Source of the DNA: an uncultured Holophagales bacterium
GTDB taxonomy: Bacteria > Acidobacteriota > Thermoanaerobaculia > UBA5066
DNA: 62,318 bases
Direction: 5' to 3'
Assembly (NCBI GenBank): GCA_964384675.1
Contig: CAYLNK010000004.1
Coordinates: 1 to 62,318 of the forward strand
In this document: piece by piece, positions 1-62,318 of the stretch
How positions within the stretch are numbered: position 1 is the stretch's first letter
Layout: every line of letters begins with the position of its first letter
Notes under the pieces: model-generated
Database searches by the model: none
What the model was told of the DNA's origin: nothing
What the model saw: the letters and a program-made list of their open reading frames with translations, nothing else
Made by a program: the position numbers and the translations under genes

Positions 1-1
1 C

Positions 2-1435
2 GTCGCAGGAGAGCGAGATGCCCGGGAGCGGCGCGAGGCCCAGGATCTGCACGCGCGCGACCGTCGGCGACCCGGGCAACCCGCGCTCGAGACGCTCGCG
101 AAGGTGTGGGAGGAGCACCGGCGCCGCGAGGCCGGTCCCGTGGAGCGCGGCGACGAACGCCGGCTCCCCGGACGGCAGGCGCGGTCCGACCGCGACGATC
201 CAGGCGTGGTGCGGTGTCGAGCCGCCGTCGCGCACGGTGCCGGTCTTCAGCGCGATGCCGCGCTCCAGGAACCAGGCGGCGTCCTTGCTCGTCGCGAGCG
301 TGCCATCGCGCGGCGTCTCTCGCAGCGCGTCGACGACGAACGGCGCTGTGATCGCGAGCCACGTGAAGAGACGGACGGCGGAGACGGGGGAGAGGCGTGT
401 GCCGCCGGTCAGTCCGATCCGCCCGGGCATCGCGGAGGGAACGTCCCGCATTCCGGCGAGACGCAACGTCTCGTCCCAGGCGCGGAACGAGCCGGTGTCC
501 GGCGGGACGAAGTCGAGGAAGAAGCCGTTGCAGGAGCGGGCGAGGGCGCGCTGCCAGGTCCAGATCGCGCCCGGCTCGGGCGGATCGGGGCAATGCCACT
601 CCGGTGCGTCGCGGGAAGAGCGCGGCTCCATGAGCGCGGGGACGAGAGCCACGAGCGACGGCTTCAGGATCGAGCCGGCGGGGACGTCGTCGTCGACGCG
701 ACCCTCGCGGGCGAGCGTCCGCTGCGAGACGCCCTCCACCAGGAGGAAGTCGAAGAGGGCGGGGATCGTGGGGCGCGGGGCGGCGCGGATCCGCTCGAAG
801 AGCTCCGCATGGACGAGTGAGGGCGCGAAGGCGCGGTCCCCGCACGCGCCCAACGTCTTTCGAAACCACGCCTCCCAAGACGCGTCGACGCCCGGCTGCG
901 AGAGGACGCGGGAGAGCGCCGCCTGGACATCGGGCTCGTGGCCGCGGACGGTGCTCTCGCGCGCGGTGAGGAAGTCGCGGGCCTGCGTCGCGAACGGGAA
1001 GCGCTCGTCCGAGAGGGCGCGCCGGGAGGCATCGCCGCTCGCGAAGAGCGCGAACGCCTCCGAGATGATCGGCGCGGAGCGCGCGAGGTCCGGACAGCGC
1101 GCCGCGAGGTAGAGGTGGGCCAGTTCGTGGAGGAGGACTGTCTCGGCGTCGGGACGCGCCAGGAGGCGGGACAGCAGGATCCGGCCCTCGCGCTGCCGCC
1201 CCGCCTCGCCCGGCATCGAGGCGGGGTCGGCGCTCTCGACCGTGACCGCGTCGCGGGGCGAAGGCGCGGGACCGTAGCGCGCCGACCAGTCGCTCCAGGC
1301 TTCCCGCGCCCTCGCCTCCAGCCGGCCTGCGTCCGTCGGCGGGACGTCCCAGCCGAAGCGGAGGCGCGGGGGCTCCTGCGCGGCCGCGGGTGGCGGCGCG
1401 AGCAGGAGCGCGAGGAGCGGGAGAACCTGGCGCAC
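2..1435 (-). CDS. YfaQ/MagE-like secreted protein, 3'-truncated by window edge: signal peptide + gluzincin Zn-metallopeptidase motif + serine transpeptidase/beta-lactamase-like domain
   Basis: Not in ORF track because no stop occurs in the window. Hand translation from GTG at 1435: MRQVLPLLALLLAPPPAAAQ (signal peptide); HELAH at 1115-1129 with Glu at 1058-1060; GSILKP (SxxK) 659-676; SCN 527-535; KTGT 236-247. Lies 6 nt after the A2M stop, the yfaQ/magE position. Confidence 0.8.
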   Translation of the reverse strand, partial: MRQVLPLLALLLAPPPAAAQEPPRLRFGWDVPPTDAGRLEARAREAWSDWSARYGPAPSPRDAVTVESADPASMPGEAGRQREGRILLSRLLARPDAETVLLHELAHLYLAARCPDLARSAPIISEAFALFASGDASRRALSDERFPFATQARDFLTARESTVRGHEPDVQAALSRVLSQPGVDASWEAWFRKTLGACGDRAFAPSLVHAELFERIRAAPRPTIPALFDFLLVEGVSQRTLAREGRVDDDVPAGSILKPSLVALVPALMEPRSSRDAPEWHCPDPPEPGAIWTWQRALARSCNGFFLDFVPPDTGSFRAWDETLRLAGMRDVPSAMPGRIGLTGGTRLSPVSAVRLFTWLAITAPFVVDALRETPRDGTLATSKDAAWFLERGIALKTGTVRDGGSTPHHAWIVAVGPRLPSGEPAFVAALHGTGLAAPVLLPHLRERLERGLPGSPTVARVQILGLAPLPGISLSCD

Positions 1436-1441
1436 GGTCGT

Positions 1442-4400
1442 TCAGCGCTTCGCCGCGTCGATCCCGATCCGCCGGGAGGTGGTCTGTGAATGGAGCCCGT
1501 CGTCGTAGAAGTCCTGGAGCCGTGCGACGCCGCTCGCGAAGTCGCCGGCGTGCTGGGCGCGAAGGACGTAGCCCACCTCCCGGGCGCGGTCCATGAAGCC
1601 GTGGTCGAAGGCGAAGAACCAGCGGACGCGGTCCGCGCCGACGTCCCGTCGCGCGACGCCGGCCGCGCGGAGCGGCAGCTTCCACGGCGAGCCTTCGTAG
1701 ATCTTGTCCTCCTCCACCACCGAGAGTCCCGCGGGCACCTGGTCGGAAAGGACGTAGTACGACGAGCCCCACCAGCTGCGACGCGGCCCGCGCTCGAAGC
1801 GCAGCCTCACGTAGACGAGGTCGCCCACGGCCAGGCGGCCGGTGAGCGGGCTCGTCGCACCGGTCTTCGGGTCGAGCCGGAACCACTCGCGCGTCAGGCC
1901 GAGCGGCCCCTTCACCTCGGACGCGTTCGCGAGCGGCTCCTCCCACGTGACGCGGGCGTGGAGCCGCGAGCCGGCGGGAGCGCCGGAGACGACGAGCGGT
2001 CCGGTCGCACCGTCGGGGACGCGCAGCGTGAGGGAGAGACCGCCCGGCGTGCGGACCGTCGTCACCGCGCTCTCGGCGACGGGGTGCCCGCCGAGCGTGA
2101 GCCGGAGCGCCGCGGGATCCGCCACGTCGGCCTCGGAGGCGAGGACTGACGCCGTGCTCGCGAGGACGAGCGACGTCTCGAACGTGGAGCCGAACGTGGC
2201 GCCGTCGAACGAGGCGAGGAGGCGGCGCGCCAGCGCGCGCGCGTCGGCGGCGGGAAGCTGGCCGTACGCCTGGAGCGCGCGGCCGGCGACCGCGAGCGTC
2301 GACTCGACGCGGCCCGGATATGTGTCCCAGGTGGAGGCGAGCGGCGTCACGCGAGCGGGCTCGATCGCGCCCGCCTTCTTCACCTCCTGCTCCACCGCGG
2401 CGCGTGCGGACGCGAGGAGCGGCCGGGCGAGCGGCTCGAGGCCCTTCAGGCCGGAGTCGTGGAGCGCGAGGAGGAGGAGCGACTGCTCGAGGAGGGTGCC
2501 GCTCGCGGCGACCTTCTCCGCCTGGAACCGCAGGCGCGATTCCAGCGACGTGCCGGCGCCGGACGAGATCCCGAGCGCGACGAAGCGCGCCTCGACGAAG
2601 GAGAGCGTCACGGCGCGGGGGCCGTCGCTCTCGGGGACGCGGGCCGCCAGCCAGCCGAGCGCCTTCTTCGCGTCGATGGCGCGGAGTGGACCAGCTTCGT
2701 CGAGCGAGGAGAGGAGGAGGAGCACGACGGCCGTCATCGAGACGTTGCCGCGCCCGTCGCCGGGCCAGAAGACGAAGGAGCCGTCGGCGTTCTGGAGCGC
2801 CTTCAGGCGCGCCACACCGACCGCGGAGAGCTCGCGCGCGTTGCGCAGCGTCTCGCTGGGGTCCGACGCCGTCGCGCCCGCCAGGAAGCGCTTGCGCACA
2901 CCGGGCACGGGCGATGCCTCTCCCGCCGGCGCGCCGTCGCGTCCGCCGAGCGCGTCGCGCACGACGATCGCCGAGACCGTCTGGCTCGTCACCTGCTCCG
3001 CGCAGCCGTACGGGTACTGGAGGAACCAGTCGAGCGACGGCGCGAGCGCGGCGAGGAGGCTCGTCGCGATGCCGACGCGCACCTCGCGGGCGGTCGCGCC
3101 CGGATGGTCGACCGGGATCGATTCGCCCGGTGCGACGCCGAGCGAGTCGACGTGCGACACGGTGCCGGGGAGCGTGCGGACCGGCTGGTCGAAGGGCACC
3201 GGGTTGGCGCCGTCGATCCGGAGCGTGGCGGCGAGACGCACCTCGCCCTTCGGGTCGACCTTCGACAGGACGTACGTCCCGCGGCCCGACGCCTCGGCGT
3301 TCGGGGCGAGCGTGGACGAGAGGTCGAGCGGCGTCCTCGCGGTCACGCCAGCGGGTGTCGCCACGTTGACGGCGACGGCGTGCGGCTTCGCGGTGCGGTT
3401 CGAGACCAGGACGCGCGCCTGCGTCTCGTCCCCCACGCGGAGGAAGACCGGCGCGGCGAGGGAGAGCGTCACCGGGGAGTTGGTCCCGAACTCGGCGTGC
3501 CCCTCGCCGAAGCGGCCCGACGTGTCGGCCGCGACCGCGGTGACGTGCCACGTCGTCTGGTTCGCGGGGAGGCGGAACGAGACCGTCGCGCGCCCGTCGG
3601 GGCCGGTGGTGACGCGGGCGTTCCAGTACGCGGTGTCCTCCTCCTTCGGGTTCTTCTTCGGCTTCGTCGCCGCCATCCAGTAGTTCGGCGCGAAGCGCGA
3701 CGCGAGGCGCTCGCCGTAGCCGTAGCCCTGGAACTCGCGGCTGTAGAACGTCATCAGGTTGAGCCGCTCGAGCGGGTAGAAGAACTCGAGGAGCGGCGGG
3801 CGGAACTCCGGCGCGAGGTCGAGGACGGCCTTGTCGACGACCGAGAGCGACAGCTCGGCCTCCACCGGCTTGCCGGCGGCGTCGGTGACGCGGAGCGTCA
3901 CGCCTTGCCGCTTGCCGGGCGCCACGAGCGCGGCGTGCGGCGAGACGGCGACCGTCAGGCTCCGGTCGCGGGGCGGGATCCGGAACGTGAGCGTCCGCTC
4001 CACCCAGCCGCGAGCCGGATCGGGGTACGCGACGAGGCACGAGACGGCCGTCCCCCACGCGCCGGAGACCGGCTCGGTGATCCAGGTGGTGAGCCCGTCG
4101 ACGGGCTGCACGCGGTGCGAGTGGATGCGCCGTCCCGCGAACGTCAGGTGGAGACGTCCCTTGTTCGTGCCTCCCTCGCCCCACCCCTCGGGGAGGAGGA
4201 GGAGCGCGCGTGCCGTCTCCTTCGGACCGAGCACCTCGCGCTCCGGGAGGGCGACGAGCTCGGAGACGTCCGCCAGCGGCTCGCCCGCCTTCGCCGAGGC
4301 GACGACGAGCGAAGCCTCCGCGGTGGTGGCGCGCCCGGCGCGGTCCTTCAGCGTGACGACGACGTCCAGCTTCCCCGGCGCGTTCGTCGGCACCGGCAGC

Positions 4401-6259
4401 TCGAACCGCCCGTTCTCTCCGGTCGTGAACGGGACGCGGGTCGTGACCGGCGGTCGCCTGTACGGCGTGAGCGTGAAGGCCGCCTCGCCCGACGTCTTGC
4501 CGTACGGCTTGCCGGACGGCAGCACGGCCCGGATCGAGAGCGTCGTGGGGTGCGAGGGCGACGCGTAGACGCCCGACGCGCGCACGAGGGCCACCGCCTC
4601 GCTCCGCCGGTCGGCGAAGCTGCGGGAGAGGCCGGCGACGTTGCCGTCCGGGTCCTTCGCGAAGAGCTTCAGGAGGAGCTTGTAGTCGAAGTTGGGCGGA
4701 CCGGGGAGTGTCTCGGGAAGCGAGAGCTCGAGCGTGGAATGACCCGCCTCGTCGAACGCCAGGTCCTCCACGCTCGTCACGAGGTACGGCACGATCGCCG
4801 TCTCACCCTTGGCGTCCCAGCCGTACGTCGTCGCGCTGCCGCTTTCGCCGAGGCCGGCGTCCTCCACCCAGGCGGGCGTCTCGGCCCGCACGCGGAAGAG
4901 CTGCGCGCCGTACGTGACGCCCTGGGGGACGCCGCCCGCGTACCGCTCCACGGAGACGGTCGCCTTCAGCGTCTCGCCCGCGCGGAGCGTCTCGGCGTCG
5001 GTCGCGAGCTTCAGGAGGAAGATCGGCTTGACGTACTGCTTCACCCGGATCTCGCCCGAGTGCTTCGCCTCGCCGAGCGTCGCGACGACGCGGTAGACGC
5101 CGTTCAGCTCCTGGTCGCCGAGCGGCAGCTCGCCGCTGAACGTCCCGAAGCGTGAGATCGGGGCCTCCACGTCGGTGACCACGGTGCTGCCGGTGAGGTC
5201 GACCAGCTGGACCGTCGCCTTGGTCGGCGCGGGTGTGCCGCCGAGACCGCCGAGGAGACGGCTGCGTCCTTCGACCGGCTCCCGCAGGATGCCGCGGAAC
5301 TTCACGACGTTCCCCCGCTTGTAGAGCGGCCGGTCGGTGTAGAGGTAGACGTCGGGGAAGAGCGCGGTGGTGGGGAAGAACTCCGTGTCGATGATCGCGA
5401 CGTCCTTTCCGTCGCGCACCACCGCGAGGAGCTCGCTCCCGTTCACGTCGAGCTGGAGGACGCCGTCGGCGTCGGTCTTTCCCTTCGCCACGAACTTCCC
5501 CTGCAGGTTCCGCACGTCGACGGTGGCTCCGGGGAGCGGCCGCCCGTCGCGGCGCGCCACGCGGACGAGCGCCGCGCCGTCTGTCTGCTGGAGCTCGGCC
5601 GTCACGTCGTTCACGACGAGGACGACCTGTCCCTCGAGGTCTCCCTGGAGCACCTGCACGAGGTAGAAGCCGCTGCCGAGCTTCGGCAGCGAGACGGTCC
5701 TCTGCCGGAGGCTCCCGGAGCGCGAGAACCACCAGGCGAAGCCGGGGACGTCGAACGGCGCGGCGGCGTCCTCGGCGTCCGGGAAGAACGCCAGCTCGGT
5801 GACGAGCTCGAATCCGTCGGGCGTGGCGATCAGCTTCTCGGGTCCCTCCGCCAGCTTCGTGCCGCGCGACGAGAAGCTCCCGCCGCCCAGCTCCGGCGCG
5901 AGGCGCTTCCTCATCGGCGCGTCGACGGCGTCCCGCAGCCAGTCGAGAGCGAGCGAGCTGTGGTTGAGCCCCTGGAAGAGGAGTCGCGCGCTGTTCGTCT
6001 CCAGGCGCGGCTGGCGCCACGCGCGGCGGAGGTCGATCTGCTCGGCGACGAAGGAGTCGAGGTCTTTCGGGCGGAGCACGCGGAACGTGAACGGGGCGGA
6101 ATTCGTGTAGTGGACGTCCACCTCCGGCTGCTCGTTCGGACCGAAGTCGCGGCGGACCGTGAGGTACACCTCCTTGGCCTCGAGCGCGGCGGCCGGCGCG
6201 AGGAGGAGGAGCGAGGCGAGGGCGGGGACGAGGAGGCGCGCGGGGCGCGGGCGGGTCAT
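1442..6259 (-). CDS. Bacterial alpha-2-macroglobulin (YfaS/MagD type), ~1605 aa
   Basis: Thioester motif YPYGCAEQ (CAEQ at 2993-3004). MG-domain signatures YLYTDRPLYKRG and TAYWNARVTTGPDGRATVSFRLP. Sec signal MTRPRPARLLVPALASLLLLAPAAA with no lipobox Cys. ATG at 6259 overlaps the upstream stop (ATGA). Confidence 0.95.
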   Translation of the reverse strand: MTRPRPARLLVPALASLLLLAPAAALEAKEVYLTVRRDFGPNEQPEVDVHYTNSAPFTFRVLRPKDLDSFVAEQIDLRRAWRQPRLETNSARLLFQGLNHSSLALDWLRDAVDAPMRKRLAPELGGGSFSSRGTKLAEGPEKLIATPDGFELVTELAFFPDAEDAAAPFDVPGFAWWFSRSGSLRQRTVSLPKLGSGFYLVQVLQGDLEGQVVLVVNDVTAELQQTDGAALVRVARRDGRPLPGATVDVRNLQGKFVAKGKTDADGVLQLDVNGSELLAVVRDGKDVAIIDTEFFPTTALFPDVYLYTDRPLYKRGNVVKFRGILREPVEGRSRLLGGLGGTPAPTKATVQLVDLTGSTVVTDVEAPISRFGTFSGELPLGDQELNGVYRVVATLGEAKHSGEIRVKQYVKPIFLLKLATDAETLRAGETLKATVSVERYAGGVPQGVTYGAQLFRVRAETPAWVEDAGLGESGSATTYGWDAKGETAIVPYLVTSVEDLAFDEAGHSTLELSLPETLPGPPNFDYKLLLKLFAKDPDGNVAGLSRSFADRRSEAVALVRASGVYASPSHPTTLSIRAVLPSGKPYGKTSGEAAFTLTPYRRPPVTTRVPFTTGENGRFELPVPTNAPGKLDVVVTLKDRAGRATTAEASLVVASAKAGEPLADVSELVALPEREVLGPKETARALLLLPEGWGEGGTNKGRLHLTFAGRRIHSHRVQPVDGLTTWITEPVSGAWGTAVSCLVAYPDPARGWVERTLTFRIPPRDRSLTVAVSPHAALVAPGKRQGVTLRVTDAAGKPVEAELSLSVVDKAVLDLAPEFRPPLLEFFYPLERLNLMTFYSREFQGYGYGERLASRFAPNYWMAATKPKKNPKEEDTAYWNARVTTGPDGRATVSFRLPANQTTWHVTAVAADTSGRFGEGHAEFGTNSPVTLSLAAPVFLRVGDETQARVLVSNRTAKPHAVAVNVATPAGVTARTPLDLSSTLAPNAEASGRGTYVLSKVDPKGEVRLAATLRIDGANPVPFDQPVRTLPGTVSHVDSLGVAPGESIPVDHPGATAREVRVGIATSLLAALAPSLDWFLQYPYGCAEQVTSQTVSAIVVRDALGGRDGAPAGEASPVPGVRKRFLAGATASDPSETLRNARELSAVGVARLKALQNADGSFVFWPGDGRGNVSMTAVVLLLLSSLDEAGPLRAIDAKKALGWLAARVPESDGPRAVTLSFVEARFVALGISSGAGTSLESRLRFQAEKVAASGTLLEQSLLLLALHDSGLKGLEPLARPLLASARAAVEQEVKKAGAIEPARVTPLASTWDTYPGRVESTLAVAGRALQAYGQLPAADARALARRLLASFDGATFGSTFETSLVLASTASVLASEADVADPAALRLTLGGHPVAESAVTTVRTPGGLSLTLRVPDGATGPLVVSGAPAGSRLHARVTWEEPLANASEVKGPLGLTREWFRLDPKTGATSPLTGRLAVGDLVYVRLRFERGPRRSWWGSSYYVLSDQVPAGLSVVEEDKIYEGSPWKLPLRAAGVARRDVGADRVRWFFAFDHGFMDRAREVGYVLRAQHAGDFASGVARLQDFYDDGLHSQTTSRRIGIDAAKR

Positions 6260-7704
6260 GACTTCCTCCCGCCGGCCTTCGGGGCCGGCGCGGCCGGGGA
6301 ATGCGTGGCGGCGCGCATCCGCAGGGCATCGCCCTCGACGCGGCCGGAGAAGGCGTAGCGTGGGAGGCGGTCGAGGAGGTCGAGCGCGTCCTTCACCTCG
6401 GGCGGCGGCTCGCCGCTCTTCTTCTGTCGGGCCCAGCCGAGCTCCATTGCCGTCGAGAGGAGGCGACCCACGTTGAGGTAGGCGCTTCCCGCGGCCGGAC
6501 CCTTCCCGAGGCGCGTGACGAGCGTGGGCGGCAGCTGGCGGAGCGACGGCGCGCGGCCCGCGCACGCCTCCTCGATTGCGGCGATCGCGCCGGGGGACGG
6601 ACTCAGCACGAGGAGACCGGGGCACGCGTGCGACACGGTCACGGGCCGCTTCGTGCGCGTGAAGAGCGTCTCGAGCCCGGCGGCGTCGGGGGCGGGACGG
6701 GGCAGGAGGATCGCGGTCAGCGCCTCCTCCTTGTCGGCGACGAAGCGCGTGCCGAGCGACGCGAAGGTGACGGTGACGGTGCCGGACGGCGGCTTCTCAC
6801 GCACCGACTTCAGGTACGTCTCCATCGTGGCGGCGTCGAGAGCCCCCGGGTCGGGCAGGACGAGCGACGTGGTGAAGACGGTCGCGGCGGGAAGCGCGCC
6901 GAGGAGGCCCTCGTCGAGCGTCCCCTCGCGCACGAGGTGGCCTTTCCCGAGCGCCAGCTCGGCCCGCGACGGGACGAAGCGCGACGCGGCGGGATCGAAG
7001 TTGAACTCCGCGCGGAGGTGTCCCTCGAGGCCGACGAGCTTCTCGAGGACCGCCGAGCCGGCGGGGAAGAGCTGGCGGACGTCCACCTCGAGGAGCCCCG
7101 CCGGAGCGTTCGCCGACCGAGCCGCAGGCGAGGCGCATCGGAGAGAAAGGGACGCCGCCACGCGCGGGTCGCGCGCCACGACGAGGCACGGCCCCTGCAC
7201 GACGGCGGCCAGCTTCTGGAGCTTCACCGCGAGCGGCGTGACGGCCACCGTCACGTCGCGCCCGTCGGCGGTGCGGAGCGGTGTCGGCACGTCCGCGCCG
7301 GAGCGGAGACCGGCGAGGAGGAGCTTCACGGTCTCGCGCTGCGCCGGCGCGAGGTCCGGCAGCGTGACGCCGAACGGGCTGACGAGGTGCGGCGCGTCGA
7401 CGTACGCGAGGCGGGCCGGGTGCCCGTCGAGGAGGCGCGACGCGGCGAAGTCGAGGAGGCGGCCCTCCCAGGCGTCGCGTCCCTTCTGTCCGACCGCGAA
7501 GAAGAGCGGTCCGAGACGGACCATGGTGCCGCGATACAGGTTGCTCCCCTGGAAATCGCCCATCCAGGCGTTGCCGTTCACGAGGCGCTTCAGCGAGCCG
7601 GCGTCCGCGACGGTGATCTCGTATTCGGGGACGAGCGCGGCCGCCGCCGGATCGGGCGCGTCGCCGCGCAGCGCGAGGAGGAGGGACAGGGCCGGAGCGA
7701 GCAT
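6256..7704 (-). CDS. Secreted protein, probable distant YfaA/MagB (DUF2138-like) homolog
   Basis: 482-aa ORF with N-terminal hydrophobic signal, translationally coupled to A2M. Segment WEGRLLDFAASRLLDGHPARLA resembles my recollection of DUF2138. Assignment rests mostly on operon position. Confidence 0.5.
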   Translation of the reverse strand: MLAPALSLLLALRGDAPDPAAAALVPEYEITVADAGSLKRLVNGNAWMGDFQGSNLYRGTMVRLGPLFFAVGQKGRDAWEGRLLDFAASRLLDGHPARLAYVDAPHLVSPFGVTLPDLAPAQRETVKLLLAGLRSGADVPTPLRTADGRDVTVAVTPLAVKLQKLAAVVQGPCLVVARDPRVAASLSLRCASPAARSANAPAGLLEVDVRQLFPAGSAVLEKLVGLEGHLRAEFNFDPAASRFVPSRAELALGKGHLVREGTLDEGLLGALPAATVFTTSLVLPDPGALDAATMETYLKSVREKPPSGTVTVTFASLGTRFVADKEEALTAILLPRPAPDAAGLETLFTRTKRPVTVSHACPGLLVLSPSPGAIAAIEEACAGRAPSLRQLPPTLVTRLGKGPAAGSAYLNVGRLLSTAMELGWARQKKSGEPPPEVKDALDLLDRLPRYAFSGRVEGDALRMRAATHSPAAPAPKAGGRKS

Positions 7705-7705
7705 C

Positions 7706-8329
7706 TCAGGGCTCCTTTCGGGCGGCCGGCGCGGCGAAGCCGGCGTTGGGCGCGGCGAAGCCGGTCCAGCGGAAGACGCCGAGGAACGTCGGGTTGGACG
7801 GGACGGGACGCCACTCGGGCGGTCCGGCGAGGAGGTCGTCCACCCACACCTTCCGCACCGCGGCGTCGGGGCCCGCGGCGCCGTTGTGATAGACGGCCAG
7901 CAGGCGGTCGGGAGCGGTTCCGGGAGGACGGAGCAGCACCATGAGGTGGAACGCGTCGGCGGGCGGCTTCGACTCGTCGAAGTAGGCGAGGAGGTCGCCG
8001 GTCTCGACGCGTCCCCGCTCCACGCGCCGCTCGAGCGGCGTGAAGGAGCCGAGCAGCTCCTCGGCCTTCACGAAGGGCGCCGGCGTGCCGTCGCGCCGCG
8101 TCCAGAGCGGCACGCGAGAGCCGGTCGCCTTCCGGAAGAGGTAGCGCACCAGGCCGGCGCAGTCGCGCTGGCCCGGGTCCCACTCCGGCGAGACGCGCTC
8201 GGCCTGCGCCAGCGCCTCGTTCAGGATCCGGAAGCGGACGAGGTCGGGCGAGGGTGCCGCGGTGGTCGTCACTGTCTTCACGGTCGTCGTGGCCGCGAGA
8301 AGCAGCGGGAGGAGCGCAACGGCGCTCAT
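7706..8329 (-). CDS. YfaT/MagC (DUF1175) papain-like / NlpC-P60-like protein
   Basis: QRDCAGLVRY (Cys) ... FHLMV (His) ... YHNG motifs. Signal peptide MSAVALLPLLLAA. ATG at 8329 overlaps the upstream stop. Confidence 0.85.
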   Translation of the reverse strand: MSAVALLPLLLAATTTVKTVTTTAAPSPDLVRFRILNEALAQAERVSPEWDPGQRDCAGLVRYLFRKATGSRVPLWTRRDGTPAPFVKAEELLGSFTPLERRVERGRVETGDLLAYFDESKPPADAFHLMVLLRPPGTAPDRLLAVYHNGAAGPDAAVRKVWVDDLLAGPPEWRPVPSNPTFLGVFRWTGFAAPNAGFAAPAARKEP

Positions 8330-9261
8330 GGCTCCTCCGCCCCGCCCATCCGCGTCGTCGGACGGTCGAGCACCCACGCGGGCCAGATCTTCTCGTCGGC
8401 GGGACGGCGGTCGAGCGACGGGACGTAGACGTGTCCGCGCCCGCCGGCCTCGATCCGGAGGTAGGCGAGCGTGCGCGTCTCGCCCGGCGCGACGAGCGGC
8501 ACCTTCACGCGACGATGGATCTCCGACGCCGTGCCGCCGAATAGCACGACGTCGAGCGTCGCGACGGTGTGCGCCTTGTCGCCGCTCGGCCAGTAGTTCG
8601 TGTCGACGCGGTAGAACCCGAGCGGGGGCGAGGTGTGCGTGTAGAGGTACGGCCCGTAGCCGGGGCTGTCGAAGTCGCCCCCCTGCTCGTTCAGGTAGAA
8701 CGAGCCGCCCGAAGCGGACGACGTGTGCGCCCAGAAGACGTGCTCCGTCTTCTCGCGACCGGCCTCCGCCGGGTCGGGGGCGTCGGCCGGCGGCTCGTAG
8801 ACGTGGAGGTCGGTGTAGACGCCGTCGGTGTCGCTGGTGAGGACGAGGAACACGGGCACCGGCGGGACCTGCGCGAAGAGCGTCCGGACCGAGCGTCCGG
8901 TGCCGCCGCGGTTGCTCCCCTCCACCACGATCGCGTTCTTCCCCGCGGTCACCGGGAACTTCCGCTGGAACGCGCCGCCGGTCGTCTTCAGGAGGTAGCG
9001 CGCCCCGTTGATGCTCACCGTGATCGGGTTCACGGTGGCGTCGTTCACGCGGCCCGCGACCGTGACCATCCGGTCGACCGTCCAGCCGCCGGCCGGCTCG
9101 GTGAGCGTCACCTCCGGGGCGGTGGTGCCGCTCCCGAGCGGCTTGCCGGAGTCGCGGGGAGGAGGCGGATCGGCGGCGACCGGCTGGGCGCCCGCACCTC
9201 CGTTCACGGAGAGGGCGGTGGCGAGGGCCAGGAGCGTCGGGTGGAGTCCGGTGAAGCGCAT
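8326..9261 (-). CDS. YfaP/MagF (DUF2135) family secreted protein with N-terminal Ig-like domain
   Basis: LVLTSDTDGVYTDLHVYEP ... GYGPYLYTH ... YRVDTNYW, typical of DUF2135. Ig-like segment VTVAGRV..VSING..GKNAIVVEG. First gene of the A2M operon. Confidence 0.85.
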   Translation of the reverse strand: MRFTGLHPTLLALATALSVNGGAGAQPVAADPPPPRDSGKPLGSGTTAPEVTLTEPAGGWTVDRMVTVAGRVNDATVNPITVSINGARYLLKTTGGAFQRKFPVTAGKNAIVVEGSNRGGTGRSVRTLFAQVPPVPVFLVLTSDTDGVYTDLHVYEPPADAPDPAEAGREKTEHVFWAHTSSASGGSFYLNEQGGDFDSPGYGPYLYTHTSPPLGFYRVDTNYWPSGDKAHTVATLDVVLFGGTASEIHRRVKVPLVAPGETRTLAYLRIEAGGRGHVYVPSLDRRPADEKIWPAWVLDRPTTRMGGAEEP

Positions 9262-9448
9262 GTCGTCTCCGTCGTCAGCGGGTCTTCAAGGAGCGTGCCG
9301 TTCCCGGCCCTCTTCGGGGGGCCGGACGTCTCCGTCACGGAGGAACCCGCTCCGAAACGGAGAATCGCGCCGCGGCGTCGAGGCGCGGCGTCGCGCGTTC
9401 CGTGAAGTCTGCTCCAGGCGAGGCGCCCGGCGATAATCGGCGCCGCTC

Positions 9449-10774
9449 ATGGGCTGGCTCCTCTCCCTCCTCGTCGGCGTCCTGACGGCCATCGGCGGAT
9501 GCCTCGGCGCCGGCTTCCTCGCGTCGGTCTGCGTGGACTGGTACCGGATCTCGAGCCGCGAGGGGGGCTCCGGCTATTTCATCCTCTTCATGGGCCTCTT
9601 CGGGGCGATGGCCGGCTTCGTGGTCGGCGTGGTCGGTGCGCGGATCGTGGCGGGCCGCGCCGACGCGACGTTCCTGAAGGCGCTGGGCGTCTCGCTCGGC
9701 TCGGCGGCGGCGGTCCTTCTCGTCATCGCGGGCTTCGCCTGGCTCGGCGCCGATTTCCCGCCGACCCTCGAGGGGAAGGAGCTGGTCGTCGACGTCGAGG
9801 TGCGGATGCCGGCAGGCTTCGAGCCGCCTGCGCCGGACGCGCAGACGGCGCCGGGGTACGTCACGATCACGGCCGACGGCGGCGGCCGCCGGCAGAGCCT
9901 CGGTCCGCTCCGCTGGAAGGAGGCCCGGCAGGAGGAGGGACGCTGGATCGTCCCGGCCACGCTGGACCTCTCGACCACCGATCCGGGCAAGTCGCTCGGC
10001 GTCGACGTCGGCAAGGGGGAGACGCAGTACGCCCGGCTCCCGCTCGCCGGGCGGCCGACGAAGGCGGAGATGGTCTGGAGCCCGTGGCTGACCGGCTTCA
10101 CGAGGGGCGACCTGGCACCGGTCCCGCCCGCGGAGTCGGTGAGCGCCCGCACGCGTGTCCAGTACTTCGTCCCGCCGCCGCCCCCGACGCCGGGGCCGAC
10201 GCGGGAAGAGCTCGAGGCGAAGGAGAAGGCCGCGCTCGAGGAGTCGTTCCGGGCCCTCGCGCCGGACGCGCCCGTCGAGCAGTGGCTGGTCTTCACCCGC
10301 TACGGAGCTCCGGAGCCGATCCGGCAGGCGGCGGCCGCGGCGATCGCCGCCCGTCCGGGCGCCGTGGCCGAGCTGTCGGCGCTCATCCGCGGCACGGACG
10401 TCCACGCCGCCGACGTCGCGATGCGGGCCGTGTCGATGATGAAGCCCCCGCCGGCCGGGCTCGCGCCCGCGGTGGCGGACGTGGCCCGCGAGATCGCCGA
10501 CACGATCCGCGCGGTGAACGCCACGCCGGCGGCCGCCGACCCGTCGTACGAGAAGGCAGCCGAGCTGTCCGTCCGCTTCACCGGGTGGAGCCTCGCGGCG
10601 TGGGCGCTGCACGGACGTGACGGCGTCGACTTCCTTCCCGACATGCGCGAGCTGCTGGCGCTCGCGAGCGTGCGCACCGACAGCTACGTGATGCAGCAGG
10701 ACGTGGCCCGGGTCTGTCGCTACTACGTCAAAGAGTGGGGCGGCGAGGCGGCCCCCGCCGCGCCCGGACGCTGA
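9449..10774 (+). CDS. Hypothetical membrane protein (about 3 N-terminal TM helices, soluble beta domain, helical C-terminus)
   Basis: 441-aa ORF with coding-like composition. Hydrophobic helices in the first ~100 aa. GATAAT at 9432-9437 precedes the ATG. Confidence 0.75.
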   Translation: MGWLLSLLVGVLTAIGGCLGAGFLASVCVDWYRISSREGGSGYFILFMGLFGAMAGFVVGVVGARIVAGRADATFLKALGVSLGSAAAVLLVIAGFAWLGADFPPTLEGKELVVDVEVRMPAGFEPPAPDAQTAPGYVTITADGGGRRQSLGPLRWKEARQEEGRWIVPATLDLSTTDPGKSLGVDVGKGETQYARLPLAGRPTKAEMVWSPWLTGFTRGDLAPVPPAESVSARTRVQYFVPPPPPTPGPTREELEAKEKAALEESFRALAPDAPVEQWLVFTRYGAPEPIRQAAAAAIAARPGAVAELSALIRGTDVHAADVAMRAVSMMKPPPAGLAPAVADVAREIADTIRAVNATPAAADPSYEKAAELSVRFTGWSLAAWALHGRDGVDFLPDMRELLALASVRTDSYVMQQDVARVCRYYVKEWGGEAAPAAPGR

Positions 10775-10778
10775 CGTC

Positions 10779-13718
10779 ATGTCGGCGCGCGCCTGGACGG
10801 GCCTCTGGTGCCTCGGGCTCCTCCTCTTTCCGACGCGGGGCGGCGCGCTCGAGCCGGATCGCCGCCTGACGCAATACGACCTCCAGGCGTGGACGCACGC
10901 CGAAGGCCTGCCTCAGAGCTCGATCTTCGCCGTGCTGCCCGCGCGGGACGGCTACCTCTGGCTCGCCACGCAGCAATGTCTCGCCCGCTTCGACGGACAC
11001 CGCTTCGTCCGTTTCCGGCCCTCGAACGAGCCGGCGTTCCGGAGCGGCTTCATCACGCGGCTGGCGGAGGGCCCCGACGGCCTCTGGGTCGGCACGATCG
11101 ACGGAGTCGTGCGGCAGACCGGACGTGCCTTCCGGGGATTCGGCACGGCGGAGGGCCTCGCGAAGCCGTGGGTGCGGGCGTTGCTCGTCGACCGCAAGGG
11201 GCAGGTGTGGGTGGGCACCGACGGCGGGCTCCAGCGGCTGCAGGGAGGCCGCTTCGGTGCCCCGCTCGTCTCCGATCCGCCGGCCCGGGTGGTGGCGCTC
11301 GCCGAGGCCGAGGACGGCGCGATCTGGGCCGCCACGCCGGATCGGGTCTACCGTGTGGAGCCGGGAGGCGGACCGGCCGGGCTCGGGGTCGCCCTTCGCG
11401 TGCCCGACGGGGTCGCGGACCTGAAGCGCGATCCCCGCCCGGGAGGCGGGATCCTCGTCGTCGGCGGGTTCGGCGTGGGCCGGGTGAGAAGCCTCGCGAC
11501 CGGCTTCACGCCGATCCCGACGGGAGGCGCGGCGATCTCGTCCGTCTCCACCGTTCACGCCGACGGCTCGGGAGCGCTCTGGCTCGGCACGCAGCGCGAC
11601 GGCCTGATCCGCCTTCGCGGCGGGGAGCGCGAGGCGCTTTCCCGTGCCGGAGGGCTACCGGCGCAGACCGTGCTGGCGATCGCCGAGGATGCGGAGGGGA
11701 CGCTCTGGATCGGGCTCGACCGGGGCGGCCTCGTCCGCCTGAGCGCCGGCACCTTTCGCACCTTCGGCGCGCCCGAGGGGCTGCCCGCGGAGGCGGTCTT
11801 CTCGCTCCACGACGGTCCCTCCGGTGAGCTCTGGACGACGAGCGACCTCGGTCTCAGCCGGATCGAGCCGTCGGGGAGGGTCGAGACGTTCGGCGGCCCG
11901 ATCCCCTCGGGGACCGGCGCGTTCTCGTCGGCGCTCCACGTCGACGCGGGGGGCGACCTCGTGGTCGGCAGCTTCCGCGATGGCCTCTTCGCGGGTCGCC
12001 CGGGCTCGTTCCGGCGCCTCGTGGACGGTGCCGAGCTCCCGAGCGTGAGGTCGATCCTGCGCGATCCGGCCGGCGTCCTCTTCGTGGGCGGAGCCCGCGG
12101 GCTCTACCGGCTCGAGGCGGGACGACTGAAACGCGAGCCCTCCGTGTCGGGCGCCGTCTTCGCGCTCGAGCCCGACGGCCTGGGGGGACTGTTCGCCGCG
12201 ACGCAGGAGGGGCTCGTGGCCCTGCCGGCCGGCGGTGCCGCGCGGCGCGTTCCGGCGGAGGCCGCCGCGCAGGGGCGAATGGTGGTGAGCCTCCATCTCG
12301 ACGGGAGCGGGGCCCTCTGGGCTGGCCTCATCGGCGCCGGGCTCGGGCTCCAGGAAGGAGGGCGGCTCCGCGTTCTGCGCGAGAAGGACGGACTTCCGAG
12401 CGACAACGTCTACGGCGTCGTCGAGGACGGCCACGGGTTCCTCTACCTGAGCGGAGATCAGGGAGTGTTCCGGCTCGCGCGGGCCGAGGCGATGGCGTTC
12501 TTCCGCGGCGCGGCCCGGACCGTCCAGGGAGAGCTGTTCGCGCGCACCGACGGGCTCCGGAACCCGGAGTGCATGGGGGGCGTTCAGCCGGCGGCGTTCC
12601 GCGCGCGCGACGGTCGCCTCTGGTTCGCGACCCTCGCCGGCGCCGCCGTGATCGACCCCTCGAAGCGCGCGGCTCCACCCCGCTCGCCCCGCGTGGTCGT
12701 GGAGGAGGCGCGCGTCGACGGGCACCCGTACCCGCCCGACACCGCGGTGGTGGCTCCGCCCGGCGGCGGGCGGCTCGAGATCGCGTACGCGGGTCTGAGT
12801 CTCCTCGCCCCCGAACGGGTCCGGTACCGCCACCGGCTGCTGGGATTCGACCCCGAGTGGCGGGACGCGGGCGACCGGCGCGAGGCGTTCTACACGAACC
12901 TGCCGCCGGGCCGGTACCGCTTCGAGGTGGGCGCCCGGCTCGGAAACGGCGCGTGGAGCGGCGAGGCGGCGAGCCTCGAGCTCGTCCTCCGGCCGCGGCT
13001 CTACCAGACGCGCGGCTTCCTCGCGCTCGCGCTCGTCTCCGGCGGCCTCGCGGTGCTGGCCGCCCACAGCTGGCGGACGCTCGCCCTGCGGCGCCGGCAG
13101 TCGGAGCTGGAGCGTGTGGTCGAGGAGCGGACGCGAGAGCTGCGGGCCGCCAACGAACGCCTGGGAGAGGTGAACGTCCAGCTCGGGGAGGCGAACCGGT
13201 CGCTCGAGCGGCTCTCGCAGGTGGACGGTCTCACCGGGCTCGCGAACCGCCGCCGCTTCGACGAGCGGCTCGACGCCGAGTGGCGGCGCGCCCAGCGCTC
13301 GGGCGAGCCGCTGGCGCTGGCGCTCTTCGACGTCGACCACTTCAAGGCGTACAACGACGGCCTCGGCCACCCGGCCGGCGACGCGTGCCTGAGGAGCGTG
13401 GCCGGTGTCTTCCTCGAGGGGGTCAAGCGTCCCGCGGACCTGGCGGCGCGTTACGGCGGCGAGGAGTTCGTCGTGCTCCTTCCCGGTCTCGGGCCCGACG
13501 AGGCGGCGGTGTTCGTGGAGGCCCTCCGAGGGCGGGTGGAATCGCTGGCGCTCCCCCACGTGTCGTCATCCGTGGGGCCGCACGTCACGGTGAGCGCCGG
13601 CGTCGCGTCCACGCGGCCGAAGGAGGGGGGGACGCCGGACGCGCTCCTCGCCGCGGCCGACGCCGCGCTCTACGAGGCGAAGAGGAGGGGACGGAACCGG
13701 ACGGCTCGGGCCGTGTGA
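10779..13718 (+). CDS. Diguanylate cyclase with periplasmic Reg_prop beta-propellers + Y_Y_Y domain, TM helix, coiled coil, GGDEF
   Basis: GLPQSSIFAVL / GLPSDNVYGVVED propeller repeats; AFYTNLPPGRYRFEV (Y_Y_Y); DGLTGLANRRRF, DVDHFKAYND, RPAD I-site, RYGGEEF active site. Confidence 0.95.
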   Translation: MSARAWTGLWCLGLLLFPTRGGALEPDRRLTQYDLQAWTHAEGLPQSSIFAVLPARDGYLWLATQQCLARFDGHRFVRFRPSNEPAFRSGFITRLAEGPDGLWVGTIDGVVRQTGRAFRGFGTAEGLAKPWVRALLVDRKGQVWVGTDGGLQRLQGGRFGAPLVSDPPARVVALAEAEDGAIWAATPDRVYRVEPGGGPAGLGVALRVPDGVADLKRDPRPGGGILVVGGFGVGRVRSLATGFTPIPTGGAAISSVSTVHADGSGALWLGTQRDGLIRLRGGEREALSRAGGLPAQTVLAIAEDAEGTLWIGLDRGGLVRLSAGTFRTFGAPEGLPAEAVFSLHDGPSGELWTTSDLGLSRIEPSGRVETFGGPIPSGTGAFSSALHVDAGGDLVVGSFRDGLFAGRPGSFRRLVDGAELPSVRSILRDPAGVLFVGGARGLYRLEAGRLKREPSVSGAVFALEPDGLGGLFAATQEGLVALPAGGAARRVPAEAAAQGRMVVSLHLDGSGALWAGLIGAGLGLQEGGRLRVLREKDGLPSDNVYGVVEDGHGFLYLSGDQGVFRLARAEAMAFFRGAARTVQGELFARTDGLRNPECMGGVQPAAFRARDGRLWFATLAGAAVIDPSKRAAPPRSPRVVVEEARVDGHPYPPDTAVVAPPGGGRLEIAYAGLSLLAPERVRYRHRLLGFDPEWRDAGDRREAFYTNLPPGRYRFEVGARLGNGAWSGEAASLELVLRPRLYQTRGFLALALVSGGLAVLAAHSWRTLALRRRQSELERVVEERTRELRAANERLGEVNVQLGEANRSLERLSQVDGLTGLANRRRFDERLDAEWRRAQRSGEPLALALFDVDHFKAYNDGLGHPAGDACLRSVAGVFLEGVKRPADLAARYGGEEFVVLLPGLGPDEAAVFVEALRGRVESLALPHVSSSVGPHVTVSAGVASTRPKEGGTPDALLAAADAALYEAKRRGRNRTARAV

Positions 13719-13785
13719 GGCGGGGTTCCGGGTCCGGTCCTTGACCCGTCCGGGGAGCGGGCGAGATCATGCCGCTCACTCCCGG

Positions 13786-16365
13786 ATGAAGCAGTCCCGA
13801 CACCCGGTCCTGGCCGCCGCCATCCTCCTGGCGTCGATGCGGGGCGCGACGGCGCTCTACGCCGACGTCGCGGGACCGTTCACGTACCTCGGCCCGTCGG
13901 GCCTGGGCGGCCGCGTTCACTCGATCGTCTTCCATCCGTCGGATCCGAACGCCGGATGGTTCGCCGCGCTCGGCGGCGGCGTCTTCAAGACGACGAACGG
14001 CGGGGCATCCTGGTTCCCGGTCGGGGACGGAATGACGAACCTCTTCGTCACGACGCTCGTCGTCGACCCCGCCAACCCGTCGATCCTCTACGCGGGCACG
14101 GGGGAGGGGCACGGCGGGATCGACGAGATCCCGGGAGACGGCATCCACCGGTCGACGGACGGCGGCCTCACCTGGACCCACCTGGCCGCCACGGACACCG
14201 TCGATTTCCAGGCGACGAACGAGCTGGCGCTCAACCCGGCCCAGCCGACACACCTCTATGCGGCGACGCGGCGCGGGGTCTTCCGCTCGACGGACTCGGG
14301 GACGTCGTGGACCGGCCTCTACACCACGTCCGTCAACGACCCGGGGAAGCCGGACTGCCGAGACATCGCCGTCAAGCCGGGCTCGGCCGGCGCCGACGTC
14401 GTCCTCGCGAGCTGCCTGGCGGATCACGTCATCGTGCGCAACCCGGATGCGGCCGGCGCGGGCGCGTTCACCGTCGTCAAGACGGAGGCCCAGCTCGGGA
14501 AGGCCAACCTCGCGTTCGCGCCGTCGAGCTCGAACCTCGTCTACGCGCTCGCGTCCAAGCCCGGGACCCTCGGCAACCAGGTCCAGGTCGAGATGCTGGC
14601 GCTCTTCAAGTCGACCGACGCCGGAGCCACCTGGAGCGACGTGGTGAGGCAGGACGGCAACTACTCGCTGCTTCGAAACCTTCTCCTCTCCTCCAGCTAC
14701 ACGAGCGCGGGCTGTGCCGGCGCGCCCTACATCATCGGCGAGGGGAACCTCAAGAACGCGTTCGCGGTCGACCCCGTCGACCCGAATCGACTCTACGCGG
14801 GCGGCGAGGACTTCTACCGCTCCACGGACGGGGGCCTCACCTGGGGCCTGGCCGCGTCGGGAGTGTTCGGGAGCATGCGGAGCGGGCACTTCGCCATCGC
14901 GTTCCCGGCGGGCTACGACGGGATCGGCTCCCAGACGATGTGGGTCGCGAACGACACCGGCCTCTACAAGACGACCAATGCCGTCTCGGGCACGCTCTCC
15001 ACCAACCCGTGCGCCTTCCCGACCGGCACGATCACCTTCTCGCGGCAGAACGTGGGGCACGCGGCGGCCCAGCTCCTGGACGGGGCGGTGGCGCCCGGAG
15101 GCGCCACCTACTACGGCGGGAGCGTGGGCTTCGACGTGGTGAAGGGAACGGAGGCCGGCGGGCCGACCGGCTGGACGTCTCTGGACACGAGCCTGGGAAA
15201 CCCACGGAGCTGCGTACTGGTGGACCCGTCGAGCACGAGCGTCCTCTACCGCGGCGGATTCAACCAGGGGCTCGGCAAGTCGACGAACGGCGGGACCTCC
15301 TGGGCCGCTGCCGACTCGGGTCAGACGGGCCTCGGCGCCTACCGGTCCAACACGGTCTTTCATCCGACCGATTCGTCGAAGCTCATGACCGGGCGGGAGC
15401 AGATGTTCCGGACGACCAACGGCGGCGCGAGCTGGACCGCCGCCAGCACGGCGCTCGGCTCGAACCGGACGATGCTCCGCATCGCGATCGCCCCCTCGAA
15501 CCCCGACCGCGTGGCGGCCACCGCGTTCCTGAACACGGCACCCGCGCCGCTGCTCCGCCTCTTCACGACGACCACCGGAACGACCTCCGGCCCCGCCACC
15601 GTCTGGACGGAGCGCACACCCGGCGGAGAGTCCCGGTACGGACACGCGCTGGCCTTCGACCCCGCGAACCCCGACATCCTCTGGATTCACCGGACGACGG
15701 GAGGGCGCGTCTCGAAGAGCACCGACTTCGGGGCGACGTGGACGGCCCGGGCGAACGGCCTGCCGGACGAGGACGTCACGGCGATCCTGGTCGATCCCGT
15801 GGTCCCGGGCCGGCTCTTCGCCGGCACGAACGAGGGGCTCTACGCGACGACCGACGGCGGCGGCTCCTGGGCGCGGGAGACGGGGATCCCGCGCGCGTCG
15901 ATCTCGCGTCTCGTGCTGGATGGCCGGAAGCTCTACGCCTTCACGCTCGGGCGCGGCGCCTGGCGGGCGGCTCTCGACGTGGTGGGCTCGCGCTTCAACA
16001 CGGTGACGCCGTGCCGCGTCCTCGACACCCGCAACGCGAACGGTCCGTTCGGGGGGCCCGCCCTCGCGCCGATGGAGACGCGGTCGATCCCGGTCTCGTC
16101 GTCCGCCTGCGGGATCCCGTCGAACGCCACCTCGATCGCCGTCAACATGACGGTGGTGAGCCCGACCGCGGCCGGTTACCTGACCGTCTTCGCCGGAGAC
16201 GGCGCGATGCCGGCGACCTCGAGCCTCAACTTCACCCCCGGGGCGACCCGGGCCAACAACGCCGTGACGCCGTTCGCGTCGAACGGGTCGGGCACGGTGA
16301 GGGTCTTCAACGGATCGACCGGGACGTCGCACGTCATCCTGGACGTCTCCGGCTACTTCCAGTAG
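13786..16365 (+). CDS. Secreted BNR/Asp-box (sortilin/GH74-like) beta-propeller protein with C-terminal TPCRxxDTR...DVSGYF domain
   Basis: Repeated Asp-boxes (KTTNGGASW, RSTDGGLTW, KSTDAGATW, KSTDFGATW). Signal peptide MKQSRHPVLAAAILLA. C-terminal FNTVTPCRVLDTR...VILDVSGYFQ. Confidence 0.85.
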   Translation: MKQSRHPVLAAAILLASMRGATALYADVAGPFTYLGPSGLGGRVHSIVFHPSDPNAGWFAALGGGVFKTTNGGASWFPVGDGMTNLFVTTLVVDPANPSILYAGTGEGHGGIDEIPGDGIHRSTDGGLTWTHLAATDTVDFQATNELALNPAQPTHLYAATRRGVFRSTDSGTSWTGLYTTSVNDPGKPDCRDIAVKPGSAGADVVLASCLADHVIVRNPDAAGAGAFTVVKTEAQLGKANLAFAPSSSNLVYALASKPGTLGNQVQVEMLALFKSTDAGATWSDVVRQDGNYSLLRNLLLSSSYTSAGCAGAPYIIGEGNLKNAFAVDPVDPNRLYAGGEDFYRSTDGGLTWGLAASGVFGSMRSGHFAIAFPAGYDGIGSQTMWVANDTGLYKTTNAVSGTLSTNPCAFPTGTITFSRQNVGHAAAQLLDGAVAPGGATYYGGSVGFDVVKGTEAGGPTGWTSLDTSLGNPRSCVLVDPSSTSVLYRGGFNQGLGKSTNGGTSWAAADSGQTGLGAYRSNTVFHPTDSSKLMTGREQMFRTTNGGASWTAASTALGSNRTMLRIAIAPSNPDRVAATAFLNTAPAPLLRLFTTTTGTTSGPATVWTERTPGGESRYGHALAFDPANPDILWIHRTTGGRVSKSTDFGATWTARANGLPDEDVTAILVDPVVPGRLFAGTNEGLYATTDGGGSWARETGIPRASISRLVLDGRKLYAFTLGRGAWRAALDVVGSRFNTVTPCRVLDTRNANGPFGGPALAPMETRSIPVSSSACGIPSNATSIAVNMTVVSPTAAGYLTVFAGDGAMPATSSLNFTPGATRANNAVTPFASNGSGTVRVFNGSTGTSHVILDVSGYFQ

Positions 16366-16401
16366 GCGCCTGTCGGCTCGCTCGCGGCGGATAATCGCCT
16401 C

Positions 16402-17736
16402 ATGAGCGAGAACGTCTCCGAACGGACCGCCCGTTACACCTACGGCACCTGGCGCTTCCAGAAGGGCTGGAAGCCCCTCCACGTCACGCGCGCCGAGGGC
16501 TGCTACTTCTGGGACGCGGCCGGGAAGCGCTACCTCGACCTCTCCGCCCAGCTGATGTGCGTGAACCTGGGGCACCAGAACCCCGCGGTGGTGGAAGCGA
16601 TCTGCGCCCAGGCGCGCTCGCTCTCCTTCATCAGCCCGTCGCACGCCTGCGACGTGCGCGCGGACCTCGCCGAGAAGCTCCTCGGGGTCGTCCCGGCGGG
16701 GCTCGAGAAGTTCTTCTTCACGACGTCCGGCACCGAGGCGAACGAGGCGGCCATCAAGATCGCGCGGATGGTCACCGGGAAGCACAAGATCGTCGCGCGC
16801 TACACCTCGTACCACGGCTCGACGGCGGGCTCCATCGCCGCCACCGGGGACATGCGGCGCTGGTACGCGGAGCCGGCCGGGAAGATCCCGGGAGTCATCT
16901 TCGGGCCGGAGGTGAGCTGCTACCGCTGCCCGCTCGGCCGCACGTATCCGGAGTGCGACGTCGCGTGCGCGGACTACCTGGCGTACATGATCGACCACGA
17001 GGAGAACGTCGCCGCGGTGATCATCGAGCCAGTCGTCGGGACGAATGGCGTCCTGGTGCCGCCGAAGGAGTACCTGCCGCGCCTCGCCGAGCTCGCCAAG
17101 CGCCGCGGCGTCCTCCTGATCGCCGACGAGGTGATGTCGGGCTGGGGCCGCACCGGCGCCTGGTTCGCGGTCGACCACTGGGGCGTGAAGCCGGACATCC
17201 TGACGACCGCCAAGGGGATCACCGGCGCGCTCGCGCCGCTCGGCCTCGTCGCGACGACGAAGGCGGTGGCCGACCACTTCGACGACCACTTCTTCGCGCA
17301 CGGCCACACGTACGAAGCGCACCCCCTGACGCTCGCCCCCGCGATCGCCGCGATCGACGAGTACCGGCGGCTCGACCTGATCGAGGGGACGAAGCGGATG
17401 GGCGAGGTCTTCGGCCCGAAGCTCCGGGCGATGGCGGCCCGGCACCCGTCGGTCGGCGAGGTGCGCGGGATGGGTCTCTTCTGGGCGCTCGACCTCGTGA
17501 AGGACCGCGCCACGCGCGAGCCGTTCAACACGCCGCAGGACAAGGCGGCGCGCAAGCCGCTCGTCGTCGACGCGGTGACGGCGGACGCGATGTCGCGCGG
17601 CGTCTCGGTGCTCGGCTGGGTGAGCCACCTCGTGATCGCGCCGCCGCTGGTCGTGACGGAGGAGCAGCTCGACGAGGCGCTCGCCGTCCTCGATGCCTCG
17701 CTCACGCTGGCCGACGCGCAGGTGAATCCGGCCTGA
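16402..17736 (+). CDS. Class III PLP-dependent aminotransferase (omega-amino acid / taurine-pyruvate type)
   Basis: GKRYLDLS, SGTEANE, SYHG, LIADEVMSGWGRTG, TTAKGIT (PLP Lys), GHTY. Confidence 0.92.
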   Translation: MSENVSERTARYTYGTWRFQKGWKPLHVTRAEGCYFWDAAGKRYLDLSAQLMCVNLGHQNPAVVEAICAQARSLSFISPSHACDVRADLAEKLLGVVPAGLEKFFFTTSGTEANEAAIKIARMVTGKHKIVARYTSYHGSTAGSIAATGDMRRWYAEPAGKIPGVIFGPEVSCYRCPLGRTYPECDVACADYLAYMIDHEENVAAVIIEPVVGTNGVLVPPKEYLPRLAELAKRRGVLLIADEVMSGWGRTGAWFAVDHWGVKPDILTTAKGITGALAPLGLVATTKAVADHFDDHFFAHGHTYEAHPLTLAPAIAAIDEYRRLDLIEGTKRMGEVFGPKLRAMAARHPSVGEVRGMGLFWALDLVKDRATREPFNTPQDKAARKPLVVDAVTADAMSRGVSVLGWVSHLVIAPPLVVTEEQLDEALAVLDASLTLADAQVNPA

Positions 17737-17748
17737 GGCGCGGCGCGC

Positions 17749-20700
17749 TCAGGGCGGCCCGGGAGGCGTGAACGGAAGGACCAGGGGGTTCGCCGACTCC
17801 TGGTCGATCACGGTGGCGAGGCCGACGACGCGGCCCTCGCCGCCGGCCGCCTCGAGAAGGAGCGTCAGCCGGTCGAGGCGGAGATCCTCCCGCCGGAATG
17901 CCCGCGCGAAGACGTCGTTCACCTGGGTGCGCTGCCACGGCTCGAGCGTCCACGTCGCCTCGCCGAGCCGGTTCCCGAGCGCGTCGCGGAGAGCGGCGCG
18001 CACCGTCGCGGTCTTCCCCGAGACCTCGGTCAGGACCAGGTTCGTGCGGGAGCGCGGCCCCGACTCGAGGCCGATCGCGAGGGCGAGCGGCGTGGCGCCC
18101 ACACCCGTCGCACCCACACCCACCGCCTCCGGCGAGCGCGCGTGGAACGCGGCGAGGTCGGCCCCCTTCGCCCCGCGGGACGGGTCGAGCGGGTCGGCTG
18201 GAGTCGACACCACGGCGCGGACGGCGATCGCGCCCGTCTCCCCCTCGACCCGCAGCGGGCCCACGGTGGCTGAATCGGCGGGAAGGCCGAAGAGCCAGAC
18301 GATCGCGTCGCGGCCGCGTGCGACGGGGAGCGAGCCGCGGGCCGGCAGCGTGACGTCCGCGGCAGTCTCCCGCTCCGGGCCGCCGTCCGGGCTCGAGTAC
18401 CGGTAGACGAGTCGGAGGCGCGCGGGCACCTCGGCCCCGTTCGCGATCGCGAGGTCTGTGGTGAAGAACGTTCCCCGTGCTCCTGGCGCATGGACGATCG
18501 ACGGGACGACGAGCGGTAGGCCCGCGCCCGGCGTCCCGATCGGGACACCGGGAAGGGCCTGGAAGCTGCCTGAGCGATCGTCGATCCGCGTCGCGAGGAC
18601 GGCCGCGCGCCCGTGGCCCGAGACCGGCTCGACGCGCAGGCTGCCGTCGACGTCGCTCCACGGCAGCGGGAGCTGCGCCTGTCCGGCCGGCGGGACGTCG
18701 ACCTCCACGGAGCCTCGGTCACCGCCTTCGGCGTCGAGCATCCGGAGCCTCACGCGCGCCGAGGCGCCTGCGGTCTCGGCCAGGATGACGTTGACGCGGG
18801 TGCGCGCGTCGCTCCTCACGCCGGCCACGACGAGGGGCGGGGCTCCCTCCCCGGTGCCCGCGCCCGTCGAGACGATCGGGACCGCGGTGGCGTAGCCGGT
18901 CGATGGACCGCCCGGCGGCAGGCCCGCGGTGACGCTTCGCAGAGAGAGGACGCCCGCCGCGGCGACGGAGGAGCCGGCCGCGTCCGCGGGGGGCGGAGCG
19001 CTCCCGCCGACGAAGGCCGCGGGGGAGCGCACCTCGAGAAGGCCGGCGAGGTCGGAGGTGCCGAAGCTCTCGGCCACCACATCGCGCAGAGAGAGCGTCC
19101 GGAAGGCGGGCACGGTGACGGTGGCGCGCCGCGCGGCGATCCTCCCGTCCGTGCCGGGTGGCGTGAGGAAGAGCTCGAGCGAGGTCGGGTCGGGGCTCGA
19201 GCTCGTCACGAAGAGGTCGCTCACGAACGTGGCGCCGAGCCCCTCCTTGTGGACGACGCTCGGCACCACGAACGCCGTCTCGTCGCGTGCCGTCGCGCCG
19301 TGGCCCACGACGGTGACACCGTCGCGCGGGGCGCGCGCGCGGATCTCCAGCGAGGCGCGGTCCTCCGGCCCACCTCCGGCCGCGGAGAGCGTCAGCACCG
19401 CGCTCGACGGCAGCGGGTAGTCGGCGGCTTCGAAGCGGGCGCCGTCGACGCGGACCGGGAGGAGCCGCGCTTCACCGGGGAGGAGCGGCTCTCCGAGGAC
19501 GCTCCACTCCGCGTCGAGCCAGGAGGCGCCGGGCCCGAGGCTCGGGACGACGGTGAGCGGCGCCGTGCCGGCGTTCCTGACCGTGACGGCGCCCGAGGTC
19601 CCGGCGTCGAGCGCGATCGACGGCGCGTCGAAGCGGGGCCGGCCCCCGGCGGCCAGGCTCGCGACCGAGAGGAAGATCGGGACCGAGGTCGAGTCGAACG
19701 ACGACTCGACGACGAGGCGGTCGGCGCGGAGGCCGGACGAGGCGGTCGTTCCGGGGCGCGCCGTGAGGAGGACGTTGACGGACGCGCCCGGCTCGATCGT
19801 GGCCGCGCGCGACGCGAGGTCGAAGGCGCCCTTCTCCAGCCGCAGCGCGACCTTCAGCGTGGAGCCTCCGGTGTTCTCGACGCGGACCGGCAGCGGCGGA
19901 GGCGTCGTGCCCGGCGCCGCGTTCCACGGCGTCGCCGGCAGCGACAGGAGGAGGCCAGGGAGAGGCGTCACGACGTCGATCGTCGACGGCTCGCCGAACG
20001 GCCCCGATCCGCACCCCGTGACGCCCGCGGCACGGACGAAGAGGCTCCCGGGCCTCGCGCCGGACGGGAAGGCGACGGCGCGTCGCGGGCCCGTGGTGTC
20101 GAGGAGGAGAGAACCCGGAGCGAAGTCGAGGCTCGTGGCGACCTGTAGGCGGTAGCGGCCGCTCGCGTCCCGGCCGAAGAGGTCGGAGGCGAGCACCGGC
20201 ACCGGACGCCCCGCTGGGATGTCGCCGCCGGGCGCCGAGAGGTGAGGGGGTGCCCCCGTGCAGGGCGCGTCGACGGGGAGGACGTCGACCGACCCGAGTT
20301 CCGTGTAGAGGCGCCCCGGACGTGTCGGCGTGAGCGTGAGGGTGAAGGCCACGAGAGACTCGCCCGAGCGGACGGCGGGTGTCCGCACCGAGCAGATGAC
20401 GTAACCCTGTCGAAAGGGCTCGCACGAGTCCGGTGGCGGCTCCAGCCTGGCATCCGACGGCAGAAAGAGGCGTCTGGCGTCGGGGGGAGCGTCCACCGAT
20501 CCCTGGTTCCAGATCCGGAGCGTCAGGACGACGGTCTCGCCGGCTCGAACAGGGTCCGGCGTGGCGCGTGTCTGGTAGGTGAGGCGGGGGCCGGAGAAGA
20601 CGTACGCGGGCTCCGCCGTCGCCGAGTCGTCGTCCGGTTCGGGGTCGGCGCCATCGCTCTCGACCCTCACCCAGGCGGACGTCGGAGACTCCGTGGCGAA

Positions 20701-23220
20701 CGTGACCGTGACGGCGGCCCCTTCGGGGAGCGTCCCGAGCTCACACGCTTCGGTGACGCAGCGCCCGGTGCTCGAGATGACCGGGACGTCGGGACTGACG
20801 GTGCGCAGGAGCCTCACGTTCGCGGCCACGCCAGGGCCGAGGTTCCGCACCGTGGCGTCGAAGACCACCGGACCCTGGTTCGGAGGGGTCGTGCTCTGGA
20901 ACCGGCCCGCGAGCGACACGCTCAGGTTCGCGCGGCTCGGGGTGCGGGTGATCCGTGCGGCCGTGGAGCTCGCGGTACCGCAATCGTCCTGAATGCCCAC
21001 CCAGTACGGCGAGGACGGCTGGTCGCCGGCGACGACGAGCGTCGGTCCCGTCGCGCCCGGCACGGGCCGCGAGACGTCTCCGGTCTCTCCGCGGAACCAC
21101 TGGAAGCGCAGTGCGCCCGTGCCGGCGCGGACGGTGACCGAGACGACAGCGTCTTCCGAGACGAGCACCGTCCGGTCGGCCGGCTGTCGCGTGATCGTCG
21201 GGCCAGCGCACGGCCCCCCGGCCGACGGCGGAACGACGATCCGGAGCCGGCCGTTGTCGCGGTCCGCGATCATCAGCTCACCGCCGGGGCCGAGGCCGAG
21301 CGCGCTCGGCGACGAAAGCCGCGCGGCGGTCGCGAGGCCGCCGTCGCCGGAGAAACCAGGCTGGAGGCGCGGCTCGCTGCCGGCCAGGGTCTCCTGCGCA
21401 CCGGTGGTGAGGTCGATCCGCCGGATACGGTGGCCATCCGCGACGAGAATCCCGCCGGTCCCGTCGGGCTGGAAGACCCCGCGCGGCGCCAGGAGCTCCT
21501 GGTCGAGGGTCGATTGTCTGGTGGCGTCCCCGACGAGCGTCTCGAGCCGCCCCTCGCGGACACGCCTCAGGAAGGCGAGGCCCCCTCGCGTGTCCGGTTC
21601 GTCGTGCCGTGTTCCCTCTGCGAGGATCAGATTCCCGGCTCGGTCGAATCCGATGCCCTGGATGCAGCCGAGCTCGACGTTCGTGGCCACCTCTCCGTCG
21701 CCGCCGCCAGCGACGTCGCAGAAGTCGTACTCGGGCGGAACGGTGCCTACACCCTGGGTGCTGCCGGCCACGTACCGGAACACGCCGTCGGGGTCGAGCC
21801 TCTTGATCCTCTTGTTGTCCACGAGGTGGAGCGCTCCGCCCGGATCGAAGGCCATGAGGCTCGTCTTCACGCCGGCGATGGTCCGAAAGAGCCCCGTGAC
21901 CGCGTCGACCCGGAACAGACGCGCGTTCGTGACGTCGTCGACGAAGATGTTGCCGCTCCGGTCGACCGCGAGGGCGGAGGGAGAGAAGGACGCGCTCAAC
22001 GCGGGGACGTTCTCCTGTCCGTCCCACGTCGGCTTGCCGGTGCCGGCCACGGTGGTGACGCGGCCGTCCTTGACCTTCAGGATCCGGGAGTGGCCGCCAT
22101 CGGCGACGAGCCATCCGCCGTCGACGTCCTGGGCGAACCCGGAGATCCGGCCGAAGACGGCTTCGAGCGCGGGGCCGTCCGGAAGGGGGACCCGCCCACC
22201 GGCCATGCGCTCCGGCACCGTCGTGCCGGCTCGATAGACGACGATCTGATTCCGCTCGTCGGGGTAGTACGTCATGTAGACGTCCTGGGTCTCCAGGAGG
22301 TAGACGCGCCCGTCGTCGTCGGCGGCCATCCAGCGCCCGGGCTTGTAGGCGAGGGGCCGCTCGAAGTGCGTTCGGATCTCGCGGGTGAGAAGGTCGATGC
22401 GCAGACACTTCGTACCGGACATCGCGTACAGGAACCGGCTGGACGGGTCGATCGCGACGGGGCCCGGTCCGTCCAGCGTGGCGAATACAGTGAGCGTCCC
22501 CGAGGGGTCCACCTTGCGGATCTCGTACTTTGGGACGCCGGAGGAGTACCAGGCGACAGGGGCGTACAGGTTGCCGAAGTCGTCGGCGCCGACGCTGCCG
22601 GCGAGGAACTCGCCAGATCGGAGGGCATCGACGCTCCGGATCCTCCCGTCTCCTCGCGAGACGCGCTGCACGATCACGCTTGCGTAGATCCCCTGGCCGG
22701 CGACGAGGAGGTCGCCGTTCCCCGCGACGGCGATCTGGGACGGTCGAAACAGCAGCGCCGCGGTCGCCGGGCCGCCCACTCCCTGACGATCCGCCGGATG
22801 CCCTCCGCCGGCGACCGTGGAGATCACTCCGGTCGCGGCGTCGATCCTGCGGATGCGGTTGCTATCGGTGTCGCTGACGAAGAGGTTGCCGTCGCGGTCC
22901 ACCGCCACCGCGCTGGGGGCTCGCAGGGTCGCGTCCCGGGCGGGTCCGCCGTCGCCCGCGAAGCCGTAGCCCCCGTTCCCTGCCACCACGCGGAGCGCGC
23001 CGGTGTCGTCGATGCGGTAGACGCGGTTCAGCCGGCGATCGGCGAAATACACCGTCGAGCCGCGAACGGCGATCCCGGCGGGGGACTCGAGTCCGACGGC
23101 GAGCGCCGTCCGTCCTTCGAGGCTGCCACCCCCCGCGAGCGTGTCGATCCGCTGGGCGTGGACAGGAAGGGAGAGGCCCGTGGCGAGGAGCGCCACGAGA
23201 GGCGTCGGCCGGAAGCGCAT
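17749..23220 (-). CDS. Large secreted surface protein (~1823 aa): NHL-repeat propellers + Ig-like + two DUF11-like domains + tandem C-terminal beta-sandwich units
   Basis: ATG at 23220 gives signal MRFRPTPLVALLATGLSLPVHA (the track's 24273 start overlaps the neighbouring gene). NHL repeats (VVAGNGGYGFAGDGGPA, PSAVAVDRDGNLFVSD), ITRQPADRTV..YWV Ig domain, VRNLGPGVAANV (DUF11-like). Confidence 0.85.
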   Translation of the reverse strand: MRFRPTPLVALLATGLSLPVHAQRIDTLAGGGSLEGRTALAVGLESPAGIAVRGSTVYFADRRLNRVYRIDDTGALRVVAGNGGYGFAGDGGPARDATLRAPSAVAVDRDGNLFVSDTDSNRIRRIDAATGVISTVAGGGHPADRQGVGGPATAALLFRPSQIAVAGNGDLLVAGQGIYASVIVQRVSRGDGRIRSVDALRSGEFLAGSVGADDFGNLYAPVAWYSSGVPKYEIRKVDPSGTLTVFATLDGPGPVAIDPSSRFLYAMSGTKCLRIDLLTREIRTHFERPLAYKPGRWMAADDDGRVYLLETQDVYMTYYPDERNQIVVYRAGTTVPERMAGGRVPLPDGPALEAVFGRISGFAQDVDGGWLVADGGHSRILKVKDGRVTTVAGTGKPTWDGQENVPALSASFSPSALAVDRSGNIFVDDVTNARLFRVDAVTGLFRTIAGVKTSLMAFDPGGALHLVDNKRIKRLDPDGVFRYVAGSTQGVGTVPPEYDFCDVAGGGDGEVATNVELGCIQGIGFDRAGNLILAEGTRHDEPDTRGGLAFLRRVREGRLETLVGDATRQSTLDQELLAPRGVFQPDGTGGILVADGHRIRRIDLTTGAQETLAGSEPRLQPGFSGDGGLATAARLSSPSALGLGPGGELMIADRDNGRLRIVVPPSAGGPCAGPTITRQPADRTVLVSEDAVVSVTVRAGTGALRFQWFRGETGDVSRPVPGATGPTLVVAGDQPSSPYWVGIQDDCGTASSTAARITRTPSRANLSVSLAGRFQSTTPPNQGPVVFDATVRNLGPGVAANVRLLRTVSPDVPVISSTGRCVTEACELGTLPEGAAVTVTFATESPTSAWVRVESDGADPEPDDDSATAEPAYVFSGPRLTYQTRATPDPVRAGETVVLTLRIWNQGSVDAPPDARRLFLPSDARLEPPPDSCEPFRQGYVICSVRTPAVRSGESLVAFTLTLTPTRPGRLYTELGSVDVLPVDAPCTGAPPHLSAPGGDIPAGRPVPVLASDLFGRDASGRYRLQVATSLDFAPGSLLLDTTGPRRAVAFPSGARPGSLFVRAAGVTGCGSGPFGEPSTIDVVTPLPGLLLSLPATPWNAAPGTTPPPLPVRVENTGGSTLKVALRLEKGAFDLASRAATIEPGASVNVLLTARPGTTASSGLRADRLVVESSFDSTSVPIFLSVASLAAGGRPRFDAPSIALDAGTSGAVTVRNAGTAPLTVVPSLGPGASWLDAEWSVLGEPLLPGEARLLPVRVDGARFEAADYPLPSSAVLTLSAAGGGPEDRASLEIRARAPRDGVTVVGHGATARDETAFVVPSVVHKEGLGATFVSDLFVTSSSPDPTSLELFLTPPGTDGRIAARRATVTVPAFRTLSLRDVVAESFGTSDLAGLLEVRSPAAFVGGSAPPPADAAGSSVAAAGVLSLRSVTAGLPPGGPSTGYATAVPIVSTGAGTGEGAPPLVVAGVRSDARTRVNVILAETAGASARVRLRMLDAEGGDRGSVEVDVPPAGQAQLPLPWSDVDGSLRVEPVSGHGRAAVLATRIDDRSGSFQALPGVPIGTPGAGLPLVVPSIVHAPGARGTFFTTDLAIANGAEVPARLRLVYRYSSPDGGPERETAADVTLPARGSLPVARGRDAIVWLFGLPADSATVGPLRVEGETGAIAVRAVVSTPADPLDPSRGAKGADLAAFHARSPEAVGVGATGVGATPLALAIGLESGPRSRTNLVLTEVSGKTATVRAALRDALGNRLGEATWTLEPWQRTQVNDVFARAFRREDLRLDRLTLLLEAAGGEGRVVGLATVIDQESANPLVLPFTPPGPP

Positions 23221-23261
23221 CGAAGGAGAGTGTCGCGGCGGGACGCCGCCTTTCGTGCGCT

Positions 23262-24593
23262 TCAGCGCTTCGGGCGTCGAGGGCGCGAACGCCTCCCCGC
23301 CGGGCGGCTCCGCAGGGTCCCCTTCGTCCTGGCCGGCTTCGTCGCCGCCGGCTCGCGCGAGATCGCGTCCCACGGCATGGCGTGGTCGTTCTCGGAGAGC
23401 GGGAGCATCGACTCGCACGGCGCGACGACGAGACCCTTCGCGATCCTGAGGCGCGGGTACGTCTTGCGGAACGCGGTGATTCCGGACGTGTCGCCGCGGG
23501 TCGGCCGGCTCGCCGCCTTCACCTCGATCGGGTAGAAGACCCCGTCCCGCTCCAAGAGGAGGTCCACCTCGGCGCCACCCGCCGACCGCCAGTGGTGGAG
23601 GATCGGACGTGGCGACATGAGGGAGATCGCCTTCCTCACCTCGCCGAAGACCGCCGTCTCGAAGAGGGCCCCCCACGCGGGGTGGCTCGACACGGCGTTC
23701 GGCGTGGAGATCGCGAGCGACCAGCAGGCCATGCCGGTGTCGCTCACGTAGCCCTTGGCCTTGCCCGCGACCCGCTTCACCGTGTTGCCGGAGTACGCCG
23801 GGATCTCGTGCCACTGGAACGTCGCCATGAGGATGTCGAGCCATCGCTGCGCGGTCTGCGGCGTCACCCCGATCTCCCGGCCGAGCTGCGAGCGGTTCAC
23901 CTCCTGGGCCGTGAGGGCCGCCGCCAGCCGGACGAAGCGTCCGAATTGCTGCCAGTCGGAAACGTCCGCGAGGAGCCGCGCGTCGCGCTCGACGTAGGTC
24001 CGCTGATACGCCATCTGGAAATCGGGAATCGTGGCGAGAGGGAGGAACTCGGCCTCGGGCATCGAGCCGCGCCACAGACGTTCGAAGAGAGAGCGTTGGC
24101 TCGGCAGGCGCGACAGCCCGAGCCGCACGACGTCCTCCGGCGAGTCGAGCCACGCGGCGAGCCAGTGACGGGCGTCGAGCGTTCCGGTCGCCTCCATCAG
24201 GGAGAAGCCTTCGAGATCGAGGAAGGCGACACGGCCGGCGAGGCTCTCGGCGATCGACCGGAGCACCCCCCACTGCTGGGAGCCGGTGAGCACGTACTGG
24301 CCCGGGCTCCGGTTCCGGTCGATCCGCCGCTTGAGCGACGGGAGGAGCTCGGGAGCGTACTGGATCTCGTCGAGGACGAGGGGGGGCCTGTGGCTGTCGA
24401 GGAACAGCTCGGGATCCCGCCGCGCGTTCTCGACGTCGACGACGGGGTCGAAGACGACGACGTCGGCTCTCCCCTCGAAGAAGTGCGCGAGGAGCGTGCT
24501 CTTCCCGACCTGCCTGGCTCCCGTGACGACCACGGCGGGAAAGGTCGACAGGAGCTCCCCGAGACGTGAGGACGCGACCCTGGCGCGAAACAT
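23262..24593 (-). CDS. AAA_14 + DUF4143 family ATP-binding protein
   Basis: Walker A TGARQVGKST, Walker B LVLDEIQ, LTGSQQ, ESLAGR, C-terminal EVDLLLE..PIEVKA (PD-(D/E)xK-like). Alternative ATG at 24602. Confidence 0.9.
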   Translation of the reverse strand: MFRARVASSRLGELLSTFPAVVVTGARQVGKSTLLAHFFEGRADVVVFDPVVDVENARRDPELFLDSHRPPLVLDEIQYAPELLPSLKRRIDRNRSPGQYVLTGSQQWGVLRSIAESLAGRVAFLDLEGFSLMEATGTLDARHWLAAWLDSPEDVVRLGLSRLPSQRSLFERLWRGSMPEAEFLPLATIPDFQMAYQRTYVERDARLLADVSDWQQFGRFVRLAAALTAQEVNRSQLGREIGVTPQTAQRWLDILMATFQWHEIPAYSGNTVKRVAGKAKGYVSDTGMACWSLAISTPNAVSSHPAWGALFETAVFGEVRKAISLMSPRPILHHWRSAGGAEVDLLLERDGVFYPIEVKAASRPTRGDTSGITAFRKTYPRLRIAKGLVVAPCESMLPLSENDHAMPWDAISREPAATKPARTKGTLRSRPAGRRSRPRRPKR

Positions 24594-24594
24594 A

Positions 24595-24631
24595 TCTTGC
24601 ATTTTGATGATGCCATCATCATTTCGCAAGA
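24595..24631. promoter_or_regulatory. AT-rich imperfect palindrome, candidate operator in divergent promoter region
   Basis: TCTTGC-N4-TGATGATG-C-CATCATCA-N4-GCAAGA centred on 24613. Confidence 0.55.
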
Positions 24632-24669
24632 GATTCGTCCGGCTCTGGCAGGATGAGACGATCCGGTGC

Positions 24670-25074
24670 ATGGCGCGAGAGCGGATCACGGTGCCCACGA
24701 CCACGCACGAGCGGATCTACGCCGCCGTCCGCGCCATCCCGCGCGGGAAGGTCGCGACGTACGGGCAGGTGGCGGACCTCGCCGGCCTCCCGGGCCACGC
24801 GCGGCTCGTCGGCTACGCGCTCCACGCGCTGCCCGACGGCTTCGACGTGCCGTGGCAGCGGGTGCTGAACGCGCGGGGCGAGGTGAGCCCGCGGGTGATC
24901 CCCGGCGCCGACGGCCATCAGCGGGCCGTGCTGGAACGCGAAGGCGTCGTCTTCGACGGGAAGGGGCGCGTCGACCTCGAACGCTGCCGCTGGGAGGGCC
25001 CGGGGCGGCCGCGACGGCCTGCGCGACCGTCCCGCTCCTCGGGCTCGTCCCGTCCGGCCCGCCCTCGGCGGTAA
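24670..25074 (+). CDS. Alkyltransferase-like protein (ATL, YbaZ-type MGMT DNA-binding domain)
   Basis: IPRGKVATYGQVA..ARLVGYAL..VPWQRVLNARG. Trp occupies the position of the catalytic Cys of PCHRV, the ATL signature. Confidence 0.9.
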   Translation: MARERITVPTTTHERIYAAVRAIPRGKVATYGQVADLAGLPGHARLVGYALHALPDGFDVPWQRVLNARGEVSPRVIPGADGHQRAVLEREGVVFDGKGRVDLERCRWEGPGRPRRPARPSRSSGSSRPARPRR

Positions 25075-25121
25075 GCTCGCCGCTCCGTGACGATCGCCGC
25101 GCCCCTCCGGGAGTGCCCCCG

Positions 25122-25934
25122 GTGAGCCCGTGGAAGGCTCGCGTCCTGACGCCGCTCCAGACCGTGCTGACGGCCGTCCTCTTCGCCGAGGTGTCGATCC
25201 TTCTCGGCCTCGCGGCGTATCCCGCCGCCGCTCTGTGGCTCGCCGTGGCGTCGCGCCTCTCGCTCGCCGGCGCCCCGCGGCTCGTCGCGCTCACCGTGAC
25301 CGGGGCGGGGTGCTACTTCGTCTGGGGCGTGGCGCTGCTCGCGATCCTGCCGGTCGCGCGCTGGGTCACCTTCGCGACCGGCACGCCGGTCGGGCGCTTC
25401 GACTACGTTTCGCTCGAGGGGTGGCGCTGGGCGAGCTACAACGCGCTGACGCTCACACTGCGCTTCACGTTCATCCACTGGATCCGCCTCACGCCCCTGC
25501 TGCCGCTCTACCACCGGCTGATGGGGATGAAGATCGGCGCGCGCGTCCAGATCAACACGGCCGTCATCGCGGACCAGAACCTGATCTCGATCGGTGACGA
25601 CACCGTGATCGGCGGCGACGTGACGCTCGTCGCGCACGCGGCCGAGCGGGGGCGGCTCGTCACGGCGCCGGTGCGGATCGGGCGCGACGTCACCGTCGGC
25701 ATCATGGCCGTGATCCTGCCGGGCTGCGAGATCGGGGACGGCGCGGTGATCGCCGCGGGGACCGTGCTGATGAAGGGGACGAAGGTGGGTCCGGGAGAGA
25801 TCTGGGCCGGCGTGCCGGGAGCGCGTGTGGGGAGGAAGCGATCGGTCGCCTCGACGGCGGCGCGGCCCCGGGAGCCTCAGGCCGTGGCCGGCCCCTTGAG
25901 CTCGATCGTGTTCCCCTCCGGGTCCCGGAAGTAG
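25122..25934 (+). CDS. Membrane-anchored hexapeptide-repeat (left-handed beta-helix) acyltransferase-like protein
   Basis: N-terminal TM helices; MKIGARVQI, ISIGDDTVIGGDV, VRIGRDVTVG, CEIGDGAVIAAG, WAGVPG. Start codon uncertain (GTG 25122). Confidence 0.8.
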   Translation: MSPWKARVLTPLQTVLTAVLFAEVSILLGLAAYPAAALWLAVASRLSLAGAPRLVALTVTGAGCYFVWGVALLAILPVARWVTFATGTPVGRFDYVSLEGWRWASYNALTLTLRFTFIHWIRLTPLLPLYHRLMGMKIGARVQINTAVIADQNLISIGDDTVIGGDVTLVAHAAERGRLVTAPVRIGRDVTVGIMAVILPGCEIGDGAVIAAGTVLMKGTKVGPGEIWAGVPGARVGRKRSVASTAARPREPQAVAGPLSSIVFPSGSRK

Positions 25935-26281
25935 AGCGAGGGTCCGGTCCCTTCCGCCCCGTAGTTCCGGTACAGCTCGCCCGGGTCGATCCCGTGGGTC
26001 GCGAGGTGCGCGCGGATCGCCGCCTCGTCGAACGGATCGACGCGGAGGCAGAGGTGGTCGAGGTTGCGCCCCTCGGCCTCCGGCGCGCGGCCTCCCGCGC
26101 GCCCGAGCTCGCCGTCGACGGAGACGAGGTCGATCATCGAGGCACCGGCCCGCAGGTGGTGGAGGCCGAGCCGCGGGACGCTCCTGTCGAGCGCGCAGCC
26201 GACGACGTCGACGTAGAACCGGATCATCGAGTCGACGTCCCGGCACCGGAGGACGAGGTGGTCGAGGCGCAGGACGTTCAC
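25877..26281 (-). CDS. VOC/glyoxalase family protein
   Basis: LDHLVLRCRDVDSMIRFY ... LDHLCL ... SLYFRDPEGNTIELKG. Confidence 0.9.
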   Translation of the reverse strand: MNVLRLDHLVLRCRDVDSMIRFYVDVVGCALDRSVPRLGLHHLRAGASMIDLVSVDGELGRAGGRAPEAEGRNLDHLCLRVDPFDEAAIRAHLATHGIDPGELYRNYGAEGTGPSLYFRDPEGNTIELKGPATA

Positions 26282-26916
26282 GGGGCCGATTCTGCACGCG
26301 CCCGGGCCAGGAGGTAGCACCTCCGGCTCGGGTGCTCGACGCCCTCGTACGGCTCGCGCTCCGTCACCTCGAGGACACGCAGTCCCGCGCCCTCGAGCGC
26401 GCGCCGGACCGTCTCCACGGGGAAGAAGCGGAAGTCGAGGGAGACGGCCCGTCCGAACAGCTCCTCCCGATGCACGGTCTCGGTCCCGACGTGGAAGGCG
26501 AGGAGGAGGACGCCGCCCGGCGCCAGGACGCGCCGCCACTCGCGGAGCGCCCTCGAGAGCTCGTCGTCGGAGAGGTGCACGATCGCGTAGAAGGAGACGA
26601 CCCCGGCGAGCGAGGCGTCGGGCACGTCGAGCGCCAGCATGTCCGCCTCGCGGAAGGGTGCGCCCGGCGAGAGGGCGGCGGCCGTCGCGACCATCCCGGG
26701 CGAGAGGTCGGTGCCGGTGACGCGCACGCCGAGGTCGTGGAGGTACCGCGCCACCTGTCCGGGGCCGCAGCCCACCTCGAGCACCGCCCCCTCCCCCACC
26801 TCCTCCGCGAAGCGTCCGAGGAGATGGCGGTCGAGCGGCTTGGCGTCCAGCTCGCGGAACAGGTGCTCGGCGTAGGCCGTCGCGACGGCGTCGTAGCTCT
26901 CGCGGACGCGGGACAT
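26278..26916 (-). CDS. Class I SAM-dependent methyltransferase
   Basis: VLEVGCGPG, GTDLSPGMV, FREADML, SFYAIVH. Confidence 0.9.
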   Translation of the reverse strand: MSRVRESYDAVATAYAEHLFRELDAKPLDRHLLGRFAEEVGEGAVLEVGCGPGQVARYLHDLGVRVTGTDLSPGMVATAAALSPGAPFREADMLALDVPDASLAGVVSFYAIVHLSDDELSRALREWRRVLAPGGVLLLAFHVGTETVHREELFGRAVSLDFRFFPVETVRRALEGAGLRVLEVTEREPYEGVEHPSRRCYLLARARAESAP

Positions 26917-26980
26917 GTCCCAGGATCGCACGGAGACATGGGCGCCGGAACCGTGGCAGAGTCGCGCCAGGAGGAGATCG

Positions 26981-27988
26981 ATGCTCGGCAACGTCCTGCT
27001 CCTGGCCCTCTCTCTGAACGGTGAACCCTCGACCGCACCAGCGGCCGCGCCGGCGGCTCCCGAGGCGGCCGGACGCGAGTGCACGCGTCTCTTCTACGCC
27101 GGCGCGCTGGATACCCTCTGGGCCCGCTTCACGCCGGAGATGAAGGCCGCGCTCAAGAGCGTGGAGAACCTGAAGTCGTTCCGCGACGGCGTCAGCGCCC
27201 AGCTCGGTGTGGAGACCTCGGTTGTGAGCGAGAAGATGGACGAGGTCTCCGGCTGGTCGGTGTACGTCCGTCGCGCGCGCTTCGAGAAGGCTCCGGTGGA
27301 GGTCGCCGTGCAGTGGAGCCTCGATGCGAAGGGGGCCATCGGCGGCTTCTTCATCCGGCCCGCGGACCCGCCGAAGGAGGCGCTGACGAAGCACCTCGCG
27401 TACCAGACGAAGACCTCTCTGCGGCTGCCGTTCACGGGCGAGTGGTTCGTGTTCTGGGGCGGCCGGACGGTGGCCGAGAACTACCACGCGGCGACCGTCG
27501 ACCAGCGCTTCGCGTACGACCTCGTCGTGATGAAGGGCGGGAAGACGCACCCCGAGGGGAAGGCCGCGAACGAGGACCACTACGCGTACGGCCAGCCGAT
27601 CCTCGCGCCGGCCGGCGGGACCGTGACGGTCGCGGTGGACGGCATCGCGGACAACGTCCCGGGAGTCATGAACGCGTCGGCGCCGCCCGGCAATCACGTC
27701 GTCCTCGACCACGGGAACGGTGAGTTCTCGCTCCTGGCGCACTTCAAGCCCGGGACGCTGAAGGTGAAGAAGGGGGATCGCGTGGAGTCGGGCCAGGTCC
27801 TGGGGCTCTGCGGCAACAGCGGGAACTCGAGCGAGCCGCACCTCCACTACCACCTGCAGAACGGGCCGGCCTTCCACGAGGGCGAGGGGCTGCCGGCCCC
27901 GTTCGTCGACTACGAGGCGGACGGCAAGCCGGTGTCGCGCGGCGAGCCGGTGAAGGGACAGACGATCCGGCCCGCCGCGAAGAAGTAG
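26981..27988 (+). CDS. M23 family metallopeptidase with N-terminal DUF3887-like domain
   Basis: Strong SD AGGAGG before ATG 26981; signal peptide; PILAPAGGTV, GNHVVLDHGNGEFSLLAH, CGNSGNSSEPHLHYH. Confidence 0.88.
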   Translation: MLGNVLLLALSLNGEPSTAPAAAPAAPEAAGRECTRLFYAGALDTLWARFTPEMKAALKSVENLKSFRDGVSAQLGVETSVVSEKMDEVSGWSVYVRRARFEKAPVEVAVQWSLDAKGAIGGFFIRPADPPKEALTKHLAYQTKTSLRLPFTGEWFVFWGGRTVAENYHAATVDQRFAYDLVVMKGGKTHPEGKAANEDHYAYGQPILAPAGGTVTVAVDGIADNVPGVMNASAPPGNHVVLDHGNGEFSLLAHFKPGTLKVKKGDRVESGQVLGLCGNSGNSSEPHLHYHLQNGPAFHEGEGLPAPFVDYEADGKPVSRGEPVKGQTIRPAAKK

Positions 27989-27993
27989 GCCGG

Positions 27994-29322
27994 TCAGGCG
28001 GCCGCGCGCGCGAGGTCGGCGAGCGCCGCCTTCTCGTCCGCGTAGAGGTCGAGGACGCGCGCCGAGAGCGACTCGCGGAGCGCCGCCGCCGCGCCGGCCG
28101 AGAGGGGGAACTCCTCCGTGGGCGCCTTGCCGAGTCCGTCGAGGCCTTTCCAGGCCTCACGGACCTCCTCGGTCGCGGAGGCGCCGCCGGCATGGAAGAG
28201 CTCGGCCTTCCGCTCCAGCCGCTCCCGCGTCGCTCGGAGCGCCGGGACGTCGTCGGGGAGCGCCGCCCTCGCCACCTCGGTCCAGCGGCGTCCGAGGTCG
28301 GCGTACCGCTTCCCGAGCGCCCGGAGGCGCGCGTCGCCGAGGACGTCCGCCGCCTCGTCGAGGAACTCCGCCATCAGCGGTCTCGCCAGCCCGCCGCCCG
28401 ACCAGCTCTCGGCGAACTCGTAGATCGACCAGAGGCCGCGCCACAGACGGGGGCCGGGCGGGAAGATCACGTCCCAGCCGTCCTTCCCCTTCCCGCCGCG
28501 GAGGCTCTCGCCCCAGATCCGGAACGCCTCGATCGTGCAGTTTTTCATCCGGCCGTTCGCGAGGCCGTCGGCGCACGCCGCGAGACCGGACTTCACGGCC
28601 GCCTTCACGTCGACGGCGCCGCCGCGCGCCGGTAGCCAGAGGACGCGGCTCCTGTCCTTCTTGATCCGTGCCCGCGCGGCGTCGAGGTCCGCGAGCGGCA
28701 CGGGGATCGGCTCGTCGGCGAGGTCGCCCACCAGGGCCGCCGCGCCGTCGACGCGGTAGACGGTGAGGAGGTGGTAGCCGCCCCCCTGCCAGTAGGCGGG
28801 CAGGCCGCGGTACGGGAGCGTCGCCATGTCGACCCAGGCGATCGCGGGGCCCGCGGCGGTGGCTTCCGCGAGCGCCTTCGACGCGGCCGCCTTGCCGCCC
28901 GACTCCTTGACGGTCGGCGTGACGCCGAAGCGGGCGCACGCCTCCTTCAGCCAGGCGAGGTCGTCGTACCAGAGGTGCCGTCCCGCCACGAAGAAGCTGG
29001 AGAAGTCGGCCGCCTGGTAGTTGAAGGCGAAGCTCCCCGCGCCGACGCCGCCGCCGATGCCGAAGACCATCGCCTCGGTGAACGGCTCCTTCGTGTGCGG
29101 CGCCACGACGCCGGCGTGGGCGAGGAGGATGCGGAGCGCGGTCGCGATCGGATTGCTGCCGGGGAAGTGGACGAGGGAAGTGCCGGCCGGGCTCGCGGCG
29201 ACGACGGGTCTCGCGGACGCCGGCGAGGCGCCGACGACGTGGCGCCGAGCGGTGGCGTAGCTCTCCCCGGTCTTGGCCATGCGGGCGCGGACCCGCTCCT
29301 TCAGGTGCTTCTGTGTGGTCAT
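27994..29322 (-). CDS. BtrH N-terminal/DUF4872-like protein with N-terminal MTTQKHLKERVRARMAKTGESY motif
   Basis: EAMVFGIGGGVGAG, IAWVDMATLPY, GYHLLTVY, SGGGLARPLMAEFLDEAA resemble the BtrH_N/DUF4872 family. SD AAGGAG upstream. Confidence 0.7.
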   Translation of the reverse strand: MTTQKHLKERVRARMAKTGESYATARRHVVGASPASARPVVAASPAGTSLVHFPGSNPIATALRILLAHAGVVAPHTKEPFTEAMVFGIGGGVGAGSFAFNYQAADFSSFFVAGRHLWYDDLAWLKEACARFGVTPTVKESGGKAAASKALAEATAAGPAIAWVDMATLPYRGLPAYWQGGGYHLLTVYRVDGAAALVGDLADEPIPVPLADLDAARARIKKDRSRVLWLPARGGAVDVKAAVKSGLAACADGLANGRMKNCTIEAFRIWGESLRGGKGKDGWDVIFPPGPRLWRGLWSIYEFAESWSGGGLARPLMAEFLDEAADVLGDARLRALGKRYADLGRRWTEVARAALPDDVPALRATRERLERKAELFHAGGASATEEVREAWKGLDGLGKAPTEEFPLSAGAAAALRESLSARVLDLYADEKAALADLARAAA

Positions 29323-29450
29323 GGGCCTCGGGCTCCTTTTTCGAATCGGCACGGAGAGCGACCGGAGCCTGCGCCTCCACGCTCCCCGCCGGTCGAAAAA
29401 GCGCGACCCACGGTCCTCGAGGAAAGGATCCCCTTTGCCCCCGCTGGCCG
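29323..29450 (-). promoter_or_regulatory. Structured 5' leader (candidate cis-regulatory RNA) of the BtrH-like gene
   Basis: Long hairpin 29336-29401 whose basal stem overlaps the SD; alternative pairing 29359-29365/29389-29395; further hairpins at 29405-29415 and 29423-29436. Confidence 0.55.
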
Positions 29451-29577
29451 GGCCGCGCAGGGGCCCGATCGGGGGTGAGGCGGGAGGCGCCGCCAGGAGC
29501 AGATCGTGTCGCAGCGGGACGTCGCGCGTCAAGAGACGGCCCGGCCAGGGACCCGTCGCAAGCGCTACGCTCCCGCC

Positions 29578-31257
29578 ATGTCCGTCTACGACCTCGCCCC
29601 CGTGCGCCTGCCACGCCTCGCCGGCTCCACGTTCGCCCTCTTCGTGCGCCTCCTCGAGACGGCCTTTCCGGGGCGCCTCCTGGTGGGCAAGACGCTCTCC
29701 GACATGGGTGTCCCGGCGCTCCGGAGTCTCGTCGTCGACGAGCCGCCCTCGTTCCTGCCGGCGTGGCCGGCGCCTCCGGCGGCCGGGCCGGAGCCCCCGC
29801 CGTCGCTTCCGCCGTGGGGCGAGGGGACGCGGGCCGGATTCCTGGCCCCGTCCGCCGAGGACTTCGTCGAGGCGTACCGGAGCGGCCGCACCACGCCGGA
29901 GGCCGTCGCCGAGAGGGCGCTCACGGCGATCGTGGCGAGCGACCGGGCGGCACCGGCCCTCCGGGCGTTCGTCGCCGTCCGGCGTGACGACGTGATGACG
30001 CTGGCCCGCGCCTCGACCGCGCGCTGGAAGGAGGGGAGCCCGCTCGGCCCCCTCGACGGCGTTCCGGTCGGCGTGAAGGACGAGCTCGACGTGGCCGGCT
30101 ACCCGACCACGGTCGGGACGAGCTTTCTCGGCCGGGAGGTCTCGCGGGACGACGCCACGGCGGCGGCGCGCCTCCGGGCCGCGGGGGCGGTGATCCTGGG
30201 CAAGACCAACATGCACGAGATCGGGATCGGCGTGACGGGCTTCAACACGCCGCACGGCACGGCACGCAATCCGCACGCGCCGGGCCATTACACGGGCGGT
30301 AGCTCGAGCGGCTCGGCGGCCGCCGTGGCGGCGGGCCTCTGTCCCATCGCGGTGGGCGCGGACGCGGGCGGCTCCATCCGTATCCCCTCCACGCTCTGCG
30401 GCGTCGTGGGGCTCAAGCCGACGTTCGGGCGCGTCAGCGGGCGTGGCGCGGCCCCGCTCGCCTGGAGCCTCGATCACTACGGGCCGATCGCGGTCTGCGC
30501 CCGGGACGCCGCGCTCGCCTACGCGGCGATGGCCGGGGTCGACCCGGCGGATCCGCTCACGCGCGGGACGCCCCAGGTCTCGCTCGACGGGCTGGAGACG
30601 GGCGACCTCTCCGGTCTGACCCTCGGGATCTTCCGGCCCTGGTTCGACGACGCGGAGCCGGGTGTCGTACGCGTCTGCCGCGCGCTGGTCGACCGGCTGG
30701 CGGAGCGCGGCGCCCGCGTGGTCGAGGTGGAGCTCCCCGACCTCGGAGCCGCGCGCCTTTCGCACCTCGTCCTCGTGGCGGGCGAGATGGCGACCGCGAT
30801 GGAGCCGTACAGGGCCGGGCACGGGCGGGAGCTGGGGCTCGACGTGCGCGCGAATCTCGCGCTGGCCCGCGCCTTCACCGCGCGCGACTACGTCAAGGCT
30901 CAGCGCGTGAGGACGCGGGTGATGGAGCGCTTCCGGCGCGCTTTCGAGACGGTCGACGCGATCGTGACGCCCGGCACGGGAGTCGCCGCGCCGGCGATCC
31001 GGCCCGACGTCCTTCCACGCGGGGAGTCCGACCTGACGATGCTCCTCGCGATCATGCGTTTCGCGTTCCCGTCGAACCTCACCGGCCACCCGGCCATCGC
31101 GTTCCCGGCCGGGTACGCGGAGGGCGGGCTCCCGGTCGGCCTCCAGGCGATCGGCCGTCCCTGGCACGAGCACGTGCTGCTCCGGATCGCCCGCGTCGCC
31201 GAGACCCTCGTGGAGAGGCGGCGGCCGAAGGTCTTCCACGATCTGCTCGGCGGCTGA
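29578..31257 (+). CDS. Amidase-signature family enzyme (fatty-acid amide hydrolase-like)
   Basis: PLDGVPVGVKD (Lys), TGGSSSGSAAAVAAG, GADAGGSIRIPS (catalytic Ser). Confidence 0.93.
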   Translation: MSVYDLAPVRLPRLAGSTFALFVRLLETAFPGRLLVGKTLSDMGVPALRSLVVDEPPSFLPAWPAPPAAGPEPPPSLPPWGEGTRAGFLAPSAEDFVEAYRSGRTTPEAVAERALTAIVASDRAAPALRAFVAVRRDDVMTLARASTARWKEGSPLGPLDGVPVGVKDELDVAGYPTTVGTSFLGREVSRDDATAAARLRAAGAVILGKTNMHEIGIGVTGFNTPHGTARNPHAPGHYTGGSSSGSAAAVAAGLCPIAVGADAGGSIRIPSTLCGVVGLKPTFGRVSGRGAAPLAWSLDHYGPIAVCARDAALAYAAMAGVDPADPLTRGTPQVSLDGLETGDLSGLTLGIFRPWFDDAEPGVVRVCRALVDRLAERGARVVEVELPDLGAARLSHLVLVAGEMATAMEPYRAGHGRELGLDVRANLALARAFTARDYVKAQRVRTRVMERFRRAFETVDAIVTPGTGVAAPAIRPDVLPRGESDLTMLLAIMRFAFPSNLTGHPAIAFPAGYAEGGLPVGLQAIGRPWHEHVLLRIARVAETLVERRRPKVFHDLLGG

Positions 31258-31310
31258 ACGAACCCGGAACGGGGATTCGCGTGTACTGGAGAGGGAGACG
31301 AGGTGCCGCG

Positions 31311-33164
31311 ATGACGAGAGCCCTCCCGGCGGCGATGGCGATCTTCCTGGCGTTGCCCGGAGGCGCGCAGCCTGCGGATTGCCCCGCCGGGACTGCCCTC
31401 TCCGAGCGGCCAGAGGCGCGTCTCCTGGCGGCGCAGAGGGCGATCGATCTCCTCGCCGCCTCGCACCCGCGGGCCCCGCTCCTGGCGGGGATCCCTCCGG
31501 TGCGGCTCCGCAACGTCGTCGACGAGGAGGTCTTCGGGGCCCTCGCCGCCGCCGGCGTCGACCCCGCGCCGCCCAGCTCCGACGCCGAGTTCCTGCGGCG
31601 CGTGACGCTCGACCTGACGGGCCGCATCCCGGACATCGGTGCGACGACGGCGTTCCTCTCGGACGCCTCGCCGGACCGGCGGGCGCGGAAGATCGACGAG
31701 CTGATCGCCTCCGACGCGTTCGCCGACCGCTGGGCGTCCTTCCTGTCCGAGCTGTACCGGGTCACGGCGTACTCCACGACGTCGTTCATGGGATTCCGGT
31801 CGCGCAACGCCTGGCACGCCTACTTCAGAGACGCGCTCCGGAAGGGGACCGCGTACGACGAGATCGCCCGCACCGTCCTCACCGCGGCCGGCAGCAGCGG
31901 CGAGGTGGGACCGGCGAGCTTCGTCGTGAGGGAGATCGCGGCGAACGGGCCGCCTCAGGACACCTGGGACAACCTGGCGGCGGCCACCGGCCGCGCGCTC
32001 CTCGGCACGAACCTCTCCTGCCTCTCGTGCCACGACGGGGCGGGCCACACCGACCAGCTGAACGTCTGGCTCTCGGGGAAGACGCGCGCCGACTTCTGGG
32101 GGATGGCGGCGTTCTTCGCCAACACCTACGTGCGGGCGGAGTACGTCGAGGCGGAGAAGGAGTACCGCTGGGACGTCTTCGACGTCCCGTTCCTCCAGTA
32201 CCGCCTCGACACCACCGACGGCAACAAGTCGCCGCGGCGGCCGGGCCCCGACGGCTCGGCCGTGGTCTTCCCGCGGGAGATCCTCTCGGGCCAGGAGCCA
32301 CGCCCGTTCGAGGGGCGGCGCCAGGCGATCGCGCGCCTCGTCACGTCGCACCGGCAGTTCGCGCGCGCCACCGTGAACTACGTCTTTCGGGAGCTCTTCA
32401 ACCTCGGGCTCGTCGAGCCGGCGGACGGCTTCGACCTGGCACGGCTCGACCCGGCGAGCCCGCCGCCCGCGCCCTGGACCGTCCAGCCGACTCACCCCGC
32501 GCTCCTGGAACGGCTCGCGGTGGCGTTCGAGCGGAGCGGGTACGATCTGACGGCCCTGGTGCGCCTCCTCGTCTCGTCCAACGCGTACCAGCTCTCGTCG
32601 TCGTATCCGGGCGACTGGCGGCCGGCGTACGTGCCTCTCTTCGCGCGGCACATCCCCCGGCGCCTCCGGGCCGAGGAGCTGCACGACTCGATCTCGACGG
32701 CCACGCTGCTGCCCCTCCCGCTGTACGTCCGCGGCGCCCCGGAGCCCGTCCCGTGGGCGAGCCAGCTGCCGGACACGCTGGAGCCGATCGGCAGCGACCC
32801 GAGCGGCGTCTCGTACGTGGTGCGCGACTTCCTCGACGCGTTCGGGAGGGGCGACCGCGACCTCACGCCGCGACGCGGTGACGGCTCCCTGCTCCAGGCC
32901 CTCCACCTGATGAACGACCCGCTGGTGACGTTCCGGGTGCGCTCGGACGTGACCGGCTCGCTCGTCTTTCGCCTCCGCGCCGGCGTCCCGTTCGAGCGGC
33001 GGGTGGACGCCCTCTACCTCGCGACCCTCTCCCGCTTCCCGACGCCGGAGGAGCGGCTCGAGGGCTTCCGCATCCTCCTCGACCCGGGTCGCGGGGAAGC
33101 GCAGGCTCTCGAGGACCTCCAGCACGCGCTCCTGAACCAGCTCGAGTTCGTCTTCTGCCGCTGA
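31311..33164 (+). CDS. DUF1549/DUF1553 (PSCyt2/PSD1) protein with one heme c motif
   Basis: DAEFLRRVTLDLTGRIP, CLSCHD (CxxCH), FARATVNY, LQALHLMND. Confidence 0.9.
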   Translation: MTRALPAAMAIFLALPGGAQPADCPAGTALSERPEARLLAAQRAIDLLAASHPRAPLLAGIPPVRLRNVVDEEVFGALAAAGVDPAPPSSDAEFLRRVTLDLTGRIPDIGATTAFLSDASPDRRARKIDELIASDAFADRWASFLSELYRVTAYSTTSFMGFRSRNAWHAYFRDALRKGTAYDEIARTVLTAAGSSGEVGPASFVVREIAANGPPQDTWDNLAAATGRALLGTNLSCLSCHDGAGHTDQLNVWLSGKTRADFWGMAAFFANTYVRAEYVEAEKEYRWDVFDVPFLQYRLDTTDGNKSPRRPGPDGSAVVFPREILSGQEPRPFEGRRQAIARLVTSHRQFARATVNYVFRELFNLGLVEPADGFDLARLDPASPPPAPWTVQPTHPALLERLAVAFERSGYDLTALVRLLVSSNAYQLSSSYPGDWRPAYVPLFARHIPRRLRAEELHDSISTATLLPLPLYVRGAPEPVPWASQLPDTLEPIGSDPSGVSYVVRDFLDAFGRGDRDLTPRRGDGSLLQALHLMNDPLVTFRVRSDVTGSLVFRLRAGVPFERRVDALYLATLSRFPTPEERLEGFRILLDPGRGEAQALEDLQHALLNQLEFVFCR

Positions 33165-33208
33165 AGCGCCCCTTCGCGCGAGTCGCGCCAACGGATCGAG
33201 GTCCACGC

Positions 33209-34585
33209 ATGAACGGAACCGACCCCTTCACCGGCCCCGGCCTCTCCCGGCGCGGGTTCGCCCGTCTCGGCTCGTCCGCGCTCGTGGCGTCCTGGTATCT
33301 CGGGACCTTAGGGAACGCGTTCGGAGCGGCGGTCCGCGCCGGCGTGACGCCGCGCGGGACGGCGCGCAACGCGATCTTCGTCTCCCTCTCCGGCGCGCCG
33401 AGCCACGTCGACACGTTCGATCTGAAGGAAGGGGAATGGACGCCGCCCTCCTTCGCGCCGGCCCCGTACCTGGACGGCGCGCTGCGGTTCCCTCAGGGGC
33501 TTTTCCCGCGGATCGCCGGGCACGTCGGGGATCTCGCGTTCGTCCGCTCCTGCCGTTCGTGGGCGCTCGTGCACGGCCTCGCGCGGACCTGGGCCGAGAT
33601 CGCGCGGAGTCCGTCGAGCGCGCTCGGCGCCATCGCGCCGCACGTCGGCGCCGTGGTGGCGCTCGAGACCGAGGCGGCGCGCGTCCCGGAGCGCGACCTC
33701 CTGCCGGCCTTCGTGGCGCTCGGCGGGACGCCGCCCGCCGGGGCCGGCTACCTCCGCTCCACGAACGGGCCGTTCGTGCTCTCCCCGCGGCCCGGCGGCT
33801 TGCCGTTCCTGGCGCCGGACGGCGGCGAGGCGCGGTTCCGGAAAAGGTGGGACGACCGGACGGCGCTCGAACGAGCCGGCCGCGCGGGCGGTGCGGTGGT
33901 GCCCGGAGGCGTCTCGGAGTACACGGGCTTCTACGAGCAGGCGCGTGCGTTGATCGAGTCGCGGGAGGTCGGCGCGCTCTTCTCGTTCAGCGAGGACGAG
34001 CTGGTGCCGTTCGGGCGCACGGACCTCGGCGCGGCGTGCCTCGTCGCGGCTAAGCTCCTGGCGGGGCGGCGGGGGACGCGCTTCGTGCAGGTCACGCTCG
34101 ACGGCTGGGACCACCACACGTCGATCTACGCCCCGAGCGGGCTACCGGCCGTGGCGGCCACGCTCGACTCCGCGCTCGCCGCGCTGCTCGAGCGGCTCGC
34201 CGCGACCGCCGGCGAGGCGCCGGGGCGAACGCTCTTGGACGAGACTCTCGTCCTCGTCGCGGGCGAGTTCGGCCGGACGCCCGGCCCCCTGAACGGACAG
34301 GCGGGGCGCGACCACTTCCTGCGGCACACGGCGCTTCTGGCCGGAGGAGGCGTTCGCGGCGGACGGGTGATCGGGAGGACGGACGCGCTCGGCGACGGCC
34401 TCCTGGAGTCAGGCTGGAGCGCCGACCGCGACGTGCGCCCGGAGGACCTGGCCGCGACGCTCTACTCGGCGCTCGGCATCGACTGGACCACCGTGCGCAC
34501 GGACGATCCGCTCGGGCGCGGCTTCGAGTACGTGCCGTACGCGCGCGACGGCGTCTATCGCCCGCTCGACGAGCTCTGGGGGTAG
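33209..34585 (+). CDS. DUF1501 protein with Tat signal
   Basis: SRRGFARLG twin-Arg; LSGAPSHVDTFDLK, GWDHH, GEFGRTP..NG..GRDH, GGRVIGRTD. Usual partner of DUF1549/1553. Confidence 0.9.
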   Translation: MNGTDPFTGPGLSRRGFARLGSSALVASWYLGTLGNAFGAAVRAGVTPRGTARNAIFVSLSGAPSHVDTFDLKEGEWTPPSFAPAPYLDGALRFPQGLFPRIAGHVGDLAFVRSCRSWALVHGLARTWAEIARSPSSALGAIAPHVGAVVALETEAARVPERDLLPAFVALGGTPPAGAGYLRSTNGPFVLSPRPGGLPFLAPDGGEARFRKRWDDRTALERAGRAGGAVVPGGVSEYTGFYEQARALIESREVGALFSFSEDELVPFGRTDLGAACLVAAKLLAGRRGTRFVQVTLDGWDHHTSIYAPSGLPAVAATLDSALAALLERLAATAGEAPGRTLLDETLVLVAGEFGRTPGPLNGQAGRDHFLRHTALLAGGGVRGGRVIGRTDALGDGLLESGWSADRDVRPEDLAATLYSALGIDWTTVRTDDPLGRGFEYVPYARDGVYRPLDELWG

Positions 34586-34647
34586 AACGGACCGGTGGGC
34601 CTGCCCGGCGACGGCCAGGCTCCCGGCCCGCTTCCCGCGCTTCCCGG

Positions 34648-35169
34648 CTACATACCGGCGTCGTCCGCCGACGGACCGTAGATGGCCGGCACCGCGACGT
34701 CGTTCAGGCGGAGGTAGAGCCCGAGCTGCGCGCGGTGGTGGATCAGGTGGTTCATCACGAAGCTCCGGAGCACGGTGACGCGCGGCAGGGTGAAGTAGGT
34801 CTGCCCGTTTCCGAGGAGGGACCACGGCGCGAGCAGGTGCTCGTCGCTCGCTCCTTCCAGCGCGGCGCGCGCGGCCGCCACGCCCGTGTCGAGCTTCTCG
34901 AGAAGCTCCTTCACGGACGCCGCGGCGGAGTTCTTGATCGGCACGCCTCCCGGCGCCACGTCGAACGAGTCGCTCGTGATGGTCATCGTCCCCCAGCCGG
35001 GCACGTTGGCGACGTGCGTGGCGAGGTCGATCATGGAGAACGACTTCTCGTGCGGCTTCCACGTGAAGCGGTTTTCCGGGATCCGCTCCAGCGTCTTCCT
35101 CGTGCTGGCCATCTCCTGGTCGAGCTCCGGCAGGAGCGTGGCGGCGATGGAACCCGTGCTCTGGGACAT
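34648..35169 (-). CDS. DinB/YfiT-like metal-binding protein
   Basis: WKPHEKS..LATHVA ... NHLIHHRAQLGLYLRLNDVAVPAIYGPSAD; SD AAAGGAG. Confidence 0.9.
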   Translation of the reverse strand: MSQSTGSIAATLLPELDQEMASTRKTLERIPENRFTWKPHEKSFSMIDLATHVANVPGWGTMTITSDSFDVAPGGVPIKNSAAASVKELLEKLDTGVAAARAALEGASDEHLLAPWSLLGNGQTYFTLPRVTVLRSFVMNHLIHHRAQLGLYLRLNDVAVPAIYGPSADDAGM

Positions 35170-35190
35170 GGTGGCTCTCCTTTCTCGATG

Positions 35191-35211
35191 AAGCGTAAGT
35201 AAAGCGCAAGT
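35191..35211. promoter_or_regulatory. 11-bp-period direct repeat upstream of dinB-like gene
   Basis: AAGCGTAAGT (35191-35200) and AAGCGCAAGT (35202-35211) in an AT-rich patch. Confidence 0.4.
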
Positions 35212-35282
35212 CACCTGCGTGGGCAAGCGTTTTCTTCTTCGGGATGGCTGCCCGGGACGTGCTCGCGAGGCCGGCCGGCCGG

Positions 35283-35735
35283 TCAGGCCGGGAGCGCCCG
35301 GAACACGCCCTTCCACCAGCGGTGCACCCGGTGAATCGCCGGGCCCTTGCGGAGGAACATCAGGAGACACTCGCCCGAGATCGCCTCCATTCCGTGCTCG
35401 GCGCAGAAGCGCAGCGCCTTCTCCGAGGAGGAGCCCTGCTGCATGAAGACGCGCCGGATGCCGGCCGCGTGCGCCTCCTCGACGACCCGCTCCGTCTCGG
35501 CGGGCGGCACCACGGTCACCACGCCGCCGACGGGCTCGGGCAGCGCCGCGAGGCTCGGCGCGCAGCGCAGGCCCGCGATCGTCGCGGCCGTGGGGTGGAC
35601 GGGGGTCACGCGGTAGCCGTTGGCGAGGAGCTCCTTGAGGATCGTGTTCCCGAACTTCTTCCCGCTCCTCGAGACCCCGACGAGGGCCAGGGACGTCTGG
35701 GAGAGGAAGTCGTCGACCGACTGCTTCGTGGTCAT
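35283..35735 (-). CDS. CoA-binding protein (YccU-like)
   Basis: LALVGVSRSGKKFG..GYRVTPVHP..VVTVVPPAET..VFMQQG..GECLLMF; SD GGAGG. Confidence 0.88.
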   Translation of the reverse strand: MTTKQSVDDFLSQTSLALVGVSRSGKKFGNTILKELLANGYRVTPVHPTAATIAGLRCAPSLAALPEPVGGVVTVVPPAETERVVEEAHAAGIRRVFMQQGSSSEKALRFCAEHGMEAISGECLLMFLRKGPAIHRVHRWWKGVFRALPA

Positions 35736-35874
35736 GGGGGCCTCCGGATTCCACGATGCGCCGGGCCGGCGCCGCGCGCCTGATTCAGGTTGGGGATTGC
35801 CATCCCCGCCGCCCGGCCCGCGGACCGGCGGCGGAGGACCTTCGGGGGACCCAGGAAGCCGGTGAAGGCCCGCT

Positions 35875-37630
35875 TCACGCGGACGCTGAGGTGCCGGCTG
35901 GCGCCGGGGGCGCGACCTCCCGCCCGCGCAGCACGCGCGGCACGACGAGGAGAGCCAGGCCGTAGAGCGCGAACGCCGGGAAGAGCGTCGCGGGGCGGCC
36001 GACGCGAAGGTCCTCGAGCAGGACCTTCGCCCCCGCGGCCACGAGCACGGGGTAGGCCAGCGCGGTCAGCTCGCGCAGGGAGCCGAAGCCGCGGGTCGAG
36101 GCCAGGAGGAGCGCCCCGGTGACGAGCACGCCGGTGCGGACGAGGGCCAGGCGCCCGGCGTCCCCGGACGTGCCCGGCACGGCCGACGCCAGGACCTGGA
36201 TCGCGAGCGCCCCGCCTCCGAGCACCGTCAGGAGCGTGATCACCTGGACGGGGATCCGGGCGGGCCAGGACCGCTCCTTCCCGGGCCGGGAGACCGCCAG
36301 AGCGGCGAGGCTCGCGAACGCGGCACCGAGCACCAGGAGCGCGGACGTCGTGAAGCGGGGGAGCGGGGCGGTCGCGGCCCCCAGGAACGAGCCGAGAGCG
36401 CCCGCGAGGAGCCCGGTCTCGAGCGCGGCCGCGGCGAGGTAGACCGCCGAATGGGAACGGAGCGTCACGCGGTCGAACCGGCCTCCCAGGAACGCCGCGG
36501 CCAGCCCGAGCCCGCCCCAGAAGACGGCGAGGAGCGCGGTCCCCGTGACGAGCTCGCTCGCCGAGAGCGTCAGGACGAGGCCCAGGGAAGAGTAGAAGAG
36601 GAAGTTGCGGGGACCGAGGTCGCGCTCGACGAAGGCGAACGCCACCGCGTAGCAGGCGACGGCGAGCCCGAGCGCGACACCGCCGAGAAGCCCGGCTCCG
36701 AGCCCGGCCGCCTTGGCGACGCGGACCGCGCCGCCGAAGCCGACGAGGAGCGCCGCCACGGTCTGGAAGAGCTCGAACAGCGTCACGTCGCGCCGCTTGG
36801 CGAGCGTCCGCACGGAGAAGCTGCCGAGGTAGACCGCGAAGAGCGCGAGCGCCAGGGCGAGGGACCGCCCGGCGGAGAGCGCGCGGTACTCCTCGGGCGG
36901 GCCGCCCCTCGCCGATACCAGCATCGTGAGAAGGAGGATCGAGGCGTCGGCCGCGAGCGCGAGCGGCCACCTCAGGCCATGCCACCGCTCGCCGTACGTG
37001 AGCCAGAGGACGCCGGCTCCGAGGACCAGGAGGAGGAAGCCGAAGACGTCCAGCGCGCGGGTCGCCACGGCGAGCCCCAGCGATCCCCCGACCGCCCCGA
37101 GGACCGCGGTCCAGGCGAGGCCCTCGAGGTCGCGCCGCCAGGCGACGGCGAGGACGAGAGCGGTGAGGAGGCCGAGCGTTCCGGCCGCCGAGGCGGGCGG
37201 GAGGACGCCGAATCGGGTCGACGCCTCCCAGACCAGCGGGTACCCGATGGCCACCCCGAGGACGCCGTGAACCAGCGCGGTGAGCCGCTCGCCGCGCGCG
37301 CCGGAGCGGTCGGCGAGCGCGATCCAGACGACGGAGTAGACGAGCCCGAGGGCCACCCCGGCCGGCGGGGGGAGCGTCCCCGCGTCGGTGAGCGCCCGCA
37401 CCAAACGCGCCGCCCAGCACCAGGAATCCGCGCCCGACGAGGGAGAGGAGGCTCGCGGCGGAAGGCGCGGCGCCGAGAGCCAGGGGGGGCGCGACCGCGC
37501 CGGCCGCCGGCTCGTCGACCGGGAGGCTCCCGGCCGCCTCCTCCAGCGCGTGGAGCCGGCGCTCGACGGCGCGGAGCGACTCGTTCAGCGCACCGACCTG
37601 GCGCTCGAGCGCGGTGAGCCGGTCCTCCAT
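35875..37630 (-). pseudogene. Multi-pass membrane protein (DUF2339-like) interrupted by a frameshift near 37404
   Basis: ATG 37630 with SD GGAGG gives MEDRLTALERQV...LVGRGFLVLGGAF. The hydrophobic coding frame then continues in another frame (VRALTDAG...) to the stop at 35875. Confidence 0.7.
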
Positions 37631-37759
37631 GACGCCTCCTCCACGGGCACGTGGCGCCCGCCGTGCGGGGCCCCGCATCCGGGCCGGGACCGCCTGCGTC
37701 GTTCCTGGTAGAGGCAAAGCTAGGAGGGAAACGGCCGGCGCGTCTCTGATACAGATCAA

Positions 37760-38641
37760 TCAGACGCGACCGCCGGACCCTCGGGAGACCCGGTCCGGAG
37801 CCTTCCTCCGGAACGCGATCGGCGACATCCCGGCCATCCGGCGGAAGAACCGGCAGAAGTAGGACGGGTCCTGGAAGCCGAGTCCCAGCGCGATCTCGGC
37901 CGCCGCCCGGTCGGAGTACCAGAGGAGGCGCTTGGCCTCCACCATCCGGCGGCTGCTGATCACCGCCTTCGCGCCCGTTCCCAGGCTTCGGCGCGTCGTC
38001 GCGTGGAGGTGCCCCGCGGTGACGCCGAGCGCCCGGGCGTACGTCCCGACGTCGCCGTCCCCACGGAAGCGCCGCTCCACGAGCCCGAGGAACCGCTCCG
38101 CCAGCGGCGCGATCGGGGGTGCGGCGGACGGGCCCTTCTCGCGGACGAAGTGCCGCTGCAGGGTGAGGAGCTCCTCGTGGAGCATGGCTCGGAGGAGGTC
38201 GGGCGAATCCCCTTCGAATCTCCGGAGCTCACCCGCCATGCGCTCGAGCCGGCGCCGGAGCGCCCCGACGTCCCGCGGCCGCAGGTCGAGCGCGAGGTCG
38301 GCCCCCGGCCGGTGGAAGAACGGCAGCCGGTGGAGGAAGAACGGGTCGGCGAAGAACTCCTCCACGAAGTCCCCCGCGAAGAAGAGGCAGAGCCCGTCGA
38401 GGCCGCGGACGTCCCAGAGGCGGACCTGACCTGGCGTGGTGAAGAGGACGCGTCCGGGCCTCACCGCGTAAGCACGGTCGTCCAGCCGGAACGTCCCACG
38501 GCCCCTCGTGACGAGGAGGATGTCGTAGAAGTCCAGGCGGTGCGGCTCGTGGCCGGGCACGAAGAGCTCACGCACCCGACCGACGTCGATCAGGAGCTCG
38601 GGGCCGTACTTGCGGCGCGCGAAGGCGACCTTCCGGACCAA
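37760..38641 (-). CDS. AraC family transcriptional regulator
   Basis: PHRLDFYDILLVTRGRG cupin domain; C-terminal YARALGVTAGHL, AKRLLWYSD, IALGLGFQDPSYFCRFFRRMAGMSP. TTG start. Confidence 0.93.
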   Translation of the reverse strand: MVRKVAFARRKYGPELLIDVGRVRELFVPGHEPHRLDFYDILLVTRGRGTFRLDDRAYAVRPGRVLFTTPGQVRLWDVRGLDGLCLFFAGDFVEEFFADPFFLHRLPFFHRPGADLALDLRPRDVGALRRRLERMAGELRRFEGDSPDLLRAMLHEELLTLQRHFVREKGPSAAPPIAPLAERFLGLVERRFRGDGDVGTYARALGVTAGHLHATTRRSLGTGAKAVISSRRMVEAKRLLWYSDRAAAEIALGLGFQDPSYFCRFFRRMAGMSPIAFRRKAPDRVSRGSGGRV

Positions 38642-38726
38642 TCCGTGAAAAGTACCATCCTCGCGGCGATCCCTCCCTTACGCCGCCGACGCCGCGTTCC
38701 GATACTCCGCGCCGGAGGTCCATCCG

Positions 38727-39887
38727 ATGCTCACTGCCCCCGTCCTCGCCCTCGTCGCGGCCGTCGCAGCCGCCGCAGACGTCGCGGCCGACGTCCCGGC
38801 CCGTGCCCTTCCCCTCGACACCGGCTGGGACTCGACCGGCGAGGTGCGCGTGGAGCCGTACCTGGGGAAGCCGGCCCTGCGGTTCCGTACCGGCCGCGCC
38901 GTACGCCGCGACGTGGCGTTCGCGGACGGCACGATCGACGCGCTCGTGGCCGTGAGCGGCCGCCGGTCGTTCGCCTATCTCCAGTTCCGCATGCAGGGCG
39001 ACGAGGAGCACGAGGAGTTCTACCTCCGCCCGCACAAGAGCGCGCTCCCGGATTCGCTCCAGTACGCGCCGGTCTTCAAGGGGGAGAGCTACTGGCAGTT
39101 CTTCCACGGACCGGGAGGGACTGCCGCCGTGGAGATCCCGCGCGACCGCTGGGTGCCGGTGCGCGTCGTGGTGAGCGGCGGCAAGGCCGCCCTCTTCGTC
39201 GACGACCTGACGACGCCGCGCCTCGTCGTCCCCCGGCTCGCGCGCGACCCGGCCAAGGGCTACCTGGCGCTCCGGGGCTTCGTCCCGCCCGGGAGCGCGC
39301 CGGACGGTGAGCGGCCGGTGAGCTTCGCCGAGGTGACGGTGCGACCCGGGTTCGTCCCGTTCGACTTCTCGAAGGTCACGGCTCCGGCAGCCCCGTCCGG
39401 CACCATCGAACGCTGGGCCGTCTCGCGCTCGTTCACGCCGCCGCCGGGACCGGTGCGAGCCCCGCTGCCGGACGTGATCGGGGGAGGCGGCTTCACGAAC
39501 CTCTCCGCGGATGCCAGCGGCCGCCTGCTGCTGTTCCGGGATCGGGCCCGTCTCGCGCCTCGGGACCGGGTGGCCGTCTTCGCCCGGGTCGTGCTCGAGG
39601 CCCCGGACGAGGGGGTGCGGCGGCTGAACCTCGCCTTCAGCGACGAGGTGACGGTCTTCGTGAACGGACAGCCGCTCTTCTCGGGCGACGCCAGCTATCA
39701 CTTCGATGACCCACGACAGGACGGGGTCGTCTCGCTCTCACAGGCCACCGTCTACCTGCCGCTCCGGAAGGGCCGCAACGAGCTGCTCCTCGCCGTCGCG
39801 GACGTCTTCGGCGGCTGGGGCTTCGCCGGCCAGCTGGAGGCCGCCGAGGGCGTGAAGGTCTTCGCGGAGGCGGTAGCGGCCCGGTAG
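38727..39887 (+). CDS. Secreted hypothetical protein (ConA/DUF1080-like N-domain + jelly-roll C-domain)
   Basis: Signal peptide; FADGTIDALV, EEFYLRPHKS, LQYAPVF, W..VRVVVSG; C-terminal FSDEVTVFVNG..LRKGRNELL. Divergent from AraC. Confidence 0.7.
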   Translation: MLTAPVLALVAAVAAAADVAADVPARALPLDTGWDSTGEVRVEPYLGKPALRFRTGRAVRRDVAFADGTIDALVAVSGRRSFAYLQFRMQGDEEHEEFYLRPHKSALPDSLQYAPVFKGESYWQFFHGPGGTAAVEIPRDRWVPVRVVVSGGKAALFVDDLTTPRLVVPRLARDPAKGYLALRGFVPPGSAPDGERPVSFAEVTVRPGFVPFDFSKVTAPAAPSGTIERWAVSRSFTPPPGPVRAPLPDVIGGGGFTNLSADASGRLLLFRDRARLAPRDRVAVFARVVLEAPDEGVRRLNLAFSDEVTVFVNGQPLFSGDASYHFDDPRQDGVVSLSQATVYLPLRKGRNELLLAVADVFGGWGFAGQLEAAEGVKVFAEAVAAR

Positions 39888-39894
39888 GCGCCGA

Positions 39895-40353
39895 TCAGGG
39901 CCGGGGTCGGCCGCCCCCGGCATTCGCCGGCCCTCCGGTCTCGAGGCACCCGGCGTAGAACGGCCGCAGCTCGTTCACCTCGAACGTGAAGAGCCCGGCA
40001 AGAACGCCCGGATCGGAGGCGATCTCCGTGCGTGCGGCGGCCTCAGACCCGGCGTGAAGGACGATCATCCCCTTGTCGGCGTAGCGGGCGCCGAGCGCGA
40101 TCCGTCCCTCGTCGCGGAGCCGCTTCAGGTTCCGTCCGTGCTCGTGGAAGCCGGCCTGCTCGGCGGGGGGCTTCGCGCGGTCCCAGGCGGGACCGAGGGA
40201 GAAGACGACGAGGTAGGCCGCCGTCGCGCGCGGCGCCTCGGCGGGGGCGGCCTTCGGCGCTTCGGGCGGGAACGCTGGCTCCTGGGCGGCGAGCGGGAAC
40301 GGCACGGCCGCGAAGAGAAGGGCCAGGACGCCTCCGGCCACGATCGATCTCAT
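39895..40353 (-). CDS. Secreted YciI/YCII-like protein
   Basis: Signal peptide, then AYLVVFSLGPAWD...EHGRNLKRLRDEG..A..DPGV..FEV. ATG 40353. Confidence 0.7.
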   Translation of the reverse strand: MRSIVAGGVLALLFAAVPFPLAAQEPAFPPEAPKAAPAEAPRATAAYLVVFSLGPAWDRAKPPAEQAGFHEHGRNLKRLRDEGRIALGARYADKGMIVLHAGSEAAARTEIASDPGVLAGLFTFEVNELRPFYAGCLETGGPANAGGGRPRP

Positions 40354-40471
40354 GGTGACTCTCCTCCGCCCTGCGGGCGTACCGGTCGTACGGCGCGCGA
40401 TCGTACCGGGCTCGAGGCGCTCCGGATCGCCTGCGGCCCGTGCGCCCGGGGGGCCGGCGGCTCCTATCGAG

Positions 40472-41125
40472 TCAGCGAAGCAGCCGCACCACGTCGACGA
40501 TGGAGTAGCGCTCGTACTCGGCGATGCCGAGCTCGGCGAGGAGCGCGTCGTGCGCCTCGTCGGCGCGGAGCCGGATGAGCTTGCGCGTGTACGCCCGTCC
40601 GATCTCGTCGCGGGGGCGGCGCGCCTCCTCGTCCTCCTTCCGCCGCAGGAAGGCGAGCGCCGCCGCGTCGTCCCAGAACGCGGCCTCGGGATAGAGGAAG
40701 CGTCCGTCACCGAACGCGGTCTCGTAGAGGTCCTCGAAGAGGACGAGGTGCACGCTCGCCTCTCTCCGGGGACGGCTCCTCAGCTCGCCGAGGACCGGGG
40801 CGGGCACGTCGCGGAGATCGAGGCGGGCGGCGAAGCCGTCCCGCCACGCCACGGCCGGCGTCGCCGCGAGCCGGTCCGTCGGAGGCGCCGGGATGCCGCG
40901 GCGCGCCAGATCCTCGGGCGCGAGGCGCGCGGCCCGGTGCTGCCGGTGGACGAGCTGGTGATACGCGTCCCAGTCGGTGCCGCCGCGCGGAAGGACGCTC
41001 CAGCCGGACCCCGCGCGAAAGACCAGCAGCCCGCCCCCAGCGCCGTCCGCGCCGTCCGCGAATGCGACGACGGTCCCGTCGTCCGTCTCGTAGGGCTGGA
41101 GGCTGCCCTCGGTCCACCGATCCAT
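40472..41125 (-). CDS. Hypothetical protein
   Basis: 217-aa ORF with normal amino-acid composition; CATACT hexamer 7 nt before the ATG. Confidence 0.7.
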   Translation of the reverse strand: MDRWTEGSLQPYETDDGTVVAFADGADGAGGGLLVFRAGSGWSVLPRGGTDWDAYHQLVHRQHRAARLAPEDLARRGIPAPPTDRLAATPAVAWRDGFAARLDLRDVPAPVLGELRSRPRREASVHLVLFEDLYETAFGDGRFLYPEAAFWDDAAALAFLRRKEDEEARRPRDEIGRAYTRKLIRLRADEAHDALLAELGIAEYERYSIVDVVRLLR

Positions 41126-41153
41126 CCCCGCGAGTATGGCGCGGGTCCGCCGA

Positions 41154-43613
41154 TCAGCGGGGCCGCGCCTGGTGCTGGGAGAAGCCGATCCTCACGCCCG
41201 CGCCCAGGCCCACGCTTCCGGTACCCGGCTCGTGCCGCCGCCACTCGAGCTCCGCCTCCAGTCCGGCCAGCCAGGGCAGCTCCTCGACGAGCTGCGACAT
41301 CCGGCCGAGGAGCTCCTCGACGCCGCAACCGGTCGGGAGCTCGGCAGTCTCCACGATCTCGCGCACGTCGTTGTCGGTCAGCGGCGTGATGCGGACGACC
41401 GGCTCCCGGGCCCCGTGGCCGACGCGGATCAGCGGTCCGAAGCTCGGGTCCGAGCGCACCTGGAGCGCCGCGTGCGCGGCGCCCTCGGCGGCGCGCTCGC
41501 CACCTGGCGAGGGCCCGGCGGGAGCGGCGACGTGGATGCCGAAACGCGCGAGCAGGCTCCGGGCCGGCTCGCCCTCGAGCCACAGCACGTCGGTCGTGGA
41601 CGCGTCCAGGAGCGCGGTCAGCTCCTGCCGGGCGGCGCCGGCGTCGACGTCCTCGTACCAGTGGTGGAGGCCGCCCGGCCTCGCGCGGAACGCGGCGTAT
41701 TGCACGGCGCGCGACAGCGCCAGCGCCGCGGACTCGGGAAACCGGTACGACGGGAAGACGTGGCGCGAGGCGACCCTTCGGCCGTTGGCGCCGACGTCGA
41801 GCTTCACGACGCCCGCCTTCCCCATCAGGCAGAGGAGCGCGGGCTTGGCGACGCCCGTCTCGCGCTCGGCGCGCAGCACCCCGCGTCGGATCCCGCGTCC
41901 CACCGCCTGCGGGTCGCAGCTGCCGACGCACGCATAGATGGCGATGATCGCGTCCACGTCCGGGTGGGCGATCGCGCGCCGCACCGCGTCCTCGTACGCT
42001 TCCACGGTGACCAGCGGTCCGAGGTCCAGGAGACCCGGCCCGGAGATCGTGAGTCCGTGCGCCTCGCAGGCGTCGGCGCAGATCGTGAGGACCCCGCCGG
42101 AGTTGCTGACGACCGCGACCCGGTTGCCGCGCGGGAGCGGCTGGCAGGCCAGGAGGACCGCGACGTCGAACATCTCCTCCAGGGTCTCGGCGCGGATCAC
42201 GCCGGCCTGGCGGAACAGCACGTCGACGGCGGTGTCGCTCTGCGCCACGGCGCCGATGTGCGCCCGGGCCACGTCGCGCCCGGCCCGGCTGCGGGCGCTC
42301 TTCACGCAGAGGATCGGCTTCCGGTACGACAGGCGCCGGGCGATGCGGGCGAAGCGGCGCGCGTTGCCGAACGTCTCGAGGTAGAGGAGGGCCACGTCGG
42401 TGGAGGAATCCTCCTCCCAGAACTGGAGGAGGTCGTTGCCGGAGACGTCGGCGCGGTTGCCCGCCGAGACGAAGGTGGAGAAGCCGAGCCCGCGCTCGCC
42501 GGCGTAGTCGAGGATCACCATCCCGAGGGCCGCCGAGTGCGAATAGAACCCGATGCGGCCCCGCGGCGGCATCGACGGCGCGAGGCTCGCGTTGAGGCTC
42601 ACGTCGGGGTGCGTGTTCATCAGCCCCAGGCAGTTGGGGCCCACGAGGCGCGCGCCGTGCGAGCGCACCAGGTCGACCAGCTCCTTCTGGGACGCCGCCC
42701 CCTCGGGGCCGCTCTCCGCGAAGCCCGAGGTGACGACCAGGAAGCTCTTCGTCCCCGCGTGGAGGGCCGCCTCGACCACCTCGAGCACCTTGCCCGCCGG
42801 GACCGCCACGACCGCGAGATCCACGGGCTCCGGCAGGTCGGCGATGGACGGGTACGCCCGCACCCCGTTGACGGACGTCGTCTGGTTGTTGACCGGGTAG
42901 ACGGTGCCGGCGAAGTTGCCGCGCAGGATGCCGCGAAAAATCATGCTGCCGACGGCCGAAGGATCGCGCGAGGCGCCCACCACCGCCACGGCCCGCGGCT
43001 GGAGGAGCGGCACGAGCGAATTGGCGACCGCGATCCGATCCCGCAGCTCCACCCGCTCGCGCAGCGACGCCACGCCGGTGACCGGGAACTGGACGTGGAC
43101 ACAGCCGCCCCCGCCGCCCGCCTGGCACACCTCGAACCCGGAGTCGCGGAAGACGTTGATCATCGACTGGTTCTCGTACAGGACCTCGGCCTCGAAGCCG
43201 ACGAAGCCCTGCCCGGCGGCGATCCCGGCGAGCCGCTCCAGGAGGAGGGTGCTGATCCCGCGGCCCTGGAAGTCGTCGTGGACGAGGAACGCCACCTCGG
43301 CCTTGCCGCCGACGCCGAGCGACATGTAGTTGCCGATCCCGATGACCCGGATGTCCGGCTCCTGCCCCACGATGGCCAGGATCCCCAGCCGGTCGCGCGG
43401 CTCGACCGAGCACATGAACTCGATCACGCTCTTCGCCACGTAGGAGACGCCCCCCATGAAACGCGTGTGGAGGCTCTCCTTCGAGACGGTGCGCATGAGC
43501 GACTCGACCGCCGGCACGTCGTCCTTCGTCGCGGTGCGCAGGAGGACGCTCTCCCCGTTCCGGAGGAGGGCGTACTCGGTGAAGGTCTCGGCTTCCGGGA
43601 TGATCCTGAACAT
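41154..43613 (-). CDS. Pat-type protein lysine acetyltransferase: N-terminal GNAT + CoA-binding + NDP-forming acyl-CoA synthetase-like domains
   Basis: GNAT AEVAFLVHDDFQGRGIS; AVAVVGASRD, VYPVN, RLVGPNCLG, SAGNRADVS, LYLETFGN, GNRVAVVSNSGG. Confidence 0.88.
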   Translation of the reverse strand: MFRIIPEAETFTEYALLRNGESVLLRTATKDDVPAVESLMRTVSKESLHTRFMGGVSYVAKSVIEFMCSVEPRDRLGILAIVGQEPDIRVIGIGNYMSLGVGGKAEVAFLVHDDFQGRGISTLLLERLAGIAAGQGFVGFEAEVLYENQSMINVFRDSGFEVCQAGGGGGCVHVQFPVTGVASLRERVELRDRIAVANSLVPLLQPRAVAVVGASRDPSAVGSMIFRGILRGNFAGTVYPVNNQTTSVNGVRAYPSIADLPEPVDLAVVAVPAGKVLEVVEAALHAGTKSFLVVTSGFAESGPEGAASQKELVDLVRSHGARLVGPNCLGLMNTHPDVSLNASLAPSMPPRGRIGFYSHSAALGMVILDYAGERGLGFSTFVSAGNRADVSGNDLLQFWEEDSSTDVALLYLETFGNARRFARIARRLSYRKPILCVKSARSRAGRDVARAHIGAVAQSDTAVDVLFRQAGVIRAETLEEMFDVAVLLACQPLPRGNRVAVVSNSGGVLTICADACEAHGLTISGPGLLDLGPLVTVEAYEDAVRRAIAHPDVDAIIAIYACVGSCDPQAVGRGIRRGVLRAERETGVAKPALLCLMGKAGVVKLDVGANGRRVASRHVFPSYRFPESAALALSRAVQYAAFRARPGGLHHWYEDVDAGAARQELTALLDASTTDVLWLEGEPARSLLARFGIHVAAPAGPSPGGERAAEGAAHAALQVRSDPSFGPLIRVGHGAREPVVRITPLTDNDVREIVETAELPTGCGVEELLGRMSQLVEELPWLAGLEAELEWRRHEPGTGSVGLGAGVRIGFSQHQARPR

Positions 43614-43643
43614 CTCGCCTCTTGCCGAAGGCCGCTCAGCCCG

Positions 43644-45548
43644 TCACGCCTTCGCCTTCGGATAGCCCATCGAACGGAGCGCCTCGCCGATCTCGTCGAG
43701 GATCGCCGGGTCGTCGATGGTGGCCGGCGGCAGGTACGGGAGACCGTCGGCGATCTTCTTGATGGTGCCCCGGAGGATCTTGCCCGAGCGGGTCTTCGGG
43801 AGACGCTTGACGACGAGCGCGATCTTGAACGCGGCGACCGGGCCGATCGTCTCCCGCACCTTCTGCGTCAGCTCGGCCACCAGGTCGGCCTCGCTCCGCG
43901 TGACCCCCGCCTTGGTGACGACGAAGCCGATGGGGATCTCCCCCTTGATCTCGTCGCTCACGCCGACGACGGCGCATTCGGCGACGTCCGGGTGCGAGGC
44001 CAGGACCTCCTCCATCCCTCCGGTCGAGAGGCGGTGCCCCGCGACGTTGATGATGTCGTCGACGCGGCTCATGATGTAGAGGTAGTCGTCCTCGTCCTTG
44101 TAGCCGGCGTCGGCCGTCAGGTAGTAGCCGGGGAACGCCTCGAGGTACGACCGCTGGAAGCCGGCGTCGTTGCTCCAGAGCGTGGGCAGGCAGCCGGGCG
44201 GGAGCGGCAGCTTGACGACGATCGTGCCGATCTGGTCGTGGGTGAGCTCCTTCCCGTCGTTGCCGAGGACCTGTACGTCGTAGCCCGGGACCGCCCTCGT
44301 GGGCGATCCGGCCTTCACCGGGAGCATCCCCAGGCCCAGGCAGTTGGCGGCGATCGGCCAGCCCGTCTCGGTCTGCCACCAGTGGTCGATCACGGGCACG
44401 CCGAGGTTCCGCTCGGCCCAGTGGAGCGTGTCGGGGTCGCACCGCTCGCCGGCCAGGAAGAGGGTGCGGAACCGCGACAGGTCGTGGCGCGGGATGTGGC
44501 TGCCCGTCGGGTCGTCCCGCTTGATGGCGCGGAAGGCCGTCGGCGCGGTGAAGAGGACGTTCACGCCGTGCTGGGACGCCACCCGCCAGAACGCGCCCGG
44601 GTCGGGCGTCCCCACCGGCTTCCCTTCGTAGAGGATCGTCGTGCAGCCCTTCAGGAGCGGTCCGTAGACGATGTACGAGTGCCCCACGACCCAGCCGATG
44701 TCGGAGGCGGCCCAGTACACCTCGCCCGCGCCCACCCCGTAGATGCTCTCCATGCTCCACTTCAGGGCGACGGCGTGCCCGCCGTTGTCCCGCACGACGC
44801 CCTTCGGGATGCCGGTCGTGCCGGACGTGTAGAGGATGTAGAGCGGGTCGGTGGCGGCGACGGGGACGCAGCCCGCGGGCTCGGCGCCGGCGAGGAACTC
44901 GCCCCATTCGAAGTCGCGGCCCGGCACGAGCGTGGCCTCCACCTGGGGCCTTTGGAGGATCACGCAGCCGGACGGCTTGTGGCTCGCGAGCTCGATGGCC
45001 TGGTCCAGCATCGGCTTGTACGGGATCACCCTTCCCGGCTCGATGCCGCAGGAGGCCGACAGGATGAGCTTCGGCCGGGCGTCGTCGATGCGGGTCGCGA
45101 GCTCCTTGGGGGCGAACCCGCCGAAGACCACGGAGTGGACCGCGCCGAGCCGGGCGCACGCCAGCATGGCGATGACGGCCTCCGGCACCATCGGCATGTA
45201 GAGGACGACGCGGTCGCCCTTGACCACGCCCAGGCGCCGGAGCGCGCCGGCGCAGAGGGCGACGTCGTCGCGAAGCTCCGCGTACGTGTAGGTCCGGAGC
45301 GTTCCCGTGAGCGGGCTGTCGTAGATCAGCGCCCGCTGCCGGCCCCGCCCGCGCTCGACGTGGAAGTCGAGCGCGTTGTAGCAGGTGTTGAGCATCCCTC
45401 CTCCGAACCAGCGATAGAACGGGGGGGTCGAGTCGTCGAGGACGCGGTCCCAGCGCCGGTCCCAGTGAAGGGCCTCGGCCGCCTGGCCCCAGAAGCCGGC
45501 GGGGTCCTTCAGGGAGCGCTCGTACGCGGCGTCGTAGGTGCTGGCCAT
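43644..45548 (-). CDS. prpE: Propionyl-CoA synthetase-like AMP-forming acyl-CoA ligase
   Basis: YILYTSGTTGIPKG, ASDIGWVVGHSY, DHWWQTETG, SRVDDIINVAGHRLS, PKTRSGKILR (acetylatable Lys at 43779-43781). Could be an ACSS3-like paralog rather than a true PrpE. Confidence 0.8.
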   Translation of the reverse strand: MASTYDAAYERSLKDPAGFWGQAAEALHWDRRWDRVLDDSTPPFYRWFGGGMLNTCYNALDFHVERGRGRQRALIYDSPLTGTLRTYTYAELRDDVALCAGALRRLGVVKGDRVVLYMPMVPEAVIAMLACARLGAVHSVVFGGFAPKELATRIDDARPKLILSASCGIEPGRVIPYKPMLDQAIELASHKPSGCVILQRPQVEATLVPGRDFEWGEFLAGAEPAGCVPVAATDPLYILYTSGTTGIPKGVVRDNGGHAVALKWSMESIYGVGAGEVYWAASDIGWVVGHSYIVYGPLLKGCTTILYEGKPVGTPDPGAFWRVASQHGVNVLFTAPTAFRAIKRDDPTGSHIPRHDLSRFRTLFLAGERCDPDTLHWAERNLGVPVIDHWWQTETGWPIAANCLGLGMLPVKAGSPTRAVPGYDVQVLGNDGKELTHDQIGTIVVKLPLPPGCLPTLWSNDAGFQRSYLEAFPGYYLTADAGYKDEDDYLYIMSRVDDIINVAGHRLSTGGMEEVLASHPDVAECAVVGVSDEIKGEIPIGFVVTKAGVTRSEADLVAELTQKVRETIGPVAAFKIALVVKRLPKTRSGKILRGTIKKIADGLPYLPPATIDDPAILDEIGEALRSMGYPKAKA

Positions 45549-45577
45549 GGGGTCCTCCTGAAGATGTCGGTTCCGGG

Positions 45578-46711
45578 TCAGAACCAGTACGGCCTCGCGG
45601 CCTCGAGGAGCCGGTCGGCGACCTGCCGGTTCCGATGCGCGATCTCCGCGCGATTCGGGACGAGCGTGGACGGAAGAACGGGGTCGTGGAAGGCCGGGCG
45701 GAACCGCTCCCCGAGGATGCGCTTCCATCGCGTCCGCCAGGCCCGGGGCAGCTCCTCGGGCACGGGGAGGTCGTGCACCAGTAGGTACAGCAGCGTCCAG
45801 ACCAGGGGCGCGGCGCGCAGGGAGTAGCCGCCGCCGAGCGTGAAGAGGACGCGCCCCTTGGTGAACCGATCGGCCCACCCGAGGATGCGCCGGAAGATCG
45901 CCTCGTAGTCCCGCGTCGTCAGCATCAGGTCGGCGAGCTGGTCGTCGAAGTGGGCGTCGGCGCCGGCCTGGACCACGAGCACCGCCGGCTTGAAGTGGTC
46001 GAGGGCGGCCGGCACGACTTGGTCCAGGACCTCCAGGTAGCTCTCCCCCTCGGTCATCGGCTCGAGGGGGACGTTCAGCTTCAGGCCGCGGCCCACGCCG
46101 GAGCCGAGCTCGTGGATCTCGCCGGTACCGGGAAAGAGGTACTTGCCCGACTCGTGCAGGCTGATCGTCATCGCCCGCCGGTCGTCGTAGAGGATCTGCT
46201 GGACGCCGTCGCCGTGATGGACGTCGATGTCGAGGTAGACGACCCAGTGTCCGCGGGCCGTCAGGTACTTGGTGGCGATGGCGAGGTCGTTGTAGACGCA
46301 GAAGCCCGAGGCGGCGTTTCGCCGCGCGTGGTGGAGGCCCCCGCCCATCTGGAGGACGCGCTTGGCCTTCCCTTCGTAGATCAGGCGCGCGCCGTGGAGC
46401 GTGCCGCCGACGTGCGCCCGGGCGGCCTCGTCCATGCCTGAGAAGGCGGGGGTGTCGGGAGTGCCCAGCCCGTACTCCTTGCAGTCCGGGACGGACTGTC
46501 CCTCGCCGAGCGCCTTCACGCGGCGCACGTAGTAGTCGTCGTGCACCGAGAGGAGGTCCTCGGTTCGCGCGAGCTCCGGCTCGACCAGCGCGACGCGGTG
46601 GCCGAGAGCCTCCAGGAGGTCGAGCGCCATCTCGACCCGCAGAGGGCTGAAGGGGTGGTCCTCGCCGAACGAGTACTTCGGGTACGCCGGGTGGAAAACT
46701 ACCGAGGCCAT
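45578..46711 (-). CDS. acuC: AcuC/HDAC-family Zn-dependent protein deacetylase
   Basis: FGEDHPFSPLR, GGLHHA, GFCVYND, DIDVHHGDGVQ, GADAHFDDQL, GGGY. Confidence 0.92.
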   Translation of the reverse strand: MASVVFHPAYPKYSFGEDHPFSPLRVEMALDLLEALGHRVALVEPELARTEDLLSVHDDYYVRRVKALGEGQSVPDCKEYGLGTPDTPAFSGMDEAARAHVGGTLHGARLIYEGKAKRVLQMGGGLHHARRNAASGFCVYNDLAIATKYLTARGHWVVYLDIDVHHGDGVQQILYDDRRAMTISLHESGKYLFPGTGEIHELGSGVGRGLKLNVPLEPMTEGESYLEVLDQVVPAALDHFKPAVLVVQAGADAHFDDQLADLMLTTRDYEAIFRRILGWADRFTKGRVLFTLGGGYSLRAAPLVWTLLYLLVHDLPVPEELPRAWRTRWKRILGERFRPAFHDPVLPSTLVPNRAEIAHRNRQVADRLLEAARPYWF

Positions 46712-47328
46712 GGCTTCTCGGGTGGCCAGAGCACCTCGAAGCCGACCCGGCGAAGGTCCTGGGCGAGGGGGCGGATCTCCATCGAGCCGATGCGCAGCAC
46801 GGCCCGCGCCGTCCGCGAGCTGTCGGGGTAGGTCAGGATCGAATGGATGTTCAGGCCGCGCTCGGCGACGAAGGCGGTGAGCCGCGCCAGCTCTCCCGGG
46901 TGGTCGGCCAGGCGCACCTCGAGGCGGCCCGACGGCTTGTCGACGCCGGTCATCCGGATGAGCGCGTCCAGGAGGTCGAGTCCGGTGATGATGCCGACGA
47001 GGCGCCCGTCCTCCACGATCGGCAGGCAGCCGATCTTCCGCTCGCGCATGGTGCGCGCGGCGTCCTCGACGGGGTCGGCGAGGTCCGCCGTGAGCGGCGA
47101 CCCGCACATCACCTCGGCGACGCGGCTGCCGGGCGGGAACGGCGTCGGCGCGAGGGCGCTCGTGGCGAGGCGCAGGTCCCGGTCCGTGACGACGCCCACC
47201 AGCCGGGTCCCGTCGACGACCGGCAGGTGCCGGATCGCCTTCTCCTGCATGGTCCGGTAGGCGTCCGCGAGCGTGGTGTCCGGCGAGACCGTGACCGCCG
47301 GGCTCCTCAGGATGTCCTTCACCAGCAT
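46699..47328 (-). CDS. acuB: AcuB (tandem CBS + ACT domain)
   Basis: IRHLPVVDG..LVGVVTDRDLR, IGCLPIVEDGRLVGIIT, ACT domain DHPGELARLT..GLNIHSI. Overlaps the acuC start by 13 nt. Confidence 0.9.
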   Translation of the reverse strand: MLVKDILRSPAVTVSPDTTLADAYRTMQEKAIRHLPVVDGTRLVGVVTDRDLRLATSALAPTPFPPGSRVAEVMCGSPLTADLADPVEDAARTMRERKIGCLPIVEDGRLVGIITGLDLLDALIRMTGVDKPSGRLEVRLADHPGELARLTAFVAERGLNIHSILTYPDSSRTARAVLRIGSMEIRPLAQDLRRVGFEVLWPPEKPWPR

Positions 47329-47369
47329 GACCGCCTCGCCTTCCTCCCGTGGTCCGGGGGACCTCGCCG

Positions 47370-49475
47370 TCACTCTTCCTTGCCGAACAGCCTCAGGTCC
47401 TCCGGACCCTCCTTCACCTCCACCTTGGCCGCTCCCTGCACGGCCTGGCGGATCTGCTCGACCACGTCGGGGTTGGCGAGCGTGGTGATGTCCCCGGTGT
47501 CCAGCGTGTTCGAGATCGCCGCGAGGACCCGGCGCATGATCTTCCCCGAGCGCGTCTTGGGCATGTCGGGAACGATGTGCACCTGCTTCGGCCGGGCGAT
47601 CTTCCCGATCATCAGCTCGATCGTCGCGATCACCTTGTCGGTGATCTCCTTGGTGGGCGCGTACCCCGGCTTCAGAGAGATGTAGATCTCCGGGATCCGG
47701 CCCTTGACCTCGTCGACGACGGGCACCACCGCGGCCTCGGCGACCTCCGGCAAGGTGAGGCAGGCCGACTCGAGCTCCTTGGTCCCGAGCCTGTGCCCCG
47801 CCACGTTGATGACGTCGTCGACGCGTCCCAGGATGCGGAAGTAGCCGTCGGCCGCGTGGAGCGCGCCGTCGCCCGCGAAGTACGGCCAGTCCTGCCACCG
47901 CTTGCTCTCCCGGTCCTTGCAGTACTTGGCGTAATACTGGCGCGTGAACCGGTCGCGGTCGCCCCAGATCGTCTGCATGATCCCCGGCCACGGGTTCCGG
48001 ATGCAGAGGTTGCCGGCCCTGCCCGTGCCCGCCTCCATGACCTGCCCCTTCTCGTCGAGGATGACGGGATAGACGCCGGGCATGCCGGGGCCGGCGCTGC
48101 CCGGCTTCATCAGGTCGATCGCGGGCTTGGTGCTGCAGAGGAAGCCGCCCGTCTCGGTCTGCCACCAGGTGTCGACGATGACCGCCTTCCTCTTGCCGAC
48201 GACCTCGAAGTACCACTTCCAGACCTCCGGCTCGATCGGCTCGCCGACGGTCGTCATGTGCTTGAAGCGGTAGTTGTACTTCGCCGGCTCGTCGGGGCCG
48301 GCCTTGCGCAGCATCCGGATCGCGGTGGGCGACGTGTGGAAGATGTTCACGTCCAGGCGTTCGGCGATCCGCCACGGCCTCCCGGCGTCCGGATACGACG
48401 GCGTCCCCTCGAAGATGACCGCCGACGCGCCCACGGCCAGCGGCCCGTAGACGATGTACGAGTGCCCGGTGATCCAGCCGATGTCGGCCATGCACCAGTA
48501 GACGTCCTCGGGGTGGATGTCCTGCACGTACTTGGAGGTCGCGGCGGCGTAGGCCAGGTAGCCCCCGGTCCGGTGCTGGCAGCCTTTCGGCTTGCCGGTG
48601 GTGCCGCTCGTGTACATGAGGAAGAGCGGGGCCTCGGCGTCCATCGGGACCGGCGCGACGCGGGCGCGGCGGTAGTCCTTCAGGATCTCGTCCACGAAGA
48701 AGTCGCGCCCGGTGACCATGGGCGTCGCGGACGTGTATTTCTCGGGGTAGCGCTTCCAGACCAGGACCTTGTCGATCCTCTGGCCTTCCTTCTCCGCGGT
48801 GGCGACGGCGATCTCGGCGCTGGCCTTGTGGTCGATCATCTTCCCGCTGCGGTGATAGCCGTCCATGTAGATGAGGACGCGGCTTCCCGAGTCGGCGGCC
48901 CGCAGGCCGCACGCCTCGCCGCTGAACCCGCCGAACACGACCGAGTGGATCACGCCGAGCCGCGCGCAGGCGAGCATCGTGATCGGCAGCTCCGCCACCA
49001 TCGGCATGTGGATCGTGACCCGGTCGCCGGCCTTCAGGCCCGCGAAGTCGCGGAGGAGGGCCGCGAACTCGTTGACCCGGGCGTACAGCTCCTGGTACGT
49101 CATGGCCACGGGCTCCTCGTCCTCGGGCTCGGGGACGAAGATGATCGCCGCCTTGTTCTTGTACTTCGCCAGGTGGCGGTCGACGCAGTTGTACGAGGCG
49201 TTCAGCTTGCCGCCGACGAACCACTTCCAGAACGGCGGGTCGCTGGTGTCGAGCACCGTGTGCCAGCGCTCGCTCCAGGTGAGGAGCTCCGCGTACTCCT
49301 CGAAGCACTTCGGGAAGTTCGCCTCGGAGAACCTCTCGTTGATCTCCGGGTCGGTGAGGTTCGCCTGCGCGATGAAGGTGACGGGCGCCCGGTAGGAGGT
49401 CTCCTCTTTCCAGTGGACCTCGATCTGGGCCTCGGTCGTCTCGGCGGGCTTCCCTCCGGCGGTTTCTTCGGCCAT
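47370..49475 (-). CDS. acs: Acetyl-CoA synthetase (AMP-forming)
   Basis: WFVGGKLNASYNCVDRH, YTSGTTGKPKG, DTWWQTETGG, PKTRSGKIMRR (acetylatable Lys 47541-47543). SD GAAGGAG before ATG 49475. Confidence 0.95.
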   Translation of the reverse strand: MAEETAGGKPAETTEAQIEVHWKEETSYRAPVTFIAQANLTDPEINERFSEANFPKCFEEYAELLTWSERWHTVLDTSDPPFWKWFVGGKLNASYNCVDRHLAKYKNKAAIIFVPEPEDEEPVAMTYQELYARVNEFAALLRDFAGLKAGDRVTIHMPMVAELPITMLACARLGVIHSVVFGGFSGEACGLRAADSGSRVLIYMDGYHRSGKMIDHKASAEIAVATAEKEGQRIDKVLVWKRYPEKYTSATPMVTGRDFFVDEILKDYRRARVAPVPMDAEAPLFLMYTSGTTGKPKGCQHRTGGYLAYAAATSKYVQDIHPEDVYWCMADIGWITGHSYIVYGPLAVGASAVIFEGTPSYPDAGRPWRIAERLDVNIFHTSPTAIRMLRKAGPDEPAKYNYRFKHMTTVGEPIEPEVWKWYFEVVGKRKAVIVDTWWQTETGGFLCSTKPAIDLMKPGSAGPGMPGVYPVILDEKGQVMEAGTGRAGNLCIRNPWPGIMQTIWGDRDRFTRQYYAKYCKDRESKRWQDWPYFAGDGALHAADGYFRILGRVDDVINVAGHRLGTKELESACLTLPEVAEAAVVPVVDEVKGRIPEIYISLKPGYAPTKEITDKVIATIELMIGKIARPKQVHIVPDMPKTRSGKIMRRVLAAISNTLDTGDITTLANPDVVEQIRQAVQGAAKVEVKEGPEDLRLFGKEE

Positions 49476-49670
49476 GTGCGTCTCCTTCTGAGCTGAGGTT
49501 CGAGAGGCGCGAGATCTCTCGAGGCCCGCGGGACCGTCTCTCCGTCGTCTCGCGACGATGACACCGATGTCTACTCCGAAGAGGCTCCTCTCGCAATCGT
49601 GCGTGTGCGGCATTTCCCGAGGAGGCGATCCGAACGGTGGCCGGCCGAACCCCCGCCGCGCCCGTCCCAG

Positions 49671-49684
49671 GGGCGTTAACGCCC
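49671..49684. promoter_or_regulatory. Perfect 14-bp palindrome in acs/porin divergent intergenic region
   Basis: GGGCGTTAACGCCC. Confidence 0.45.
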
Positions 49685-49842
49685 TGCGCCGAGACGTCGC
49701 CCTCTACCGTGTTTACGCGCATCGCCGAAAGGAACCGCGAATGATGAAGGTGCATCGTGGACCCGTCCGAGCCGTGAGCCGAAGTTACCGGGATGGGTTT
49801 CACGGCTCGTGAAAGCCGTGGAGCGAAAGGAGAGGTTGCCCG

Positions 49843-50973
49843 ATGAGAAGAACGCGACCCCGCTCCCCCGGTACCTTCGCGACCGCCGCCTCGGGGCTCG
49901 CGCTCGCGCTGCTCCTGCCTGCGGGGGACGTCGCCGCGCAGGCCGTGATCAAGGTCAACGACGACGTGAGCTTCAAGCTCGGCTTCCTCCTCCAGGGGCA
50001 GGCGGACTGGCTCGAGGACGCGGCGACCGGCGGCCACACCCAGAACCTCTTCCTGCGGCGCGCCCGGGTGCTGATCGGGGGCAGCGTCGCCAGGAACGTC
50101 TCCTTCTTCTTCGAGACCGACAACCCGAACCTCGGGAAGAACCCGGCCGGCGGCGCGAAGGCGATCTCCACGGGCCTCATCGTCCAGGACGCGTTCGTCT
50201 CCTGGAAGACGCTCGGCACGGACGACCTGATCCTGGACGGCGGCCTCATCCTGACCGGGATCGCCCACAACTCCCTCCAGGGGGCTACCTCGCTGCTCCC
50301 GGTCGACTACGGCGCGTACTCGTTCCTCTTCGGCGCGGCCACGGCCGAGAACAACGTGGTCGGGCGCGACACGGGGTTCCAGGTCCGCGGGTACCCCCTG
50401 GGCAAGCACCTCGAGTACCGGCTCGGCCTCTGGCAGGGCGCCCGGGACTCCGCGAGCCGGCAGTCCTTCCGGACGACGGCGCGCCTCCAGTACAACTTCC
50501 TCGAGGCGGATACCGGCTTCTTCTATTCGGGCACGAGCTTCGGGAAGAAGAAGATCTTCGCCATCGGCGGCGGCCTGGACCTCCAGAAGGACTACACGTC
50601 CTGGGCGGCGGACCTCTACTTCGACCACCCGCTCGGGCCGGGCGCCCTCTCCGCCCAGCTCGACTTCATCCACTACGACGGCGGCAGCTTCCTGAAGACC
50701 GCCGCCGGCGCCCCCAGCCTCCCCAGCCAGACCACCGTCTATGCCGAGGCCGGCTACTACGTCTCCTCGGTCAAGCTGATGCCGTTCTTTACCTACGGCA
50801 GCAAGGACCTCTCGGACGTCGACACGGGTGACGAGACGCGCTGGTCGATCGGCCTCGGGTTCCTCCCGTTCGGCCACAACTTCAACCTCAAGGCGGCCTA
50901 CGGGAAGATCGACCCGAAGAACGCGAAGAGCGTGGATCAGTTCACGATCCAGCTCCAGGCGTTCTATTTCTGA
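49843..50973 (+). CDS. Outer-membrane porin (phosphate-selective porin O/P-like)
   Basis: Signal peptide; FLRRARVLIGG, GRDTG, amphipathic beta-strands, C-terminal FTIQLQAFYF (BAM beta-signal). Confidence 0.8.
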   Translation: MRRTRPRSPGTFATAASGLALALLLPAGDVAAQAVIKVNDDVSFKLGFLLQGQADWLEDAATGGHTQNLFLRRARVLIGGSVARNVSFFFETDNPNLGKNPAGGAKAISTGLIVQDAFVSWKTLGTDDLILDGGLILTGIAHNSLQGATSLLPVDYGAYSFLFGAATAENNVVGRDTGFQVRGYPLGKHLEYRLGLWQGARDSASRQSFRTTARLQYNFLEADTGFFYSGTSFGKKKIFAIGGGLDLQKDYTSWAADLYFDHPLGPGALSAQLDFIHYDGGSFLKTAAGAPSLPSQTTVYAEAGYYVSSVKLMPFFTYGSKDLSDVDTGDETRWSIGLGFLPFGHNFNLKAAYGKIDPKNAKSVDQFTIQLQAFYF

Positions 50974-51055
50974 AGAGAGAGCGGAGAGATCATCGCCGAT
51001 CCGTCCCGGGTCCGCGGACGGGCGTGACGGCGCTGGAAGGAAAGGGGAGGTAGAG

Positions 51056-52690
51056 ATGAGCGATTCGGCAGCCGCCAAGGTCAACGAGTCGGGTATTCCG
51101 ACTCTCACTTCCGCGGAGGAGCGGCGCGTCATCGTCGCCTCCTCCGTCGGGACCGTCTTCGAGTGGTACGACTTCTACCTGTACGCGACGCTGGCGCCCT
51201 TCTTCGCGGCCCTGTTCTTCCCGAAGGGGAACGACACCGCCGCGCTGCTGTCGGCGTTCGCGACTTACGCCGCCGGGTTCCTGGTCCGGCCCTTCGGGGC
51301 GATCTTCTTCGGGCGCATCGGCGACCTGGTGGGGCGGAAGTACACGTTCCTGGTCACGATCGTGGTCATGGGCTCGGCGACCTTCCTCGTCGGCCTGCTG
51401 CCCACGTACGAGAGGGTGGGGATGCTCGCTCCCATCATGCTCGTCACGCTCCGATGCCTCCAGGGCCTCGCGCTCGGCGGCGAGTACGGAGGCGCGGCGA
51501 CGTACGTGGCCGAGCACGCCCCCGACGGCAAGCGCGGCTTCGCGACGAGCTGGATCCAGACCACGGCGACCGTGGGCTTCTTCCTCGCTCTCGTGGTGAT
51601 CGCCACCTGCCGGTCCATGATGACCCCGGATGCGTTCAAGACCTGGGGCTGGCGGGTCCCGTTCGTCCTGTCGATCCTCCTGCTCATGGTCTCGGTCTAC
51701 ATCCGGCTGAAGCTGCAGGAATCCCCGGTCTTCGCGCGGATGAAGCGGCAGGGCAAGGCGTCCCTCTCGCCGCTCATCGACAGCTTCTTCAAGTACCCGA
51801 ACAACAAGTACGTGGCCCTCGCGCTCTTCGGCGCGACCGCGGGCCAGGGCGTCGTCTGGTACACGGGCCAGTTCTACGCGATGTTCTTCCTGACGATCAC
51901 CCTGAAGATGGACTACCTGACGGCCTACATGCTGATCGGGGCGTCGCTCCTCATCGGCACGCCGTTCTTCATCCTCTTCGGCAGCTGGTCCGACAAGATC
52001 GGGCGCCGGAACATCATCCTGCTCGGTTGCCTCATCGCGGCCGTCACGTACTTCCCGCTCTTCAAGGGGCTCACCCACTACGCCAACCCGGCCCTCGAGA
52101 AGTACCAGGCGGCGACCAAGATCAGCGTCGCGGCCACCGAGTGCAACTTCCACATCTTCCCCACCCCGGGCACGAAGTACTCGGATTGCGACAAGGCCCG
52201 GGACGTCCTGACGAAGGCGGGGGTCTCCTACGACCTGCTGCCCCCGGTGCCCGGCTTCAGCGTCGTCACCCGGGTCGGCGACCGTGAGATCCAGGGGTAC
52301 GACGCCACGGCCGAGGCCAGGATCAAGGCCGCCCTGAAGGAGACCGGCCACCCCGGGGACAAGCTCGACAAATCGCAGATCAACTACCCGATGGTGCTGC
52401 TGCTCCTGGTGATCATGGTGATCTACGTGACGATGGTCTACGGGCCGATCGCCGCGTATCTCGTCGAGCTCTTCCCGACGAACATCCGCTACACCTCGAT
52501 GTCGCTTCCGTACCACATCGGCAACGGGTGGTTCGGCGGCATGCTGCCTCTCCTCGCCACGGCCATGGTGGCGGCATCGGGCAACATCTACTACGGCCTC
52601 TGGTATCCGATCGTCGTCTCCGTCATCACCGTGATCATCGGAGGGATCTTCCTGCACGACACCAAGGACGTGAAGTTCCACGAGGTCTGA
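51056..52690 (+). CDS. MFS transporter, metabolite:H+ symporter (MHS) family
   Basis: ASSVGTVFEWYDFY, RPFGAIFFGRIGDLVGRK, QGLALGGEYGGAA, ELFPTNIRYTSMSLPYH. SD GGGGAGG. Confidence 0.93.
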   Translation: MSDSAAAKVNESGIPTLTSAEERRVIVASSVGTVFEWYDFYLYATLAPFFAALFFPKGNDTAALLSAFATYAAGFLVRPFGAIFFGRIGDLVGRKYTFLVTIVVMGSATFLVGLLPTYERVGMLAPIMLVTLRCLQGLALGGEYGGAATYVAEHAPDGKRGFATSWIQTTATVGFFLALVVIATCRSMMTPDAFKTWGWRVPFVLSILLLMVSVYIRLKLQESPVFARMKRQGKASLSPLIDSFFKYPNNKYVALALFGATAGQGVVWYTGQFYAMFFLTITLKMDYLTAYMLIGASLLIGTPFFILFGSWSDKIGRRNIILLGCLIAAVTYFPLFKGLTHYANPALEKYQAATKISVAATECNFHIFPTPGTKYSDCDKARDVLTKAGVSYDLLPPVPGFSVVTRVGDREIQGYDATAEARIKAALKETGHPGDKLDKSQINYPMVLLLLVIMVIYVTMVYGPIAAYLVELFPTNIRYTSMSLPYHIGNGWFGGMLPLLATAMVAASGNIYYGLWYPIVVSVITVIIGGIFLHDTKDVKFHEV

Positions 52691-52767
52691 CGGTCATTCG
52701 CTGAAACCCGAGAAGGGGCGGGACCGTGACGGGCCTGCCCCTTCCCTCTTCCGGAAGGAGGAACACC

Positions 52768-53199
52768 ATGGCGACCCAGATCCTCTACTCCACGGACTTC
52801 TCGGAGATCTCCGCCCACGCGTTCGACGAGGCCGTGAAGCTCGCGAAGCTGATGGGCGCCGAGCTCGTGATCGGTCACGTCCTCCACTTTCCCCCGATGC
52901 TCTCCGACCTCCCCGCGATGACGGAGGAGAAGGAGGACGCCATGCGCCTCTGGTGCACTCACCGGCTCGACGAGCTGGCCGCGCGCGCGGAGGCGGCCGG
53001 AGTGAAGGCGCGGACAGCTCTAAGGGAAGGGGCTCACGCCCACGCCGGAATCACGAAGCTGGCCGAGGAGACGAGCGCCCTGATGATCGTCCTCGGCACG
53101 CACGGGCGGACCGGCCTGTCCAAGCTCGTGCTGGGAAGCGTCGCCGCGCGGGTGATCACCGAGGCGCCGTGTCCGGTCCTGACGGTCCGGGCGACGTAG
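52768..53199 (+). CDS. Universal stress protein
   Basis: ILYSTDFS, MIVLGTHGRTG..LGSVAARVI..APCPVLTV. SD GGAGG. Confidence 0.93.
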   Translation: MATQILYSTDFSEISAHAFDEAVKLAKLMGAELVIGHVLHFPPMLSDLPAMTEEKEDAMRLWCTHRLDELAARAEAAGVKARTALREGAHAHAGITKLAEETSALMIVLGTHGRTGLSKLVLGSVAARVITEAPCPVLTVRAT

Positions 53200-54628
53200 G
53201 CGCCTCGACCCGGCCCGGCCCGGCTTCCTGAGAGGCTCTCGGCGGTCGGACGACCGTCACGGTGCACGGCGCCTTCGCGGCCACCTCCGCCGAGACGCTT
53301 CCCAGGATGTTGCGCAGGGTCGAGCTCGTCCGGGCGCCCATGACCACGTGGTCGACCTGGTTGGACTCGGCGTACTCGAGGATCGCCGACGCCGGATCCG
53401 GCGACTCCAGGACGTGGAACGTGATCCGCGACTCCTCCACGCCGAGCGGCCGCGCCCAGCTCCGGAGCTCGGCGAGCCTCTTCAGGTGCTTGTTCTGCCC
53501 CTCCTCGTCCAGCGTCCGGTCGAGCGCGATCCGGTGGTGCTTGAGGATGTTGACGCACGCGAACCGCGCGCCCGGGAGCCGCTCGAGGCCTCGCTTCACG
53601 GTGTCCAGCAGGGCGTCCGCGAGGGCCTCCGAGCCCTCGGCGAGGTCGATCGCGACCATGACGATCGGGGCCGTCGAGACCGGCGGAGCGGTGGCGTGCT
53701 TCATCACCGGCGCGTCGTCCCATTGCTGGAAGCGGCGGCGGATCGCGACGCTCCACGGGTCCTGCCGCATCCGCTCCGAGCGCGCCGTGAGCTTCACGTC
53801 GTCCGGGTGCGCCAGGTCGAAGGCGAGCTGGGCCGCGGATGGATGCCGCCGGGACGGATCCACCTCCAGGCAGCGCAGGACGACCTCCTGGAGCCACGGC
53901 GGGTAGTCGGGGCGCAGGCGGCGTGGCGGCACCGGGTCGCGCCAGAGCCTCTTGTAGAGCCGGCTCTTCCCTTTCGGGTCGCCGAACGGGCGGACGCCCG
54001 TCGAGAAGAAGTAGAGGAGCACGCCGAGCGCGAAGAGGTCGCTCCGGTGGTCCCGGCGCACGCCGAGGACCTGCTCGGGCGCCATGTACGGGCCCGTGCC
54101 GTACGGCAGGCGGAACTCCTCGGCCATCAGGTCCGGCAGCCGTGCGTGCCGCGCGAGCCCGAAGTCGACGAGGACCGCCTCGTCGGACTGGCGCATCACG
54201 ATGTTGGACGGCTTCACGTCCAGGTGGATCACGTGCTGGAGATGGAGGTCGTGGATGGCGATCGCGACCGTGGTCCCGATCGAGGCGACGTCCTCGTACG
54301 GCAGCGGCAGCCGGCCGAGCAGCGGCAGGAGGGACGGCCCCGGGATCTGCTCCATGACGAGGTAGGGCCGGGTCGCGAAGTCGCCTGCCGCGACGAACCT
54401 CGGGACGTGGATTCCCGAGAGCCTGGGCAGGATCATCTGCTCCATCTCGAAGCTGACGATGGCGGCCGCGTCCATCCCCTCGAGGATGCTCGGCACCTTC
54501 ATCAGGATCGGGAACGTGACGTCGGGGTGCGTCACCTTCCGGAGCGTGGACATGCCTCCCTCGTGGATCAGCTCGCCGACCAGGAAGCCGTCGATCACGT
54601 CCCCGGCCTGGACCCGCTGGCGCGCCAC
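53156..54628 (-). CDS. Hanks-type Ser/Thr protein kinase fused to a C-terminal USP domain
   Basis: LMKVP, HLDVKPSN, DFG, GTGPYMAPE, SDLFALG; USP part VMVAIDL..VVMGART..LGSVSAEV..APCTVTVV. Confidence 0.9.
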   Translation of the reverse strand: MARQRVQAGDVIDGFLVGELIHEGGMSTLRKVTHPDVTFPILMKVPSILEGMDAAAIVSFEMEQMILPRLSGIHVPRFVAAGDFATRPYLVMEQIPGPSLLPLLGRLPLPYEDVASIGTTVAIAIHDLHLQHVIHLDVKPSNIVMRQSDEAVLVDFGLARHARLPDLMAEEFRLPYGTGPYMAPEQVLGVRRDHRSDLFALGVLLYFFSTGVRPFGDPKGKSRLYKRLWRDPVPPRRLRPDYPPWLQEVVLRCLEVDPSRRHPSAAQLAFDLAHPDDVKLTARSERMRQDPWSVAIRRRFQQWDDAPVMKHATAPPVSTAPIVMVAIDLAEGSEALADALLDTVKRGLERLPGARFACVNILKHHRIALDRTLDEEGQNKHLKRLAELRSWARPLGVEESRITFHVLESPDPASAILEYAESNQVDHVVMGARTSSTLRNILGSVSAEVAAKAPCTVTVVRPPRASQEAGPGRVEAPTSPGPSGPDTAPR

Positions 54629-54634
54629 GCTCCG

Positions 54635-55396
54635 TCAGACCCCTTTCCGGAGCCGCTCGGCGAGCCAGGGGGGAAGGCCCGCGGCCAGAACCTTCGCCGC
54701 CGCGGTCTCCACGTCGTACGGGACCCGCATGTAGGTGATCTCGGATCTCTTCGAGTCGAAGAGAGCGTAAGAGGCCGCGGGGTTGCCGTCCCTGGGCTGG
54801 CCCACGGAACCGACCACGGCGAGCCAGCGCCTGTGGGACGTCAGCGGGATCGGGGAGCCGGCCACCGGCCGGAACGTGACCACCTTCCACATCTCGGTGA
54901 CGCTGTCCCAGATCTCCGACATGCTGTACAGCATCGGCTTGTGCACGTGTCCGCAGAACGTGATCCGGGAGGCGGCGGCCCGCATGCTCCGCCTGGCGTC
55001 GTGGGCGTCCGCGACGTAGGTCCAGCTCCGCGGCGAGACGGCGTCGGCGTGGACGAAGAGGCGTCCGTCCTCCTCCAGCGTGGGCGGCAGGCCCGCCAGG
55101 AACGCCCGGTCGGCGGGGCCGAGCTGTCCCTGGGTCCACTCGATCGCGGCCCGCGCCTGGGAGTCCATCGACTCGGCTCGCCCGCCCACGGCCGCGTCGT
55201 GATTGCCGAGGAGGGCGACGTCCCCCGCGGCGACTCTCCGGCGAAGGGTTCCGATCACCCACTCCGGATCGGCGCCGTAGCCCACGTAGTCCCCCAGGAA
55301 GACGGTGCGGCCGACACCGCGGGCGTCCGCGTGGGCGAGGCACGCTTCGAGCGCGCCCCGGTTGGCGTGGATATCCGCCATCAGGGCGATCAGCAT
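54635..55396 (-). CDS. Calcineurin-like metallophosphoesterase
   Basis: ADIHAN, GDYVGYG, GNHD, FVHA, GHVH, GSVGQPRDG. Ends 6 nt before the kinase start. Confidence 0.92.
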   Translation of the reverse strand: MLIALMADIHANRGALEACLAHADARGVGRTVFLGDYVGYGADPEWVIGTLRRRVAAGDVALLGNHDAAVGGRAESMDSQARAAIEWTQGQLGPADRAFLAGLPPTLEEDGRLFVHADAVSPRSWTYVADAHDARRSMRAAASRITFCGHVHKPMLYSMSEIWDSVTEMWKVVTFRPVAGSPIPLTSHRRWLAVVGSVGQPRDGNPAASYALFDSKRSEITYMRVPYDVETAAAKVLAAGLPPWLAERLRKGV

Positions 55397-55500
55397 GAGG
55401 TTCGGGGCACCGAGCCCTATCGTAGTCCTCCCACGGAGGGCGCCCGGGCCGGTCGCTCGCGTTGGACACCGTGCTAGCCTCCGCGAAAAAAGGAGTCCCC

Positions 55501-55908
55501 ATGCCGAATCCTTTCGTTCACGTCGAGCTCCACACGGCCGACCTGAAGGCCGCCAAGAAGTTCTACCGCTCCCTGTTCGACTGGAAGCTGGAGGACGTGA
55601 AGATGGGGCCCGGGATGAAGTACACGATGCTCGACGTCGGCAAGGGTGTCGGCGGCGGCATGATGACGAAGCCGGCCCCCGAGGCTCCGGCCCAGTGGCT
55701 CTCGTACGTGGAGGTCGAGGACCTCGCCAAGACCGTCGCGAAAGCGCGGAAGATGGGCGCGAACGTGATCGTCGAGGGCCAGGAGGTGCCGGAGATGGGG
55801 ACGCTCGCCATCTTCGTCGACCCGACCGGCGCGATGCTCGGGCTCTGGCAGCCCGCGAAGAAGAAGCCGGCGCGGAAGGCGGCTGCCAAGCCCGCCGCCA
55901 AGCGCTGA
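55501..55908 (+). CDS. VOC/glyoxalase family protein with Lys/Ala-rich tail
   Basis: FVHVELHTADLKAAKKFY..W, WLSYVEVED, FVDPTGAMLGLWQ; SD AAGGAG. Confidence 0.9.
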   Translation: MPNPFVHVELHTADLKAAKKFYRSLFDWKLEDVKMGPGMKYTMLDVGKGVGGGMMTKPAPEAPAQWLSYVEVEDLAKTVAKARKMGANVIVEGQEVPEMGTLAIFVDPTGAMLGLWQPAKKKPARKAAAKPAAKR

Positions 55909-55995
55909 GCACCACCCGCCGGCGCCGCCGGCGGGCGATCGGGCGACAATGCCGTCTTTCGCGGGGCCGCCACGAGGCCCCGCGGTGAGGGTGTG

Positions 55996-56925
55996 ATGCG
56001 AGTCGTAGTGGCCCTGGGCGGTAACGCCCTCCTCCGGCGCGGCGAGCCGATGACGGCCGAGAACCAGCGCGCGAACGTGCGCGTCGCGGCCGAGGTGCTC
56101 GCCCCGGTCGCGCTGGAGCACCAGCTCGTCATCTCTCACGGGAACGGTCCGCAGGTGGGGCTCCTCGCCCTGCAGGCCGCGTCGTACGCCGGTGTCGAGC
56201 CGTACCCGCTCGACGTCCTGGGGGCGCAGACCGAAGGGATGATCGGCTACATGATCGAGCAGGAGCTGGGGAACCTCCTGCCGTTCCAGGTCCCCTTCGC
56301 GACGGTGCTGACGATGGTCGAGGTCGACCCGAAGGACCCCGCCTTCCAGAACCCGACGAAGCCGATCGGGCCCGTCTACTCCGAGGAGGAGGCGAAGCGC
56401 CTGTCGGCGGAGAAGGGGTGGACGGTCGCGCGGGACGGCGACCGGTTCCGGCGGGTGGTCCCGTCCCCGCTCCCGACGCGGATCTTCGAGATCCGGCCGA
56501 TCAAGTGGCTGCTCGAGAAGGGCGCCATCGTGGTGTGCGCGGGGGGCGGCGGCATCCCGACGATGTACGGCGAGGACGGCAAGCTGCGCGGGGCCGAGGT
56601 GGTGATCGACAAGGACCGCGCCAGCGCGCTCCTGGCCCAGCAGCTCGAGGCCGACGTCTTCGTGATGGCGACGGACGTGGCCGGGGTCGCGGTGAGCTGG
56701 GGAAAGCCGGACGCCCGGGTGATCCGGCGCGCGTCGCCCTCGGCGCTCGGCCGCTACGACTTCGCGTCCGGCTCGATGGGCCCGAAGGTCGAGGCGGCCC
56801 GCGACTTCGCGGCCCGTACCGGAAAGGTCGCGGCCATCGGCGCCCTCGGCGACATCGCGCTCATCCTGGAGGGGAGGGCCGGCACGATCGTGACGAACGA
56901 CGTCGCGACGATCGAGTGGGGCTGA
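55996..56925 (+). CDS. arcC: Carbamate kinase
   Basis: [54 protein letters not shown]. Confidence 0.93.
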
Positions 56926-56931
56926 GGACGG

Positions 56932-57531
56932 TCAACGGCTCCCGGCCATCGTCCCCGCTTCCGGGGGCGCGCCCTTCGGAACGACCCGGTGGGCGACGGG
57001 CGCGAGGGTGGACGTCGAGGTGCCGGAGAAGTCGATGTGGTGCACCTTCGGGATCAGGCCGCCCTCGGTCGAGATGAAGACGCTCTCGACCGCCATCTCC
57101 TCGCCGTCGAGGGTGACGAAGGCGTGCACCCGGGCCCCGGCCTCCGTCTCGATCTCCTCGGCGCGGAAGACGATGCCCTGAAGGGCCTTCACGGAGAAAC
57201 GCACCTCGTGCGCGCCGATCTCCAGGAACTTGATCCCGTAGGCCCTGGTCCTCTCGAGGTTCGTCAGCTCCTCGCGCGCGCCGCCGCGCGTCTTCATGAC
57301 CCAGTAGACCTGGAGCGGGACGCGCGCGTGGAAGCCCTCGGTCGTCAGGTTCGCCTCGTAGACGAGCTCGTTCTGGTTCAGGCTCCGCCTCACCAGGAAG
57401 ACCGGCTGCGCGCAAGGCGGGTGGCACGGGCCCGGGACGGGGTCGGGCGGCGGCTCCCCGGACGCGATTGCCCCGGCCGGCGTCAGCGCCAGGACCAGCA
57501 GCAGGGGCAGGGGGGATCCTCGGGCGCGCAT
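56932..57531 (-). CDS. DUF4833-like secreted protein
   Basis: Signal peptide; FLVRRSLNQNELVYEANL..PLQVYW..REELTNLERTRAYG pattern. Confidence 0.7.
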   Translation of the reverse strand: MRARGSPLPLLLVLALTPAGAIASGEPPPDPVPGPCHPPCAQPVFLVRRSLNQNELVYEANLTTEGFHARVPLQVYWVMKTRGGAREELTNLERTRAYGIKFLEIGAHEVRFSVKALQGIVFRAEEIETEAGARVHAFVTLDGEEMAVESVFISTEGGLIPKVHHIDFSGTSTSTLAPVAHRVVPKGAPPEAGTMAGSR

Positions 57532-57575
57532 GGAGCGGGCATGGTACTCCCGCCCATCTGCGGCAGAATCGAGCC

Positions 57576-58649
57576 ATGGAATTCGGGATCCTCGGCCTCG
57601 AGCTGTCCGGCAAGACCACGCTCTTCTCCCTCCTGACCGGCCACGCCGCGGGCCCCGCGACGCACAAGCGCGAGGCCCACGTCGGCATCGCCCAGGTGCC
57701 CGACCCGCGGCTCGACCGGCTGACGGCGATGTTCAAGCCGAAGAAGCACACGCCCGCCACGGTGCGCTTCGTGGACGTCCCGGGCGTGACGAAGGGGGGC
57801 TCGCAGGGGCTCAACCTGCCGGAGCTCCGGCAGATGGACGGCCTCGCCGTCGTCGTGCGCGCCTTCCGCTCCGACGCGGTGCCGCACCCGGAGGGGACCG
57901 TCGACCCGGCGCGGGACCTGGAGCTCCTGGAGACCGAGATGCTCCTGGCCGACCTCTCGGTCGTCACGAACCGGCTGGAGCGGGTGGACCGGGACCTCCA
58001 CAAGAAGAAGACGCCCGAGCTGGAGGCCGAGAAGCACCTCCTCGAGCGGTTCCGGACGACGCTCGACCAGGGCGAGCCGCTCCGCCCGCTCGAGCTGACG
58101 GTCGACGAGCTCCGGATCGTGCGCGGTTTCCAGCTCCTGACCCAGAAGCCGATGCTCGTGGTCCTGAACGTCGGCGAGGAGGACGCCGCCGACCTTCCGG
58201 GCGCCCTCGAGCGGGCCGGCCTGGAGCGCTGGAAGGGCAAGCCGAAGATCGCCTTCAGCGCCGTCTCGGCCACCATCGAGCAGGAGATCTCCGCGATGGC
58301 GCCCGAGGATCAGGCGGAGTTCCTGAAGGGCCTCGGGATCCCCGACCGCGCGCTGGACAGGCTGCTCCGGGCCGCGTACGACCTGCTCGGCCTGATCTCC
58401 TTCCTGACCGCGGGCGAGGACGAGTGCCGCGCCTGGTCGATCGTGCGCGGGACGCCGGCCGCCAAGGCCGCGGCCGTGATCCACACCGACTTCGAGAAGC
58501 ACTTCATCCGAGCCGAGGTCGTCCCGTTCCAGGTCCTCGTCGACACGGGCTCCTTCGCCGCGTGCCGCACGCACGGCACCCTCCGGCTGGAGGGGCGCGA
58601 CTACGTGGTCGCGGACGGCGACGTGGTCAACTTCCGCGTCAGCGCCTGA
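57576..58649 (+). CDS. ychF: YchF/Obg-like ATPase (divergent P-loop variant)
   Basis: GLELSGKTTLF, VPDPRLDRL, FVDVPG, LTQKP, LISFLTAG..RAW, A..IHTDFEK.FIRAEV, LEGRDYVVADGDVVNFR. Confidence 0.85.
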   Translation: MEFGILGLELSGKTTLFSLLTGHAAGPATHKREAHVGIAQVPDPRLDRLTAMFKPKKHTPATVRFVDVPGVTKGGSQGLNLPELRQMDGLAVVVRAFRSDAVPHPEGTVDPARDLELLETEMLLADLSVVTNRLERVDRDLHKKKTPELEAEKHLLERFRTTLDQGEPLRPLELTVDELRIVRGFQLLTQKPMLVVLNVGEEDAADLPGALERAGLERWKGKPKIAFSAVSATIEQEISAMAPEDQAEFLKGLGIPDRALDRLLRAAYDLLGLISFLTAGEDECRAWSIVRGTPAAKAAAVIHTDFEKHFIRAEVVPFQVLVDTGSFAACRTHGTLRLEGRDYVVADGDVVNFRVSA

Positions 58650-58691
58650 GAGAACGGGGCAGCCCCGCCGTGATCTCGACGGGTCGCCCGA

Positions 58692-59906
58692 CTACTGGCC
58701 GGGGGCCCGCCGCCCGGCGAGCGCCAGGAAGGCGAGGTGGCCGGCCGCGGTGATGCAGTAGGTGGCGGGCAGGCCCAGCCGCTCGGCCACGGCGCCCCAG
58801 AGGGCCGCGCCGATCGCCATCGAGCCGCCCCAGGTCGTGATGTAGGTCCCGAACGCGCGGGCCCGGACCCAGGCCGGTGCCGAGAGCTGGATCGCGGTGT
58901 TCAGCGTGGAGAGCGTCGAGAGCCAGCCGGCGCCGCAGACGAAGAGCGCGCAGGCGACGGGTACGGGCCGCTCCAGGAACGCCAGCACGAGGTGCGCTCC
59001 GGCGGTGAGGACCGTGAACGTCCCGAGGAGCGCGCTCGTGGTCAGCCGCGCCCGGAGCGCCGGGAGGTACGTCGTCGCCGAGACGGCGCCCGCCCCGATG
59101 CAGCCGAGGAGGAGGCCGAATTTCGTCGACGAGAGGTGGAGCTCGTGGATCGCCAGGCTCGGCGTGAGCGAGAAGCCGACGCTGGCGAAGAAGACGTAGC
59201 CGGCCGTGCGAAGGAGGATGGCTCGGAGCGCGACGCTCTCGCGCACGTGGCGGAGCCCGGCCCCCACCGCCGCGACGAAGTCTTCCGGGGGTACGTCCCG
59301 TGGCGGCGGCACCCGCTTCCACCGCAGCAGGACGATCACCGTCGCGAGGAACGACGTCGCGTTCAGCGCGAAGGCGTAGGCCGGTCCGAGCGCGCCGACG
59401 ACGAGCCCGCCGATCGCCGGGCCGATCGCGCGGCTGGCGTTGAACCCGGCGCTGTTCAGGGCGACCCCGTGCGGGACGAGCGGCCTCGGCAGGATCTCGC
59501 CGACGTTCGCCTGCCAGGCCGGCCCCGTGAGCGCCGAGCCGACGCCGATGAGGAGCGACATCAGGAGGAGCACGCCGGGCGTGATCAGGTGGAGGAACGT
59601 CAGGAGCGAGAGCGTCGCCGCCACGCACATCATGTAGGTCTGCGCCGCGATCAGGAGCTTGCGGCGGTCCACGATGTCGGCGATCGCCCCGGCGGAGATG
59701 GCGAGGAGGAGCATCGGGAGCGTCGACCCGGTCTCGATCAGCGACAGCAGCAGAGGCGACGTCGTCAGCGTGGCCATCTGCCACTTCTCTCCGACGTTCT
59801 GGATCCAGGTGCCGACGTTCGAGGCGAGCGCGGCCATCCAGAGCGCGCGGAAGACGCGCACCCGCAGCGGCGACAGCGGGCCGTCCGGCTGGGCGGTCGC
59901 GGTCAC
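58692..59906 (-). CDS. MFS transporter (MFS_3-like)
   Basis: FRALWMAALASNVGTWIQ, GAIADIVDRRK, ALNSAGFNASRAIGPAIGG; ~12 TM segments. Confidence 0.9.
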   Translation of the reverse strand: MTATAQPDGPLSPLRVRVFRALWMAALASNVGTWIQNVGEKWQMATLTTSPLLLSLIETGSTLPMLLLAISAGAIADIVDRRKLLIAAQTYMMCVAATLSLLTFLHLITPGVLLLMSLLIGVGSALTGPAWQANVGEILPRPLVPHGVALNSAGFNASRAIGPAIGGLVVGALGPAYAFALNATSFLATVIVLLRWKRVPPPRDVPPEDFVAAVGAGLRHVRESVALRAILLRTAGYVFFASVGFSLTPSLAIHELHLSSTKFGLLLGCIGAGAVSATTYLPALRARLTTSALLGTFTVLTAGAHLVLAFLERPVPVACALFVCGAGWLSTLSTLNTAIQLSAPAWVRARAFGTYITTWGGSMAIGAALWGAVAERLGLPATYCITAAGHLAFLALAGRRAPGQ

Positions 59907-59966
59907 CCGGGAGCGATCTCGCGGTGCGGCACCGGCATCGTGGCAGGGTCGTCCCGGCTCGGACGC

Positions 59967-60974
59967 TCAGCCGACCTTCAGCACGAGCTTCCCGAAGTTC
60001 TCCCCGCGGAAGAGCCTCTGGAGCGTGTCGGGGAACGTCTCGAGCCCTTCGACGACGTCCTCCCTCGCCTTCAGCTTCCCCTCGGCCATCCAGCCCGCGA
60101 TGGCCGCCACGGCCTCGGGATACCGGGCCGCGTAGTCGAAGACGACGAAGCCTTCCATCCGCGCGCGGTTCACCAGGAGCGACAGGTAGTTCCTCGGACC
60201 CGAGGTGCCGTCCAGGTTGTTGTACTGGGAGATCGCGCCGCAGATGCCGACGCGCGCCTTCCGGGCCAGGAGCGCGAGCGCGATCTCGAGGATCTCCCCT
60301 CCGACGTTGTCGAAATAGACGTCGATCCCGTTCGGGCAATGCGGCTTGAGGGCCTTGTAGACGTCCTCGTGCTTGTAGTCGACGACGGCGTCGAAGCCCA
60401 GCTCCTCGCGGAGGTAGCGGCACTTCTCGGGACCGCCGGCGATGCCGACGGCGCGGCACCCCTTGATCCGCGCGATCTGTCCCACGACGCCGCCCACGGC
60501 GCCCGCCGCGCCCGACACCACGACGGTCTCGCCCTCCCTCGCCTGGCAGACGTCGAGGAGGCCGAAGTACGCGGTCATCCCCGGCATGCCGAGCGCGCCG
60601 AGGTAGCGGGGGAGGGGAGCGAGGCGCGGGTCGACCTTCGTCCACGCCCTCGCCTTCCCGACCGCGTATTCCTGCACGCCGGTGAGCCCCGTCACGGTAT
60701 CGCCCACGGCGAGCGACGGGTCGTTCGACGCGATGACGCGCCCCACGCCGCCCGCGCGCATGACCTCGCCGAGCGCCACCGGCGCGATGTACGACTTCCC
60801 CTCGTTCATCCAGCCGCGCATCGCGGGGTCGAGAGAGACGTACTGCACGGCCACCACGGCCTCGCCCTCGGCCGGCTCGGGGACCGGCCCGGTGACGAAG
60901 TCGAAGTCGCTGCGCTGGACCGGGCCGACGGGGCGGGCGATCAGGCGGAACTGGCGATTCGTGATCGAGGTCAT
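59967..60974 (-). CDS. NADP-dependent MDR oxidoreductase (CurA/prostaglandin reductase-like)
   Basis: YVSLDPAMRGWM, LGALGMPGMTAYFGL, VSGAAGAVG, YFDNVGG, CGAISQYN, GENFGKL. Confidence 0.93.
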   Translation of the reverse strand: MTSITNRQFRLIARPVGPVQRSDFDFVTGPVPEPAEGEAVVAVQYVSLDPAMRGWMNEGKSYIAPVALGEVMRAGGVGRVIASNDPSLAVGDTVTGLTGVQEYAVGKARAWTKVDPRLAPLPRYLGALGMPGMTAYFGLLDVCQAREGETVVVSGAAGAVGGVVGQIARIKGCRAVGIAGGPEKCRYLREELGFDAVVDYKHEDVYKALKPHCPNGIDVYFDNVGGEILEIALALLARKARVGICGAISQYNNLDGTSGPRNYLSLLVNRARMEGFVVFDYAARYPEAVAAIAGWMAEGKLKAREDVVEGLETFPDTLQRLFRGENFGKLVLKVG

Positions 60975-61021
60975 CGTGCGGTCCCTCCGACCGCCATTGG
61001 TATCACGTGTCACGTACGCGA

Positions 61022-61055
61022 TAGGAAACTCTTAGTTTCCGTTAGGAGGTTCTTA
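61022..61055. promoter_or_regulatory. Tandem TAGGA-N3-TCTTA boxes (21-bp period) between divergent genes
   Basis: TAGGAAACTCTTA 61022-61034 and TAGGAGGTTCTTA 61043-61055 in an AT-rich island. Confidence 0.6.
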
Positions 61056-61110
61056 AGTGGCCGCTCCGGCGGCGCGGCCACAGCTTTGGGGCGTCGAAAA
61101 GGAGGCCGCC

Positions 61111-61686
61111 ATGAAGAGCGCCGCACTCGCCCCGATCGTCCTCGCCCTCGCCCTCGCCGCCCCCGCGCACGCGAAGTCCCCGACTCCGGTCGAGCGCGGC
61201 AAGTACCTGGTGGCGATCATGGGCTGCAACGACTGCCACACGCCCCTGAAGATGGGGCCGAACGGCCCGGAGCCGGACGAGAGCCGGTACCTCTCGGGCC
61301 ACCCGCAGGAGATCGGCCCGCTGGCTCCCGCGGCGAGCCACGGACCCGCGAACGGCCCCTGGCTGTGGCAGGGCGCCGCGACCAACACGGCCTACGCGGG
61401 ACCCTGGGGCGTCACGTACACCGCGAATCTCACGCCGGACGTCAACACCGGCATCGGCATCTGGACCGAGGAGATGTTCGTCAGGACGATCAAGACCGGG
61501 AAGCACTGGGGCGTCGCGCGTCCGATCCAGCCCCCGATGCCGTGGCCCGCGTACCGCAACGCCTCGGAGGACGACCTGAAAGCCGTGTACGCGTACCTCC
61601 GGACGATCAAGCCGATCAAGAACCTCGTCCCCGACTACCAGCCCCCCGTCGAGAACCGGGTCGCCGCGCTGAAGCCCGCGAGGTAG
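61111..61686 (+). CDS. Secreted monoheme c-type cytochrome
   Basis: Signal peptide; VERGKYLV..GCNDCHTP (CxxCH), ANLTPD, PPMPW, DDLKAVYAYL. SD AAGGAGG. Confidence 0.9.
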   Translation: MKSAALAPIVLALALAAPAHAKSPTPVERGKYLVAIMGCNDCHTPLKMGPNGPEPDESRYLSGHPQEIGPLAPAASHGPANGPWLWQGAATNTAYAGPWGVTYTANLTPDVNTGIGIWTEEMFVRTIKTGKHWGVARPIQPPMPWPAYRNASEDDLKAVYAYLRTIKPIKNLVPDYQPPVENRVAALKPAR

Positions 61687-61715
61687 GGCGCGGAGATGGA
61701 CTCCGCATCGGAAGG

Positions 61716-61741
61716 AGGAGCGCGCCCGCCGGCGCGCTCCT
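61716..61741. terminator. GC-rich hairpin between convergent genes, probable terminator
   Basis: AGGAGCGCGCC-cgcc-GGCGCGCTCCT (11-bp stem) followed by TCTCTTC on the + strand; a second hairpin GCGGAG/CTCCGC at 61690-61706. Confidence 0.6.
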
Positions 61742-61750
61742 TCTCTTCGA

Positions 61751-62317
61751 TCAGATCGAGATCGAGCCCTTGCGGAACGCGGTCTTGCCGAGGAGCGCGT
61801 TCACCAGCACCGGGCGGCCCCCCCGGGCGAGCTCCCGGGCGCGGGTGAGCGTCGCGGCCGCTTCGTCCGGCCGGTCGAGGAGGAGCCCCTCGGCGCCGAA
61901 GCCGATCGCGACCCGGTCGTAGTCGGTGGCCGCGAGCACGGTGCCGACGTCGTCCCCCAGCACCTCGACCTGCTCCCGCGCGATCTGCGACCAGCAGGCG
62001 TCGTTCCCGACGACGGCGATCACCGGGATGCCATGCCGCACGAACGTGTCGAGCTCGGTCAGCCCGTAGCCGACCGAGCCGTCCCCGAAGATCGCCCAGA
62101 CCTCGGGGGCGGAACGGCAGAGGGCCGCTCCGAGCGCGAACCCGGCACCCACGCCGAGCGTCCCGAAGACGCCGGGATCGAGCCAGGCGAGCGGCCCGCG
62201 CGGCCGGAGGACGTACGACGCCGTGGCCACGAAGTCGCCGCCGTCGGCGACGAACGCGGCGTCGGGTCCCGCCGCGCGCTCGATCTCGCGGCAGAGGAAG
62301 ACCGGATCCACGGCCCG
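61751..62317 (-). CDS. C-terminal part of a thiamine-pyrophosphate enzyme (acetolactate synthase-like / IlvB-like), 5'-truncated by window edge
   Basis: [35 protein letters not shown] (TPP-binding GDG...N motif). Confidence 0.88.
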
Positions 62318-62318
62318 G

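What the first reader, a model, noticed from the sequence alone, without database searches (positions are those of the whole stretch)
29230..29322. Portable basic N-terminal 'MTTQKHLKERVRARMAKTGESYATARRH' module: possible RNA-binding autoregulator of its own leader
Seen: a ~30-aa Arg/Lys-rich helical segment separated from the BtrH-like body by an Ala/Ser/Pro linker, directly downstream of the structured leader. From recollection, near-identical N-termini occur on many unrelated proteins in high-GC bacteria, which suggests a mobile leader-RNA + peptide cassette. Inference: an undescribed post-transcriptional feedback module in which the peptide binds the hairpin and is grafted onto diverse cargo domains. 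This is my strongest candidate for a new regulatory system, but it depends on a search I cannot run.
Basis: inference. Interest (0 to 1): 0.7.

Follow-up and report, generated by a model that had tools for sequence, protein, structure and literature searches.

The report
Portable basic peptide plus leader-RNA cassette
A 30-residue, strongly basic two-helix tag at the start of this gene is shared by at least four unrelated enzyme families in five bacterial phyla. In every copy examined it sits behind the same uncatalogued, intricately folded leader RNA, so the two form a movable gene-control cassette whose mechanism is still untested.

Summary
Window 29233-29322 (minus strand) encodes MTTQKHLKERVRARMAKTGESYATARRHVV, a predicted helix-turn-helix hairpin (net charge +6). 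A low-complexity linker joins it to a BtrH_N/DUF4872 body.

- **Portability.** The same peptide always sits at the extreme N-terminus. It heads four unrelated bodies: BtrH_N/DUF4872, DUF4287+AHSA1, DUF1835-like and CN_hydrolase. It occurs in Actinomycetota, Chloroflexota, Acidobacteriota, Gemmatimonadota and rhizobial plasmids.
- **Selection.** It is conserved at the protein level; invariant residues use up to six synonymous codons.
- **Linked RNA.** Every peptide gene examined (about 140) follows one ~170-nt leader RNA that starts at the promoter. The RNA has five helices plus a 7-bp loop-loop kissing interaction, all supported by compensatory changes. The base of its last hairpin pairs with the Shine-Dalgarno sequence. 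It matches no Rfam family.
- **Joint loss.** Close BtrH homologues without the peptide also lack the RNA.
- **Exception.** In 3 of 54 informative RNA-first hits the RNA precedes a DUF1761 membrane-protein gene with no peptide.

The 'portable RNA + peptide cassette' reading is therefore supported. That the peptide binds its own leader is plausible but untested (about 0.4). The main rival is a riboswitch-type leader whose regulon proteins share a nucleic-acid-binding tag.

The parts
29233..29322 (-). Codons 1-30: the portable basic N-terminal module MTTQKHLKERVRARMAKTGESYATARRHVV. Predicted helix 2-18, turn T18-G19-E20, helix 22-32. Net charge +6.
   Evidence: Translation. AF2. Profile search, 3173 clusters. 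Always at the N-terminus. Protein-level conservation with synonymous codon variation.
29173..29232 (-). Low-complexity Ala/Ser/Pro/Gly linker (about residues 31-50) between the module and the body.
   Evidence: pLDDT drops to 68-69. Identity across relatives is 18% here against 76% in the module; 68% A/P/G/S/T/E/D.
27994..29172 (-). Cargo body: BtrH_N plus DUF4872. Papain-like carrier-protein acyltransferase fold, with a helical C-terminal domain. Includes the stop codon.
   Evidence: Pfam. Foldseek matches to AziU3/U2, CtaG and CcbD, E 5e-8 to 1e-4.
29405..29499 (-). 5' domain of the leader RNA (helices Pa, Pb, P0, P1). This is the only match to model R1 in the 62-kb window.
   Evidence: R1 hit, 64.2 bits, E 2e-11. 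Structure counts on 99 leaders: 90.8% of cells paired against 37-54% for slid controls; 18 of 24 pairs show double changes.
29479..29494 (-). Pa hairpin GGCGG-CGCCUC-CCGCC, at the 5' end of the transcript. Sequence conservation starts abruptly here.
   Evidence: A TANNNT -10-like hexamer lies 12-16 nt upstream in 90 of 96 relatives. The window itself has CACGAT there, so it is one of the 6 exceptions.
29448..29468 (-). P0 hairpin. Its 7-nt loop CCUGCGC (29455-29461) pairs with the P2 apical loop.
29438..29475 (-). Pb helix (CCCCC 29471-29475 with GGGGG 29438-29442), which encloses P0.
   Evidence: 99.6% of cells paired; 4 of 5 pairs show double changes, for example CCGCC/GGCGG, CCUGC/GCAGG, CUCUC/GAGAG.
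29419..29439 (-). Near-invariant GGCAAAGGGG (29430-29439) and the P1 hairpin (29419-29433), followed by CUCGAGGA.
29333..29401 (-). P2 long hairpin. Its basal strand CUUUUUCGA (29393-29401) pairs with UCGAAAAAG, which overlaps the SD AAGGAG (29333-29338). Its apical 7-nt loop GCGCAGG (29368-29374) is the kissing partner of the P0 loop.
   Evidence: Local fold z = -3.33. Kissing helix paired in 100% of cells in 93 distinct leaders; 6 of 7 pairs show double changes. SD pairing probability 0.755 against 0.60 for shuffled controls, p = 4e-8. Coordinates.
29320..29322 (-). ATG start codon of the tagged gene.

Best explanation
**What it is (shown).** The finding is the protein half of a conserved three-part cassette.

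- A promoter.
- A ~170-nt structured leader RNA with helices Pa, Pb, P0, P1 and P2, plus a 7-bp kissing interaction between the P0 and P2 loops. The base of P2 pairs with the Shine-Dalgarno sequence.
- The first 30 codons of the gene, which encode a strongly basic two-helix hairpin tethered to the cargo enzyme by a flexible linker.

The peptide is under protein-level selection. The cassette occurs in front of at least four unrelated cargo families in five phyla. It is gained and lost as a unit.

**How it most likely works (inferred, not shown).**

1. The leader is a translational switch. Its closed form, locked by the kissing loops, hides the ribosome-binding site.
2. The N-terminal hairpin is an arginine-rich RNA-binding module.
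3. The module binds this leader, perhaps the kissing-loop complex, much as Rop binds the ColE1 RNA I/RNA II kissing complex.
4. Binding stabilises the closed form, so each tagged protein limits its own synthesis and that of other genes carrying the leader.
For: **Peptide to RNA.** Model R1 hits once upstream of every peptide gene in the window and 80 genome loci, and nowhere else in 448 kb. This includes leaders not used to build the model. It also hits upstream of the DUF1835-like genes and the CN_hydrolase genes of Sinorhizobium and Streptomyces plasmids.

**RNA to peptide.** Of 58 R1-confirmed RNAs found with an RNA-only pattern in metagenomes, 51 are followed by the peptide at the expected distance.

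**Joint loss.** BtrH/DUF4872 homologues at 53-55% identity that start directly at the body (L159/L160, L162) have no RNA, with best R1 scores under 9 bits and filters off.

**The RNA is real.** Pa, Pb, P0 and P1 give 90.8% of cells paired against 37-54% for slid controls, and 0 of 500 shuffles reach the observed values. The kissing helix is paired in 100% of cells, with nine loop/partner combinations (seven fully complementary and two with a G-U wobble).

**Protein-level selection.** Entropy at codon position 3 is 1.05, against 0.41 at position 2. Invariant R12 uses all six Arg codons.

**Peptide properties.** Charge is +6 to +9, with a confident helical hairpin and a poorly conserved linker.

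**No DNA operator.** Conservation stops sharply at the inferred transcript start, and there is no conserved DNA upstream. The only conserved non-coding partner available is therefore the RNA.
Against: - No binding evidence of any kind exists.
- The RNA occurs without the peptide in front of DUF1761 genes (L087, L095, L123). The leader can therefore function without a cis-encoded peptide, as expected for a riboswitch or a target of another factor.
- The RNA has five helices, a pseudoknot and near-invariant unpaired purines. It is more elaborate than typical peptide-binding hairpins and looks like a metabolite aptamer.
- The peptide has no detectable similarity to any known RNA-binding family. 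Pfam gave nothing, NCBIfam only perm_prefix_1 at E = 0.026, PDB sequences nothing, and Foldseek nothing at E<=0.001.
- SD occlusion is only moderately above a GC-rich background.
- The loci were found with exact-word patterns, so divergent exceptions may have been missed.
Confidence: 0.4

Rival explanations
1. The leader is a riboswitch, or the target of an unrelated trans-acting factor, that senses a signal independently of the peptide. The peptide is a functional address tag: a nucleic-acid-, ribosome- or polyanion-binding anchor. The regulon's enzymes need it to reach their common substrate or site. The two co-occur because all tagged proteins belong to one regulon, not because they touch each other.
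For: - The RNA has aptamer-like complexity, with near-invariant unpaired segments (GGCAAAGGGG, CUCGGGA).
- It also controls a DUF1761 membrane-protein gene that has no tag, as riboswitch regulons typically mix gene families.
- Two cargo families (BtrH-like, CN_hydrolase) are thiol amidase/acyltransferase folds. They could share a substrate class.
Against: - About 94% of informative RNA copies precede the same 30 residues. This is unlike known riboswitch regulons.
- Close homologues of the cargo that lack the tag also lack the RNA.
- No candidate ligand or common pathway emerges from the gene neighbourhoods.
Confidence: 0.35
2. The peptide acts in cis as a nascent chain or RNA chaperone. As it emerges from the ribosome it contacts its own mRNA leader or the ribosome. 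It either keeps the leader open (positive feedback that sustains translation) or stalls early elongation. The control is then co-translational rather than by the mature protein.
For: - The peptide is always at the extreme N-terminus, at a fixed distance from the leader.
- It is followed by a 20-40-residue flexible linker that would expose it while the body is still being made.
- In some lineages the predicted base of P2 also covers the start codon.
Against: - No upstream ORF, and no downstream structure typical of arrest-peptide systems, was seen.
- Known arrest peptides act through the exit tunnel with quite different sequences.
- DUF1761 genes use the leader without the peptide.
Confidence: 0.1
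3. The N-terminal hairpin is a small DNA-binding domain of ribbon-helix-helix or helix-turn-helix type. It turns the cargo proteins into one-component transcription regulators or nucleoid-tethered enzymes. The leader RNA is an unrelated linked element.
For: - A basic N-terminal domain, a linker and a ligand-binding body is the usual layout of one-component regulators.
- By eye, the A-x-x-G-x-S turn resembles the helix A-helix B junction of Arc/CopG.
Against: - AF2 predicts no beta strand, and 30 residues are too few for a ribbon-helix-helix core.
- No Pfam, NCBIfam or PDB match exists.
- There is no conserved DNA upstream of the transcript start that could serve as an operator: information is 0.0-0.5 bits per position.
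- The conserved stems covary, which points to RNA pairing and not to sequence-specific DNA recognition.
Confidence: 0.08

Closest known systems
Autogenous translational control by RNA-binding proteins (ribosomal-protein leaders such as L20 and S15 with pseudoknots; the ThrRS operator)
   Same: A structured 5' leader with a pseudoknot overlaps the ribosome-binding site of the gene. The gene's product is a basic, putatively RNA-binding protein. The leader is tightly linked to the coding sequence.
   Different: - Here the presumed binding module is a 30-residue tag grafted onto at least four unrelated enzymes, not the whole protein.
- The leader and tag move together between gene families and phyla.
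- No binding has been shown.
- No resemblance of the leader to rRNA or tRNA was tested.
Arginine-rich-motif peptides binding RNA hairpins (lambda/P22 N with boxB; Tat-TAR and Rev-RRE as general models)
   Same: A short, N-terminal, Arg/Lys-rich helical peptide lies next to a structured RNA element in the same transcription unit.
   Different: - ARM peptides are single helices of 10-20 residues that bind simple hairpins and act in antitermination or export.
- This is a two-helix hairpin with an invariant K-T-G-E turn.
- The RNA is a five-helix fold controlling translation.
- There is no sequence similarity.
Rop/Rom protein and the ColE1 RNA I-RNA II kissing complex
   Same: Two hairpins with fully complementary 7-nt loops form a loop-loop complex. 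A small helical-hairpin protein stabilises such a complex regardless of loop sequence. That would fit a conserved peptide facing covarying loops.
   Different: - Rop is a 63-residue acidic-to-neutral four-helix-bundle dimer acting on an intermolecular antisense pair in plasmid copy control.
- Here the kissing is intramolecular within an mRNA leader.
- The peptide is half that size and very basic.
- No sequence or fold match was found. This is an analogy only.
Orphan riboswitch candidates ('motif RNAs' found by comparative genomics and deposited in Rfam)
   Same: A conserved, covarying, pseudoknotted 5' leader in several phyla, with an SD-sequestering expression platform and downstream genes of unknown function.
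   Different: - It matches none of the 4227 Rfam 15 families.
- Unlike any riboswitch class I know of, about 94% of its copies are followed by the same 30 N-terminal residues, whatever the enzyme.

Membership tests
Pfam / NCBIfam families covering the N-terminal 30 residues | A significant profile-HMM match over residues 1-30 | tested here: not met
   Pfam gave 0 families at E<=10 for residues 1-30 and 1-47. NCBIfam gave only perm_prefix_1 (NF038403) at 13-14 bits, against a cut-off of 30.
Any Rfam 15 family (for the co-occurring leader) | A covariance-model match at or near the gathering score | tested here: not met
   Window 28800-30000 gave only a spurious lncRNA hit at 15 bits. Eight other loci covering all classes gave no hit on the leaders.
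Arginine-rich-motif RNA-binding peptides | A short Arg/Lys-rich segment predicted to be helical | tested here: met
   Net charge is +6 to +9 in 30 residues. Helices 2-18 and 22-32 are predicted with pLDDT 84-95.
Arginine-rich-motif RNA-binding peptides | Specific binding to a cognate RNA element | not testable with these tools
   This needs EMSA, MST or NMR with the peptide and the leader.
Autogenously regulated RNA-binding proteins (r-protein-leader type) | A conserved structured leader overlapping the RBS of the protein's own gene | tested here: met
   SD pairing probability is 0.755 against 0.60 in controls.
Autogenously regulated RNA-binding proteins (r-protein-leader type) | The protein represses translation of its own mRNA | not testable with these tools
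   No expression data. No RNA runs were found for the window or for Planobispora rosea.
Rop/Rom | Sequence or fold similarity to the Rop helical hairpin | tested here: not met
   The profile against PDB sequences gave 0 hits at E<=10. Foldseek on the peptide model gave no hit at E<=0.001 and no Rop among the 22 weak hits.
Rop/Rom | The target is a loop-loop kissing complex of two 7-nt loops | tested here: met
   The P0 loop and the P2 apical loop are 7 of 7 complementary in 99 of 99 leaders, with compensatory variants. Whether the peptide recognises this complex is unknown.
Riboswitch | A conserved, covarying aptamer-like fold with an expression platform | tested here: met
Riboswitch | Direct binding of a small-molecule or ion ligand | not testable with these tools
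   No ligand can be inferred. The downstream genes are of unknown function.
Ribbon-helix-helix DNA-binding domains | An N-terminal beta strand followed by two helices (about 45 residues), with a matching family profile | tested here: not met
   AF2 predicts no strand and the module is only 30 residues. No Pfam hit. No conserved operator DNA.
BtrH_N / DUF4872 (the cargo body of the window's gene) | Pfam matches above the gathering score, and a BtrH-like fold | tested here: met
   PF14399 scored 46.0 bits (cut-off 29.7) and PF16169 scored 50.6 bits (cut-off 28). Foldseek matched AziU3, CtaG and CcbD.

The most novel reading that the evidence does not exclude
The cassette is a self-contained, horizontally transferable autoregulation device. 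An N-terminal arginine-rich helical hairpin recognises the intramolecular kissing-loop fold of its own mRNA leader and clamps it in the ribosome-binding-site-occluded state. Any enzyme fused behind the tag then acquires homeostatic, post-transcriptional feedback. This would be the first modular 'RNA operator + peptide repressor' tag known in bacteria, present in five phyla.
Probability: 0.35. Interest if true: 0.9.

Novelty: new variant of a known kind. Interest (0 to 1): 0.8.

Why it matters
Three things follow if this holds.

1. **A new structured RNA class.** It adds a widespread cis-regulatory RNA to the catalogue, found in five phyla and hundreds of loci. It has very strong covariation support and an unusual intramolecular kissing-loop lock.
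2. **A new kind of linkage.** The RNA is almost always followed by the same 30-residue basic peptide on unrelated enzymes. Known riboswitches and protein-binding leaders do not show this. It makes a concrete hypothesis directly testable with a synthetic peptide and an in-vitro transcript.
3. **Practical value.** A compact, portable feedback tag would be useful in synthetic biology. It would also give a functional handle on four families of unknown or poorly known function (DUF4287/SRPBCC, DUF1835, BtrH_N/DUF4872, DUF1761).

Even if the peptide does not bind the RNA, the leader is a strong orphan-riboswitch candidate. The peptide would then be an unrecognised protein-targeting or anchoring module.

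Tried and rejected
**Searches that gave nothing**
- Pfam and NCBIfam on the peptide gave nothing usable. The weak perm_prefix_1 hit is below threshold and was not pursued.
- By eye the peptide resembles ribosomal proteins bL34, bL35 and bS21, and Arc/CopG. Pfam reported no hit at E<=10, so these are recollections only. The ribbon-helix-helix idea was rejected because no strand is predicted and the module is too short.
- PDB sequence search with the peptide profile gave 0 hits. Foldseek on the 33-residue model gave only insignificant helix matches.
- Rfam gave no family.
- Four literature searches found no description of the RNA, the peptide or these DUF combinations.
- The scan's earlier notes hold nothing on relatives.

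**Analyses that were uninformative**
- Folding the whole 281-nt intergenic stretch gave z = -0.10, which is uninformative in 75% GC DNA. Only the local P2 hairpin stands out (z = -3.33).
- RNAalifold on a MAFFT alignment of the 3' domain recovered only the three apical pairs of P2. The basal stems differ in length between classes. SD occlusion therefore rests on per-sequence folds.
- The sigma-70 scan found no promoter in the window. The -10-like TANNNT signal comes from relatives.

**Tools or data not available**
- No RNA-seq runs were found for the window, which is a bioreactor/activated-sludge metagenome organism, or for Planobispora rosea.
The window's own genome could not be censused for further cassettes.

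**Leads that turned out to be artefacts**
- Free-standing small 'peptide-only' proteins look like contig-end or frameshifted fragments.
- L005 (64 aa) is a BtrH gene with an internal deletion.
- The single Pfam hits to Peptidase_M1, FGE-sulfatase, PG_binding_1, GerE and others appear to be chimeric or fragmentary metagenome proteins. I do not count them as cargo families.
- P0308 looked peptide-less but was a mis-called start; it has both the peptide and the RNA.
Full report
**1. What is at the coordinates**

The finding lies on the minus strand. The ORF 27994-29322 encodes a 442-residue protein. Its body matches BtrH_N (residues 61-200) and DUF4872 (214-354). Its predicted fold resembles the carrier-protein-dependent amide-forming enzymes AziU3, CtaG and CcbD.

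Residues 1-30 (window 29233-29322) read MTTQKHLKERVRARMAKTGESYATARRHVV, followed by an Ala/Ser/Pro-rich stretch. AlphaFold2 predicts helix 2-18, a turn at T18-G19-E20 and helix 22-32. This holds within the whole protein (pLDDT 73/90/85 for the first three 10-residue blocks, 69/68 for the linker) and for the peptide alone (mean pLDDT 89). The observation as written is correct.

**2. Is the N-terminal module portable?**

Yes.

- A search restricted to residues 1-40 returned three kinds of protein. These were BtrH_N/DUF4872 proteins, ~367-aa proteins that sources name DUF1835, and ~250-320-aa proteins with DUF4287 and AHSA1/START domains. All begin with MT(x)Q(x)xFKxRVRARMAKTGESYxxAR.
- A profile of 13 such N-termini, run against 1.84 billion cluster representatives, found 3173 clusters at E<=1e-3 and 367 at E<=1e-10. 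The match is almost always at residue 1.
- The bodies of the best 147 hits fall into three large groups plus singletons. The groups are DUF1835-like (36), DUF4287-type (33) and BtrH-type (10). The singletons look like fragments or chimeras.
- A scan of one genome per species for the exact word ARMAKTGE gave 382 confirmed loci. They come from Actinomycetota, Chloroflexota, Acidobacteriota and Gemmatimonadota. In 79 of 79 retrieved loci a start codon lies exactly 12 codons upstream, so the module is always the extreme N-terminus.
- tblastn against plasmids added a fourth body, CN_hydrolase. It occurs on Sinorhizobium, Rhizobium, Phyllobacterium, Microvirga and Streptomyces replicons.
- Conservation is at the protein level. 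Invariant R12 uses all six Arg codons. A25, G19 and T2 use four codons each. Third-position entropy is 1.05, against 0.41 at second positions.
- Identity falls from 76% (residues 1-30) to 18% (residues 31-50), and net charge is +6 to +9.

**3. Is there a conserved upstream RNA?**

Yes, and it is much more than a hairpin. Aligning the upstream regions showed conserved blocks across all body classes and phyla. The architecture, with window coordinates, is:

| Element | Window coordinates (minus strand) | Note |
|---|---|---|
| Pa hairpin | 29479-29494 | 5' end of the transcript |
| Pb helix | 29471-29475 with 29438-29442 | encloses P0 |
| P0 hairpin | 29448-29468 | 7-nt loop at 29455-29461 |
| GGCAAAGGGG | 29430-29439 | near-invariant |
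| P1 hairpin | 29419-29433 | followed by CUCGAGGA |
| P2 hairpin | 29333-29401 | apical loop 29368-29374; base pairs with the SD |

- **Helices of the 5' domain.** On 99 distinct leaders the four 5' helices are paired in 90.8% of cells. Slid controls give 37-54%. Eighteen of 24 pairs show changes on both sides, and none of 500 shuffles reaches any observed measure. Pb covaries clearly, for example CCUCC/GGAGG, CCGCC/GGCGG, CCUGC/GCAGG, CUCUC/GAGAG and CCCCC/GGGGG.
- **Kissing loops.** The 7-nt P0 loop is complementary to the 7-nt apical loop of P2 in 99 of 99 leaders; 92 have seven Watson-Crick pairs and 7 have one G-U. Seven fully complementary variants occur: CCCACGC/GCGUGGG, CUCACGC/GCGUGAG, UCCACGC/GCGUGGA, CCUGCGC/GCGCAGG (the window), CCCGCGC/GCGCGGG, CCCACAC/GUGUGGG and CCCCAGC/GCUGGGG; two further combinations carry one G-U wobble. 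On a joined mini-alignment this helix is paired in 100% of cells, and 6 of 7 pairs show double changes.
- **Caveat on the kissing test.** The partner was chosen as the best complement in a ~100-nt span. However, it always falls 35-52 nt before the ATG, inside a hairpin loop whose closing pairs also covary.
- **SD occlusion.** The base of P2 pairs a pyrimidine-rich strand with the SD. Examples are CUUUUUCGA:UCGAAAAAG in the window, CUUCUCGA:UCGAGGAG in L025 and CCCUUUCC:GGAGAGGG in L032. The window's hairpin is more stable than shuffles (z = -3.33). SD pairing probability is 0.755 against 0.60 in controls (p = 4e-8). This is moderate support.
- **Transcript start.** Conservation begins abruptly at the first G of Pa. 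A TANNNT hexamer starts 12-16 nt upstream in 90 of 96 leaders, against 0-1 in control windows. The RNA therefore starts at or next to the transcription start, and there is no conserved DNA operator.
- **Not catalogued.** No Rfam 15 family matches any class of this leader.

**4. How tight is the linkage?**

| Direction tested | Result |
|---|---|
| Peptide to RNA, window + L001-L080 | 82 R1 hits, one upstream of each peptide gene (two in L037, which has two genes), none elsewhere in 448 kb |
| Peptide to RNA, other classes | RNA present at DUF1835-like loci L157/L158 and CN_hydrolase loci L163-L165 |
| RNA to peptide, RNA-only pattern in metagenomes | 76 places: 58 true RNAs, 18 chance matches |
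| Fate of the 58 true RNAs | 51 peptide (35 DUF4287-type, 11 BtrH-type, 5 cut short or unclassified); 3 DUF1761 without peptide; 2 decayed; 2 contigs end too early |
| Body without peptide | L159/L160 and L162 (53-55% identical bodies) have ordinary SD leaders and no RNA |

- Model R1 has 98 positions and 24 pairs. Its hits include leaders that were not in the seed alignment.
- The three peptide-less loci are L087, L095 and L123. The two decayed copies are L096 and L131.
- The peptide-less body homologues start directly at the body, with in-frame stops upstream. With filters off, the best R1 score there is under 9 bits.
- One apparent exception, P0308 (L161), was a mis-called start and has both elements.

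In short, the peptide was never seen without the RNA. The RNA is rarely seen without the peptide. The two are lost together.

**5. Mechanism**

*Shown.* There is a promoter-leader-tag cassette. The RNA fold includes an intramolecular kissing-loop lock and a P2 base that engages the SD. The tag is a basic, tethered helical hairpin under protein-level selection.

*Inferred.* The leader is a translational switch.

For the role of the tag I favour direct binding to the leader, giving negative feedback (about 0.4). The reasons are these:
- The linkage is near-obligate and asymmetric.
- The only conserved non-coding partner is the transcript.
- The peptide has the composition of an arginine-rich RNA binder.
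- Its sequence stays constant while the kissing-loop sequences covary. That suits shape recognition of the Rop type. This is an analogy only; no similarity was found.

The main rival (about 0.35) is a riboswitch or other factor-controlled leader. On that reading the regulon proteins share a nucleic-acid or polyanion anchoring tag. The DUF1761 cases and the aptamer-like complexity of the RNA favour it.

Two lesser rivals remain. One is a co-translational or chaperone role of the nascent tag. The other is a DNA-binding domain. The second is disfavoured by the lack of operator DNA and by the covarying stems.

**6. Comparison with what is known, and novelty**

The closest concepts are r-protein- and ThrRS-type autogenous control, ARM peptide-hairpin pairs, Rop with kissing loops, and orphan riboswitch candidates. 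Membership in any named family failed wherever it could be tested (Pfam, NCBIfam, Rfam, PDB). No paper in the searchable library describes the RNA, the peptide or their association.

I rate it a new variant of a known kind: a cis-regulatory structured leader with a probable protein partner. The near-obligate coupling to a portable N-terminal peptide is the new feature.

**7. Limits**

- No binding or expression data exist.
- The loci were retrieved with exact-word patterns, which biases them towards the commonest variants.
- Only the best 150 of 3173 profile hits were inspected.
- The P2 basal helix was not formally tested for covariation.

Noticed in passing
L087, L095:675-1236, L123 (metagenome contigs): The same leader RNA (R1 66-74 bits, kissing loops intact) precedes a ~131-aa DUF1761 membrane-protein gene that has no basic tag. 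The leaders resemble the DUF4287-class leaders right up to the start codon, which suggests a recent recombination at the ATG.
   Followed up: partly
L163, L164, L165 and plasmid hits H2-H29: On rhizobial megaplasmids and Streptomyces linear plasmids the cassette heads carbon-nitrogen hydrolase genes. The S. meliloti RU11/001 copy (L165) has ATA in place of ATG and a truncated ORF (161 aa), yet it keeps the RNA (42.9 bits). It is probably a pseudogene.
   Followed up: partly
L037:860-955(-) and 1257-1352(+): A Pilimelia MAG contig carries two cassettes back to back in divergent orientation. Several genomes hold two or three cassettes with different cargo. Planobispora longispora has L057 (BtrH-type) and L075 (DUF4287-type). 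Nonomuraea gerenzanensis has 3 places.
   Followed up: no
window 29506/29579-31257 (+): An amidase-signature (GatA-like) gene is transcribed divergently from the same intergenic region as the cassette. Two of the tagged cargo families (BtrH-like, CN_hydrolase) are also amide-bond enzymes. This may be coincidence.
   Followed up: no
L005:2501-3398: In Nonomuraea sp. NPDC046570 the BtrH-type tagged gene has an internal deletion and frameshift. Residues ~58-181 are missing and the rest is in another frame. This leaves a 64-aa ORF behind an intact leader.
   Followed up: yes
L096 and L131 (metagenome contigs): Two decayed copies of the cassette. L096 has a mismatched P0 loop (CUCAUGC) and no start codon after the SD. 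In L131 the leader runs straight into DUF4287-body sequence, so the SD and the tag have been deleted.
   Followed up: partly
window 29323-29335 (+): The terminator scan flags a small hairpin followed by CTTTTTCGAA on the plus strand. This is simply the complement of the SD / P2-base region of the minus-strand leader, and is probably not a terminator for the amidase side.
   Followed up: no
window 31281-33164 and the earlier notes on this genome: The surrounding genes (a DUF1549/DUF1553-type protein) and the closest named homologue of the cargo (a Thermoanaerobaculia MAG, 56% identity) point to an Acidobacteriota organism. Identical DNA occurs in bioreactor and activated-sludge metagenome runs.
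   Followed up: no

Follow-up and report, generated by a model that had tools for sequence, protein, structure and literature searches.

The window, that is, the whole 62,318-nt stretch of DNA analysed here from an uncultured Holophagales bacterium, carries on its minus strand a gene for a 442-aa protein in which a short N-terminal stretch, referred to below as the N-module, precedes a BtrH_N and a DUF4872 domain. A Peptidase_M23 gene converges on this gene and an amidase gene diverges from it (Table 1), thus the BtrH_N/DUF4872 gene is monocistronic. A Peptidase_M23 gene is also found on the convergent side in a 94% relative (L005), and the neighbours are unrelated in homologues more distant than that. 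The metagenomes holding the window consist of DNA only; one metatranscriptome contains short contigs from a ~95% relative, and these cover positions 28947-29360 and 29394-29537.

Upstream of the start codon, a sequence-only reading of this DNA had placed a switch-like RNA hairpin within positions 29323-29450. This span is too narrow, as the conserved element extends to about 29496, 46 nt beyond 29450. As judged from the comparison of homologous sequences, the hairpin is the 3' third of a conserved leader of ~177 nt, 29496-29320 on the minus strand, whose parts are listed in Table 1. The 5' limit is set by promoter-like boxes. A TANNNT motif ends 4-11 nt (peak 7-8) upstream of helix S1 in most of 96 leaders and is rare at other offsets (at most two per offset), and TTGAC-like words are concentrated 33-41 nt ahead of S1 in the homologous leaders. 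The fixed distance of these -35-like and -10-like boxes points to an RNA start at ~29496 (29497-29495), by which 29496-29320 is predicted to be the complete 5' untranslated region of the BtrH_N/DUF4872 gene.

Table 1. Genes, promoter-like boxes and RNA elements around the leader. Positions are those of the window; RNA strands are given 5' to 3' on the minus strand.
Feature	Position	Strand	Sequence or content	Basis or remark
Peptidase_M23 gene	26915-27988	plus		convergent with the leader's gene
Regulated gene (442 aa, P0001)	27994-29322	minus	N-module, BtrH_N (61-200), DUF4872 (214-354)	
N-module coding region, residues 1-28	29239-29322	minus	MTTQKHLKERVRARMAKTGESYATARRH	
Amidase gene	29569-31257	plus		divergent from the leader's gene
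-35-like hexamer	29527-29532	minus	TTGACG	sequence; not called by a strict consensus scan
-10-like hexamer	29503-29508	minus	CACGAT	18-nt spacer; family position
S1 hairpin	29494-29490 / 29483-29479	minus	GGCGG / CCGCC, loop CGCCUC	comparative alignment
PK2	29487-29484 / 29418-29415	minus	CCUC in the S1 loop / GAGG directly 3' of P4	comparative alignment
S3, encloses S2	29475-29471 / 29442-29438	minus	CCCCC / GGGGG	comparative alignment
S2	29468-29462 / 29454-29448	minus	UCGGGCC / GGCCCGG	comparative alignment
S2 apical loop, 5' kissing-loop partner	29461-29455	minus	CCUGCGC	complement downstream
P4 hairpin	29433-29428 / 29424-29419	minus	GGGGAU / UUCCUC	comparative alignment
Long 3' hairpin (Pa-Pd, including CGGC/GCCG)	29321-29411	minus		fold
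Pa	29411-29405 / 29327-29321	minus	GUGGGUC / GGCCCAU	fold
Pb, 9-bp stem of the sequence-only reading	29401-29393 / 29344-29336	minus	CUUUUUCGA / UCGAAAAAG	fold
Pc	29387-29380 / 29360-29353	minus	GGGGAGCG / CGCUCUCC	fold
Pd	29378-29375 / 29367-29364	minus	GGAG / CUCC	fold and alignment
Apical loop, 3' kissing-loop partner	29374-29368	minus	GCGCAGG	reverse complement of 29461-29455
Shine-Dalgarno (SD) sequence	29333-29338	minus	AAGGAG	sequence; partly paired in Pb
Start codon	29320-29322	minus	AUG	paired in Pa; P(unpaired) <0.02

When the entire leader is folded without constraints, S1, S3/S2, P4 and the 3' hairpin are all present in the minimum free energy (MFE) structure. The sequence-only reading was right about the core of this hairpin: the two arms of Pb are exact complements on the minus strand, form a pair that occurs once in the window and in none of 100 shuffles, and are stacked, as it had described, on CGGC/GCCG, Pc and Pd, all of which the MFE fold contains. 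The 72-nt hairpin has a folding energy of -37.6 kcal/mol (z -2.95), a value equalled by one of 200 shuffles; the folding energy of the 141-nt span considered by that reading is by itself unremarkable (z -0.95), as expected for DNA of ~75% G+C. Sequestration of the SD by the stem was borne out for the AAG of AAGGAG, which is paired, but not for the central GA, which is ~90% unpaired in this window. The two further hairpins proposed upstream gave way to other pairings. AAAGG-GGAU-CCUUU is specific to the window, and the family-wide helix at its place is P4, GGGGAU/(G/U)UCCUC, while GACC/GGUC overlaps PK2 (GAGG) and stem Pa (GUGGGUC) according to the comparative data. What had been missed altogether was the conserved 5' domain with its pseudoknot, and the 7-bp kissing loop, which covaries and joins this domain to the hairpin tip.

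These elements emerged from the comparison of homologous loci. An ~80-nt block upstream of the hairpin is common to four homologues from Bacillota, Planctomycetota, Gemmatimonadota and Chloroflexota, and an exact-pattern scan of metagenome contigs for this block returned at least 120 loci. In nearly all matches listed, the block lies 85-160 nt before a gene start and the product aligns with the 442-aa protein from residue 1. Two pattern matches, L055 and L063, lie in unrelated coding sequence and were rejected as homologues by a covariance model. The covariance model of the 5' domain scores 74.9 bits (E 5e-12) at its one copy in the 62-kb window, where the next hit has 12 bits, and among 134 loci scanned there is one copy per true related locus.

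The kissing loop is one of the two long-range pairings. Among the matches listed, an exact 7-nt complement of the leader's own S2 loop is found downstream in 98 of 112 unique leaders. The family consensus of this 7-nt loop is CCYRCGC, and its variants among the 98 are CCCACGC (58), CCUGCGC (18), CCUACGC (12) and CCCGCGC (10). Most other intact leaders lacking an exact complement form the kissing pairing through a G.U wobble, and the remaining misses comprise a deletion variant, a broken leader, a 6/7 match, an A.C mismatch and two chance pattern hits. The long-range pairing of the S2 loop is also predicted by RNAalifold, unaided.

For the fold as a whole, an alignment of 30 full-length leaders has 91.1% of its cells paired, compared with 35-51% in slid controls, at a covariation score of 0.276 compared with at most 0.10. 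For 66 5' domains, aligned with a corrected P4 register and PK2, the values are 94.8% against 35-56% and 0.343 against at most 0.104; none of 500 shuffles reaches the observed values, and both partners vary at 17 of the 26 pairs. PK2 has a covariation score of 0.526 and 89% of cells paired, compared with 15-49% in slid controls. Per-helix pairing ranges from 85 to 99% compared with 21-73% in slid controls. In an L-INS-i alignment of 105 leaders, it amounts to 81% for S1 (91.8% in the alignment of 66 5' domains), 96% for PK2, 98.5% for S3, 89.4% for S2 with both-side changes at all seven pairs, 98.9% for P4, 97.7% for the kissing loop and 85% for Pd, where many pair types occur. Compensatory exchange is evident at the PK2 pair 29487-29415 (CG37/GC35/UA17/AU4), at the covarying positions 3 and 4 of the kissing loop (CG71/UA29 and AU72/GC28) and at the innermost pair of S1 (GC20, CG12, UA10, UG5, AU3). 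P4 is near-invariant in the main group and covaries in variant leaders (GGGAGG/CCUCUC and GGGGAA/UUCCUC), the same leaders having new kissing pairs, CCCCAGC/GCUGGGG and CUCACGC/GCGUGAG. Conserved bases are also found outside the helices, with GA, YGA, GCG and YAAA in the junctions and ~20 conserved unpaired bases. Since the invariant G.U of P4 and the frequent U.G of S3 would be A.C mismatches on the opposite strand, the structure belongs to the minus-strand RNA. Covariation among homologous leaders, which the sequence-only reading had named as the point to look at, is thus strong, with more than 100 leaders and many compensatory changes.

The architecture of the 3' hairpin was followed across the family by folding 98 leaders, from the matches listed, with the kissing heptamer held unpaired. 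The heptamer falls in a hairpin loop in 94 of them, with a loop of exactly 7 nt in 74, and is enclosed by a median of 31 bp; the median MFE of the hairpin is -45 kcal/mol compared with -31 kcal/mol for shuffled arms. Full pairing of the SD is found in 51% of leaders and of the AUG in 44%, compared with 18% of controls in both cases, and in the window's leader the AUG is more than 98% paired. The tail bearing the SD and AUG forms a duplex of -18.9 kcal/mol with its own 5' arm and of -13.3 kcal/mol with the arms of unrelated leaders (median rank 0.074). In close relatives, 12 double changes in the 3' hairpin keep pairing and 3 break it, compared with 7 and 18 in controls, and many single changes disrupt predicted pairs. 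This modest compensatory support, together with the pair-breaking single changes, indicates that the hairpin architecture is conserved while the exact stems are loose. The notion of a structured translational leader, riboswitch-like or protein-responsive, therefore stands, with this architecture in 94 of the 98 homologous leaders and the SD and AUG at the base of the hairpin, but the specific local switch attached to it is not supported.

No U-tract terminator follows the minus-strand hairpin, after which the sequence continues with GGAGCCCGAGG. On the plus strand, a terminator-like site at 29323-29335 (a 5-bp stem and CTTTTT) has a frequency near chance; no plus-strand gene ends there, and the site probably arises from the AT-rich arm of Pb. 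The 3' strand of P4 was considered as an alternative partner of the SD and found no support, as the SD does not match the changed strand in L129, the sole variant checked (by eye).

Several leaders depart from the common form. Three loci (L006, L007 and L039, at ~2901-3000) hold a deletion variant in which AAAGGGGAU runs into about codon 5 of the N-module (CAGCAC-UGAAGAAC); it lacks the 3' strand of P4, all of the 3' hairpin and both the SD and the AUG, and the gene is called from the internal Met15. This variant is possibly a decaying copy. In L037 the leader is broken at the site of the kissing heptamer (GGCGCGCGC followed by UGCUACCC), ~60 nt past the motif, with no N-module ORF following, which reflects either a rearrangement or an assembly chimera. 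Within the P4 region (29419-29437, minus strand), the 5' strand AAAGGGGAU is SD-like and the 3' strand GUCCUC is anti-SD-like. Many leaders have an AUG or GUG 5-6 nt after GGGGAU, giving short uORFs in L001 and L004. A uORF starting from P4 (AAAGGGGAU-N-NUG) was nevertheless rejected as a family feature, since its start is AUG, GUG, UUG or CUG, or absent as in the window, and is thus not conserved.

The N-module encoded directly downstream has ~30 residues, is basic and of fixed length, and follows the consensus MTxxKHLKxxVRxRMxKTGExYxxARR with T2, K8, R14, T18, E20, Y22 and R26 invariant. Synonymous codons vary freely at the invariant residues, so that selection acts on the peptide, and a constraint on the RNA inside the coding region was discarded for the same reason. 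The N-module is predicted to be a helical hairpin, the AlphaFold2 model having helices at residues 3-18 and 22-31 (pLDDT 81.6). Among the matches listed, an N-module ORF lies downstream of 98 of the 101 evaluable RNAs (97 counted, and L119 by eye). Of the other three, one RNA precedes a DUF1761 gene (L093) and one an ECF sigma factor gene (L107), and the third is a broken leader. The RNAs of L093 and L107 are complete, with the kissing loop and the SD hairpin present, and no N-module gene occurs elsewhere on these two contigs. The product of L093 is a DUF1761 membrane protein.

The coupling was also followed from the protein side. A search with residues 1-40 found N-module proteins of other architectures, and the RNA lies 75-160 nt upstream in all six of them, namely four DUF1835-like proteins of ~370 aa and two AHSA1 proteins, one of which also contains DUF4287. 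The DUF1835-like label comes from database names only, and Pfam gave no family in the one protein scanned. WD40-fused genes carry the RNA as well (L066, L068 and L102 by sequence, with a Pfam scan on L066). A profile search with the N-module yielded 4002 clusters (50% identity) at E <= 0.001 and 819 at E <= 1e-10. The match falls almost always at residues 1-35 (proteins including P0234-P0382), and the partners include BtrH_N/DUF4872, WD40 and LRR; the N-module is far commoner than the BtrH-like family. No model in Pfam or NCBIfam covers the N-module, a PDB sequence search with it gave nothing, and Foldseek matched no known fold (best E-value 3.3). A resemblance to ribosomal protein bL34 (RARMA) was dropped, as the BLASTP E-value of 0.18 is not significant. 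In L130, an N-module DUF4287 gene is overlapped at its 3' end by a gene on the other strand (3307-5957, minus strand) that encodes a large nSTAND1/AAA_16 and WD40 protein.

The sequence-only reading did not recognise its element as a named family, and Rfam agrees: a cmscan of positions 28800-30100 of the window against Rfam 15 with permissive filters (E <= 10) returned only a chance lncRNA match of 15 bits (gathering threshold 40), and the same search of five related loci gave nothing relevant. In the literature, we found no paper on the leader RNA, DUF4872, KTGESY, or a riboswitch associated with BtrH or DUF1835/DUF4287. The leader pattern has no match in viral contigs, and a phage origin was rejected on this ground. 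On the comparative evidence, the leader belongs to an undescribed family of structured cis-regulatory RNAs present in several bacterial phyla.

Several known systems resemble parts of this leader. In the cobalamin (AdoCbl) riboswitch RF00174, the sensor domain kisses a hairpin bearing the ribosome-binding site and controls translation initiation without a terminator. The leader has an analogous 7-bp loop-loop pairing to its SD hairpin; however, it has no RF00174 match, B12 box or cobalamin genes, its regulatory hairpin has ~31 bp, and its 5' domain is closed by a pseudoknot and not by a multi-helix junction. Autogenous operators such as the L10 and S15 leaders and thrS share with it a structured leader tied to the protein domain encoded just downstream, an occluded or trapped SD and start codon and, in the S15 operator, a pseudoknot. 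The proteins behind the leader, in contrast, are not ribosomal proteins or synthetases, two targets have no N-module, and binding by the N-module is putative. The ColE1 RNA I-RNA II complex likewise pairs two fully complementary 7-nt hairpin loops along their whole length, and its binding by the helical-hairpin protein Rop/Rom offers a possible analogy for the N-module. There, however, the pairing is intermolecular, antisense and serves plasmid replication, whereas here it is intramolecular in an mRNA leader, and the N-module has no sequence or detectable fold similarity to Rop. Finally, orphan riboswitch candidates such as the raiA motif are also large, widespread leaders supported by covariation; the sequence and fold of the leader differ from that motif, and the tie to a portable N-terminal module is distinctive.

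The comparative data show a leader in two parts. Its first ~80 nt form a compact domain of S1, S3/S2 and P4 closed by PK2; the other ~95 nt make up one long, imperfectly paired hairpin whose base contains the SD and AUG and whose tip kisses the S2 loop over 7 nt. The following mechanism would fit this architecture. Docking of the hairpin tip on the 5' domain could lock the hairpin closed and so block 30S binding. The lock would set translation initiation, and an effector acting on the 5' domain or on the kissing complex could strengthen or weaken it.

As to the effector, the reading we favour, while stopping short of calling it probable, is translational control by the encoded N-module itself, i.e., an autogenous feedback operator, as suggested by co-occurrence. 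A little more tentatively, the RNA and the N-module could form a portable RNA-protein cassette in which the N-module, by binding the leader of the mRNA that encodes it, sets its own level of translation. It is conceivable, with the same reserve, that such cassettes represent a new class of autogenous operators found in at least five phyla and ~4000 clusters, independent of the C-terminal domain. As in autogenous leaders generally, the RNA is linked to the gene of its putative binder, and the coupling is near-obligate in both directions (98/101 among the matches listed and 6/6), whatever the C-terminal domain. The fixed length, the invariant Arg/Lys-rich sequence and the predicted helical hairpin of the N-module also point this way. 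On the other hand, complete RNAs precede the module-less DUF1761 (L093) and ECF sigma factor (L107) genes, and two pseudoknots with ~20 conserved unpaired bases are commoner in metabolite aptamers than in protein operators. Co-occurrence would fit equally well if the N-module proteins were the regulon of one small ligand. Moreover, the hairpin alone is very stable (-37 to -52 kcal/mol), which makes its opening hard to explain, the SD core is only partly paired in the window, and the N-module has no detectable relative among known RNA-binding folds.

A small-molecule riboswitch is possible, though rather unlikely; here the pseudoknotted 5' domain would be a metabolite or ion aptamer, and the N-module proteins the regulon of its ligand. 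The ligand might, in a version that we hold to be just as doubtful, pre-organise the S2 loop, so that the kissing loop locks or releases the SD/AUG hairpin in a cobalamin-like manner. Two features generally looked for in a riboswitch are present, namely a complex, strongly covarying fold with two tertiary pairings and conserved junction bases in several phyla, and an expression platform that overlaps both the SD and the AUG; the complete RNAs before the module-less DUF1761 and ECF sigma factor genes also agree with a ligand. However, coherent metabolic or transport genes are absent: the regulated proteins have no common known pathway, their domains are heterogeneous and mostly of unknown function, and they share only the N-module. 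A near-obligate tie to a 30-residue N-terminal module is unlike known riboswitch classes, and neither a closing P1 helix nor a discrete alternative helix was found.

It is unlikely that the leader is a fixed structure that holds down basal translation and shields the 5' end, with no dedicated ligand, and the idea that a general factor opens or cleaves it (RNase III acting on the hairpin, a helicase, temperature or a trans RNA) carries as little weight. The great stability of the hairpin (median -45 kcal/mol), the failure to find any conserved alternative pairing and the position of S1 at the predicted 5' end would suit such a role. Nevertheless, a conserved ~80-nt domain with two covarying tertiary contacts exceeds what occlusion or 5' protection needs, and the link to the N-module would be left unexplained.

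The local two-state switch of the sequence-only reading, in which pairing of CGACCGG (29395-29389) with CCGGUCG (29365-29359) would compete with the 9-bp stem at the base and so release the SD, is very improbable. The two 7-mers are indeed complementary, but release of the SD is not supported. The forced fold has -36.3 kcal/mol compared with -51.8 kcal/mol for the MFE, a cost of +15.5 kcal/mol, and the best fold with the switch helix keeps the AUG and four of the six SD bases (GGAG) paired, which leaves the SD unreleased. The helix would, in addition, disrupt Pd, the stem that presents the conserved kissing loop. Both of its arms are unchanged in L005, the sole close relative, which gives no information either way, and no conserved alternative helix was found in the family. 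A reading without any RNA element, in which the divergent promoter region holds a DNA palindrome or operator, a repeat or a structure arising by chance in GC-rich DNA, is scarcely tenable, since, although the site lies between divergent genes (the amidase gene begins at 29569) and the energy of the 141-nt span is unremarkable, the conserved G.U pairs function only in the minus-strand transcript, covariation keeps pairing and not sequence, and the element occurs in one copy per locus among the loci scanned, at a fixed position relative to the -10 box and the start codon in at least five phyla.

The leader RNA merits an Rfam entry, and cultured actinomycetes, i.e., Paractinoplanes rishiriensis with its leader on BOMV01000026.1, Acrocarpospora corrugata with its leader on BAAABN010000090.1, and Dactylosporangium sp., could serve as a source of the RNA and the peptide. 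If the leader is a riboswitch, it would represent a new, widespread orphan class in which a pseudoknot-closed aptamer kisses the tip of a ~30-bp hairpin that hides the SD and AUG. Should the N-module prove to be the effector, it would be a new small RNA-binding domain, and together with its leader a portable self-regulating cassette attached to thousands of uncharacterised proteins (BtrH-like, DUF1835-like, DUF4287, WD40 and LRR). With either effector, the leader would offer a starting point for the study of several domains of unknown function.
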